Positions 1 through 40,617 of a stretch of 40,617 nt of DNA are shown in pieces. How positions within the stretch are numbered: position 1 is the stretch's first letter; each line of letters starts with the position of its first letter. The translations under genes and the position numbers were made by a program. Below the pieces are notes generated by a model. The model saw only the letters and a program-made list of their open reading frames with translations, made no database searches and was not told where the DNA came from. Source of the DNA: a virus; the IMG/VR virus record IMGVR_UViG_3300033074_001163, positions 1 through 40,617 of that record; one strand, written 5' to 3'.

Positions 1-181
1 ACTTACCAACTTTTAGCCACTTACCAACTTCTAGCGACTTACCAACTTCTAGCGACTTACCAACTTTTAGCGACTCACCAACTTCTAGCCGCTCACCAAC
101 TTTTAGCCACTCACCAACTTCTAGCGACTCACCAACTTCTAGCCGCTCACCAACTTTTAGCCACTCACCAACTTCTAGCGA
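1..181. repeat. 18-bp tandem repeat array, 10 units (ACTYACCAACTTYTAGCS). It continues the array at 40003..40617.
   Basis: Units are in phase every 18 nt from position 1. Only unit positions 1, 4, 13 and 18 vary. Confidence 0.95.
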
Positions 182-325
182 CCTACTAAAAAATGATTTA
201 CTACTAACTAAAGGTATTTTAATGTCTATATGACAATTTGGAAAATTTATATCAATATCTATTTTAAAATACCAATTACACTTATATACGCCCTCATAAT
301 TTTCATCTATAACTATTGTACTCAT
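1..325 (-). CDS. N-terminal part of a hexapeptide-repeat protein. It runs off the window start and joins 39752..40617 if the genome is circular.
   Basis: ATG at 325-323 on the minus strand, AAGGA 9 nt upstream, and an in-frame TGA (328-326) immediately 5' of it. Translation is MSTIVIDENYEGVYKCNWYFKIDIDINFPNCHIDIKIPLVSSKSFFSRS, followed by LEVGEW LKVGER LEVGES and so on. It is absent from the ORF track because there is no stop inside the window. Confidence 0.7.
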   Translation of the reverse strand, partial: MSTIVIDENYEGVYKCNWYFKIDIDINFPNCHIDIKIPLVSSKSFFSRSLEVGEWLKVGERLEVGESLEVGEWLKVGERLEVGESLKVGKSLEVGKSLEVGKWLKVGK

Positions 326-345
326 TCACTTATCCTTTTAGTTTA

Positions 346-361
346 ATTAAAATAATTTTAA
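346..361 (-). promoter_or_regulatory. Class B promoter-leader box (minus strand TTAAAATTATTTTAAT) upstream of the repeat gene
   Basis: The same 15-16 nt box occurs about 20 nt upstream of the starts at 31672, 34155 and 30630. Confidence 0.45.
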
Positions 362-399
362 CTAACATAAACTTAATTATAAATTAAAATCACTACTTT

Positions 400-422
400 T
401 GATATAATAAAAATAAAAAAGG
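400..422 (+). promoter_or_regulatory. Class A promoter-leader box (TGaTATAATAAAAATAAAAAAGG)
   Basis: An extended -10 element followed by a conserved A-rich leader and RBS. Near-identical copies lie at 31738, 33234, 36282, 20843, 30698 and 24813. Confidence 0.6.
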
Positions 423-428
423 TTGATA

Positions 429-1136
429 ATGAATTACAATCAAAGTTTTAAACCGACACTAGAAAGCACAATTTTAAACAGCATTAGAGGAGCTTTAGTA
501 GATACTCATACGACACTAATAGCTAAGATAACTAAAGTAAATCAAAAAACTATTGACTGTAAGCCCGTAATAAGTAGGTTAGTAAACAATAAAACAATTG
601 ATTTACCTATATTTGTAGATGTTCCTATTATTAACTTTTTGGGCGGAAGTTCATCTATTCAAATGCCTTTAGTGGTTGGGGATTATGCTGTTTTATTTGT
701 AGTTGAAAGATGTTTTGATGAATGGTATTCAGGCAATGATTTTAAACCACCTTTGGAAGCTAGAATACACGATTATTCAGATTGTATTGCTTTAGTAGGT
801 TTAAAAAATATGAGTGGAGAATTAGATATACCAACTGTTATTACTATGTTAGGGGATTGCTACCAAGAGGGTAATTATGAACATTTAGGGAATAGAACTC
901 AAACGGGAAATTATACTTTAACGGGTAATCAAACAATAAATGGTAACTTAACCGTAAACGGGAACATAACTTGTACGGGCACTATTTCAGCTTCTAACTT
1001 TACTGGATTAAATGGTTCGTCTATGACTTCTACAAGTGATATTATAAGCGATGGAATTAGTTTACAAAATCATACACACCCACAAAATGACGGTAATGAT
1101 AATGGTGGTGGTGTAAATACGGGAGTAGCTCAATGA
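429..1136 (+). CDS. Baseplate central spike (Gp138-N / Mu gp45 / P2 gpV-like)
   Basis: N-domain motifs VGDYAVLFVVERCFDEW and DYSDCIALVGL. G-N-x-T beta-helix repeats (GNYTLTGNQTINGNLTVNGNITCTG). HTH apex motif (LQNHTHPQ). ATG 429 is preferred over the track's TTG 423 because AAAAGG lies 6 nt upstream. Confidence 0.8.
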   Translation: MNYNQSFKPTLESTILNSIRGALVDTHTTLIAKITKVNQKTIDCKPVISRLVNNKTIDLPIFVDVPIINFLGGSSSIQMPLVVGDYAVLFVVERCFDEWYSGNDFKPPLEARIHDYSDCIALVGLKNMSGELDIPTVITMLGDCYQEGNYEHLGNRTQTGNYTLTGNQTINGNLTVNGNITCTGTISASNFTGLNGSSMTSTSDIISDGISLQNHTHPQNDGNDNGGGVNTGVAQ

Positions 1137-1480
1137 AATTTAGAAGATTAAAAAACAACGACTGGACATTCGGGAGAGGTGTAGCAAATTATGCGGATAG
1201 CGATGAAGCGATTTTGTTAAATTGTAAAACTAGGTTGATGAGTTTTAAAAACGACTGGTTTCTCGACCAAAATCAAAATATAGATTGGTTTACTATTTTA
1301 GGACAAAAGAACAACGAACAAACTATTATAAATGAAGTTGAAAGAGTATGCCTAAATAGTGAGGGTATTGTAAGTGTTGTATCAATAGATATTGTAAAAT
1401 CAGATAATAGAAGTGCAAATATAGAAATAGTTGTAAATACTGTTTTTAGTGAATTGCAAAAATTAGGAGTAGAAATATGA
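1133..1480 (+). CDS. Baseplate wedge protein, gp25/W-like (assigned by position and size)
   Basis: 115 aa. ATGA overlap with the spike gene. It sits between the spike and a J-like gene, as in Mu/P2/PBSX baseplate modules. Confidence 0.45.
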   Translation: MKFRRLKNNDWTFGRGVANYADSDEAILLNCKTRLMSFKNDWFLDQNQNIDWFTILGQKNNEQTIINEVERVCLNSEGIVSVVSIDIVKSDNRSANIEIVVNTVFSELQKLGVEI

Positions 1481-2640
1481 CAATAAACGAAAATGGTTTA
1501 ATAATAGATGATTTTAACACTATCTATACTAGATTATCAGATAAATTTAGGCTTATTTATGGGCAAGATATTAACCTAGAACAAAATAGCCCCGATGGAC
1601 AATTGCTAGGAATCATATCTAATGAAATATATGATTTACAAACTTTAGTTTTACATATATATAATTCATTCGACCCTGATTTGGCTCAAGGTGTGGAGCT
1701 TAATAAATTACTTAAATTAATAGCACAAACAAGAAGAGCATCTACAAAATCAATAGTAGATATAGAAATAGTTGCAAATGCAAATGTAACGCTACCATCC
1801 ACTTATACAATTATAGATGAAAATAAAAATGAATGGGTTATTAATGCGGAAACAACTTTAACTACTGGAACACATACCGTTTCATTTAATGCTGCAAATT
1901 TTGGAGCTATTGAGGCAAGTGCAAATACTATCAATGAAGTTGTAACGGTATTCCCTGAAATTACAAGTGTTAACAATCCATTACCTGCTGAAATTGGAAG
2001 AGATGAAGAAAGCGATGTTTTATTAAGAAAAAGAAGAAACAATTTATTAAGTGTAAATGCAAATTCTACAATAGCATCTATTTATAGCAAATTATTCTTA
2101 TTAGATACTGTAACAGATGCTGTTATCTATGAAAATGCAACAGACACTTATGATAGTGCAAAAGATTTAAATGCTCACACTTTGTGGGTAATTGTAGACG
2201 GTGGAGCGGTTGATGAAATAGCTAAAATTATTGCTACTGATAAAACTATCGGGTGTGATCTAAAAGGTAGTATTGAGGATGACTATATCGAAACATTTTT
2301 AAAAGCGGATGGAACAACTAGAAATATGACACATACAGTTAGATTTGATAGACCATCTGAAATACCTTTATATATCAAACTAACGGTAACAAAAAGACTA
2401 CCGACCGATTTGATTGATACAGACGCTATTAAAAACAAATTAGTAGAAAAAAAATACAACATCAATGAAAAAGCAACGGCTACTGAATTATATGCCTATG
2501 TTTATAGTGCGGGTGGTACTTTTATTGCTTCGGACTTAGAAATAAGCAAAGATGATGTTACTTATGGGAATACAGCCACAAATGATTATGATGAAAAATT
2601 TGTTATTAGTATAAATAGTATAACTATTACAGAGGTGTAA
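1477..2640 (+). CDS. Baseplate J-like protein (Mu gp47 / P2 gpJ family)
   Basis: 387 aa. Overlapping start. Correct position in the baseplate module. The N-terminal region SPDGQLLGIISNEIYDL is typical of J-like proteins. Confidence 0.65.
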   Translation: MTINENGLIIDDFNTIYTRLSDKFRLIYGQDINLEQNSPDGQLLGIISNEIYDLQTLVLHIYNSFDPDLAQGVELNKLLKLIAQTRRASTKSIVDIEIVANANVTLPSTYTIIDENKNEWVINAETTLTTGTHTVSFNAANFGAIEASANTINEVVTVFPEITSVNNPLPAEIGRDEESDVLLRKRRNNLLSVNANSTIASIYSKLFLLDTVTDAVIYENATDTYDSAKDLNAHTLWVIVDGGAVDEIAKIIATDKTIGCDLKGSIEDDYIETFLKADGTTRNMTHTVRFDRPSEIPLYIKLTVTKRLPTDLIDTDAIKNKLVEKKYNINEKATATELYAYVYSAGGTFIASDLEISKDDVTYGNTATNDYDEKFVISINSITITEV

Positions 2641-2641
2641 A

Positions 2642-3349
2642 ATGAGTACTTATGTTGATGGTAATGTAAAAAATTTAATTATGCAATATGGGGATAAATC
2701 GAACGCAGTTGCCACAGTTACAGCAATTACAGAAGAGTTTGAGTTAATATACGATAATGCTAATATTTTAGATGTTGCTTACGATTTGGATAATGCAATA
2801 GGAAAGCAATTAGATATTATAGGTAGAATTGTTGGTATTAATAGAAAAGTGCCTTTTGCAGTGCCTAAAAATTACTTTGGATTTAGTGGGCATTCAAACG
2901 CATATCCTTTTGGAAGCAAATTTAATGTTGTAGTTGCTTATCCATTTAAGAGAAAATCAGAGATACCATATACAGAGGGAGAACTTAACGATAATGATTA
3001 TAGATTATTTATAAGAGCTAAAATTATTAAAAATTATGCAACATCTAAAAATATTGATGAAAGCAAGTTGTCAATTCAAGATGCAATAGACTTTTTGTTT
3101 GAATCAAAAGCTTATATTTCGGACAATAAAGATATGACTATGACTTTAAATATTGATAGTAGTTATGATTTAGAAATGATAAGATATATTGAAAATCTTG
3201 ATTTGCTACCAAGACCTCAAGGTGTTAGATATAATACATATATAAGTTATCAAGAGGGGAAAACTTTTGGTTTCAATAGTTTTAATACTGGATTTGGTAG
3301 TAAATTTCAAACAACTAATCCAACAAGATTTGCTTATAAAATAATATAA
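2642..3349 (+). CDS. Baseplate / fibre-attachment protein (P2 gpI or DUF2612-like)
   Basis: 235 aa, between the J-like gene and the tail fibre gene. N-terminal LIMQYGDKSN resembles DUF2612. Confidence 0.45.
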   Translation: MSTYVDGNVKNLIMQYGDKSNAVATVTAITEEFELIYDNANILDVAYDLDNAIGKQLDIIGRIVGINRKVPFAVPKNYFGFSGHSNAYPFGSKFNVVVAYPFKRKSEIPYTEGELNDNDYRLFIRAKIIKNYATSKNIDESKLSIQDAIDFLFESKAYISDNKDMTMTLNIDSSYDLEMIRYIENLDLLPRPQGVRYNTYISYQEGKTFGFNSFNTGFGSKFQTTNPTRFAYKII

Positions 3350-3362
3350 AGAAAGGAAAAAT

Positions 3363-5705
3363 ATGTTTGAACGATTTAATGGGAATGTTGTACCATTTGC
3401 GGATGAATCAACATCTACAAACAGAACTGTTTTTGGAAGTGAAACACAATCGGACGATATAGACGACAATTTAAACTCTGATTTTAAAAAAGGTTGGGAA
3501 ATCGTAGGATTAAACGATAATCCAACAAGAGAAGATTTTAACGCTATGGGATATACATTAGGATATTTAACTTCTTATTTGTATCAAAATGGAGTAGCGG
3601 AATACAACTTATTACAAGAATATAAAACTAATTCTATTGCAATTGGTACAGATGGAAATATTTATCAATCATTAGTTGATAATAATATAGGAAACGCTTT
3701 AACCGATACTACTAAATGGGTATGTATTGCAAGTAAAAACTCAATTGTAAATAGTATTGCGGAATTAAAAACAATTAGTAATATTGAGTCTATAAATGTA
3801 TTAGGTTACTATGAAAAAGGTGATGGCGGAGGTGGCACATTCTACTGGGATGCAACTTCAACTGAAACAGATAACGGCGGAACAATTATTCAAGCTACTG
3901 GAATAACTACTGGAAGATGGAAAAGAGTATTTAGTGGTGCTGTTAATGTTAAATGGTTTGGTGCTAAAGGGGATGGAGCAACTGCTCAAGATACGGAATT
4001 ACAAAATGTTATAAATTACTGTTCTAATAATAAAACAGCTATGTATATTCCTGATGGAAAATTTTATTTTTATAATTTAGTGCCAAAATCTAATGTTACA
4101 ATTTTAGGAAATGGTGATTCTTCTATACTGGCACAAATACAGCCTACAACAGAAATATTTACTGGTATAATATTTGAACCACATTCAGGTGAAGCACTTG
4201 AAAACTTTAAAATTACCAACCTGTCGTTAGATGGAAATAGATTGTCTTCTCCTGCAATTAGTTATAACAATTCTATATTTTTTAGACTATATAACGGACA
4301 GGCAACTAACATAGAGTTCAATAATGTAAACTTTATAAATAACCAAAGTAACGCTATTATGTTTGCTTCTTATTCTATATATGGAACGGCAAAAGGAATT
4401 AAAGTAATTAATTGCAAGATGAATGGTAAAAATATAGGTAATGGAGCAAATACCGGAGGTGATTTAATACGACTGGAATCTGTTAATTATTCTGATGGTA
4501 ATTATGGACAAATAAGATTTAGAGATATTGAAATTACTAGTAATTATGCCGAAGAAATAAGAACATTAGCAGATGTAAAAAGAGGATGCTCAAACTTTAT
4601 TGTAAGCAATAATATAACTAAAAATATGTACGATTGTCATCATTCTATTGATGGCTCGTATAATGGTCAAGTTGTAAACAATAGTGGAGAAGTATTATCT
4701 AGTTTTAGTGGTAGTGGTTCTACTTTCACAAATTTTATTGAAGTGCAAGGTGAAAATATACTTGTAGCAAATAATACGGGGGATGGTGCAGGACTTGTAA
4801 GAGATGGGATATTTGTAACTGCGTATGGTCATCCAAATGAACCTGAAAAAACTCCATCGAACAACTTTGGTCATCAATCAGTAAATGTTAAAGTTCATAA
4901 TAATAATTTTACTAATATCACTGGAACAGGTCATAGGTTATTACAAGTTGTTAATGGGGTATGTACAGAAAATTTAACTACAAATGCAACCAACTATTCG
5001 GTTTCAATTGAGTCTGGTGTTGGTGGATATACAGATGCTAGCAATGTACCTTTTGTAGCAAAAGCAAACATTATAGATAACAATAAGTCTAAAAACTGTG
5101 GATTAGGTACTGCAATAATTAAAGGTATAGACCATTTTATAGGCTCAAACAATAATGAATACGGACAAGAAGATGTAATATATTCTACTGGTATGTATGC
5201 TAAAAAATATAATGAATTAAATTTAAACTCAACTCTTAGACTTAAATCTACTGGTGTTGCAAACAATATAGAAAATTTTTTATCAGGATACTACCCCGAA
5301 GCAATATCAACATTCGCAAATGTTATTAATTTAAATTATGCAACTGAAATAAACGATGAGTCAACAGTGGCACAGAGAAAAGCTCAAATAGGGAGATACA
5401 CTGCTAAGCAAAATGATATATTTCATTTTAGATATTGGGCAAAAGCTGGGACTAACACAGGACAAGGTTCAGCAATAACGATAGATGAATATGATTCTTC
5501 AAATAACTTTTTAGTTTCTTCTTTTTTAGGGCAAGACAATCCAAGTGTATATACTGAATATATAAAGAAGTATAAAGTTCAAAATGCAAATTGTGCGTAT
5601 GTGACATTAAGCTTATGCCCTGGTGCAAGTTATTCAATAGTTACAACGACTGGCTCAACAATATTTGGAAATGTTCGAGTATCTAAAAATGTAATAGGAG
5701 ATTAA
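3363..5705 (+). CDS. Tail fibre / tailspike with a pectate-lyase-like beta-helix (putative depolymerase)
   Basis: 780 aa. The motif NVKWFGAKGDGATAQDTELQNVINYC is typical of Pectate_lyase_3 tailspikes. N-terminal fibre adaptor region (NPTREDFNAMGYTLGYL). Confidence 0.75.
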   Translation: MFERFNGNVVPFADESTSTNRTVFGSETQSDDIDDNLNSDFKKGWEIVGLNDNPTREDFNAMGYTLGYLTSYLYQNGVAEYNLLQEYKTNSIAIGTDGNIYQSLVDNNIGNALTDTTKWVCIASKNSIVNSIAELKTISNIESINVLGYYEKGDGGGGTFYWDATSTETDNGGTIIQATGITTGRWKRVFSGAVNVKWFGAKGDGATAQDTELQNVINYCSNNKTAMYIPDGKFYFYNLVPKSNVTILGNGDSSILAQIQPTTEIFTGIIFEPHSGEALENFKITNLSLDGNRLSSPAISYNNSIFFRLYNGQATNIEFNNVNFINNQSNAIMFASYSIYGTAKGIKVINCKMNGKNIGNGANTGGDLIRLESVNYSDGNYGQIRFRDIEITSNYAEEIRTLADVKRGCSNFIVSNNITKNMYDCHHSIDGSYNGQVVNNSGEVLSSFSGSGSTFTNFIEVQGENILVANNTGDGAGLVRDGIFVTAYGHPNEPEKTPSNNFGHQSVNVKVHNNNFTNITGTGHRLLQVVNGVCTENLTTNATNYSVSIESGVGGYTDASNVPFVAKANIIDNNKSKNCGLGTAIIKGIDHFIGSNNNEYGQEDVIYSTGMYAKKYNELNLNSTLRLKSTGVANNIENFLSGYYPEAISTFANVINLNYATEINDESTVAQRKAQIGRYTAKQNDIFHFRYWAKAGTNTGQGSAITIDEYDSSNNFLVSSFLGQDNPSVYTEYIKKYKVQNANCAYVTLSLCPGASYSIVTTTGSTIFGNVRVSKNVIGD

Positions 5706-5706
5706 A

Positions 5707-5946
5707 ATGGCATTAATTAGGAACATATTTATAAATGAAGAAGAAATAAAAGGATGCTACACAAGAGTAGTTGTTGATAATGATAATATAGTAAAACTAT
5801 ACACATATAGAAACAAAGAAGAAAGGATTAAAGAAAATCCTTTGCTTATTGAATATTTTGAAAATTTATCTAGTGAAAAAGAGATAAGCGAGTTATATTT
5901 AGATATAAAAGAGATACAATATTTTAATAGCTTAAAAGACTGTTAG
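5707..5946 (+). CDS. Hypothetical protein downstream of the fibre gene (a fibre chaperone is possible)
   Basis: 79-aa ORF tightly packed with its neighbours. Confidence 0.55.
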   Translation: MALIRNIFINEEEIKGCYTRVVVDNDNIVKLYTYRNKEERIKENPLLIEYFENLSSEKEISELYLDIKEIQYFNSLKDC

Positions 5947-5947
5947 T

Positions 5948-6331
5948 ATGACACTAGAAAACCTAAATAAAAACTACAGTTACAAAACCGACCATAATAA
6001 CTATGGTCGGATAGAGCATTGGCAAGTGATGAAGCCAAACGAAAAAGGACATTATATAGGTGATTGCGAAGATTACTGCTTAACTTTAAAAAAGCTAATT
6101 CCACAGTTTAAAGATTGGGATTTATACTTTTGCAAGATTAATGGTAATGGTCATTGTATCTTATACAAAAATGGTGATGCGATAGACTGTAATATTAAGT
6201 CAATAACTACATTTGAACAATATTGCAAGATATATAAGGTAACTGAATTCAAGAAGTATAATTGGTTTACGATATTTTCTAAACTATTATTTGCTAAAAT
6301 ATTTAAAATTATAGGTAGGATAAATGACTGA
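5948..6331 (+). CDS. Transglutaminase-like cysteine peptidase (BTLCP-like)
   Basis: GDCEDYCLTLKK (catalytic Cys context), then GHCILY and AIDCN in the spacing of a Cys-His-Asp triad. Confidence 0.5.
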   Translation: MTLENLNKNYSYKTDHNNYGRIEHWQVMKPNEKGHYIGDCEDYCLTLKKLIPQFKDWDLYFCKINGNGHCILYKNGDAIDCNIKSITTFEQYCKIYKVTEFKKYNWFTIFSKLLFAKIFKIIGRIND

Positions 6332-6659
6332 TGAAGAATTAAAAGAAAAGATAATCCGACACGATTATGAGTTTAAAGCACTTACTTCATCTCTAGGTGA
6401 ATTAAGTAGCAATATGAAAGAACTAACAGAAAGTTTAAAGCATATCGCAGTTATTAATGAAAAGCTTTTTAATATGGATAAAGAGCTTAAAGAGTCTTTT
6501 CAAAGAGTACATAAAAGAGCAGATGAAATAGAAGCGGAAATAAAAGAACTAGAATTAGTAAAGATTTTAGTTAAGTACCCAAAAATAACTATGTTTATGG
6601 TTATTGGTGCTTATGTTATGACATTTGATAGTGTCAGAAAAACAATATTTGGAGGCTAA
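6324..6659 (+). CDS. Coiled-coil protein with a C-terminal TM helix (lysis-associated, holin/spanin-like)
   Basis: Hydrophobic segment ITMFMVIGAYVMTF. It lies just upstream of the endolysin. Confidence 0.35.
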   Translation: MTDEELKEKIIRHDYEFKALTSSLGELSSNMKELTESLKHIAVINEKLFNMDKELKESFQRVHKRADEIEAEIKELELVKILVKYPKITMFMVIGAYVMTFDSVRKTIFGG

Positions 6660-6661
6660 CA

Positions 6662-7138
6662 ATGTTCGGAATAGATTTTATAGATAAACTAATAGGGGAA
6701 GTTGGACTTCCTCTTGTTAAAAAGGGTATCAAGTCAATAACTGGTATTGATTTAGATGATAAAGAATTAACACCAGAACAAAAGCAAAAAATTATGGATT
6801 CTCAAATTGAGATTATGAAGATTGATTTTGAAAAGTTGAAATTAGAATATCAAAATACAAATGATGCAAGAGATATGCAAAAAGTAGCACTACAACAAGA
6901 TGATATTTTTAGCAAAAGATTTGTTTACTACTTAGCTACATTTTGGAGCTTTGTGTGTGTAATTTATATATTCTTTATAACATTTGGAAATATTCCCGAG
7001 TCTAATGTTAGATTTGCTGATACGATACTAGGTTTTTTATTAGGAACAATTATAGCAACGATTATTAATTTCTTTTTAGGAAGCTCAAAAGGAAGTGCGG
7101 ATAAGCAAGAAATTATAAATAAATTAAAGGACAACTAA
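6662..7138 (+). CDS. Membrane protein, putative holin
   Basis: Two C-terminal TM helices (FVYYLATFWSFVCVIYIFFITF and ILGFLLGTIIATIINFFLG). Its stop overlaps the endolysin start. Confidence 0.4.
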   Translation: MFGIDFIDKLIGEVGLPLVKKGIKSITGIDLDDKELTPEQKQKIMDSQIEIMKIDFEKLKLEYQNTNDARDMQKVALQQDDIFSKRFVYYLATFWSFVCVIYIFFITFGNIPESNVRFADTILGFLLGTIIATIINFFLGSSKGSADKQEIINKLKDN

Positions 7139-7551
7139 TGTATAAATTTAGCAAAAGAAGTTTAGATAATTTAGCAACATCAGAAGAAAAGCTACAACTA
7201 TTATTTAAAGAAGTGATTAAAGAGTTTGATTGTACTGTTATATATGGGCATAGAACACCTGAAGAACAATTTGAATTATTTAAGCAAGGAAGAGAAAAAA
7301 AAGATGGTTGGTGGGTAAAGGTTGGTAAAACCGTAACCAACTTAGATGGTTTTGCTAAAAAATCAAAGCATAATTATTTTCCTAGTAAAGCCGTTGATGT
7401 AGTACCATATCCTTTGGATTGGAACGATATAGAAAGCTTTAAAAAATTAGCTGTTGTTGTAAAGAAAAAGGCAAAAGAGTTAAATATTGATGTGGAGTGG
7501 GGCGGTGACTGGGTGTCTTTTAAAGATTATCCTCACTGGCAAGTTAAATAA
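7138..7551 (+). CDS. Endolysin, peptidase M15 (VanY / L-Ala-D-Glu peptidase-like)
   Basis: YGHRTPEEQFELFKQGR, SKHNYFPSKAVDVVPYP and WGGDW..DYPHWQ, which are zinc-ligand H/D/H contexts. Confidence 0.85.
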   Translation: MYKFSKRSLDNLATSEEKLQLLFKEVIKEFDCTVIYGHRTPEEQFELFKQGREKKDGWWVKVGKTVTNLDGFAKKSKHNYFPSKAVDVVPYPLDWNDIESFKKLAVVVKKKAKELNIDVEWGGDWVSFKDYPHWQVK

Positions 7552-7561
7552 TATTAATATT

Positions 7562-7591
7562 ATTTTAAGAATAAAGTAATATAATTACCTT
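7562..7591 (+). promoter_or_regulatory. Conserved box ATTTTAAG-N8-AATATAATTACCTT (copy 1)
   Basis: The same two blocks recur at 20752..20782 with N9 spacing. It contains TATAAT and the iteron-like core TAATTACC. Confidence 0.4.
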
Positions 7592-7689
7592 AGTGCTTTT
7601 AGCACTTCTGTGTAATACTCATTCTCTTACATTTTCTCTTTGGGAAAAGGAAGTTATCTAAGGTTAAAACCTTGTAGCTTCCTTTTTTT
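7586..7689 (+). ncRNA. Candidate short non-coding transcript (box-to-terminator unit)
   Basis: No ATG between TATAAT (7580-7585) and the terminator. A 5' hairpin AGTGCT/AGCACT, a CU-rich centre and a terminal hairpin with a T7 run. Confidence 0.25.
7649..7689. terminator. Bidirectional intrinsic terminator between convergent genes
   Basis: GGAAG..AAGG-TTAAAA-CCTT..CTTCC hairpin followed by T7. An A/T run on the other side serves the minus strand. Confidence 0.7.
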
Positions 7690-7691
7690 AT

Positions 7692-8147
7692 TTATGCAAT
7701 CATTTTGTTAAAGTTTTGCTTTAAATCTCTTATAGATTCTATACTTAAAGACTTTATTTTATTTTCTACTTTTTCAATCACTTTTAAACTAGCTTCATAA
7801 GATAAATCGAGAGTGTTCATATATTGATTTGGTATTTCCACGATATGTGATATTTTAGTTTGTGTAACAAAAGGTGCATACTCTTTTATTAGTGCTTCAA
7901 TATCAATTATTAGCTGTTTAGCGTAACAAATAGTATTATGCTTTTCTTCCTCAAATTTTAAATATTCGCTTAAATCATCAAAGTTGTATCTACTGTATGA
8001 AGCCTGAACTATATATTTTTTGTTCTTAAAAATGCCCTCTTTGTCATTTCTTTTGTGAACATTAAAGGCACAAACCATAGACTCAAAATTTTTATATTTG
8101 TCTTTAAAATAAAGATTGTGCATTTCTTTAGCTGATATTGTGTTCAT
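7692..8147 (-). CDS. Hypothetical early protein
   Basis: The ORF is open to 8216. The Met at 8147 is preferred because AAAGG lies 8 nt upstream, which shortens the overlap with 8128..8325. Confidence 0.55.
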   Translation of the reverse strand: MNTISAKEMHNLYFKDKYKNFESMVCAFNVHKRNDKEGIFKNKKYIVQASYSRYNFDDLSEYLKFEEEKHNTICYAKQLIIDIEALIKEYAPFVTQTKISHIVEIPNQYMNTLDLSYEASLKVIEKVENKIKSLSIESIRDLKQNFNKMIA

Positions 8148-8325
8148 CAAATAAACCTTTGTCATCTTCATCTTTTGGATTAGCATAATAAATATCTGAA
8201 AAATATTCGCATTCATCTATTGACAAACTTTTTAGTCTTTCATTAAAATAATCACTTTTTGGATTAAAGCACATCATTCCATTTTGTTTATTTTCTACGT
8301 AAGAATCACATTTTAAACATTTCAT
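8128..8325 (-). CDS. Small Cys-containing protein (zinc-ribbon-like)
   Basis: MKCLKCDSY..MMCF. Co-oriented and tightly packed. Confidence 0.5.
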   Translation of the reverse strand: MKCLKCDSYVENKQNGMMCFNPKSDYFNERLKSLSIDECEYFSDIYYANPKDEDDKGLFDEHNIS

Positions 8326-8326
8326 A

Positions 8327-8716
8327 TTATTCCTTTATTAATTCATAAAATCTATTAACTAAAACTTTAGCATCAAAAATTAAAGCATTCCTAGAAAACT
8401 GTTTTTGTTTATTTAATTCCATAGCTTTATTTGTTAAACTTTTATATTTATCTCTATCTGGATTCTTAAGGATTAAATGAACAATAAATGCTAAAATAGA
8501 AACTGGAACTTCATCATCTTCAACATAGCTTCTAAAAAAATCCCAACCTTTTACAAGATTTTTTCTTAAATTTATTTTTTTTCTTTTGTAAGATGACAAA
8601 ATCAATTCTAAGTGATAATCTAAATACTTTAAATCATCTGTTAATTTATTTTCTTCTTTATAGCACAACATAAAATTATAAGCTACTAAATAGCCCTGTA
8701 TGGCTTTTATTTTCAT
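8327..8716 (-). CDS. Hypothetical early protein
   Basis: 129-aa ORF, co-oriented and tightly packed. Confidence 0.6.
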   Translation of the reverse strand: MKIKAIQGYLVAYNFMLCYKEENKLTDDLKYLDYHLELILSSYKRKKINLRKNLVKGWDFFRSYVEDDEVPVSILAFIVHLILKNPDRDKYKSLTNKAMELNKQKQFSRNALIFDAKVLVNRFYELIKE

Positions 8717-8774
8717 TCTCTTTTCTCTCTTTATTTTATTAAATCTTTTATCGCATCAAAAAATGATTTATTTA

Positions 8775-8972
8775 TCATTTATTATTCCTTTCATCTTTGT
8801 GTCGCTCATAGCACTCATCTTCAAAGTCATCTTTGCAAGATTCAAACTCTCCCAATGCAAACTCATTGAAAGATATTAACTTTTTGATATTATTATCAAT
8901 TTCTTCTAAGTACTCATTGTATTTTTCTTCTAATTTGTCGCAGTTTTTATCAAACCAGTTTTCAAAGTTCAT
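8775..8972 (-). CDS. Small, highly acidic hypothetical protein
   Basis: 65 aa, rich in D/E (EEKYNEYLEEIDN, DDFEDECYE). Confidence 0.5.
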   Translation of the reverse strand: MNFENWFDKNCDKLEEKYNEYLEEIDNNIKKLISFNEFALGEFESCKDDFEDECYERHKDERNNK

Positions 8973-8982
8973 TTTTTATCCT

Positions 8983-9201
8983 TTATACTATATCGCTATA
9001 ATCTGGTTGTGAAGCTTCAATGTCTTTTAAAACTTCAATCTTTTTACTTCTAATCCCCAATTTGTACTCTATTTGTTCTATGTAGTAAGACTGTTCTATT
9101 GCGTTTAAAACATTATCATCATTTCTTTTAACTGTATCAAGTAGTGTACTCCATTGTTTTAGTGTTCGTTCTACTGACATATCTACTAATTTTCTAATCA
9201 T
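8983..9201 (-). CDS. Hypothetical early protein
   Basis: 72-aa ORF. Its start overlaps the stop of 9198..9686. Confidence 0.55.
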   Translation of the reverse strand: MIRKLVDMSVERTLKQWSTLLDTVKRNDDNVLNAIEQSYYIEQIEYKLGIRSKKIEVLKDIEASQPDYSDIV

Positions 9202-9686
9202 AATTTACATTCCTTATAATTTGATTGATAAATTTCATCTTTTGGTTGGTTTTGGTCTTTTTGCCATTTACCAACTGCACCATTTTTAAGCCATTCTTCT
9301 TTTTGTTTTGGGTCTTGTTTTCTACAATTAATATGTTTAAAAACTTCATTATTACATTTAGTATTATCATATCCCATAAGTTCAGTTTCATTAATGCAAA
9401 ATACTTGAATGTCTTGAATTGCGTCGATAATTTCTGTTTGACTCCATTCAAACTCATCGGTAAAACCAAAATATTGATTTACAATTTTTGTTTTAATGTC
9501 ATCAACTGCTACTTTTTCATATAAAGGCTCCAATAACTCTTCCAAAACACTACCAACAAAAGTTAAGTAATCAGCTTTTGTAATGTTTCTTTCTTTTCTC
9601 CAATTTCTTAAGTTTTCTGTTAAATTTTTATCTTCAACTTTTACTTCTATTTTTGTATTTATTAAATTTAAACATTCATTTAACAT
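9198..9686 (-). CDS. Putative MazG-like nucleotide pyrophosphohydrolase
   Basis: Acidic helical motif pattern LEELLEP..DD..D..DIQ. This is a weak call made by eye. Confidence 0.35.
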   Translation of the reverse strand: MLNECLNLINTKIEVKVEDKNLTENLRNWRKERNITKADYLTFVGSVLEELLEPLYEKVAVDDIKTKIVNQYFGFTDEFEWSQTEIIDAIQDIQVFCINETELMGYDNTKCNNEVFKHINCRKQDPKQKEEWLKNGAVGKWQKDQNQPKDEIYQSNYKECKL

Positions 9687-9695
9687 TTCAATCTC

Positions 9696-10016
9696 CTATA
9701 ATTTTTCATATTCATCGTAATTTGTTGCAATCCAAAGATAGTTATTATAATCTTTGACACTATCTTCTAAACCCGCGTTTAAGTCTTTTATTTCAATTTG
9801 CGTAGTATAGTCGCTAAAATTAGGACTCTCTTTTAATTGTTGAAGTTTTGATTTAATAAAATCAATCCTAACCTTTTTTAATATTGCTAAAGTCATAGCT
9901 ACATCTTTAGGAGTTATTCCCCTATCGTAATATTCACTTTGTAGTCTAGCTATTTCTTTAAAAGAATCTCCGTATATTTTTTTTCTTTGTTGTATTGTTT
10001 TTTTACATATCATCAT
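9696..10016 (-). CDS. Hypothetical protein (DUF6378-like)
   Basis: RKKIYGDSF..DVAMTLAILKKVR pattern. Weak call. Confidence 0.4.
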   Translation of the reverse strand: MMICKKTIQQRKKIYGDSFKEIARLQSEYYDRGITPKDVAMTLAILKKVRIDFIKSKLQQLKESPNFSDYTTQIEIKDLNAGLEDSVKDYNNYLWIATNYDEYEKL

Positions 10017-10144
10017 TTTTTGCCACCAAACAAACTACCGATAAAGCTACCTACTAAAACAAAAGCACCTAAAACAAAAGTAATTATAACTGGAGCTAAA
10101 TAAATACCGACCATAAATAAAATTCCTATTCCTACAATTTCCAT
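10013..10144 (-). CDS. Small membrane protein, 43 aa (not in the ORF track)
   Basis: MEIVGIGILFMVGIYLAPVIITFVLGAFVLVGSFIGSLFGGKK. AAAGG lies upstream. TAATG and ATGA overlaps link it to both neighbours. Confidence 0.5.
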   Translation of the reverse strand: MEIVGIGILFMVGIYLAPVIITFVLGAFVLVGSFIGSLFGGKK

Positions 10145-10266
10145 TACATAACCTTTCTTTCAAATTCAATTAATTTTCCCTTATTTAACTCAACTAATTC
10201 TTTAAATTGTTTAACTGTTAAATTAGTTACATTTATTTTTCTTTTGTCTGTTTTTATGTAAATCAT
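10144..10266 (-). CDS. Small protein, 40 aa (not in the ORF track)
   Basis: MIYIKTDKRKINVTNLTVKQFKELVELNKGKLIEFERKVM. ATGA overlap with 10263..10493 and TAATG overlap with 10013..10144. Confidence 0.4.
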   Translation of the reverse strand: MIYIKTDKRKINVTNLTVKQFKELVELNKGKLIEFERKVM

Positions 10267-10493
10267 AATACTATTCCCCTTATTTTTAAAATTGCTTTTT
10301 TAAATTTATCTTTGTTTGTTTTTAAGTCATCATAATCATATAAATAAACACCCTCTTTTAATATTTCTCCATCGTAAAACCAAATACAAGTTGCACCTTT
10401 TCTATATGTTATTTGTGTATTACTACCTTGGATTAAAATTTCTTTAATCAATCCAATAGCAAAATTTGCTAATTGTTTTTTAGTTGTTTTCAT
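10263..10493 (-). CDS. Hypothetical early protein
   Basis: 76-aa ORF with AGAGGGG upstream of its start. Confidence 0.6.
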   Translation of the reverse strand: MKTTKKQLANFAIGLIKEILIQGSNTQITYRKGATCIWFYDGEILKEGVYLYDYDDLKTNKDKFKKAILKIRGIVL

Positions 10494-10661
10494 ACTCTAC
10501 CCCTCTTTTTATTAAACTAACTAAAGTGGAATAAAATCTTTTCACAACTACTAATCCACTTTAGCTAATCTAACATAAAATTTTTAAAGAACCTATAAAG
10601 AAGTTTTAACCTCTTTATAGATGTAATTCTAATATAAATATTTTTAATTATAGCTTAAATA

Positions 10662-11006
10662 TTAAAATATTTTTAAATATTTTTCAAATTTTTCTTTAGC
10701 ATCTAAAAATCCATAACCAATTAAAACAGTAAAACCTAAACTTTCAATTTTAGGAATAAGTTCTTTTTGGTTTGGATTTAATTTTCCATTTCTTTTTTTC
10801 ATTTCAATAAATAAACTTTTACCATTTGGAAATAAAATGCAAATATCGGGAGTTCCTTTCAAAAGTCCAGTATTTACAAATTTATTTCCATTGTGCCTAT
10901 TGCCCTCATTTGGAATTGAAAATAAAATATACTCTTTATAACTTAGTCTAAACCAATCAACAAAAGCTCTCTGTTCTTCGTATTCGCTAGGAAATAAGGT
11001 TTTCAT
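10662..11006 (-). CDS. VRR-NUC domain nuclease
   Basis: EYEEQRAFVDWF..IPNEG..GLLKGTPDICILF..FIEMKK..LNPNQKE, which is the PD-(D/E)xK VRR-NUC pattern. Confidence 0.8.
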   Translation of the reverse strand: MKTLFPSEYEEQRAFVDWFRLSYKEYILFSIPNEGNRHNGNKFVNTGLLKGTPDICILFPNGKSLFIEMKKRNGKLNPNQKELIPKIESLGFTVLIGYGFLDAKEKFEKYLKIF

Positions 11007-11151
11007 AATTCATCTTCATTAATGCTTTTGCAATAATTGCATCGTAAGAAATTGACCTTTTATTTTTAGCAATATATTCTTTTTTTAAATCTTGCAATTT
11101 TAAAACAGCAGTACCATTAAGTACAACTGCTTTTTTAATTTTATCTTTCAT
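10987..11151 (-). CDS. Small protein, 54 aa, ribbon-helix-helix-like (not in the ORF track)
   Basis: MKDKIKKAVVLNGTAVLKLQDLKKEYIAKNKRSISYDAIIAKALMKMNYENLIS. The pattern is strand-helix-helix. Confidence 0.4.
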   Translation of the reverse strand: MKDKIKKAVVLNGTAVLKLQDLKKEYIAKNKRSISYDAIIAKALMKMNYENLIS

Positions 11152-11161
11152 TTATATAATC

Positions 11162-11653
11162 CTAAAATGGGATTTCATCTTCATCAATCTCTATTGTTGG
11201 AGTTTGTATAGACTCATTAATACCATTGTTCTCGTCCGACTTAGCTTCGGGAATGGGAGGCAATTTATCATTAAATGATGAATATTCCCAACTCTTAACT
11301 TTATGTGTAATTCCAGGAGTTCCATCTTTTTTAGTGTAATTTTCTTGCTTGATATTAGCAACAACATATCTTTTAACAAAATCATTAATATCATAAATTT
11401 CTGGAGCATTTAAAGCAACTTCTAACTGTTTAATTCTCCACAATGAAGATTGACCGATATTAAAAGTTTCGCTATGCACAAAAGTAGGCTCTTTTGTCCC
11501 AACTTCTACACCTTTAAAATGCAACTTAAATTTTGCATCTCCTGCGTTTGTAAAACCATCTTCTTCAAATTTCTCAATTCTAAATAAAAATTTACCTTCT
11601 TTATTTACGAATACATTTTCGTTAAGCTCCACGCCTTTAGTATTAATTATCAT
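11162..11653 (-). CDS. Single-stranded DNA-binding protein, DUF669-type
   Basis: The acidic C-terminal tail IEIDEDEIPF matches the SSB C-terminal D-x-I-P-F motif. It sits in a recombination module. Confidence 0.7.
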   Translation of the reverse strand: MIINTKGVELNENVFVNKEGKFLFRIEKFEEDGFTNAGDAKFKLHFKGVEVGTKEPTFVHSETFNIGQSSLWRIKQLEVALNAPEIYDINDFVKRYVVANIKQENYTKKDGTPGITHKVKSWEYSSFNDKLPPIPEAKSDENNGINESIQTPTIEIDEDEIPF

Positions 11654-12369
11654 TTTTCAAATTCCTTTACAAGTTCCATTAATTTTTGTTCATTCGTTAC
11701 TAATTCATTTAACAAATCACCATCATTTAAAAGATTATATTTTTCTGCAAACTCTTTAATCATTGCATTTGTAAAATCTAATTTTCTAAGTTTTAATGTT
11801 AATACTTTTTTATCTGCTTCATTATTGCTTGTTTCTTCAACAATAGTTGCTGTTTCTATTTCTTCATTGTTTTCCTTTGTGTCAAAATCCTGAACTTCTT
11901 CAGCTAAATACATATTATTTAAACATCTTGGATAAGACATTCTAATTCCTGCACTCGTACATCTAGCTCTTAGCATAGCTTTTAAATTCTTTTTCCAGTT
12001 ATCTTTATTAATAAGTCCTGCATCTGTTGCATCTTTTACAGTATATTCATATTCAAAAGTTCCACTTGATGGGTGATTAAATTCAGCTTTTGCACTTGTT
12101 TCATCTGATTTAATCCATTTAATTTTACCACCACAATCCATAAATCTTGCAAGTGCTTCACTAGCTTTTAATGCTGGTTGCCCGTTTATTATATCGTAAG
12201 CCATAAGAGCTTTCATAGGATGGATGTTTTCAGCTTGAGCTATTAACATTAATGTAAATACTTGCTCTTCAGCTTTTGCACTAAATAGTTTTGATGCACT
12301 TGCACTTTTTGCCATTACTCTTACTTGGTCTATTGGTATTAAATTACTCATAATTCTATTTTCTCCCAT
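11650..12369 (-). CDS. Putative single-strand annealing / recombination protein
   Basis: It lies between the Gp157-like gene and the SSB. C-terminal pattern NWKKNLKAMLRARCTSAGIRMSYP. The family is not firmly recognised. Confidence 0.4.
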   Translation of the reverse strand: MGENRIMSNLIPIDQVRVMAKSASASKLFSAKAEEQVFTLMLIAQAENIHPMKALMAYDIINGQPALKASEALARFMDCGGKIKWIKSDETSAKAEFNHPSSGTFEYEYTVKDATDAGLINKDNWKKNLKAMLRARCTSAGIRMSYPRCLNNMYLAEEVQDFDTKENNEEIETATIVEETSNNEADKKVLTLKLRKLDFTNAMIKEFAEKYNLLNDGDLLNELVTNEQKLMELVKEFEK

Positions 12370-12587
12370 AAATTTAATTCTTTATTTATTAATTGTTCTA
12401 CTGTATCTGGCTTTACATATTGTTTTTTTAATACATTAAACCAGCCACCATTTCCAAAAGAAGACTCAATTATCCAAGTTTTAGTATGACTATTTGGCAA
12501 ATGCTTAATAAAACAATTTGTAATTACTAAACTACCAATAACTAAATTTCCTTTTGTATTTATTCCTCTAAATAAAGGAGTCATCAT
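12348..12587 (-). CDS. Hypothetical protein
   Basis: 79-aa ORF overlapping both neighbours. Confidence 0.5.
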   Translation of the reverse strand: MMTPLFRGINTKGNLVIGSLVITNCFIKHLPNSHTKTWIIESSFGNGGWFNVLKKQYVKPDTVEQLINKELNLWEKIEL

Positions 12588-13096
12588 CTAACTCCTAAAC
12601 TTTGCTTTTCTGTTAAAAATACACCATCTATTTTAAGCCCATCTTTCAAAGCTTTTTTTAATTGTACTTTGTCAGCTTCTTTTTTGATTCTTAAAAACTC
12701 TCTTGGAATTTCATCTAAATCTCTAACTTCTACGCTTTCACTTGTTTTTATACTAAAGCTATACAATTGAGTTTTAAACTTAGTTTGATCACTTGATAAA
12801 ATTGCATTCATCATCATTTTACTAAGCCTATCAGCTCTATTTTCTAAAGCTTGTTTTTTAGCTTGTAATCGCTTAATCTCTTTTGCTAAAATATCAGCTT
12901 CGCCCTCTAAAGTTAAACAATATCTTTGAGAATTATCTAATTTATCCTCAAATGATAAAGTTAAATCATTAAATAGTTTATTTAAAACTTCTGTATTATC
13001 AACTATTTCTCCAGTTTCTTCATTCACTTCTAAATCATTATCAATCAAATCTTTTAATGCAAAAAATTCTAATGATAAATCAAATAAACTTGCCAT
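12584..13096 (-). CDS. Siphovirus Gp157-like protein (Gam-like host-nuclease inhibitor family)
   Basis: 170 aa. The pattern EGEADILAKEIKRLQAKKQALENRADRLSKMM followed by IPREF..KALKDG..GV is typical of Sipho_Gp157. Confidence 0.65.
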   Translation of the reverse strand: MASLFDLSLEFFALKDLIDNDLEVNEETGEIVDNTEVLNKLFNDLTLSFEDKLDNSQRYCLTLEGEADILAKEIKRLQAKKQALENRADRLSKMMMNAILSSDQTKFKTQLYSFSIKTSESVEVRDLDEIPREFLRIKKEADKVQLKKALKDGLKIDGVFLTEKQSLGVR

Positions 13097-13354
13097 TTTT
13101 TTTTATCTCCTTTTTCTCTTTTTAAGATAAAGAATTATTGCATTAATTAAATTAATTTTAACTTAAAAATTAAATATTTTTTAATTTATTTTTAAATTCT
13201 ATCCATCTATTGCATTTTTCTATAAATGTTTTTTCATCACATTTAAAGTTAATAAAATCTCTCATATAATTTTTGTATAACTTTTTATTAATTAAATATA
13301 TGGTCATAATATTAGTTTTATAATTATATGAAAGTTCTTTTATTTCTTCGAGTT

Positions 13355-14875
13355 TTAACAGAACATCAACCTTGATATTTTTTTATTTTGACTTCTTGTT
13401 TGTTTAATTAGTTGTATTGCTTCAATTGGACTCATTTTCATTTTTAAATGGTCTAATAATCTAAGTGCATATTGCCATTTAAATCCGTCTTTTTTAACTT
13501 CAGCTTTTAATATCACTTCCACATCTTCCCACTTATCACTTTTAAAAGCTTCATTATATTTAATTTCTTTTAGTTCTTCATCGCTTAATAAAATCTCTCT
13601 AAATTTTCTTTTGTGTCCACAACATTTACACTCTAAATCAAAATTAATACTCTTATCTTCTTTTGTCATAATTAAGCCACCTTTTGACTCAAATATTTGA
13701 CCGCAACCCTCACATAAACTCATATTTATTAATTTAATATTTTCAACAGTTTCAGTATTTCCGCAATCGCATTTATAATTACTTATAACGGAATATTCAT
13801 ATTGACTTAAATCCTTCACAGTTCTATTTATTAATTTAAACTTCAATCCACATTTACACATCTTATTTTTATCTTGTTTTTTTCTATTAAAATCCATTCT
13901 ATCCAAAGGATGTTGAGTGTTTTTGATAACTTCAGCACAATCAATAATTAAAGCTTCTTTATTTGGGTCTAATGGATTTAGTCTAGTAGCCCGTCCATAT
14001 ATTTGTACAGCTTTTATAATTGACTTTGTTGGACTTGCCAAAATTAAACAATAAATATCAGGCATATCAACGCCAGTTACTAATATATCAACATTTAATA
14101 AAAGTTTAATTTCATTATTTCTAAATTTTTTAATAGTTTCTTCGGTTTCTGTTTTTTTAGAATGAACACTATCACATTTAATACCAGCTTTTATAAATTC
14201 TTCTTTTAGCTCTTCAGCGTGTTTTACATTTACACAATAAACTATTGTTTTTAATCCACTTGCATATTTTTTATAAACTTCAACAATATCTTTTTTAATA
14301 GATGATTTTGCCATTAAATCATAAGATTGTTTTTGATTAAAGTCACCACCTACACTTTTTAAAGTAGAGGTATCAACGCTTGATGAACTTAAGACTTTTA
14401 CTGGACTTGCATATCCTAATTTTATTAAATCAGGTAGTTGAATAATATCAAGTATTTCATCAAATTCAAGAGCATTTCCATAACTATCAATTGGTGTAGC
14501 ACTTAACCCTACTATATATTTTGATTTAATATTATTTTGTAACTTAGAATCACTTGCATAATGAACTTCATCAATTAAAACTAAATCGTATAAATCAGTT
14601 TCATTTTTCCCATATTTTTGTAATGTTCCTATTTCAACATCTAGTCCTTTTAAAGTTTCTTTCATTTGATTAATTAAAACATTTCTAAATGTAAAATATG
14701 CCACTTTCCCAGTTTTGTTTTTCTCTCTAAATTTACTTATTATTTCTCTTGATATTGGACTTTTCCCAGACCCAGTTGCAAGTGTTAAACATATTCTTTT
14801 ATTACCTCTTGCAAAAGATTCTCTTGCCTTTTGTATAGCTTCAATTTGATATGGTCGCATTTTAAACATAATCAA
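13355..14875 (-). CDS. Superfamily 2 DEAD/DEAH-type helicase with a C-terminal double zinc-ribbon extension
   Basis: Motif I LATGSGKS, II LIDEVHY, III GLSATP, VI QIYGRATR. C-terminal pairs CKCG..CDCG and CEGCG..CKCCG. Confidence 0.85.
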   Translation of the reverse strand: MIMFKMRPYQIEAIQKARESFARGNKRICLTLATGSGKSPISREIISKFREKNKTGKVAYFTFRNVLINQMKETLKGLDVEIGTLQKYGKNETDLYDLVLIDEVHYASDSKLQNNIKSKYIVGLSATPIDSYGNALEFDEILDIIQLPDLIKLGYASPVKVLSSSSVDTSTLKSVGGDFNQKQSYDLMAKSSIKKDIVEVYKKYASGLKTIVYCVNVKHAEELKEEFIKAGIKCDSVHSKKTETEETIKKFRNNEIKLLLNVDILVTGVDMPDIYCLILASPTKSIIKAVQIYGRATRLNPLDPNKEALIIDCAEVIKNTQHPLDRMDFNRKKQDKNKMCKCGLKFKLINRTVKDLSQYEYSVISNYKCDCGNTETVENIKLINMSLCEGCGQIFESKGGLIMTKEDKSINFDLECKCCGHKRKFREILLSDEELKEIKYNEAFKSDKWEDVEVILKAEVKKDGFKWQYALRLLDHLKMKMSPIEAIQLIKQTRSQNKKISRLMFC

Positions 14876-16872
14876 TCTCCAAATATAGAAGTCAAGGCTT
14901 CATCATCGTAAACTGTATTATCAAATTCTGTTATTGTTGGTTGGTTATTCAAGCATTCACAAAACCAACCTTTACCTATTTTCTCAATAGTAAATATATT
15001 TTTATTATCACAAATCAAATTCCAAATAATATCTCTTTTGTCTTTTGTTTTATGATGCAAGAATCTTTTTTGAATATCGCTAATTGCAATTTTACCTTTA
15101 TCTTTTGAAAAATTAATAATTTCATCAATAGATACACTTTCTATTTCTTCATTATTTTCTTCTTGTATTTCTTCTAATTCATATTTTCCACTTATTGAAA
15201 CATCATAATTTGATAAATCAACTGTTGCTTCAATTTTTTCAAAATAATCAAATCTTCCCTTGTCATTTCTTAATAATATTTTATTTTTTGTTCGCTTTAA
15301 CCCCCACATAAAATCACAATCCCCGTGTATTACCGTTGAACCTCTAAATATAACATTTTCATTTGAATCTTCTTGTTTGTTTGAGTGATGAATGAATATT
15401 ATAGTAGCTCCAAAATTATCTCTCAATCTTATTCCTAAGTCCATAAATGGTTTAACTTGGTCGTCTTTCATAACATCTATAAATCTTCCCATAGTATCAA
15501 CTACTATTAAAACATCTTTCCCTTGACCTTTAAAAGTGCATAGTCTTTCCATTTCTGTTTTTAAACTATCAACGGAACTCATAGTATGAGTATGATAAAT
15601 CATTTGATTATTAAATGTTTCAGTTAATTTGCTAATCCTATTTTTTAATACACTAAGTGGATTGTCTGCGTCAAAATAAATAAATTTTTTAATTTTATTT
15701 TCCGTTATGGCTTTTTTTAAAAGCGACAATATTAATGAACTTTTACCTTGTCCAGCTTTTGAATGTATTACAGTCAAAGTTCCTTTAAATATAAATTTAT
15801 CAACTATTGATTCAACATCGGGAGTGTTTTCTAGCAATTCTTTCGTTAATAAACTTTTACAGCTTATTAAACCATCTTCCCAAGTTCCACTATTTTTAGT
15901 AACTTCATTAAAAGCATTTAAAAATTCTTCTAAACTTTTAAAATGATATAAATAATCACTAAAATCTTTTGATTCACATTTGCTTATATTTCTCATTAAA
16001 TTATGATTAAAATATATCTTATCACCATCGAAATTATCGTGAATATTTTTAATTGCATTTTCGCCAAAATCATCTATAAAAATTACTTTTTTACCTTTTA
16101 ATAATAGATAATCTTCATCTGTAAATTTATAATTTTTACTATAAAGAGAAACTACATCAAAACCACATAATAAAGCTGTTAAATAATCCCTTGAACCCTC
16201 AACAACTAAAACTAAATCTTTACCAGTTAATCTACAATATAAATATGATGAAGTTGTATTTGGTAGGCTATACCACTTAATCATCTTATTCTGTTCTTCG
16301 TTAAAGTAATATCTATATTTAAAAGTAAATGAAATACCATCTTTATTAGGTAATTTATGAATAGTAGTAGCTCTACTTTCAATAAATTTGGAAATACTCA
16401 TAAAATAGTCTAAATCTTCTTTTTTAGAATCTTTAAAAACCCATTCAGGAGCTATTGTTTTTAATTGTTGTAAATGATTCTCTTTTTTTAAATTTATGTT
16501 AGTATGAAAAACCCCGTTGAAACATTTTTCAACAATATCAGGCTTCATTTTGCTTTCACTATTGTCATAAGTTTTAATTTTTATTTCTTTGGCTTCAAAA
16601 TTATGTCCAGTTATTTTTGTTACAGCTTCTTTGAATTCTATATTTTCAGCTTTCATAACAAAATCAATTATTGAACCTCCATCGCCAGAACCAAAATCAG
16701 CCCAAGAATTAGTATCTTTATAAAGTTTCAAACTTGATGTTTTTTCACTTCTTAAACAGTTGTATTTGGTATGAACAGTATTTCCATTTCCATAAGGATT
16801 ACAACCATATTGCGAAGCTAAATCAACAATAGAAATACTTTGTTTTATTTTTTCTAAGTCTAAGTCGTTCAT
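14872..16872 (-). CDS. Bifunctional primase-helicase (Toprim plus RecA-like/AAA_25 domain)
   Basis: Toprim VVEGSRDYLT and IFIDDFGEN. Walker A SKAGQGKSS. Walker B VLIVVDT. The N-terminal region resembles a degenerate DnaG zinc finger. Confidence 0.8.
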   Translation of the reverse strand: MNDLDLEKIKQSISIVDLASQYGCNPYGNGNTVHTKYNCLRSEKTSSLKLYKDTNSWADFGSGDGGSIIDFVMKAENIEFKEAVTKITGHNFEAKEIKIKTYDNSESKMKPDIVEKCFNGVFHTNINLKKENHLQQLKTIAPEWVFKDSKKEDLDYFMSISKFIESRATTIHKLPNKDGISFTFKYRYYFNEEQNKMIKWYSLPNTTSSYLYCRLTGKDLVLVVEGSRDYLTALLCGFDVVSLYSKNYKFTDEDYLLLKGKKVIFIDDFGENAIKNIHDNFDGDKIYFNHNLMRNISKCESKDFSDYLYHFKSLEEFLNAFNEVTKNSGTWEDGLISCKSLLTKELLENTPDVESIVDKFIFKGTLTVIHSKAGQGKSSLILSLLKKAITENKIKKFIYFDADNPLSVLKNRISKLTETFNNQMIYHTHTMSSVDSLKTEMERLCTFKGQGKDVLIVVDTMGRFIDVMKDDQVKPFMDLGIRLRDNFGATIIFIHHSNKQEDSNENVIFRGSTVIHGDCDFMWGLKRTKNKILLRNDKGRFDYFEKIEATVDLSNYDVSISGKYELEEIQEENNEEIESVSIDEIINFSKDKGKIAISDIQKRFLHHKTKDKRDIIWNLICDNKNIFTIEKIGKGWFCECLNNQPTITEFDNTVYDDEALTSIFGD

Positions 16873-17159
16873 TTTTTAAAAGCCTTATCCAATAAAGACT
16901 CGATACTCTTAATATTTTTTTCATACATTTTGTCAAAAATATTAAATTTAATATTTCCTAGTTTTAAAGATTCATATTCATTAAAATTAAACGAATGTGG
17001 ATAATGCCCTTCATCTTCTTTTTTGTACGCAATAGCAATAACACTATCATCGTAAACTTTTGTAATTACACAATATTTTTCTTTTTTAGTATTTTTAAGC
17101 AATTCTAAATCTTGAATAACATCACCAACATTTATTTTTTTCATTTCTTGAATAGTCAT
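16869..17159 (-). CDS. Hypothetical protein, first gene of the leftward early operon
   Basis: 96-aa ORF. Its stop overlaps the primase-helicase start. Confidence 0.6.
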   Translation of the reverse strand: MTIQEMKKINVGDVIQDLELLKNTKKEKYCVITKVYDDSVIAIAYKKEDEGHYPHSFNFNEYESLKLGNIKFNIFDKMYEKNIKSIESLLDKAFKK

Positions 17160-17196
17160 TATTGTACCTTTCGATACCGCTAATTATTTTTTTTAA

Positions 17197-17375
17197 GGGA
17201 TTGTATATTATGAATAGGTTGCGGTCGGTCTATCCTACAAGCTCTTAATAAATCCCACCGACCGACCAAAGTAGAAATGGGATTTATAAAAAGCTTTTTA
17301 TTATCATTTAGTTAGGGAATCAAATATAAGGTTGCAACTACTCTAAGCGAATCCGCTATGAGCTTATATTTGATT
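17197..17375. other. Cluster of GC-enriched inverted repeats (candidate 5' leader RNA structure or origin-associated hairpins)
   Basis: CGGTCGGT 17222-17229 pairs with ACCGACCG 17257-17264. AAATCCCA 17250-17257 pairs with TGGGATTT 17278-17285. A 16-nt palindrome lies at 17286-17301. A 13-bp stem pairs 17318-17330 with 17363-17375. Confidence 0.5.
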
Positions 17376-17435
17376 AGTGAAATCTTACAAAAATAAATAT
17401 TAAAAATAGTTTAAAAAATAACTTTTATATTAAGT

Positions 17436-17632
17436 GGTAATTTGTTAGCAAATTACCGCAAATTACCCAAAAATATATTTTTATGTTTTTGAGCAAATTA
17501 CCAAATTACCAAAAATTACTGCGGTAAACGCAGAGTACCAAATTACTACTTATATATACCTTAAAAAATATATATACAAATTACCAAATTACTACATTTT
17601 TATATATATAGGGAATTTTTATTGGTAATTTG
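17436..17632. repeat. Iteron array: 10 copies of CAAATTAC(C/T), with the outermost two inverted
   Basis: Copies at 17436 (inverted), 17449, 17459, 17494, 17502, 17513, 17539, 17577, 17585 and 17624 (inverted). TATATATA tracts are interspersed. Confidence 0.85.
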
Positions 17633-17720
17633 CATTTTAATGGTTGAAAAATAATTTATTTTTAATATTAAATTAATTTTAATTACTATATAATTAGGTA
17701 ATTAATTAAAGAGGTGATGA

Positions 17721-17870
17721 ATGACACAACCAACGGATAAAGATATTTGTAAATATTTCGAGATTACTCCGCAGACTTTTTGCAACTGGAAAAAGCCAAA
17801 TGCTAAAGAGGGTAAGAAAAGAATGTATAAGGCTTTAAGAGAATTTTATATTAGAGAGGTATTAAAATAA
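17721..17870 (+). CDS. Small helix-turn-helix DNA-binding protein, 49 aa (not in the ORF track)
   Basis: AGAGGTGA RBS. MTQPTDKDICKYFEITPQTFCNWKKPNAKEGKKRMYKALREFYIREVLK. TAATG overlap with the next gene. Confidence 0.65.
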   Translation: MTQPTDKDICKYFEITPQTFCNWKKPNAKEGKKRMYKALREFYIREVLK

Positions 17871-18070
17871 TGGAAGAGAAAATATTAGAGTTAGAACTTG
17901 AAAAAAGCAAAATTAAAACAAGTAATATTTGGCATTTAATATTCACTATTTTATGTTTTCCTTATGCAATTATTTGGGCTTTTGCTTTAATGAGTTCGAA
18001 TAAAAGAAGAAAACAAATAGATGAACAAATAGCATTATTGAGATTGATGCAAGTTAGAGATAATAAGTAA
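17870..18070 (+). CDS. Small membrane protein
   Basis: TM segment IWHLIFTILCFPYAIIWAFALM. Confidence 0.55.
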   Translation: MEEKILELELEKSKIKTSNIWHLIFTILCFPYAIIWAFALMSSNKRRKQIDEQIALLRLMQVRDNK

Positions 18071-18238
18071 AGGTTGGTTAATGACTTGTAATATATTAAA
18101 AAACATAAACATACCAATTAATATTAAAGTTGTAAAAGATAAAAATAGATTATTAGTGTCTTATGTTCTTGATGATAATATTGAAGTAAGTAATAAAATA
18201 ATTGAAAGACCATTTATGAAAAATAATAGAGGTAATTG

Positions 18239-18703
18239 ATGGCAAGACTAACAGATAAGCAACGAGAAGACATAAGAAATCAATTAATATTAGGTGAAAG
18301 TCAATATTCAATTGCAAGAGATTATGAAGTATCAAGTGCAACTGTTAATAAAATATTTAAAACCATAGATGAAGATGAATTTTTAGTAAAAGAAGTAAAA
18401 GAAGAAATTGCGATAAAAACGAAACTTTCATCTCAAAGTGAAAGCATAGTGAAAGCTTTTGATGATAAAGTAAACGAACAACTAAGAAGACAAAATTTAG
18501 TATTCAATGCAAGTGAGAAAGCTTTAAAGAAATTAGATTCATTAATTGATATGACGGAAGATGCACAAGATATGAAACATATAGTTGATTCAATCGACAA
18601 AGCTTCTATAACACTAGGCATAAATCAAAGACACGCTAACAGTCAAGTTACTGTTAATAATAGTAATGCTATTCAAAATAACTTATCAGTAGAGTGGGAA
18701 TGA
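18239..18703 (+). CDS. terS: Terminase small subunit
   Basis: N-terminal HTH (LTDKQREDIRNQLILGESQYSIARDYEVSSATVNKIF). It lies immediately upstream of terL. ATG 18239 has AGAGG 7 nt upstream. Confidence 0.65.
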   Translation: MARLTDKQREDIRNQLILGESQYSIARDYEVSSATVNKIFKTIDEDEFLVKEVKEEIAIKTKLSSQSESIVKAFDDKVNEQLRRQNLVFNASEKALKKLDSLIDMTEDAQDMKHIVDSIDKASITLGINQRHANSQVTVNNSNAIQNNLSVEWE

Positions 18704-19926
18704 AAATATCATTAAATGCTAAACTAAAACCTTTTGCAACTATACCGATGAGGTATAAGGTTGCTTATGGTGGTAGGGGTAGTTCTAAATCTTGGACTAT
18801 TGCAAGAATACTTTTATTGAAAGCTATGGAAAATCAAATAAGAGTTTTATGCCTTAGAGAGATTCAAGATTCAATAAAAGATTCAGTTCATAAACTTTTA
18901 AAAGACCAAATAGATTTATTAGAGCTTCAAGGGTTTATAGTTCAAAATGACTGTATTAAGCACGAAAACGGGAGTGAGTTTTTATTTAAAGGTTTATATA
19001 CTAATCTATCTAAAATTAAATCTTTTGAGGGTGTAGATATTGCGTGGATTGAAGAGGGAGAAAGTATATCGGCTTTATCTTGGCAAATATTAGACCCAAC
19101 AATTAGAAAACCTAATAGTGAAATATGGATTTCATTTAATCCACGATATGAGAATGATATTATCTATCAATCTTTTATAGTTAATACACCTGATAATGCA
19201 ATAGTTATTAAAGTAAATTGGAATGATAATAAATATTTTCCAAAAGAATTAGAAAAACAAAAAGACACTATGGCTGTAAATGACCCTGATTTGTATTTGC
19301 ACATTTGGGAAGGGCAACTTAAAAAGAATACAAGTGAGTTAATATTTAATAATAAATGGTTAATTGATGAGTTTGAATCCCCAACATTGACACATTTTTA
19401 TTATGGTGCGGACTGGGGGTTTAGTCAAGACCCTAATACTGTAAATAGAGTTTATATCGGAAAGTATAAAGATATGAATAATTGTTTGTTTATTGATTAT
19501 GAGATTAACGACCGACCTTATAATGAAGACAATAAAGTAACTTCAACAGATATAAAAGATTTACCTATCTTATGGGATAAAATGCCGGATATAAGAAAGT
19601 ATAAAGTAAATGCAGACAGTGCAAGACCTGAAACTATTTCACATATGAAAGGCAAAGGATTCAAAGTTATTGGATCTGTAAAAGGTAAGGGTAGTGTTGA
19701 AGATGGTATCGAATTTATGAGAAGTTTTGATAAAATCATAATTCATAAAAGATGTATTAATACTATATTTGAATTTGGTAATTATAAATTTAAAGTAGAT
19801 TCTAAAAGTGGGCAAGTTACTAATTTAATTGTAGATAAGTACAATCATCACATAGATGCCATTAGATACGCATTAGAGCCTATTTACAAAAAAGGTGCAG
19901 TTGGCTTAAACGCTAATATGTTTTAA
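18700..19926 (+). CDS. terL: Terminase large subunit (PBSX / Terminase_3-like)
   Basis: Walker A YGGRGSSKSW. Walker B DIAWIEEGE. Nuclease-domain motifs YYGADWG and HHIDAIRYAL. ATG 18700 overlaps the terS TGA. Confidence 0.9.
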   Translation: MKISLNAKLKPFATIPMRYKVAYGGRGSSKSWTIARILLLKAMENQIRVLCLREIQDSIKDSVHKLLKDQIDLLELQGFIVQNDCIKHENGSEFLFKGLYTNLSKIKSFEGVDIAWIEEGESISALSWQILDPTIRKPNSEIWISFNPRYENDIIYQSFIVNTPDNAIVIKVNWNDNKYFPKELEKQKDTMAVNDPDLYLHIWEGQLKKNTSELIFNNKWLIDEFESPTLTHFYYGADWGFSQDPNTVNRVYIGKYKDMNNCLFIDYEINDRPYNEDNKVTSTDIKDLPILWDKMPDIRKYKVNADSARPETISHMKGKGFKVIGSVKGKGSVEDGIEFMRSFDKIIIHKRCINTIFEFGNYKFKVDSKSGQVTNLIVDKYNHHIDAIRYALEPIYKKGAVGLNANMF

Positions 19927-19946
19927 ATTAAAATAAAGGAAATAAA

Positions 19947-20144
19947 ATGGATGTAGTTTATATTGTAAGATGTGGTTATCACTATGAACACGACCATATA
20001 TTTGGAGTTTTTACATCAAGATATAAAGCAAAAAAAGCAATTAAAGAAGATTTAGAAAAATATAAAGATGAAAAATCATTATTGCATTTTTATAATGAGT
20101 CAAAAAATGGATATATAAATATAGAAAATTATCAAGTAAAATAA
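19947..20144 (+). CDS. Hypothetical protein
   Basis: 65-aa ORF with AAGGA upstream. Confidence 0.55.
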   Translation: MDVVYIVRCGYHYEHDHIFGVFTSRYKAKKAIKEDLEKYKDEKSLLHFYNESKNGYINIENYQVK

Positions 20145-20157
20145 ATAAAGGAATAAA

Positions 20158-20523
20158 ATGACAAAAGAAGAACAAAACCAAACATTAGAACAACTTAAAC
20201 AATGGAATGACAACGGCGAGTTCACTATTAACGATAGAACTTATAAATTAACTGGATTATCTCATCAATTTAGAGTCGAAGTGTTGTCAATTTATTCACA
20301 GATTGAAGCTAATATAATTATGGGTAATTATGCTTTTTTACAAAGGGATGATTTTAAAAAGGTTATGGCAAAAGTTGATGATAGAATTCTTTTTGATGGT
20401 ATGCAGTTATCTAAGTTGCCTAAACATTTTGAAGAATATGCGGAGGATTATTTAGATTATATTGCTGTTAGCTTAAAGGTTATTTGTTACCCTTTTTACT
20501 CAAAAAAGTTGAAGCCCGTTTAA
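20158..20523 (+). CDS. Putative tail assembly chaperone-like protein (G-like, 0-frame product)
   Basis: 121 aa and acidic. It ends 15 nt after an A_AAA_AAG heptamer. It is followed by an overlapping -1 ORF that lacks an ATG. Confidence 0.45.
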   Translation: MTKEEQNQTLEQLKQWNDNGEFTINDRTYKLTGLSHQFRVEVLSIYSQIEANIIMGNYAFLQRDDFKKVMAKVDDRILFDGMQLSKLPKHFEEYAEDYLDYIAVSLKVICYPFYSKKLKPV

Positions 20524-20747
20524 AGGGCTTTTTTAAATCAGAAAACTATTGGAATAAATGGGTTGAATCGCATAATATAGACGATTTAAACTTATTGTTT
20601 TTCTCATTAGTTAAAAAAGGTTATGGCTCACTAATTGAGGTTAAAGAATTTGATACTGATGAGATAATGCAGATATTAGAATATGAATATATCTTAAATG
20701 GGATAGAACAACTTGAATACGAAGAATCAAGAAATTCAAGAGATTAA
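20484..20747 (+). CDS. -1 frame extension ORF (predicted GT-like fusion partner of 20158..20523)
   Basis: Protein-like composition, but no ATG or GTG before residue 60. It is open in the -1 frame across the slippery site. Confidence 0.45.
   Translation: MLPFLLKKVEARLKGFFKSENYWNKWVESHNIDDLNLLFFSLVKKGYGSLIEVKEFDTDEIMQILEYEYILNGIEQLEYEESRNSRD
20502..20530 (+). promoter_or_regulatory. Candidate -1 programmed frameshift signal
   Basis: A_AAA_AAG lies in the 0 frame at 20502-20508. A hairpin pairs AAGCCC 20512-20517 with GGGCTT 20525-20530. The 0-frame TAA sits in the loop. Confidence 0.45.
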
Positions 20748-20751
20748 ACAT

Positions 20752-20782
20752 ATTTTAAGCAACATAGGAATATAATTACCTT
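20752..20782 (+). promoter_or_regulatory. Conserved box ATTTTAAG-N9-AATATAATTACCTT (copy 2)
   Basis: The blocks are identical to those at 7562..7591. A terminator follows about 30 nt downstream. Confidence 0.4.
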
Positions 20783-20807
20783 GTTATAAAGTTTAAAATT
20801 TAGTATC

Positions 20808-20840
20808 AAAGCCACTTCATTAACTTGGGGTGGCTTTTTT
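20808..20840 (+). terminator. Intrinsic terminator
   Basis: AAAGCCAC 20808-20815 pairs with GTGGCTTT 20830-20837, followed by a T run. Confidence 0.65.
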
Positions 20841-20842
20841 AA

Positions 20843-20864
20843 TGTATAATTAAAATAAAAAAGG
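20843..20864 (+). promoter_or_regulatory. Class A promoter-leader box upstream of the portal gene
   Basis: TGTATAATTAAAATAAAAAAGG. Confidence 0.55.
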
Positions 20865-20872
20865 TTAATTAT

Positions 20873-22183
20873 ATGAAGAAATTAACAGATGGTTTTTTTG
20901 ATGTACTTCGTTCTTTAGGTGGAAGTAAAGATATAACTAAAACCGCAATATACACACACACTTATAAATCATACGACCAAAAGCAATTAAACGATTTATA
21001 TTCTACCAATTGGATTGCACAGAAAGCAATTAATATCCCCGTTGAAGATGCTTTAAAAGATGATTTAATTTATCAATGCGAAAACCAAGAGCAATTAGAA
21101 ATATTTTTAAAAGCTTTACAATCATTTAAAGTGAAAGAAAAAGTAACTAATCTTTCTAAATGGTCTAAAGTATTTGGCGGAGCTGTTATTGTTATTGTAA
21201 CGAGCGATGATAAAATGGATACACCTTTAGTTGTTCAAAATCTTAAACAAGGACAATTAACTAACTTGGTTGTATTAGATAAGTTTGATGTAACAAGTGT
21301 AACTTTAGAGCGAGACCCATTAAGTAAAAACTATTTAAAACCTATTTATTACCAAATTGCAAAAGGCGGGGGAAATATCCACTATTCAAGAGTTATTCAT
21401 CTTGACGGCGAAGCAACTACAAATTTCAATAAAGAGCTGTTTAATGGTTGGGGAATATCTACACTTGAAAAAGGTTGGAACTCAATTATAAATGCAAGTA
21501 TTAGCCCTGATTTACTATCAAACATATTAATACAATCTAATCAAGATGTGTATAAGATTAATGGACTTAATGAAGCACTAACAAATGGAAATGATGAGTT
21601 GGTTTTAAAAAGATTACAATCAATTCAGGAGAGTAAATCTATTTTTAATGGAATTGCACTCGATAAAGAAGACGATTATATAAACATAGCTAAAACATTC
21701 ACTGGACTAGAAACAATCAATAAGTCATTCTATGAAATTGTATGTGGTGCATTTGATATACCATATTCAAGATTTATGGGAATATCATCAACTGGATTAA
21801 ATGTAACAGGCGAGGGTGATTTGTCGAATTACTATGACAAGGTTGAATCTGAAAGAACAAGAGTGCAACCTGCTTTCGAGCTTATATTTAAAATTATGCA
21901 ATATCATTTATTTGGTAAAGAAATCGGATTAACTTTTGAATTCCCGTCACTATGGCAAATGTCAGAACTTGAAACGGCTCAATTAAATAAAGCTAATGCT
22001 GAAGTGGACAACTTATATTTAAATATGGGTGTAGTTAATGAATTGGATATTAAAGCAAGATTAGTAAAAGATAATAGATACCCTACCATAACAGCTGAAA
22101 GTGTTGAAAAAGAAATAGCTATGTACAATGAACTTGAAACAGCTACAAATGAAGATTATAATGAAGAAACAGAAAACAATTAA
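20873..22183 (+). CDS. Portal protein (DUF1073-like)
   Basis: 436 aa, between the terminase and the MuF-like gene. Acidic C-terminus. Family recognised by eye only. Confidence 0.7.
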   Translation: MKKLTDGFFDVLRSLGGSKDITKTAIYTHTYKSYDQKQLNDLYSTNWIAQKAINIPVEDALKDDLIYQCENQEQLEIFLKALQSFKVKEKVTNLSKWSKVFGGAVIVIVTSDDKMDTPLVVQNLKQGQLTNLVVLDKFDVTSVTLERDPLSKNYLKPIYYQIAKGGGNIHYSRVIHLDGEATTNFNKELFNGWGISTLEKGWNSIINASISPDLLSNILIQSNQDVYKINGLNEALTNGNDELVLKRLQSIQESKSIFNGIALDKEDDYINIAKTFTGLETINKSFYEIVCGAFDIPYSRFMGISSTGLNVTGEGDLSNYYDKVESERTRVQPAFELIFKIMQYHLFGKEIGLTFEFPSLWQMSELETAQLNKANAEVDNLYLNMGVVNELDIKARLVKDNRYPTITAESVEKEIAMYNELETATNEDYNEETENN

Positions 22184-23012
22184 TCTTTTAAAGACTCCAC
22201 GAGCTGTGGAGTTGGAATATTATAAGCAATTGAAACAATTAGCTAATGAAATGAAAAAAGATGTTGATGAGATTATTATGCCTATTCTTGAAAATGTTAG
22301 CTTAGATAGTAAATACACTAAAGATGTAGGAGTAGTTGATTTACTAAACGCTTTAAATTTATTACAAGGCAAATACTCTAATACTTTTGCTTTTGCTTCA
22401 AGAGTTGCAAATAATGTAGTGTCAAGATTATTAGGTATGGGAAATGATAAGTTTAGAAAAAGTTTAGAAAGTGCTTATGGTGTTGATGTAGGTAGAATGA
22501 TAAATCAAAATAAACTTAATGATTTAGTAGCACTTCAAAGAAGAAAACAAGAGGTTTTAATTAAGTCTATACCCGCTCAATTTTTTAGTCAAATAGAAAT
22601 GATAATCCAAAATGGAGTAAGTGGAAATAAAACTTATAAAGATATTGCAAAAGAGATTAAAGGAATAAGTGGTATTAGTTCAGTTTATGGGAAGTTAGAT
22701 AATAGGGTTAAATTGATTGCAAGGCAAGAAGTTAGCGTAATAAATGAATCTCTTAATATTGCAAGGGCAAAAAGTGCTGATATTAGTTTATATACTTTTC
22801 AAACTTCGGGGGATGAAAGAGTAAGAGAGTCACATCAAGTTATGGACGGTAAAGTGTGTAAAATAGATGATGACACGGTTTATGCTGATAGTATTGAAGA
22901 TGCTAATAATGGTAATTGGAAAAAAAGAAGTTCCATAGGTGGAGTTGAATTAGCTCCACGATTTGATTTTAATTGCAGGTGTAGTTCTATCTTTATAATA
23001 CCCGAGAATTAG
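22128..23012 (+). CDS. Head morphogenesis protein (SPP1 gp7 / Mu F-like)
   Basis: SGDERVRESHQVMDGKV motif. Follows the portal gene. The true start may be an internal Met (22149 or 22161). Confidence 0.8.
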   Translation: MNLKQLQMKIIMKKQKTINLLKTPRAVELEYYKQLKQLANEMKKDVDEIIMPILENVSLDSKYTKDVGVVDLLNALNLLQGKYSNTFAFASRVANNVVSRLLGMGNDKFRKSLESAYGVDVGRMINQNKLNDLVALQRRKQEVLIKSIPAQFFSQIEMIIQNGVSGNKTYKDIAKEIKGISGISSVYGKLDNRVKLIARQEVSVINESLNIARAKSADISLYTFQTSGDERVRESHQVMDGKVCKIDDDTVYADSIEDANNGNWKKRSSIGGVELAPRFDFNCRCSSIFIIPEN

Positions 23013-23287
23013 TCGGGTATTGTTGTTTTCTTTTTATAAATATTGTTTATACTATCTCTGATTATTGGAATTGTATGATAATCATTAATTAAATCACATA
23101 TTTTATAATGTAACTCTTTTGGAATATGTGCGATTAAATCAAATTCTCTACAATCACCATTACATTTTCCATTTTCCAAATAAGTATTACAATTTATATC
23201 TTCAAACATAGAAAACTTATTAAAAAAGTTTATCTCTACAATCTCACCACCAGCACTTAAATAAAACTCTCCAACTTCTAATTTCAT
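23009..23287 (-). CDS. Hypothetical protein, MKLEVG paralogue 1
   Basis: Starts MKLEVGEFY. Its first codons match the 18-bp repeat unit at 14 of 15 nt. Confidence 0.6.
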   Translation of the reverse strand: MKLEVGEFYLSAGGEIVEINFFNKFSMFEDINCNTYLENGKCNGDCREFDLIAHIPKELHYKICDLINDYHTIPIIRDSINNIYKKKTTIPD

Positions 23288-23472
23288 TTGTAATCCTTAA
23301 ACACCTGCGATACATTTTTTAAATAAACTATACTCGCTGGAACATTTTTTATTAAAAGGCAACCTTGTTTAATTGATGCTTTTTTTCTATTTATTTTTAC
23401 GCACTCAAAGACTCCTCTGTCTCTTGATTTTTTATCAAAGTATTTATAATATTTTCCAACTTCTAATTTCAT
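23284..23472 (-). CDS. Hypothetical protein, MKLEVG paralogue 2
   Basis: Starts MKLEVGKYY. Its first codons match the 18-bp repeat unit at 13 of 15 nt. Confidence 0.6.
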   Translation of the reverse strand: MKLEVGKYYKYFDKKSRDRGVFECVKINRKKASIKQGCLLIKNVPASIVYLKNVSQVFKDYK

Positions 23473-23741
23473 TTATTCTCCTTTGGCTCATATCTATTAC
23501 AACAAAAACTATTTTTCATATCTTCTTCAAAATCTCCATTGCAAATTCCATAATACATACAAAAACCAGTAGTATTTATTGACAAATTAATACAACTATC
23601 GCTCCAGTGCTTACAACTATTACAACTTCTATTATTAAATTCTTCAATCTCTTTTATTGATGTTTCTAATTCTAAATCTGAATATCTAAATAAATCTTGT
23701 GGAGTTTTTAATGTTCTTTTTAAAATTTCTAACGCTTTCAT
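23469..23741 (-). CDS. Cys-rich hypothetical protein
   Basis: CNSCKHW..C..GFC..GIC..FCC. Overlapping start and stop. Confidence 0.55.
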   Translation of the reverse strand: MKALEILKRTLKTPQDLFRYSDLELETSIKEIEEFNNRSCNSCKHWSDSCINLSINTTGFCMYYGICNGDFEEDMKNSFCCNRYEPKENK

Positions 23742-24019
23742 CTTATTTTCCTTTCAATGATAAATATATTATCAACTATTTTTTTTACTTTTTTATTTTT
23801 TTCTACACCTTTAAATTCAAGTATAGCTTTCTTTTTGTTGTTGGTTTTTGATAGGTAATATTTATACACTTCAAAACCACCTTTAAGGCTATTGTAATCA
23901 ACACCTATATCTTTTAAATAATCACTCCAAAGGTGAGGATTAACTCCACATATACCATCATATAATCCTTGATGATTAGCTTCATAGCTTAATGAACTTT
24001 CACTAAAACACAAAACCAA
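23738..24019 (-). CDS. Hypothetical protein, weakly SLT/transglycosylase-like
   Basis: FSESSLSYEANHQGLYDGICGV resembles an SLT catalytic Glu-Ser context. TTG start. Short for the family. Confidence 0.3.
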   Translation of the reverse strand: MVLCFSESSLSYEANHQGLYDGICGVNPHLWSDYLKDIGVDYNSLKGGFEVYKYYLSKTNNKKKAILEFKGVEKNKKVKKIVDNIFIIERKIR

Positions 24020-24029
24020 TATAAGGCTT

Positions 24030-24314
24030 TTATCTTGCTTTGGTATGTCTGGCTAAATCCTTTTTTAATGTTTCTAAATGCTTGTAATCTTGTATCTCAT
24101 TTTCCAATTCATCCGCATATTTATTCATACTGTCTAACATTAATACATACTCATCTAAAGCATTATTTAGATTAACTGCTATTTCCATAGTTTCTATTCT
24201 ATCTTTATTTAATTTAGCAAGTTCTTTTTTATGGGCTATATTATTGAACATTAGCCAACCAGTTAGAATTAGAATAGTGTATATACTTAATAGTGCTTTT
24301 ATGTCTTTGTTCAT
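24030..24314 (-). CDS. N-terminal TM coiled-coil protein
   Basis: TM segment LLSIYTILILTGWLMF followed by a charged helix. Confidence 0.5.
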   Translation of the reverse strand: MNKDIKALLSIYTILILTGWLMFNNIAHKKELAKLNKDRIETMEIAVNLNNALDEYVLMLDSMNKYADELENEIQDYKHLETLKKDLARHTKAR

Positions 24315-24745
24315 TTTTGTATTCCTATTACTTTAATATCTTTTTTTGGATAGCATCTTAAATATTTGGCTCTATTTAATAAGTCAACACCACCTTTTAA
24401 ATGAATTTCATAATATCTATAAAGGGAAACAGCATTAAAATTTTCACCACATCTTTCATCTAAATTTACTATATCCCCACCTTTCCCATCTTCATTAAGT
24501 GAAGCAAATATTTTATTTCCTTGACTGTCTAGCATATCAGGGAAATGTATTGCTAATGTTGTTGGGTCGATTTTATGTATATCTGTACTCATTTGATAAA
24601 CTGTACTAGTTTTTGTATCCACTCCCAAATGAGTAATAACATAATGGTGAATATCGTACGCAGATGAATAAAATCCAATTACATACTCATCACTATCTAT
24701 CTTTTTTGCTCTATAAATTGGTATATTTATATTTTTCATTCTCAC
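24311..24745 (-). CDS. Hypothetical protein, possibly YopX-like
   Basis: DSQGNKIFASLNEDGKGGDIV resembles the YopX core. Weak call. Confidence 0.35.
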   Translation of the reverse strand: MRMKNINIPIYRAKKIDSDEYVIGFYSSAYDIHHYVITHLGVDTKTSTVYQMSTDIHKIDPTTLAIHFPDMLDSQGNKIFASLNEDGKGGDIVNLDERCGENFNAVSLYRYYEIHLKGGVDLLNRAKYLRCYPKKDIKVIGIQK

Positions 24746-24812
24746 TCCTCTTTAATCTATATTCCAAATTGTACTTAAAAATATTTTAATGTATTCTTAA
24801 ATTAATTACAAA

Positions 24813-24832
24813 TGATATAATTTAAAAAAGGA
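24813..24832 (+). promoter_or_regulatory. Class A-like promoter-leader box
   Basis: TGATATAATTTAAAAAAGGA. Confidence 0.5.
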
Positions 24833-24837
24833 TAGTA

Positions 24838-25338
24838 ATGATTAAGATACAACACGCTAAACATAGTCAATTGGCTGTTAGAAATAGTGATATATTTTAT
24901 GTAAAGTTTAAACATAATGGAAGTTCAATGCTTAATGTAAATGGAAGCGTTGCACCTATTGAGTTTACATTAGAAGATTTGCCAGTTGATAATTTCTTAT
25001 TGACTAGAGTTGATTATTTAATAGCGATTGATTCGGTTATTAATGTAAGCAAATTTGGGAATATAGCATCTTTATCAAATGGGCTATTATTTGAAATAGA
25101 TGGACAACAAATATTTAAAAATAACGCTGATATTATGTTATTTGCAAGTGATTCAACAATTGATAGTGTTAAAATCACAGTAACGACTGCAAGTATTATC
25201 AATGGAAACTGGAGTCCTTTGGCTGTTTATGGACACGCTATAATATCAAGAAAATCAGATTTAAAAATTATAATTAGAGATGATTTAACTGCTATTCCAC
25301 ACTTAGAGTTTGGAGTATCGGGAATTAAATTAAGTTAG
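24838..25338 (+). CDS. Hypothetical head-module protein
   Basis: 166 aa with a beta-rich composition, preceded by a class A box. Confidence 0.6.
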   Translation: MIKIQHAKHSQLAVRNSDIFYVKFKHNGSSMLNVNGSVAPIEFTLEDLPVDNFLLTRVDYLIAIDSVINVSKFGNIASLSNGLLFEIDGQQIFKNNADIMLFASDSTIDSVKITVTTASIINGNWSPLAVYGHAIISRKSDLKIIIRDDLTAIPHLEFGVSGIKLS

Positions 25339-25346
25339 GAGGGTTA

Positions 25347-25475
25347 ATGCTTAAGAATTTAATAAATAGTTGCTTTATAGTTTTTATGATTTTATTTAAA
25401 CCTATCGAGTCTAATAATAAAGTTAAAATAAATCAAAGATACGATTTAAAGGATAGAAAATGCCACAAAAATTAG
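25347..25475 (+). CDS. Small hydrophobic protein, 42 aa (not in the ORF track)
   Basis: AGGAGGG RBS 3-4 nt upstream. MLKNLINSCFIVFMILFKPIESNNKVKINQRYDLKDRKCHKN. It overlaps the next start. Confidence 0.35.
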   Translation: MLKNLINSCFIVFMILFKPIESNNKVKINQRYDLKDRKCHKN

Positions 25476-26605
25476 AAAATTGCGTACAACAAGTAATGCA
25501 ACAAGGTAAAACAGAAAGTGAAGCTTATGCAATTTGTAATGCTTCGTTAAATGATAGTTTTATGATGAAAGATACATTTAACGACTTTACAAAGTTTATA
25601 GATGAAGATACGGGATTTTTACACATTAACGGAGTAGTGGCCCGTACTGGACTACAACCTTACTTAGGTGCTGAACTTGGTAATATGGAAAATCCTACAA
25701 CTATGTTTAATGTTTATCGACCTCGTGAAGAAGTGCTTAAAGATGAGTCATTGCAAAGCTTTATAAATGCACCCGTTACGGACGACCACCCGATGGAGTT
25801 TGTAACAGTTGATAACATAAAAGAATTAGGAAAGGGTAGCACAGCAAGTTATGAAACATATAATAAAGACGGAATTGACTATGTTAAAGCTAAATTAGTT
25901 GTTACAGATAAAGAGCTAATCAATAAAGTTATTAATGGAAAGATGGAGTTATCTGCTGGATATTCTCAAAACTTAGTAAAAGAAAAAGGCGAGTTTGAGG
26001 GCGTAACATACGATTATAAGCAAACTAACATCAAGATTAATCATATCGCTTTGGTTGATAGTGCAAGATGTGGAAGTGAGTGTAAAATAGTGTTTGATAA
26101 TAATAGTAAAATTGTAGATGAAAATACTTTGAAAGGAATTGACTCTATGGAAGAAAAAGAAGAAATCAAGACTCCTGATGCTGAAATGCCATTTAACTTA
26201 GAAGAACTAGCTATGAAAGTATCGGAACTTTTAAAAATGGAAAAATCAGAAGAAGAAATGATTGATGAAAAAATGCCAAAAGAAGAAGAAACTAAAAATG
26301 TTGATTCTTTAATTGATGCAAAAGTTGAAGCTCTTTTAACAGCTAAAGAATTAGGTTTAAATGTTAAATCATCTGATTCAATAGTGGATATTAAAAAAGC
26401 TATTATTGCAACTAAGTCGGATATGGCTTTAGATGGAGTATGTGATGCTGGTATCGATACAGCTTACAAAATGGTTAAATCACAAATTGCAAAAGATGCT
26501 TTAAAAGAAGCAGAGATTAAACAATCTCAATCTAATGCGTTTGATGGATTAAAACATAATGCAAATGATTCAAAATTTGCTGATTTAAAAGATAAGGAGA
26601 TTTAA
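25460..26605 (+). CDS. Scaffold / prohead core protein (DUF2213-like)
   Basis: GVVARTGLQPYLG..VYRPREEVL..PVTDDHP..GKMELSAGY. The middle is E/K-rich. It lies upstream of the capsid gene. Confidence 0.55.
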   Translation: MPQKLENCVQQVMQQGKTESEAYAICNASLNDSFMMKDTFNDFTKFIDEDTGFLHINGVVARTGLQPYLGAELGNMENPTTMFNVYRPREEVLKDESLQSFINAPVTDDHPMEFVTVDNIKELGKGSTASYETYNKDGIDYVKAKLVVTDKELINKVINGKMELSAGYSQNLVKEKGEFEGVTYDYKQTNIKINHIALVDSARCGSECKIVFDNNSKIVDENTLKGIDSMEEKEEIKTPDAEMPFNLEELAMKVSELLKMEKSEEEMIDEKMPKEEETKNVDSLIDAKVEALLTAKELGLNVKSSDSIVDIKKAIIATKSDMALDGVCDAGIDTAYKMVKSQIAKDALKEAEIKQSQSNAFDGLKHNANDSKFADLKDKEI

Positions 26606-26607
26606 TT

Positions 26608-27087
26608 ATGGCTTTTACAAGTGCTGTTTTAGAAGAATCAAAAAAACTTGGTTCTGGTGAAGTTTTAAGAACTAGACCGTTCAACGTTGAAGCGTTTTCA
26701 ACTTTTGAAGATGGTTTAGTAATGGGAAGATTTGCTAAATATGATACTGGTTCAGTTGACAATTTAGATGGTTCTGCTACTCCAAAAATTGCGGGTATCG
26801 TTACAAGATTAATTGGTGGTGAATTAGGTGTAAATACTTATAGAAACACTGGAACATTAGTAGATACTGTTGCTGAAGTTATGACAACTGGATTTGCAAC
26901 TGTTGATGTTGTATCAGGTAATACACCAGCGAGATATGGAATTGCTTATGCGGTAAATGCTTCAGGTTCTGGTGCTGATTTTGGAAAAGCTACAACTACT
27001 TCGACTAACAATGTTGATTCGGGTTATGTTTTTTGGGAACAAGTAGATACAAATGTTTGGCTAGTTGCTAAAGCTAGTTTAGTATAA
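26608..27087 (+). CDS. Head decoration / cement-like protein
   Basis: 159 aa, rich in Gly/Thr/Val, between the scaffold-like gene and the capsid gene. Confidence 0.4.
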   Translation: MAFTSAVLEESKKLGSGEVLRTRPFNVEAFSTFEDGLVMGRFAKYDTGSVDNLDGSATPKIAGIVTRLIGGELGVNTYRNTGTLVDTVAEVMTTGFATVDVVSGNTPARYGIAYAVNASGSGADFGKATTTSTNNVDSGYVFWEQVDTNVWLVAKASLV

Positions 27088-27104
27088 TAAAAAGGATTTA
27101 TAAT

Positions 27105-28052
27105 ATGGCAAAATTAGGACAAATTTATAACTTAGATTCTTTCGATAATGCAAAGAATTTTTTTAAGTCTTTAGACTCTGCGGGTGGTGTTGTACTTGCA
27201 AGAAATCTAGAACATATTTCATCTGAAATTTTTGAGCAAAGAATTGCGGGATTATCATTCTTAACTGGAACTGGAATTGTTATCAATAATGAAGGTGGAT
27301 ACGCAAAAGCTATCACTAAGTTAAAATCTAACATTCAAGGTGATTTTAAAGACGCTGGTGACAATACTAACGGTAAAGGTAAAATTACTATGGGTATTGA
27401 AGATGATACGATGCCTGTGTTTATAAAAGAGGCTGTTTCTGATTGGTCTGAAACTGAATTAAATAGAGCTTCTTTAGAAAACAGAAATTTAGTTGCTGAA
27501 TATTTAAGAGGTCACGACCAAAAATATAAAGAACAAATTGATAGAATCGGTTACTTAGGTATCGAGGGTAAATCAAAAGGTTTATTAAATAATACTTTAT
27601 TTGCAAGTGGTGGTGCTACTGGTGTATTTAGTGGATTAACTGCACAAGAAATGCTTGACGAGGTTTCTACTTTAGTTCAAGACCAAAGAACATCAGTTTT
27701 AAACGATGAAATGTTTAGTGCTGATAAAGTTGCAGTACACCCTGATACTTACAACATTTTAAGCAAAACTTTTGTTAATACAGCAGGAAGCTTAACAACT
27801 GTTAGAGAAGCATTAGAAAGAACTTTAAATATTTCTTTTGTTATCACTTCAAAAGCTGATATTTCGGGAGTAAAAAGAATTGTTGCTTATTCTTCGCAAA
27901 GACAGGCGATCCAAATGAGGATACCAGTTGCATTAAAAATTTCTAACCAATATCAAATTGGTGGATTCAGATATGGAATTGAGTCTATGTTTGCAGTAGC
28001 TGGGACTGACATTATCGAATCATTATCAGGTAAGATATTGACAGGAGTTTAA
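27105..28052 (+). CDS. Major capsid protein (DUF2184 / encapsulin-like HK97 fold)
   Basis: 315 aa, in the capsid position, followed by a strong terminator. Confidence 0.7.
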   Translation: MAKLGQIYNLDSFDNAKNFFKSLDSAGGVVLARNLEHISSEIFEQRIAGLSFLTGTGIVINNEGGYAKAITKLKSNIQGDFKDAGDNTNGKGKITMGIEDDTMPVFIKEAVSDWSETELNRASLENRNLVAEYLRGHDQKYKEQIDRIGYLGIEGKSKGLLNNTLFASGGATGVFSGLTAQEMLDEVSTLVQDQRTSVLNDEMFSADKVAVHPDTYNILSKTFVNTAGSLTTVREALERTLNISFVITSKADISGVKRIVAYSSQRQAIQMRIPVALKISNQYQIGGFRYGIESMFAVAGTDIIESLSGKILTGV

Positions 28053-28057
28053 AAATA

Positions 28058-28083
28058 GGGAAGTTTAATCACTTCCCTTTTTT
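28058..28083. terminator. Bidirectional intrinsic terminator
   Basis: GGGAAGT 28058-28064 pairs with ACTTCCC 28071-28077, followed by T6. Confidence 0.75.
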
Positions 28084-28278
28084 ATTAAACAATCTTCTTA
28101 TTACATAACTTCTAACTAAACTTATCAAAGTAAAATATAAACCTATCAATAAATTATCACTCAATGGAATGTTAATGTCAAATAAAGGGAATATCAATAG
28201 TTGACTTAATAGAGCAGTTATATACCCTATTAATATATTAGTTAGTGATTCTATAAATGAGTTTAGTTTTGATTGCAT
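28069..28278 (-). CDS. Small two-TM membrane protein
   Basis: ILIGYITALLSQLLIFPLF and LLIGLYFTLISLV. ATGA-type overlap with the methyltransferase stop. Confidence 0.55.
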   Translation of the reverse strand: MQSKLNSFIESLTNILIGYITALLSQLLIFPLFDINIPLSDNLLIGLYFTLISLVRSYVIRRLFNKKGK

Positions 28279-29234
28279 TAATCAAATAGCCCTTTACTAT
28301 TTTGTCTTTCTCTTAATGCCATTTCCATATTTTTTGGTATCTGTTCGAAATACTCTTTTTTAAGTTCGCATAATATAGCTTTTCTACCCATTTTTAATGA
28401 TTGATAACCTTCGCTTCCAATTCCACCAAATGGAGTTAAAACTATATCTCCTTCATTTGTCCATAATTGCAATGCTCTCTCAATCACATCTAATTGAGTT
28501 GGAGTCATATGCTTTTCATCTTTTTCATTTCTATTAGAAGCTCTTTGTAAAGTTCTACTTGGGTTAATATCAAACCATACTGGACTCGCATATCTATTCC
28601 ATACATCAATACTAAATGCGTTTAATCTTCCTTTCTCAGGTTCATTTAATGAAGTAGGTGCATTTCCTTCATCACCAGCAAAATGAGTAAAACCTCCAGC
28701 TATTGGTTCTGTATTTTCTCCAGGTTTTCTCATAGTCACTAAATAATCAGCTAGAGCTTGTCTACTCATTGAGCTATCTTTTACAACTTGCTTATGTAAT
28801 AAACCTTGAGCTTTAGTTCGTTGCATTTGTATACCCGGATCTTTCCAAATACATACCTCTGAATGATAAATAAATCCACTCTCTTGGAATAGTCTAATTG
28901 TATCTCCTCTAAAATCTTTTAATCCAGTAAAACCATCTTTAAATTTTGAAGTAGGTAAATTAATAATGTGAAATGATAAAAGTCTTCCAGGCTTTAATGT
29001 TCGATACATTTCATCGACCATAAATCTAAATTGGTCAAAGAACTCTTTATCACTTGAAACATTTGATAAATCTCTTTTATTATTTGAGTAAATATAAAGT
29101 TCACTAAATGGTGGAGAAAAAATCATATAGTCGATACAATTAGAAGGTAAACCTTTCATAATATCAGTACTATCTCCATTATAACAAGCATATTCATTTT
29201 CTATAACTTGGTTTAAAACATTAACTTCTTGCAT
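28278..29234 (-). CDS. DNA methyltransferase (N4/N6 MTase family, beta-class motif order)
   Basis: Motif IV IFSPPF precedes motif I VLTPFGGIGSEG. Confidence 0.85.
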   Translation of the reverse strand: MQEVNVLNQVIENEYACYNGDSTDIMKGLPSNCIDYMIFSPPFSELYIYSNNKRDLSNVSSDKEFFDQFRFMVDEMYRTLKPGRLLSFHIINLPTSKFKDGFTGLKDFRGDTIRLFQESGFIYHSEVCIWKDPGIQMQRTKAQGLLHKQVVKDSSMSRQALADYLVTMRKPGENTEPIAGGFTHFAGDEGNAPTSLNEPEKGRLNAFSIDVWNRYASPVWFDINPSRTLQRASNRNEKDEKHMTPTQLDVIERALQLWTNEGDIVLTPFGGIGSEGYQSLKMGRKAILCELKKEYFEQIPKNMEMALRERQNSKGLFD

Positions 29235-29244
29235 CTTTTTATCC

Positions 29245-30630
29245 TTATATAAATTTTGGTAATATCATTTTAATTTGTGGTTGATAATCTTCGTTATCTA
29301 CATTTATAGCTTTTAACTCTTTTAGTGTCACTTGTTTAGTATGCTTAACACATTCATCTATCATTTGTAAAAATTGTTTTTCTTTTCTAGCTTGATTTTT
29401 CTTTACATTACCTTCAGCTTCACTTGTAACAATATGAACATTAACATCTTGTTTTTGCCCAAATCTATAGCATCTTCTTTCAGCTTGAAATACTTGCTCA
29501 AAACTATCACTTAATCCAGTAAATGCCATATTATTACAAATTTGAAAATTTAATCCCATTCCAAACATTGAAGGCTTAGCAATTAAGCACTTTATATTTC
29601 CTTTTGAAAATTCATTAGCACTTTTTATTTTATGCTCATCTTTATCAGCTCCTTTGACTTCTACGCTATTATTAATTAGCTTTTTTAAAGTTTCACTTTC
29701 TGCATTTAAGTCACACCATACTAACCAAATATCGTTACTATTATTTACTAAATCTGCAACTATTTGACATCGTTCTAATAAGCTGTTTCTTCTAGCTTCT
29801 CTCCTTTGATTTAAGTCAGTGGCATCAACAGAAAATAAAGCTCCATCACTTGCAGGACTTGGAACTATATGCTCAAAAGTATATTTATTAGGTAGCGAAT
29901 ATTTTTTATCTTCATCTTCACTATAACCTAAATCGCTTGGCTTTGTAAATACAGCACTCCATTTTGCCACCCATTCCCAAAACTTATCTTCTGCGTGCTT
30001 TTTTAATCTCCATTTGCCTTCATCACCCATTACATCATTTATAAAAAATAAACTTAACATTTCGGGACTTCTACAAACATTTAAAAATTCTACATGATTG
30101 CCTAGTTCAACAAAATCATTAGGAGCTGGTGTAGCACTACACGCTAATTTATATTGAGTAGTATTAAAACCTTCTACTATTTGATTTCTAACTTTTCCAG
30201 TAAACGATTTTAAAATGCTACTTTCATCTAGTACAATTCCACTAAATACTGATGGGTCAAATTTATGTAATTTTTCATAGTTAGTAATATTAACTCCATT
30301 AACTGCATCTTCTTGACTTTCACATAATTTGATATCTAAATTAAGTATAACTTTAGCTTCATTTACTGTTTGATTTGCAACACTTAAAGGTGCTAAAATC
30401 AATACTGGTTTATTAGTATATTTGTGTACTTGATTAGCCCATTCACTTTGCATTGCAGTTTTTCCAGTTCCAGTCATTGCAAATAGTGCAAACTTACCTT
30501 TTTTAAGTGCCAAATAAACTAAATCTTTTTGATATTCAAATAAATTAGAGTTTAAATCTTCTCTTTGAACTTCAACAGATTTATTTATAATTTTAAATTC
30601 TTTAGATTTTATAAAATCTTCATAAGTCAT
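29245..30630 (-). CDS. SNF2-family helicase
   Basis: Motif I AMTGTGKT, II VLDESS, VI QAERRCYRFGQKQDVNV. Confidence 0.85.
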   Translation of the reverse strand: MTYEDFIKSKEFKIINKSVEVQREDLNSNLFEYQKDLVYLALKKGKFALFAMTGTGKTAMQSEWANQVHKYTNKPVLILAPLSVANQTVNEAKVILNLDIKLCESQEDAVNGVNITNYEKLHKFDPSVFSGIVLDESSILKSFTGKVRNQIVEGFNTTQYKLACSATPAPNDFVELGNHVEFLNVCRSPEMLSLFFINDVMGDEGKWRLKKHAEDKFWEWVAKWSAVFTKPSDLGYSEDEDKKYSLPNKYTFEHIVPSPASDGALFSVDATDLNQRREARRNSLLERCQIVADLVNNSNDIWLVWCDLNAESETLKKLINNSVEVKGADKDEHKIKSANEFSKGNIKCLIAKPSMFGMGLNFQICNNMAFTGLSDSFEQVFQAERRCYRFGQKQDVNVHIVTSEAEGNVKKNQARKEKQFLQMIDECVKHTKQVTLKELKAINVDNEDYQPQIKMILPKFI

Positions 30631-30648
30631 CTCATTCCTTTCTCTTTT

Positions 30649-30666
30649 AATTCAAATAATTTTAAT
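30649..30666 (-). promoter_or_regulatory. Class B-like promoter-leader box upstream of the SNF2 gene
   Basis: Minus strand reads ATTAAAATTATTTGAATT, followed by AAAAGAGAAAGGAATGAG-ATG. Confidence 0.4.
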
Positions 30667-30697
30667 ATACATATGCTTAAACCTTTATAAAATTCTA

Positions 30698-30720
30698 TGC
30701 TATAATTAAAACAAAAAAGG
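30698..30720 (+). promoter_or_regulatory. Class A promoter-leader box
   Basis: TGCTATAATTAAAACAAAAAAGG. Confidence 0.55.
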
Positions 30721-30726
30721 AAAATT

Positions 30727-31041
30727 ATGTACAAAAAAAATATTGGAAATGTGTTTGAGATTGGTTCGCACAAGATAGATACTGAATTTTTTACTTTAGA
30801 TAAATTATCTGAAAGAGAAAAAAAGATACTTGATAATGCCATTAGATGCGGGATTATTGAAGTTATTGAGTCTGAAACTGAAAAATCTTTAGTTGAGTTA
30901 TATAATGAAGATAGAAACATTATAGATACTTTAAATCTAAAAGACTTAAAAAAGCTTTGTAAAGATTTAGATGTTAAGTTTACTAATGAAGCAGAAATTA
31001 GAGAACATTTAAAAATTATGGAAGTTTTAGAAGATAAATAA
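30727..31041 (+). CDS. Hypothetical protein
   Basis: 104 aa with balanced composition, preceded by a class A box. Preferred over the antisense ORF 30627..30920. Confidence 0.6.
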   Translation: MYKKNIGNVFEIGSHKIDTEFFTLDKLSEREKKILDNAIRCGIIEVIESETEKSLVELYNEDRNIIDTLNLKDLKKLCKDLDVKFTNEAEIREHLKIMEVLEDK

Positions 31042-31044
31042 TAG

Positions 31045-31335
31045 CTATAAAAAATCCCAAATATTGCTCTGATAAATAGTTTGGGATTTAGCTTTTAATC
31101 TTAATTGTTCGCTAGTATAAATAGCCTTATACTCACTAAACTCACTCATTTTAAAGTCTAACATTATATTAATCTCTTTTTCTACATTCTTTAATCTTAG
31201 ATTTTCAAAAAATATAATAAGACTTGACCGTCTATGCTTTGTAATATTTTTAAACTTTATGAAACTAGCTAACATTTCGATATTATCATCTAGTAAGCCA
31301 CATAAGAAATAATAATCGTTTATTAGTTGTTTCAA
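31045..31335 (-). CDS. Hypothetical protein
   Basis: 96-aa ORF. A 10-bp inverted repeat (31052-31061 with 31080-31089) lies at its 3' end. Confidence 0.55.
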   Translation of the reverse strand: MKQLINDYYFLCGLLDDNIEMLASFIKFKNITKHRRSSLIIFFENLRLKNVEKEINIMLDFKMSEFSEYKAIYTSEQLRLKAKSQTIYQSNIWDFL

Positions 31336-31345
31336 AGTTTTAACC

Positions 31346-31672
31346 TTAGTTTAATAGCTCAGGATTTTTGTATATGTTTCCTATGATACACTCACAAGTC
31401 CAATCATACAAATCTTGTATTTCATTATCAAACTCAACAACAAAGGCACCTTTTATAAATTTTACTTCTGCCCATCTTCCGCTATGCCCATCTAGCATAT
31501 AATCCCCCTCATAAATCTCGACTCCATTTTTATCTTTTAATCCCGTGTATTGCATAACATGCTTATCTTTTATCTCATTGATATAAAATGCTCTGCTTTC
31601 TTCATTTAATAAATTTAAATCAAAATAAGTAAAATCGCCTTTATAAAAAACTCTAAATTTAATCTCTCTCAC
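31346..31672 (-). CDS. YopX family protein
   Basis: REIKFRVF..MQYTGLKDKNGVEIYEGDYM..IGNIYKNPELL. GTG start with AGGAG upstream. Confidence 0.85.
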   Translation of the reverse strand: MREIKFRVFYKGDFTYFDLNLLNEESRAFYINEIKDKHVMQYTGLKDKNGVEIYEGDYMLDGHSGRWAEVKFIKGAFVVEFDNEIQDLYDWTCECIIGNIYKNPELLN

Positions 31673-31690
31673 TATTTTCTCCTCTTAAAA

Positions 31691-31706
31691 ATTAAAATAA
31701 TTTTAG
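31691..31706 (-). promoter_or_regulatory. Class B promoter-leader box
   Basis: Minus strand reads CTAAAATTATTTTAAT, followed by TTTTAAGAGGAG. Confidence 0.45.
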
Positions 31707-31737
31707 CTTAATTATTCATAAATTCAACTTAAAAATT

Positions 31738-31762
31738 TGTTATATAATAAAAATAAAAAGGA
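31738..31762 (+). promoter_or_regulatory. Class A promoter-leader box
   Basis: TGTTATATAATAAAAATAAAAAGGA. Confidence 0.6.
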
Positions 31763-31768
31763 TTAATT

Positions 31769-32119
31769 TTGATAACATCAACTGATTTTAAAATTAGATT
31801 TCCTGAGTTTGTAAGTGTATCGGATAGTAAAATAAATCTATTAATTGATGAAGCTTATTTATCTATTGGTGCTAATTATGGCAAGTTTCAAGATACAGCA
31901 GTATTATATTTTGTAGCTCATAATTTAGTTATTGAAACAAACGGATTAAGTGCTATGAGTGCAACTGTATCGAGTCAAAGTGTGGACGGCGTAAGTGTAT
32001 CTTATTCAATGCCTACAACTACAAATGAGATTAACGCTTATTATGGTTCAACTGGATATGGGCAAAAATATCTGTATTACTTTAATATAGTTAGAGTGGG
32101 ACAAGCTAGAATAGTATGA
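31769..32119 (+). CDS. Head-tail connector protein (DUF4054-like)
   Basis: TTG start. FKIRFPEF..AVLYFVAHNLV pattern. Confidence 0.6.
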   Translation: MITSTDFKIRFPEFVSVSDSKINLLIDEAYLSIGANYGKFQDTAVLYFVAHNLVIETNGLSAMSATVSSQSVDGVSVSYSMPTTTNEINAYYGSTGYGQKYLYYFNIVRVGQARIV

Positions 32120-32574
32120 AAAATGATAACTCTTTATTTGTAGCTTATGAAAAAAACTTACAGCAATTCAAGGATTCAGTTGTAAAAGCTGGAATACTTG
32201 CAAAAGATGGAAGTCAAAATCATAGCGAGGGTATTACAGTATTTCAAATTGGAATGATACACGAGTTCGGAGTACCTGAAAAAAACACACCTCGTAGAAG
32301 TTTTATAAGAGTACCTATTGAGAATAATATAAAAGAGATAACTAAGCTAATTGAAAACAATCATAAATTGGTTAGTGAAAATGCTATGAGTGCAAAAGTT
32401 GCATTAGATAGAATAGGAATAATGGCTCAAAATACAATTAAAGAGTCATTTAGAAATAACGATTGGAAGCCTAATAGTAGGGCAACAGTAAAAAGAAAAG
32501 GAAGTAGCAAACCTTTAATAGACACTGGGCAATTAATAGGCTCAATTAGTTATATAGTAGAAAAGGAAAGTTAA
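32116..32574 (+). CDS. Virion morphogenesis / head-tail joining protein (HK97 gp10 or Mu G-like)
   Basis: KRKGSSKPLIDTGQLIGSISY motif. Confidence 0.5.
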   Translation: MKNDNSLFVAYEKNLQQFKDSVVKAGILAKDGSQNHSEGITVFQIGMIHEFGVPEKNTPRRSFIRVPIENNIKEITKLIENNHKLVSENAMSAKVALDRIGIMAQNTIKESFRNNDWKPNSRATVKRKGSSKPLIDTGQLIGSISYIVEKES

Positions 32575-32894
32575 TGTTACCAAATCTTAGTCAAGTAGTA
32601 AACAATTTTAGTCAAACAGTAACGCTAAAAAAAACAACTCAAACGTTAGTAAATTATAAGCCAGTTAATACGATTGTAGAATCGCAAATCAAAGCTACTG
32701 TACAAGTTGCAAGTGATGAAACATTAAAAGTAAATGGATTAGATAATAGTAAATCTTACTTTACTATTCATAGCACAAGTGCTTTAAAGGTTAATGATAT
32801 AGTGGTTTATAAGGGTAAAAATTTAAAAGTAATTACGATTAGAGACAATTCGGATTATGGATTTTATAAAGCAATAGGGGAGCAGATAATATAA
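32574..32894 (+). CDS. Putative neck / head-closure protein
   Basis: 106 aa, beta-rich, in the position after the connector genes. Confidence 0.4.
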   Translation: MLPNLSQVVNNFSQTVTLKKTTQTLVNYKPVNTIVESQIKATVQVASDETLKVNGLDNSKSYFTIHSTSALKVNDIVVYKGKNLKVITIRDNSDYGFYKAIGEQII

Positions 32895-32898
32895 AAAA

Positions 32899-32986
32899 TG
32901 GAGGAAGATAAGGGATTCGAACCCTTGGAGGTTTTACCCTCAATAATTTAGCAAACTATCTTATTAAGCCACTCTAACAATCTTCC
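32899..32986 (-). tRNA. trnS: tRNA-Ser(GCU), type II with a long variable arm and an encoded CCA
   Basis: Acceptor GGAAGAT/ATCTTCC. D region AGUGG. Anticodon stem ATAGT/ATTAT with loop TTGCTAA. Variable arm GAGG-GTAAAA-CCTC. T arm AAGGG-TTCGAAT-CCCTT. Confidence 0.9.
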
Positions 32987-32992
32987 TAAATT

Positions 32993-33184
32993 TTATTTAT
33001 AGCCTTACTGATTTTAACAGTGATGTAGATAGGCGTGTAGCGACGCCTTGTTTTACTTCTTATCCAATAGCCATACCCAAACAGGGCAGCTCAGGTCTTG
33101 CCCGCACCACAGGTACTATGCTCTTAGTACCGAACAAGTTCTCTATCATCTGATTACATACCTAGTATGTGAAGCTATAAATAA
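32993..33184 (-). ncRNA. Unclassified structured RNA candidate of about 190 nt. The strand is not proven; minus is preferred because of likely co-transcription with the tRNA.
   Basis: An 11-bp closing helix pairs 32993-33003 with 33174-33184. Hairpins pair 33032-36 with 33043-47, 33084-89 with 33098-103, 33112-18 with 33125-31, and 33156-61 with 33165-70. A long-range helix pairs TTGTT 33048-52 with AACAA 33133-37. The region is GC-enriched and has no ORF. Confidence 0.5.
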
Positions 33185-33233
33185 CAATGCAATTTTACAT
33201 TATTAAATATTAATTTAGCCTTTATCTATTAGC

Positions 33234-33253
33234 TATAATAAAAATAAAAAAGG
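33234..33253 (+). promoter_or_regulatory. Class A promoter-leader box
   Basis: TATAATAAAAATAAAAAAGG. Confidence 0.6.
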
Positions 33254-33260
33254 TTTTTTT

Positions 33261-33743
33261 ATGATAAACATTCAAGTAGCAGATTTTACAAAAGCATTAA
33301 TGAATGATGAAAATTTAATTATCATTCTAGGGCGTGAAAATTTTGAAAATGTGGATTTTACTCAAGATATTATTTTGATTGACTCCTTGACTCCTGCAAG
33401 AAATATAAGTGCAACAGATAGTTACAACAGTACAGATGAAATACAAACATTTACAACTTATTTTAACCAATTATTTACTTTAGATTTTTACGGAGATAAT
33501 GCCTATGATAATGCTAATAAATTCATAGCTTTATTAAGAAGTGAAAAAGCTAATTGGTATTTAAAAGATTATAAACTATCAATGTTGAATGTTAATAGTA
33601 TGATTGATTTAAAAGACTTATTAGGTACTGATTATACAAATAGGTATCAAGTTGAAGTTAGTGTTAATTACTTTGTTAATGTTGATATTGATACGCTTAG
33701 AATTGATAGTGTGGAGTGGTCTATTCCTTTGATTGAGGAATAG
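33261..33743 (+). CDS. Putative tail terminator / neck protein
   Basis: 160 aa, upstream of the sheath gene. No family motif recognised. Confidence 0.35.
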   Translation: MINIQVADFTKALMNDENLIIILGRENFENVDFTQDIILIDSLTPARNISATDSYNSTDEIQTFTTYFNQLFTLDFYGDNAYDNANKFIALLRSEKANWYLKDYKLSMLNVNSMIDLKDLLGTDYTNRYQVEVSVNYFVNVDIDTLRIDSVEWSIPLIEE

Positions 33744-33753
33744 AGTCACACTT

Positions 33754-34155
33754 TTAAATAGTAGTTAGTTCTGTGATTTTTGTATTTCTTTTTTTAATTA
33801 CTGATGTATACGAAACTTCAACAACTCTTGTGTATTCGTATTCACTTCCACAAGTATCACATATATTGGTATCTTCATCAGAACACTCCCAACTATCAGA
33901 AAGTTTGTTTCCACAATAAGGGCAAGTTATTTCGTCACTTTGAAATATCTCATCTTCATCTATTGGCTGTTTTATATATTCAATAGTTACAAAATCTTTC
34001 TTTGTGTCGAAACTACAACATCCCGCAAGTTTTCCATTTATTTTAATTATACCATCTGGAAATTCTTTAATAGATTGTATTTCGCAAACAACATTAGGAA
34101 TAAACTCTTTATTATTTATTGTTTTTAAATAATCTTCCCATAAAATTACTTTCAT
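33754..34155 (-). CDS. Zinc-ribbon hypothetical protein
   Basis: CPYCGNK..CDTCGSEY. Preceded by a class B box. Confidence 0.6.
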   Translation of the reverse strand: MKVILWEDYLKTINNKEFIPNVVCEIQSIKEFPDGIIKINGKLAGCCSFDTKKDFVTIEYIKQPIDEDEIFQSDEITCPYCGNKLSDSWECSDEDTNICDTCGSEYEYTRVVEVSYTSVIKKRNTKITELTTI

Positions 34156-34176
34156 TTTCTCAACTCCTCTTAATTT

Positions 34177-34192
34177 ATTAAAATAATTTTAA
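34177..34192 (-). promoter_or_regulatory. Class B promoter-leader box
   Basis: Minus strand reads TTAAAATTATTTTAAT, followed by AAATTAAGAGGAG. Confidence 0.45.
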
Positions 34193-34239
34193 CAAACTAA
34201 ACATTAAATTATGATTAATTTTAAGGATTTTATTTTAGT

Positions 34240-34268
34240 TATAATTAGTAAAATTTATATATAAAGGA
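34240..34268 (+). promoter_or_regulatory. Class A-like promoter and RBS upstream of the sheath gene
   Basis: TATAAT 34240-34245 and AAAGGA 34263-34268. Confidence 0.45.
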
Positions 34269-34273
34269 AAAAT

Positions 34274-35770
34274 ATGGCAAATATTTCGAATATTGTTAAT
34301 GTTTCGGTAATTCCTCAAGGTAGAAGTTTATCAAGAACAAATATGAATATTGTTGCTTTATTTACTTCGCAACTTGGAGCTTTATCAAGTGCGAATAGAA
34401 CAAAAGCTTATACTGATTTATCAAGCATAGCTGATGATTTTGGAACAACAAGCGCAGTTTATCAACACGCTTCAGTATTATTTAGTGGTACAAAAAACCC
34501 TTGTAATAGCGGTGGTTATTTAGTTGTTGCTTTTTGGAGAGCTACTACTGAAACTGTAAGTGCTAAGGCTGGATATTTAAAAGGTATTCAATTAAGTGAG
34601 TCGGTTATCGTTGATACTTTACAATCTGTTTCAGATGGTTCATTTAAAGTAACAGTTGATGGAGTAGAACAAACAATCACGGGATTAGATTTTAGAACGA
34701 TTGATGAGTTGTCAGATGTTGTTGATATTATCAATGCTGAAATTACTGGTGCAACTGCTTCAATTAACGACCAAAGAATAATCATTACAAGTTCAACAAC
34801 TGGTGCATCAAGTGAAGTATCTTTATTAAGTGCTAACACAACTGGTACATTTATTGGTGTTATTTTAGGTTTATCAATTGGTACGGGTGCTATTGCGTTT
34901 GATGGTATGGCAAGTGGAACTTTAACAGCTGAAAGTAAAGTTGATTCAGTTACTGAAGCTTTAAAAGAAGATCCATTCAAAGGTTTTGTATTCTTAGATA
35001 ATCCAACTGATATTGAGTCAAAAGCTTTAGCAGTATTCTCTCAAGCTAACGACATTCTATCTTATGATGTGTTCGATAGTGCTTCAAATTTAGAAAAAGA
35101 TGTATCTAATGTGGTTTGGGATATTAAATTATCAGGACTTGAAAACTACAGAATGATTTATAGAAAAGATGCAGATAGAAAAGTTGCTACTGCTGAAATG
35201 ACTAGACTTCATACTGTAAACTTCAATAATGAAAATAGTGCAATTACTTTAAACTTAAAAGAGTTAAAAGGAATTACATCTGAAGATTATTCGCAAGATG
35301 AAATTAACAAAGCTAAAAAGGTAGGTTTAGATTTATATACTAACTTTGGAGATTTACCTAAATTATTAACAAGTGGTGCGAATGGTTGGGCAGATAATGT
35401 TTATAACATTATTGCAATTAAAAACTATATTCAAACAGATGTATTTAACTTACTTGGAACAACTGGAACTAAACTTGCACAAATTAAAAGAGATGTTAAT
35501 AAAATTGTTGACACAATTGAAAAAACTTTGATTTTATTTAGAAAGGCAAATGTTATTGGAAGTGGACAATGGAACAGTCCTGATGATTTTGGAGACCCTT
35601 TGTTGTTTAGAAGAAGCATTGCAACTAACGGATATTTCATTTATGCTCAACCACTTAGTGAACAAGTGCAGTCAGATAGAGTTGCAAGAAAAAGTCCTGC
35701 GATACAAGTAGCTTTAAAACTAGCTGGTGCAATTCATTCAGTAGATATTACATTAAGTATAGAGGAGTAA
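34274..35770 (+). CDS. Tail sheath protein (DUF3383-like)
   Basis: 498 aa. N-terminal MANISNIVNVSVIPQG. Followed by a tube-sized gene. Confidence 0.7.
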   Translation: MANISNIVNVSVIPQGRSLSRTNMNIVALFTSQLGALSSANRTKAYTDLSSIADDFGTTSAVYQHASVLFSGTKNPCNSGGYLVVAFWRATTETVSAKAGYLKGIQLSESVIVDTLQSVSDGSFKVTVDGVEQTITGLDFRTIDELSDVVDIINAEITGATASINDQRIIITSSTTGASSEVSLLSANTTGTFIGVILGLSIGTGAIAFDGMASGTLTAESKVDSVTEALKEDPFKGFVFLDNPTDIESKALAVFSQANDILSYDVFDSASNLEKDVSNVVWDIKLSGLENYRMIYRKDADRKVATAEMTRLHTVNFNNENSAITLNLKELKGITSEDYSQDEINKAKKVGLDLYTNFGDLPKLLTSGANGWADNVYNIIAIKNYIQTDVFNLLGTTGTKLAQIKRDVNKIVDTIEKTLILFRKANVIGSGQWNSPDDFGDPLLFRRSIATNGYFIYAQPLSEQVQSDRVARKSPAIQVALKLAGAIHSVDITLSIEE

Positions 35771-35774
35771 GAAT

Positions 35775-36203
35775 ATGTCAGTATCAAGATTTTTAACAAA
35801 TAGCACTACTTTAGTGCTTAACGGTGAGTTAATAAAAGATTTTATTAACGGTGATGTTATTGAATTAGCTTTTGTTAATCCTTTAACATCAAGAGTATAT
35901 GGTGCAAATAGGTCTGTAAATATCACTCAAAGAAGTGACTGCGATGTAGCGACTTTAACTGTAAGAGTTCAAAGATATTCAGAAAATGACATCTGGTTAA
36001 ATGAACAAATTAACGCTGAAGCTCCAGTAATTTTTGACGGTTCTTTAAAAGAAGTTTATATTAAAGATGGTGGCGAGTCGGTAGAATCTTATGAGATATT
36101 ATCAGGGTCAATTACTACTAAACCAACTTATACTAAAAACAATCAAGATGGAAATGCAACAGTAGAGTACATTATTGAGTGTTTCGCTAGGCGTTTGGTA
36201 TAG
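35775..36203 (+). CDS. Tail tube protein (DUF3277-like)
   Basis: 142 aa, immediately after the sheath gene. Confidence 0.6.
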   Translation: MSVSRFLTNSTTLVLNGELIKDFINGDVIELAFVNPLTSRVYGANRSVNITQRSDCDVATLTVRVQRYSENDIWLNEQINAEAPVIFDGSLKEVYIKDGGESVESYEILSGSITTKPTYTKNNQDGNATVEYIIECFARRLV

Positions 36204-36206
36204 TCT

Positions 36207-36270
36207 AGCCCCCTAAGCTTAGGATTAACCCCCTAAGCTTAACCCCCTACTTAAATTTTTAACCCCCTAA
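36207..36270. other. Four C5 tracts in repeated AACCCCCTAA context, with TAAGCTTA palindromes
   Basis: C5 runs at 36209, 36229, 36243 and 36263. CCTAAGCTTAGG is a 12-nt palindrome. Confidence 0.8.
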
Positions 36271-36281
36271 CCTATTTTAGA

Positions 36282-36304
36282 TATAATAAAAATAAAAAAA
36301 GGAG
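36282..36304 (+). promoter_or_regulatory. Class A promoter-leader box
   Basis: TATAATAAAAATAAAAAAAGGAG. Confidence 0.6.
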
Positions 36305-36309
36305 TACCT

Positions 36310-37680
36310 ATGGCAACAACCGAGTTGGTGACGAAATTCAGTTTTATAGGCTCATTAAATCCTCTTAATCAATTAAACAAAGGCTTAGATAGCGGAATTA
36401 GTGCTATTACCAAACTAGGAGCTGGGCTTGGTGTAGGTGCTGTAGCTTTAAATGGATTTAATCTATCTTTAGTTGATGCAATAGACCAACAATCAGATTT
36501 AGCGGAAACTTTAGGGGTATCAATTCAAGCACTTCAAGAGTGGGGATATGTAGCAACTTTAAGTGGAAGTTCTGCACAAGCGTATGAGAGTTCAATCGGT
36601 GGATTATCTCAAGCAATAGGGGATACTGCTAACGATGTAGGTAGAGCAAAAGCTATATTTGAGAAACTTGGAATTAGTGTAAAAGACTCAATGGGTAAAG
36701 TTAAGAGTGCTGATGTTGTAATGGAAGAACTTAGACAAAAATTAAAAGGCTTAGAAAAAACAGAGAAAATATCTATCTTAAGCAAATTAGGAATTGATAG
36801 AAGTATGCTTCAAATGTTAGAATCTAGTGACGAATCAATTAATAAATTGAGATTACAAGCAAGAGCATTAGGCATAACAACTGATGAAGAACGGGAAAAG
36901 GTAGCACAATATAAAGACTCAATGGATACTCTCGGATTTGCTTTTACTGCTTTAGCAACTAAACTACAAATAGCACTAACCCCAGCGTTAAGAAATATGG
37001 CTGATAAATTTGTAACTTTATTTGAAAGCGGAACAATATCAGGAATTATAAACTGGATAAAAGATTTTGGGATTGCTACTTTTAAAACTATTGATGACAT
37101 AGTAGGTTTTAATAATATCTTATTGGCTTTAGGTGCTAGATTTTTATGGCTTAAAAAAGCGATGATAGGAGCTATGTTATTTAATCCATTTACTTATATT
37201 ATTGCAGGAATAACAGCTGTTGTTTTGTTATATGATGATTTAACTCACAAGAATAGTTTTTTAATTAAAAAATTTAACGAATTAAAAGAAAAAGCAATGG
37301 GTTATTTTGATGAGATTGCAAATAGTGTTAAGGCTACTTTTGATGGAGTAATGAACGATATAAAAGGTTTTATTGACAATATCATTTCATATTTTCAACC
37401 GCTTATGGATATGGTAAACAGTACAATAGATTCGGTTAAAAACTTTAATTTTTCAAGTTTAAATCCTTTTGCTGAAAATAATCCAATTAGCACAACCGCA
37501 ATAAGTCAAAATGCCGTACCGCAAACAATAATGAGTAGAACTTTAGCTAATAATGTAAGCAATGATATTAAAATAGAAGTTAAAACTAACGACCCTATGA
37601 CGGCGGGAAATAGTGTCAAAAATGTACTTGAACAACAAATGAAAGATACTAATTCAACTATGAATAAAGGTGGCTATTAA
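36310..37680 (+). CDS. Tail tape measure protein
   Basis: 456 aa. Helical Ala/Gly/Leu-rich N-half, internal hydrophobic segments, and a position after the tube gene. Confidence 0.7.
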   Translation: MATTELVTKFSFIGSLNPLNQLNKGLDSGISAITKLGAGLGVGAVALNGFNLSLVDAIDQQSDLAETLGVSIQALQEWGYVATLSGSSAQAYESSIGGLSQAIGDTANDVGRAKAIFEKLGISVKDSMGKVKSADVVMEELRQKLKGLEKTEKISILSKLGIDRSMLQMLESSDESINKLRLQARALGITTDEEREKVAQYKDSMDTLGFAFTALATKLQIALTPALRNMADKFVTLFESGTISGIINWIKDFGIATFKTIDDIVGFNNILLALGARFLWLKKAMIGAMLFNPFTYIIAGITAVVLLYDDLTHKNSFLIKKFNELKEKAMGYFDEIANSVKATFDGVMNDIKGFIDNIISYFQPLMDMVNSTIDSVKNFNFSSLNPFAENNPISTTAISQNAVPQTIMSRTLANNVSNDIKIEVKTNDPMTAGNSVKNVLEQQMKDTNSTMNKGGY

Positions 37681-38459
37681 TGATTGATGATATTGTAAAA
37701 GGCTATTTATATAAAAAGAAAGATGAAAAACAAACTGTTGGTATTGGTGGTTTTAATCTTGATGTTAGGTTTGAGTCTAATATCAACTTTACTATGGTTG
37801 CACCTGATAATTATGTAGAAGATGGAAGTGTCATAAATGATAATATTATAAACGACCCCATAACTATTTCGATTAGTGGAGAGGTTGCGGATATACATAT
37901 TAAACCCGTATTTGATGATTTTGTTTTAGAAACATTAAGAGAAAAAGTACAATTTAAAGTTATAAACACAGTATTCACAAAGCAACAACAAGAGCGAATC
38001 CAAAAAGTAGTTGATAAGATTTCAAGTGCTGTAAAGCTAGTTGAAAAAGGCAAAGATATTTATGATAGATTTAACAATAGAAATAAAATTAAATCAAGTG
38101 TAAGAACTGCACAAGATGATTTCTTCGATTATATAGAATCGATTTATTTAAATAAAAAATTAATTACTATTGAAATGCCTTTTAGAAATTATGAGAATAT
38201 GTTAATTACTTCTTTGAGTATTTCAAAGAATAATGAAACTAATCAAAAACTTAAATATTCTTTAACTGCTAAAGAGATTAGATTTGCGGAAATTGCATTT
38301 GTAAAAGGTGATATTTATTTTGAAAAACCAACTTCAAAACCACTTGCACAAGTAAAAAATAAAGTGTCTACTAAAAAAGAAAATGGAGTAGTTGATACTA
38401 AAGAAGAAAAGAAAACAGAAGTAGAACAAAAATCATTATTAGGTAGGATATTTCAATGA
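37680..38459 (+). CDS. Tail/baseplate-associated protein (position of Mu gp43 / XkdP)
   Basis: 259 aa. ATGA-type overlap with the tape measure stop. Confidence 0.35.
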   Translation: MIDDIVKGYLYKKKDEKQTVGIGGFNLDVRFESNINFTMVAPDNYVEDGSVINDNIINDPITISISGEVADIHIKPVFDDFVLETLREKVQFKVINTVFTKQQQERIQKVVDKISSAVKLVEKGKDIYDRFNNRNKIKSSVRTAQDDFFDYIESIYLNKKLITIEMPFRNYENMLITSLSISKNNETNQKLKYSLTAKEIRFAEIAFVKGDIYFEKPTSKPLAQVKNKVSTKKENGVVDTKEEKKTEVEQKSLLGRIFQ

Positions 38460-38779
38460 AAAAACTATTATTAACAGAAGACATACATCAAAGTAATTTA
38501 ATCCCTTTTGAAGATGATTTTATCACTTTAGAATTAAAGTTTATTGAGACTTGTTGGTTTATGAATATAAGCTTTAAAGGCAAAACAATCAACGGGATTA
38601 GAGCAGTAAGTGGGATATTATTGTGTAGTGGAATGAATTTTCCGTTTGAATTAATTGTAGATGATAAAGGTTTAGAATTAGACGCATTTAGTGTTGATAG
38701 CTTTACAAGTGAAACTTTTGATTTGTTGCTACTTGAAAGAAATGAAATTACAGCTTTGAGAGGATATGAAGTTGAATAG
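38456..38779 (+). CDS. Hypothetical baseplate-module protein
   Basis: 107 aa, overlapping both neighbours. Confidence 0.55.
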   Translation: MKKLLLTEDIHQSNLIPFEDDFITLELKFIETCWFMNISFKGKTINGIRAVSGILLCSGMNFPFELIVDDKGLELDAFSVDSFTSETFDLLLLERNEITALRGYEVE

Positions 38780-39638
38780 CCAACGATTTGGAAGAGATTA
38801 CGAACTCATAGTAACATTAAATACGGGTGAAGCAATAGCAATTAAACCACCAATTAGAATACAATTCGACTGTGTAAAGAGCGTTGATGGGGGCTTAAAT
38901 AGTTGTAGGGTTAGAATTTATAATCTATCTAAAGATAAAAGAAAAAAGCTTATAAAAGAAGATACAGACATAAATACTAAAATGCCTTTTTTGTTAAAGT
39001 GTGGTTATAACAAAATAGAGAAAATATTTCAAGGTTTTATTTTAGAGTCATTTAGCGAAAAAAGTGGATCTGATATTGTTACTACCATTGTAGCTATGGA
39101 TGGATTAGTCGATGCGCAAGGAAGTTATACATCACAAACAGTAAAAAAAGGTGATGCTATAAATGTAATTTTAAAAGATATGCCCAACACAACGAGGGCT
39201 AAAATATCTGATAGACCAGTATTAAATAGAGCTAAAGTTCTAGTTGGAAATAGTTTAAAGCTAGTCGAGAACAATTTAAAAGATGATGAAACATATTTCA
39301 TAGACGAAGGTAAATTATATATTATCAAACAAAATGAAGTGATTAGCGATTTAGTACCACTTGTAAATGCTTCAACTGGATTATTATTGACACCAGTTAA
39401 AAAGAAATATGAAGTAACTTTTAACACTCTTTTAAATCCATCAATAAAAATAGGTGGGCAAGTTAAACTAGAGTCTATTTATGCTGAAAATTTAAACGGT
39501 ACTTACAAAGTTTTAACTATAACTTATCGTGGAGACTCAACTGGTACAGGTTGGAGTCAAGAGGTGGTATGTGTTAGGTTGAATGAAACTAAGCTTTTAT
39601 TAGCTGAAAATGAGAAACAAAATAAAGCCACTAATTAA
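38766..39638 (+). CDS. Putative baseplate hub protein (Mu gp44 / P2 gpD position)
   Basis: 290 aa. It is the last plus-strand gene before the spike gene on the circular map. Confidence 0.45.
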   Translation: MKLNSQRFGRDYELIVTLNTGEAIAIKPPIRIQFDCVKSVDGGLNSCRVRIYNLSKDKRKKLIKEDTDINTKMPFLLKCGYNKIEKIFQGFILESFSEKSGSDIVTTIVAMDGLVDAQGSYTSQTVKKGDAINVILKDMPNTTRAKISDRPVLNRAKVLVGNSLKLVENNLKDDETYFIDEGKLYIIKQNEVISDLVPLVNASTGLLLTPVKKKYEVTFNTLLNPSIKIGGQVKLESIYAENLNGTYKVLTITYRGDSTGTGWSQEVVCVRLNETKLLLAENEKQNKATN

Positions 39639-39644
39639 AGTGGC
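39627..39644. terminator. Hairpin between convergent genes (weak terminator)
   Basis: GCCACT-AATTAA-AGTGGC. The T run is poor. Confidence 0.35.
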
Positions 39645-39654
39645 TATATTGTTA

Positions 39655-39747
39655 CTACCCAGTTATTAATATTCTAAAAAATGAATTAGCAAGGTTTATA
39701 AAATTATAAGCAGTCCAAAATCCAAAACCAAATAATAATCCAAACAT
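39655..39747 (-). CDS. Small hydrophobic peptide, 30 aa (not in the ORF track)
   Basis: ATG lies 4 nt after the repeat-gene stop. MFGLLFGFGFWTAYNFINLANSFFRILITG. No clear RBS. Confidence 0.3.
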   Translation of the reverse strand: MFGLLFGFGFWTAYNFINLANSFFRILITG

Positions 39748-39751
39748 ATAT

Positions 39752-40617
39752 TTATTGTTCATTGTTAGGCTCAATATACTTTTCATTCGGACAAGCTAAG
39801 ATAAAATCTTTGTATTTATGCCAAAAGTTTAAAGCTTTTTGACCTTCCATTTTTTCTATTTGTTCATCTGTAAAGTTAGCCCATTCTTCTTTTGTGTGAA
39901 GCTGACAACCTAATTTTATATAACCTCCCCATATTTGACATAAATAAGTAAAACAAGTTATATTTATACTCATTAAAGATTTTATTCCATAAGAAGAAAG
40001 CCACTTACCAACTTCTAGCGACTTACCAACTTTTAGCCACTTACCAACTTCTAGCCACTCACCAACTTCTAGCGACTTACCAACTTCTAGCGACTCACCA
40101 ACTTCTAGCCACTTACCAACTTCTAGCGACTTACCAACTTCTAGCCACTTACCAACTTTTAGCCACTTACCAACTTCTAGCGACTTACCAACTTCTAGCG
40201 ACTTACCAACTTTTAGCGACTCACCAACTTCTAGCCGCTCACCAACTTTTAGCCACTCACCAACTTCTAGCGACTTACCAACTTTTAGCCACTTACCAAC
40301 TTCTAGCGACTTACCAACTTCTAGCGACTTACCAACTTTTAGCGACTCACCAACTTCTAGCCGCTCACCAACTTTTAGCCACTCACCAACTTCTAGCGAC
40401 TTACCAACTTTTAGCCACTTACCAACTTCTAGCGACTCACCAACTTCTAGCCGCTCACCAACTTTTAGCCACTCACCAACTTCTAGCCACTTACCAACTT
40501 TTAGCCACTTACCAACTTCTAGCGACTTACCAACTTCTAGCGACTTACCAACTTTTAGCGACTCACCAACTTCTAGCCGCTCACCAACTTTTAGCCACTC
40601 ACCAACTTCTAGCGACT
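39752..40617 (-). CDS. Hexapeptide-repeat protein: repeat core plus C-terminal domain. The start lies outside this end of the window and continues at 1..325.
   Basis: The frame of track ORF 39752..39973 stays open upstream (LEVGKW-LSSYGIKSL-MSINIT) and through all 34 units to the window edge. Units encode L-[EK]-V-G-[KE]-[SWR]. Confidence 0.7.
   Translation of the reverse strand, partial: SLEVGEWLKVGERLEVGESLKVGKSLEVGKSLEVGKWLKVGKWLEVGEWLKVGERLEVGESLEVGKWLKVGKSLEVGEWLKVGERLEVGESLKVGKSLEVGKSLEVGKWLKVGKSLEVGEWLKVGERLEVGESLKVGKSLEVGKSLEVGKWLKVGKWLEVGKSLEVGKWLEVGESLEVGKSLEVGEWLEVGKWLKVGKSLEVGKWLSSYGIKSLMSINITCFTYLCQIWGGYIKLGCQLHTKEEWANFTDEQIEKMEGQKALNFWHKYKDFILACPNEKYIEPNNEQ
40003..40617. repeat. 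18-bp tandem repeat array, 34.2 units, with a 126-bp (7-unit) higher-order repeat
   Basis: Units are in phase from 40003. The 7-unit block recurs at 40147, 40273 and 40489, and at window position 1. Confidence 0.95.

Follow-up and report, generated by a model that had tools for sequence, protein, structure and literature searches.

Does the GC-rich, apparently non-coding block that lies directly 5′ of a tRNA-Ser gene in this phage specify a structured RNA and, if so, of what kind? The window analysed is the whole of a 40,617 nt viral DNA, IMG/VR record IMGVR_UViG_3300033074_001163. The tRNA gene, on the minus strand at 32899-32986, is a class II tRNA-Ser(GCU) with its CCA encoded. A first-pass annotation, made by reading the letters alone, had recognized it as clean, and both ARAGORN [tRNA-Ser(gct)] and the Rfam tRNA model RF00005 (49.5 bits against a gathering score of 29) agree. 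The RNA-coding stretch, 32987-33199 of the minus strand and ~200 nts long, is directly 5′ of it and includes a 6 nt spacer, AAUUUA (32987-32992), between RNA and tRNA. The same annotation had pointed to a GC-enriched, ORF-free block here. The enrichment is plain: GC is 43.5% in the core (33004-33173) and 49.5% in 33030-33140, with 28.8% for the window, and the core is at the 98.7th percentile among 170-nt windows. Freedom from ORFs is true in practice, the only overlaps being a 52-aa TTG ORF (33048-33206, plus strand) and a 29-aa ORF. Folding, a check that had been advised, yields only a modest excess over shuffles (z = −2.7 for the minus strand and −3.3 for the plus strand). By itself folding energy would not have been convincing evidence for a structured RNA.

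The block is, nevertheless, a genuine structured RNA, and it belongs to a large phage and prophage family that is spread over many bacterial phyla and almost always tied to tRNA genes or tRNA-like scaffolds. The central proposal of the first-pass annotation, a discrete multi-helix RNA of ~190 nts tied to a tRNA and outside all known families, is upheld by homologues, by compensatory changes within them, and by the match of a covariance model from which the window had been held out. The homologues surfaced only with a block-only query in a ‘distant’ search mode. A 1.3-kb query against phages gave tRNA matches only, an exact 24-mer of the GC-rich hairpin is absent from IMG/VR, and none of 17 tRNA clusters found by anchoring on the tRNA T-arm has the block. 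With the block alone, blastn of 2.3 Gb of sequence detected it in Achromobacter phage JWDelta (71% identity over 59% of the query, E = 1e-9) and gave short matches of 87–94% identity in E. coli, Acinetobacter and Pseudomonas phages and in Bacillus plasmids. The unrelated phages and prophages in which homologues are present have as hosts Enterobacteria, Acinetobacter, Pseudomonas, Achromobacter, Bacillus, Clostridia, Enterococcus, Bacteroidota, Thermotogae and Alphaproteobacteria. Scanned with a strict motif, IMG/VR yields 57 loci; a looser scan gives more than 119. Carriers include 12 species-representative genomes from at least five phyla, and there is a full copy in 117 of 5426 complete E. 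coli genomes (2%); E. coli strain S10 has the element at 3070034-3070314 of NZ_CP010229. Most members were found by a pattern that fixes GUAAAAC, AGGCG and CGCCUA, so invariance at those positions is partly forced, and more divergent members are unsampled.

The motifs of the family are UAAUCAG and GAGAA on the 5′ side and GUAAAAC-RAGGCG...CGCCUAUC on the 3′ side, in this order or circularly permuted. The name proposed is ‘UAAUCAG/GUAAAAC-core RNA’, the core being a modular cargo whose packaging varies. The functional unit is a compact junction of helices P2, P3 and P4 and hairpin D, and the single strands that link the helices (UAAUCAG, GAGAA, A-AGUAAAAC and CUAUC) are near-invariant.

In the window the parts, all on the minus strand, follow one another from the 5′ end as follows. 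The RNA is closed by P1, the 5′ strand of which, UUAUUUAUAGCUU (33172-33184), pairs with AAGGCUAUAAAUAA (32993-33006) in an inverted-repeat search and in minimum free energy folds. The perfect 11-bp closing helix read earlier (32993-33003 with 33174-33184) is real and even extends to 13 bp with one U-G pair; it is the counterpart of the acceptor-like helix of family members that have a tRNA-like scaffold. Hairpin A (33156-33170; 6 bp, loop UAG) is directly 5′ of UAAUCAG, where the family has its D-arm-like hairpin, and all scaffolded members read by eye have a hairpin of unrelated sequence there. The UAAUCAG motif itself (33150-33156), at which the covariance-model match starts, has its A3, U4 and C5 invariant in the 26 lineages of alignment A2. 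Then comes the 5′ strand of P2, GAUGAUA with one bulged A (33144-33150; partner 33022-33027), followed by GAGAA (33139-33143). The GA of the latter pairs with UC at 33028-33029, as revealed by alignment and covariation (it becomes GG:CC in two lineages and AA:UU in one). The P3 5′ strand, CUUGUUCG (33131-33138), has as partner CGGGCAAG (33097-33104), part of the conserved GCGGGCAAGAC, and as alternative partner 33059-33067; RNAalifold and covariation support P3. Within P3 is the variable hairpin B (33112-33130), a by-eye reading that RNAalifold does not predict, though JWDelta, L176 and L146 have a hairpin of differing sequence at this position, also by eye. The P4 region, a variable domain of type A (33064-33095), is an RNAalifold helix (columns 73-83 with 110-119 of alignment A1), and its support is weaker since it comes from only 6 sequences. 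The conserved joining strand AAGAAGUAAAAC (33050-33061) stands out in alignment A2 and blastn; its GUAAAAC is invariant in A2, which is partly forced by the search pattern, but it was first found pattern-free by blastn. Hairpin D, AGGCGU-CGCUAC-ACGCCU (33031-33048), has an invariant stem and a variable loop in RNAalifold and alignment. It is followed by UC and the 3′ strand of P2, UACAUC (33022-33029, by covariation), and by a T-arm-like hairpin with 4 bp and a 7-nt loop, UUAAAAU (33007-33021), assigned by its family position. Elsewhere the T-arm position is canonical or near-canonical, with GGUUCGAAUCC in L131, GGUUCGAUUCC in L167 and UUAAAAU in the Bacillus plasmid copy. In family terms, the four local hairpins noticed at first are hairpins A, B and D and the T-arm-like one. 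[The scaffold of the window copy is weak: P1 has 13 bp rather than 7–9 bp, the T-stem has 4 bp, there is no GG in the D-loop and no CCA. Its maturation may in consequence differ from that of scaffolded members.]

Comparison of homologues, as had also been advised, demonstrates that compensatory changes maintain P2 and P3. The outer part of P2 together with the GA:UC pairs is 98% paired in 26 lineages, against 25–56% for slid controls, and its covariation score is above that of all 500 shuffles (0/500 reach the observed value). For P2 as a whole, pairing is 97.8% and 95.2% and double-change cells number 24 and 32. The sub-alignments with and without the bulge were sorted by eye, which leans toward structure; the four outer pairs were scored on all 26 sequences and do not suffer from it. 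P3 has 13 double-change cells and a pairing of 97.5%, and its alternative, 95.6% paired, covaries too. As both partners of the P3 5′ strand covary, the topology of the junction is unsettled. A long-range helix proposed earlier, TTGTT at 33048-52 with AACAA at 33133-37, has to be given up: it is not conserved, most homologues have AAAACGAGG there, and the family instead uses 33131-33138 for P3 or its alternative.

The covariance model, R1, was built from 15 seed sequences with the window excluded. It matches the window once only, at 33156-33020 of the minus strand, over its full length (model positions 1-162) with 95.6 bits and E = 5e-17. It also finds six non-seed members (L180, L141, L171, L181, L158 and L183) and recovers 50 of 51 held-out new IMG/VR loci. 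Membership of the window copy is established additionally by its motifs, which are in family order (33150-33156, 33139-33143 and 33028-33056), by P2 (6 bp plus GA:UC, with one bulged A) and P3 (8 bp) both being formable, and by the closing helix, the T-arm-like hairpin and the same-strand tRNA-Ser 6 nts downstream. The strand, on which the first-pass annotation was undecided, is now settled as minus. R1 matches only that strand, the homologues share their orientation with neighbouring tRNAs and late genes (neighbouring genes and tRNAs in other genomes are co-oriented with the sense strand of the RNA), and the opposite strand would have A-C mismatches where the covarying helices have G-U pairs.

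These findings bear on whether the block acts as DNA. It might be a MITE whose terminal inverted repeats are 11 bp long, a site of recombination, or an intrinsic terminator at which the upstream structural transcript ends on the plus strand. The terminal inverted repeat is certainly present, the block is in an insertion hot spot, and hairpin D, which in its plus-strand reading resembles an intrinsic terminator, is followed by UUGUUUUACUU to form the region's only terminator-like site on that strand. However, the compensatory changes include G-U pairs workable on one strand only, unpaired segments and long-range helices are conserved as well, no target-site duplication is visible (32987-92 / 33185-90), and the window has a single copy. 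Since the family is co-oriented with transcription in other genomes, the terminator-like reading would there be on the non-transcribed strand. A DNA-level element is hardly credible, though termination on the plus strand may still occur as a by-product. Decay of a tRNA cluster or tmRNA gene is another origin that would leave a T-arm-like hairpin and an acceptor-like closing helix behind, and in JWDelta the homologous stretch is inside a permuted tmRNA gene. But no tRNA or tmRNA model matches the block, and the JWDelta element is confined to the excised intervening segment, outside the tmRNA proper. Identity of 87–94% in short stretches of the core between phages of different phyla reflects selection, not decay, and with such conservation and covariation a remnant is scarcely tenable.

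No known element was found that explains the block. Rfam gives no match on it at E ≤ 10 over 32800-33350 or at gathering score, nor does the element have one in other loci (thresholds: E ≤ 10 for the E. coli copy, E ≤ 0.1 for CUS-3 and Acinetobacter, gathering scores for 17 more). All that Rfam returns across the window and 20 homologous loci are tRNAs, RAGATH-18, int-alpA and the JWDelta tmRNA; the last, a permuted-tmRNA match, is the sole one to span the element, which it carries as an unaligned insertion. The failure of the earlier reading by eye to match RNase P, tmRNA, 6S or SRP holds with Rfam, for both the window and the E. coli homologue. The tmRNA models RF00023, RF04321 and RF01849-51 have no window match at E ≤ 10 and ARAGORN calls no tmRNA there; YrlA, 6S, RNase P RNA and SRP RNA have none at gathering score or E ≤ 10, and likewise for the E. 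coli homologue. [SRP, 6S and RNase P were dismissed by eye as well as with Rfam.] Known self-cleaving ribozymes (hammerhead, twister, HDV-like and others) have no Rfam match in the loci searched. Of retron features, an inverted repeat is present; among the 20 window ORFs that were scanned, which are not all its ORFs, there is no reverse transcriptase. Some partial resemblances were pursued and rejected. AAGAUGUAAAAC loosely resembles the J8/7 consensus of group I introns (RF00028), but there are no exons and Intron_gpI gives nothing at E ≤ 10 (window, E. coli), E ≤ 0.1 (CUS-3, Acinetobacter) or gathering score (17 loci). Many members have AGUA/GAA suggestive of a sarcin-ricin or loop-E mimic, but the A preceding GUA is not conserved. 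The type-B variable domains have a T-box-like GGUGAGACCGCG without any T-box match. No earlier description was found among Rfam 15 families, genome annotations or the literature searched. The family may be listed unnamed in large catalogues of candidate phage RNAs (PMC10690425); apart from such a possible anonymous entry it appears undescribed in databases and novel.

The ways in which the core is packaged are diverse. Many phages have it in place of the anticodon arm in a tRNA-like scaffold that comprises acceptor stem, D-like hairpin and T-arm; scaffolded members minus the core have no anticodon arm left, and CCA is encoded in enterobacterial scaffolded copies. It is also found circularly permuted and fused to a tRNA or tRNA-like 3′ end (D6, L185 and L175), in which case the element starts directly at that 3′ end. 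The JWDelta copy is located in a two-piece tmRNA gene, where it lies in the intervening segment, with the CCA of the acceptor piece on one side and the coding piece's 5′ GGGG on the other. In yet other members a whole tRNA is carried inside the variable domain of the core. Among 39 further distinct elements, 21 have a same-strand tRNA within 200 nts, or one nested or overlapping. In lambdoid prophages the element occupies the Q-S slot, where sister prophages have tRNA-Asn and tRNA-Thr. One enterobacterial scaffold is filled by the core in CUS-3 and Huey, whereas HK620 and IME207 have only the scaffold in common with them and carry other inserts in place of the core.

This distribution disfavours the reading that the block is a mere structured 5′ leader of pre-tRNA-Ser with no function once the tRNA is released. 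The element is 6 nts upstream of the tRNA on the same strand, and L216 repeats the order of the window, element then tRNA-Ser(GCU). But the core also occurs without an adjacent tRNA, as in E. coli prophages, and downstream of tRNAs, inside a tmRNA gene and on a tRNA-like scaffold of its own, and its sequence conservation far exceeds what a leader needs. That it is only a leader is very improbable.

How the RNA came to be at this locus is apparent from close relatives. It is part of a 366-nt insertion (32895-33260), an accessory ‘moron’ cassette of RNA, tRNA and promoter cassette, between a 106-aa structural/neck-region gene (32574-32894; PHROG ‘head protein’) and the tail-terminator gene (33261-33743). 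Seven of 10 close relatives (L001, L002, L003, L005, L106, L107 and L108) lack it; in them the flanking genes overlap by 4 nts, with zero intergenic DNA and no tRNA. Two others, L004 and L105, have at the same junction a different cargo of minus-strand ORFs, on which Pfam gives no match. [Exact-protein look-ups have an identical Logan contig as their sole match.] Since the close relatives are without the element they gave no covariation. Their use was to reveal it as an insertion. RNA and tRNA-Ser(GCU) would have arrived jointly in this accessory cassette, splitting two virion-structure genes, neck-region gene and tail terminator, that were presumably coupled translationally.

The plus-strand end of the insertion (33205-33260) is a putative promoter and ribosome binding site cassette that would restart expression of the tail-terminator gene past the insertion. 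It has 91% identity over 55 nts with the cassette of L004 and L105, and the TATAATAAAAATAAAAAAGG part is also upstream of five other plus-strand genes in the window. Just beyond, on the minus strand, TGTAAAAT (33192-33199) is inferred to be a −10-like element. In L004 and L105 the corresponding TGTTAAAAT is 18 nts from the shared ATTAATTTA cassette, upstream of the minus-strand cargo ORFs, and the distance of TGTAAAAT from the shared cassette is identical. A promoter here is inferred from one conserved octamer, and a generic sigma-70 scan did not report the TGTAAAAT element. If that promoter is used, transcription would start at ~33185, the first base of the closing helix. RNase P acts at tRNA 5′ ends, and its cut at 32986/32987 would free the RNA and generate its 3′ end; the 13-bp terminal helix and the T-arm-like hairpin may then protect the ends. 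Such co-transcription with the tRNA and release by RNase P, which had been suggested at the outset, gain support from the equal spacing of TGTAAAAT and TGTTAAAAT despite different minus-strand cargo, and from the direct abutment of the family to tRNA or tmRNA processing sites elsewhere. They remain inferred, there being no data on transcript ends or processing.

There are informative parallels. The tRNA cluster of phage T4 specifies, on the tRNA strand, species 1 (rnaC) and species 2 (rnaD), which are likewise small stable RNAs of unknown function. They mature together with the tRNAs by means of RNase P. The 3′ end of rnaC has a canonical T-arm and an acceptor-like 3′ strand, so that it is the same kind of tRNA-scaffolded passenger of a tRNA operon. 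However, the T4 RNAs lack the UAAUCAG, GAGAA, GUAAAAC core and have no homology to the family in sequence or structure; with its filters off, the best hit of R1 in the T4 tRNA region has E = 2.9 and is not over rnaC or rnaD. The likeness to tmRNA lies in a tRNA-like domain (acceptor, T-arm, CCA) with the anticodon arm swapped for a large structured domain, and tmRNA too has circularly permuted gene forms processed by tRNA enzymes (PMC11915505). The differences from tmRNA are several. The tmRNA models match none of the window, E. coli and Acinetobacter copies, the acceptor-like helices read lack G3:U70 (P1 of the window is a 13-bp A/U-rich helix without it), no tag reading frame was found, and neither the window nor L110 or L111 has a tmRNA call from ARAGORN. 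In JWDelta, maturation of the tmRNA precursor removes the element.

The suggestion of a Y-RNA-like molecule has not survived. YrlA-type RNAs, some of which are phage-encoded, are also modular, with a tRNA-like module and a second functional module, but there is no YrlA match and the topology is reversed, with the acceptor-like helix closed by the 5′ and 3′ ends of the element and the Ro-binding stem by those of YrlA. Nor does a protein such as Rsr recur beside the element. In the engineered ‘tRNA scaffold’ of Ponchon and Dardel, a recombinant RNA put in place of the anticodon arm is reportedly expressed in E. coli with tRNA-like processing and stability. Enterobacterial phages appear to do the same naturally, with a cargo whose function is unknown. 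HDV-like theta ribozymes and others are also small structured RNAs abutting phage tRNA genes. In contrast to them, the element has no ribozyme match, its predicted fold is a nested multi-helix junction and not a double pseudoknot, and the window RNA is upstream of its tRNA, not downstream.

What then does the RNA do? It is probable, with good confidence, that the minus-strand block specifies a stable non-coding RNA of ~200 nts from this undescribed family, with a modular core, matured by tRNA-processing enzymes and acting in trans. As to its behaviour, a stable trans-acting RNA matured in this way is the most likely reading, and its function is unknown; trans action is an inference, without expression or function data behind it. 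The conserved junction may act on some partner that bacteria have conserved or share widely, which is a guess. So is the function favoured, that it binds or sequesters a tRNA-directed or translation-associated factor of the host or of a mobile defence system, an idea held only tentatively. A search for a protein partner by all-against-all ORF comparison revealed no family recurring within ~4 kb in three or more of 27 lineages.

Catalysis and small-ligand binding are the main alternatives to factor binding. A ribozyme, whether self-cleaving, ligating or other, with tRNA contexts that reflect RNA processing or modification of tRNA-like ends, would account for near-invariant unpaired nucleotides clustered at a multi-helix junction across phyla. 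Small ribozymes typically show both natural circular permutation (here the forms fused to tRNA-like ends) and two-piece versions (here with nested tRNAs), the permuted element begins right at a tRNA-like 3′ end, and two mutually exclusive helices share one guide-like strand. Yet no Rfam ribozyme covers the element (E ≤ 10 for the window and E. coli, gathering score elsewhere), a conserved cleavage-site context was not identified, RNase P, RNase Z or exonucleases can account for every boundary, and cleavage is unnecessary in the scaffolded forms and in the window. That the junction is a ribozyme is therefore unlikely, without being negligible. There is only a small chance that the core is a riboswitch-like element, sensing a ligand or switching to control downstream genes in cis, such as the lysis genes of lambdoid phages. 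In lambdoid prophages it does lie in the pR′-tR′ late leader upstream of the holin gene, its junction nucleotides are conserved across phyla in the manner of an aptamer, and alternative helices s5:p1 and s5:p2 both covary. But the window copy is antisense to the structural operon and precedes a tRNA, not an ORF, many copies are within tRNA clusters, the downstream gene family is inconsistent, and the second helix is missing in minimal forms, such as the 100-nt version of Beijerinckiaceae, and in permuted ones; the CCA-encoding tRNA-like scaffolds, moreover, indicate a processed stable RNA.

Beyond the preferred reading of a stable trans-acting RNA, it is possible, though doubtful, that the junction is a new functional RNA fold carried on natural tRNA scaffolds: a ribozyme, or an aptamer or decoy for a universal partner (tRNA or translation machinery, a mobile anti-phage defence factor or its signalling molecule). 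If so, the two covarying exclusive helices would be a built-in conformational switch, and phage tRNA clusters would hold, besides tRNAs, an unrecognized class of effector RNA.

If real, this family of deeply conserved structured RNAs has escaped annotation in well-studied genomes. [Among these are 2% of complete E. coli genomes, phages CUS-3 and IME10, and Acinetobacter and Pseudomonas phages.] Phages of Gram-positive and Gram-negative hosts have junction strands that are ~90% identical, a level seen in riboswitch aptamers and ribozyme cores, which implies a defined task. The role of stable non-tRNA RNAs in phage tRNA clusters, open since species 1 and 2 of T4, is now testable, as E. coli prophages and phage Huey are genetically tractable carriers. 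The tRNA-like scaffolds seem to be interchangeable vehicles with which phages carry different RNA cargos, and phages seem to tolerate both circular permutation of the cargo and its splitting by nested tRNAs. The element also accounts for ‘empty’ gaps and for spurious ‘hypothetical protein’ and ‘tRNA-OTHER’ calls in phage genomes.

The RNA candidate that a first-pass annotation had placed upstream of a tRNA-Ser gene is real. It belongs, as a single copy, to an orphan RNA family that is widespread, deeply conserved and linked to the phage tRNA world (termed here the UAAUCAG/GUAAAAC-core RNA). The tRNA itself, a clean type II tRNA-Ser in that reading, is called concordantly by ARAGORN and Rfam as class II tRNA-Ser(GCU) with an encoded CCA (32899-32986, minus strand), and 6 bases separate it from the start of the block on the same strand. 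The perfect 11-bp closing helix read there by hand exists as an inverted repeat (32993-33003 with 33174-33184), and lengthens to 13 bp with one U-G pair. The block had also rightly been seen as GC-richer than its genome: its core (33004-33173) has 43.5% GC, at the 98.7th percentile among 170-nt windows, and 33030-33140 has 49.5%, against 28.8% for the entire window. Folding of the single sequence exceeded that of shuffles only moderately (z = −2.7 for the minus strand and −3.3 for the plus strand), so the case for an RNA needed homologues.

A 1.3-kb query, an exact 24-mer and tRNA-anchored searches found no homologues of the block; the first came from a distant-mode search with the block alone as query. 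Achromobacter phage JWDelta matched with 71% identity over 59% of the query (E = 1e-9), there were 32-46 nt matches of 87-94% in E. coli phages CUS-3, IME10, Huey and Jgk1, Acinetobacter phages SR and NL and Pseudomonas phages M1 and D6, and two Bacillus plasmids matched at 88%. Annotation beneath the phage and plasmid matches was at most an occasional ‘hypothetical protein’. Such a protein is called across the element in several GenBank records (L172 1433-1897, Huey, Meifeng and others; in M1 on the opposite strand), and a ‘tRNA-OTHER’ call adjoins it in D6; these calls are probably annotation artefacts arising from an unrecognised RNA. A strict motif scan of IMG/VR yielded 57 loci and a looser one >119. 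Bacterial representatives, taken as one genome per species, gave 13 motif matches, 12 of them with the full architecture (from Phaeospirillum, Beijerinckiaceae, a Clostridium MAG, Enterococcus, Lachnospiraceae, Gordoniibacillus, a Thermotogae MAG, Dyadobacter, a gammaproteobacterial MAG and Rhodanobacter). Of 5426 complete E. coli genomes, 117 carry the full E. coli version, which none of them annotates.

Side-by-side reading of members gave the common core. Its 5′ half, in RNA sense, runs UAAUCAG, the 5′ strand of helix P2, GAGAA, then helix P3 capped by a variable domain; the 3′ half continues with the P4 hairpin (of variable size), A-AGUAAAAC, hairpin D (GAGGCG..CGCCU), AUC and the 3′ strand of P2. 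The smallest natural forms, of about 100 nt, are those of Beijerinckiaceae. The window copy has the closing helix P1 (13 bp), hairpin A, a T-arm-like hairpin (4 bp, loop UUAAAAU) and a type-A variable domain, which it has in common with JWDelta and the Clostridium MAG.

A covariance model, R1, was seeded with 15 members without the window sequence, and its annotated structure comprised only P2, GA:UC and hairpin D. It matches the window once, at full length, on the minus strand (33156-33020; 95.6 bits, E = 5e-17), recovers non-seed members at 46-71 bits and 50 of 51 new IMG/VR loci at 30-105 bits, and does not match L187, the only locus to have fitted the search pattern by chance. Over 26 lineages, 98% pairing is seen for the four outer P2 and GA:UC pairs, each with several pair types; their covariation score is above that of all 500 column shuffles, and slid controls are 25-56% paired. 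GA:UC is exchanged for GG:CC twice and for AA:UU once. The full P2, in two sub-alignments for which sequences were sorted by eye into bulged and unbulged registers, reaches 97.8% pairing (24 double-change cells) in one and 95.2% (32 such cells) in the other; P3 reaches 97.5%, with 13 such cells. The invariance of the hairpin D stem was partly forced by the search pattern. The discrete multi-helix RNA of the first-pass annotation, which had named covariation in homologues as one check, is thus supported both by a model match obtained without it and by helices whose pairs are kept across lineages. Its strand, left undecided there, is fixed as minus by the G-U pairs in its helices, the strand of the R1 match and co-orientation with neighbouring tRNAs and late genes.

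The way in which the core is packaged varies. In many members, including all the enterobacterial ones, a tRNA-like scaffold surrounds it: both ends form an acceptor-like helix, a D-arm-like hairpin stands right before UAAUCAG and a T-arm follows P2 (a canonical T-arm with GGUUCGAAUCC in two loci, L131 and L167). The enterobacterial copies examined and one further locus (L158) encode CCA; those Firmicute and Bacteroidota copies that were read lack it. A circularly permuted core, in which a loop closes P2 and the ends fall at P3, occurs in Pseudomonas phage D6 and at two bacterial loci (L185 and L175); the D6 and L185 elements begin right at the 3′ end of an aberrant tRNA-like gene. In JWDelta, an N4-like phage, the element is the ~215-nt intervening segment of a permuted, two-piece tmRNA gene left unannotated in the record (L109 1358-1742, minus strand; RF04321, 95.8 bits), lies between the CCA of the acceptor piece and the GGGG of the coding piece, and has its own 13-bp closing helix. 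Intervening segments of permuted tmRNA genes are excised by tRNA-processing enzymes (PMC11915505). At least six lineages carry a complete tRNA gene, called by ARAGORN or Rfam, inside the variable domain (L181 5556-5664, and within the model matches of L229, L238, L198, L205/L201 and L212); once that tRNA is processed, the RNA would be a two-piece molecule joined by P2 and P3.

JWDelta is the only locus searched in which an Rfam 15 family covers the element, and there the tmRNA_permuted match contains it as an insertion that is not aligned (thresholds: E <= 10 for the window and for the E. coli copy; E <= 0.1 or the gathering score for the others). The element therefore does not fit the models for tmRNA, YrlA, 6S, RNase P, SRP, group I intron or ribozymes. 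The first-pass annotation had likewise been unable to match the block to RNase P, 6S, SRP, tmRNA, hammerhead or retron features, and its suggestion of a Y-RNA-like molecule finds no support, the YrlA model having no match over the element. The closest known kind is the stable RNAs of T4, located in its tRNA cluster, of which rnaC ends in a T-arm plus an acceptor-like strand; R1 reveals no homology to them. By design, the nearest analogue is tmRNA, with its tRNA-like domain plus large domain and its permuted genes. The E. coli query matched 177 phage records, many of them from further enterobacterial phages and with the 5′ part of the scaffold. HK620 (L188 1190-1310) and IME207 (L189 1200-1350) have the enterobacterial scaffold (acceptor helix, hairpin UGCGCAGGCUGAUGCGC and T-arm GCCGGAGAUCAGCGCCGGC, with CCA in HK620) with other, shorter inserts in place of the core. 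Because it also bears these, the scaffold suggests a natural counterpart of the engineered ‘tRNA scaffold’, and indicates that natural tRNA scaffolds form a family whose cargo can be exchanged. No description of the UAAUCAG/GUAAAAC-core RNA turned up in the literature under motif strings or keywords; a catalogue of 10,006 anonymous candidate phage RNAs (PMC10690425) may include it.

Since the core sequence is constant while its tRNA-like attachment changes (via P2, via P3 or none), the core is the functional unit and the scaffold a vehicle for processing and stability. Joining strands that are near-invariant across phyla argue, as far as sequence can, that the core adopts a defined fold, and that this fold meets a partner which is conserved or shared horizontally. 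The reading favoured, if tentatively, is that the core binds or sequesters a host or defence-system factor that is tRNA-directed or associated with translation. Next come a core that is itself a ribozyme, which is improbable, and one acting as a ligand-responsive switch, which is more doubtful still. In ten lineages the 5′ strand of P3 (33130-33138 in the window) is complementary to two downstream segments (33097-33104 or 33059-33067), in mutually exclusive pairings that both covary; minimal and permuted forms have only the first. The double pairing may reflect a switch between conformations, an intermediate in folding or a contact with another molecule.

Among 39 additional distinct elements, 21 lie within 200 nt of a tRNA on the same strand, or overlap a tRNA or have one nested in them. 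Lambdoid and P22-like prophages carry the element in the slot between the genes for antiterminator Q and holin S, which in sister prophages is occupied by tRNA-Asn and tRNA-Thr, and in HK620 the corresponding scaffold is within the annotated pR′-to-terminator leader. tRNA-Ser(GCU) is a recurring neighbour in three arrangements: downstream in the window and in a Firmicute-like prophage (L216), with nearly identical tRNA 3′ halves, and ~100 nt upstream both in the L191/L196/L199 group and in a Lachnospiraceae locus (L180). No protein family recurs in three or more of 27 lineages within ~4 kb around the element, and the loci tested have no protein similarity to the window; the RNA therefore moves as a small module between unrelated genomes. 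Two small phage-associated RNAs of unknown function also occur nearby, RAGATH-18 ~1 kb from the element in a Clostridium locus (L176 2543-2614) and int-alpA ~260 nt from it in the Lachnospiraceae locus (L180 6513-6581).

The genome in the window is low in GC and myovirus-like, with genes for terminase, portal, sheath and tape measure; because its terminase is closest to those of Nitratiruptor phages (48% identity), a Campylobacterota host is possible, though weakly inferred. In seven of ten close relatives (IMG/VR and metagenomes; flanking two genes at 85-93% amino-acid identity) there is a 4-nt overlap between the 106-aa neck-region gene and the gene for the tail terminator, with neither intergenic DNA nor a tRNA at their junction; window 32895-33260 is therefore a 366-nt insertion. 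Two relatives have different cargo there, minus-strand ORFs of 106 aa (L004 2060-2500) or of 61 aa (CxxC-rich) and 95 aa (L105 1447-2000), none with a Pfam match, and the junction is a hot spot for accessory cargo. Of the insertion these two share with the window just the last 55 nt (91% identity), probably a plus-strand promoter/RBS cassette, carried by all three variants. Its TATAATAAAAATAAAAAAGG(T) motif (33234-33255) also lies directly upstream of five other plus-strand gene starts (403-424, 20845-20866, 30699-30720, 31743-31759 and 36277-36299). At 18 nt past the cassette the window has TGTAAAAT (minus strand, 33199-33192), and both relatives have TGTTAAAAT in the same place. A minus-strand promoter, which a generic promoter scan did not report, is inferred at TGTAAAAT from this shared position and from a start ~7 nt downstream, which would coincide with the first base of the closing helix. 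The RNA's place in the family, its strand, its conserved junction and its link to tRNAs are established, as is the status of the locus as an insertion; by inference, a transcript in the window phage would run from this promoter through the RNA and then the tRNA, an RNase P cut at 32986/32987 would create the 3′ end of the RNA, and the terminal helix plus T-arm-like hairpin would stabilise it. Hairpin D followed by UUGUUUUACUU on the plus strand (33031-33058) is the sole terminator-like site of the region. Transcription of the structural genes upstream may also end within the insertion, an effect that would explain the promoter cassette after it. Both window ends consist of one 18-nt tandem repeat (consensus AGCCACTTACCAACTTCT; ~10 copies at 1-179 and ~34 at 39999-40617, ~90% match, ~48% GC), and the window was probably cut within one long array of it in a circular or terminally redundant genome.
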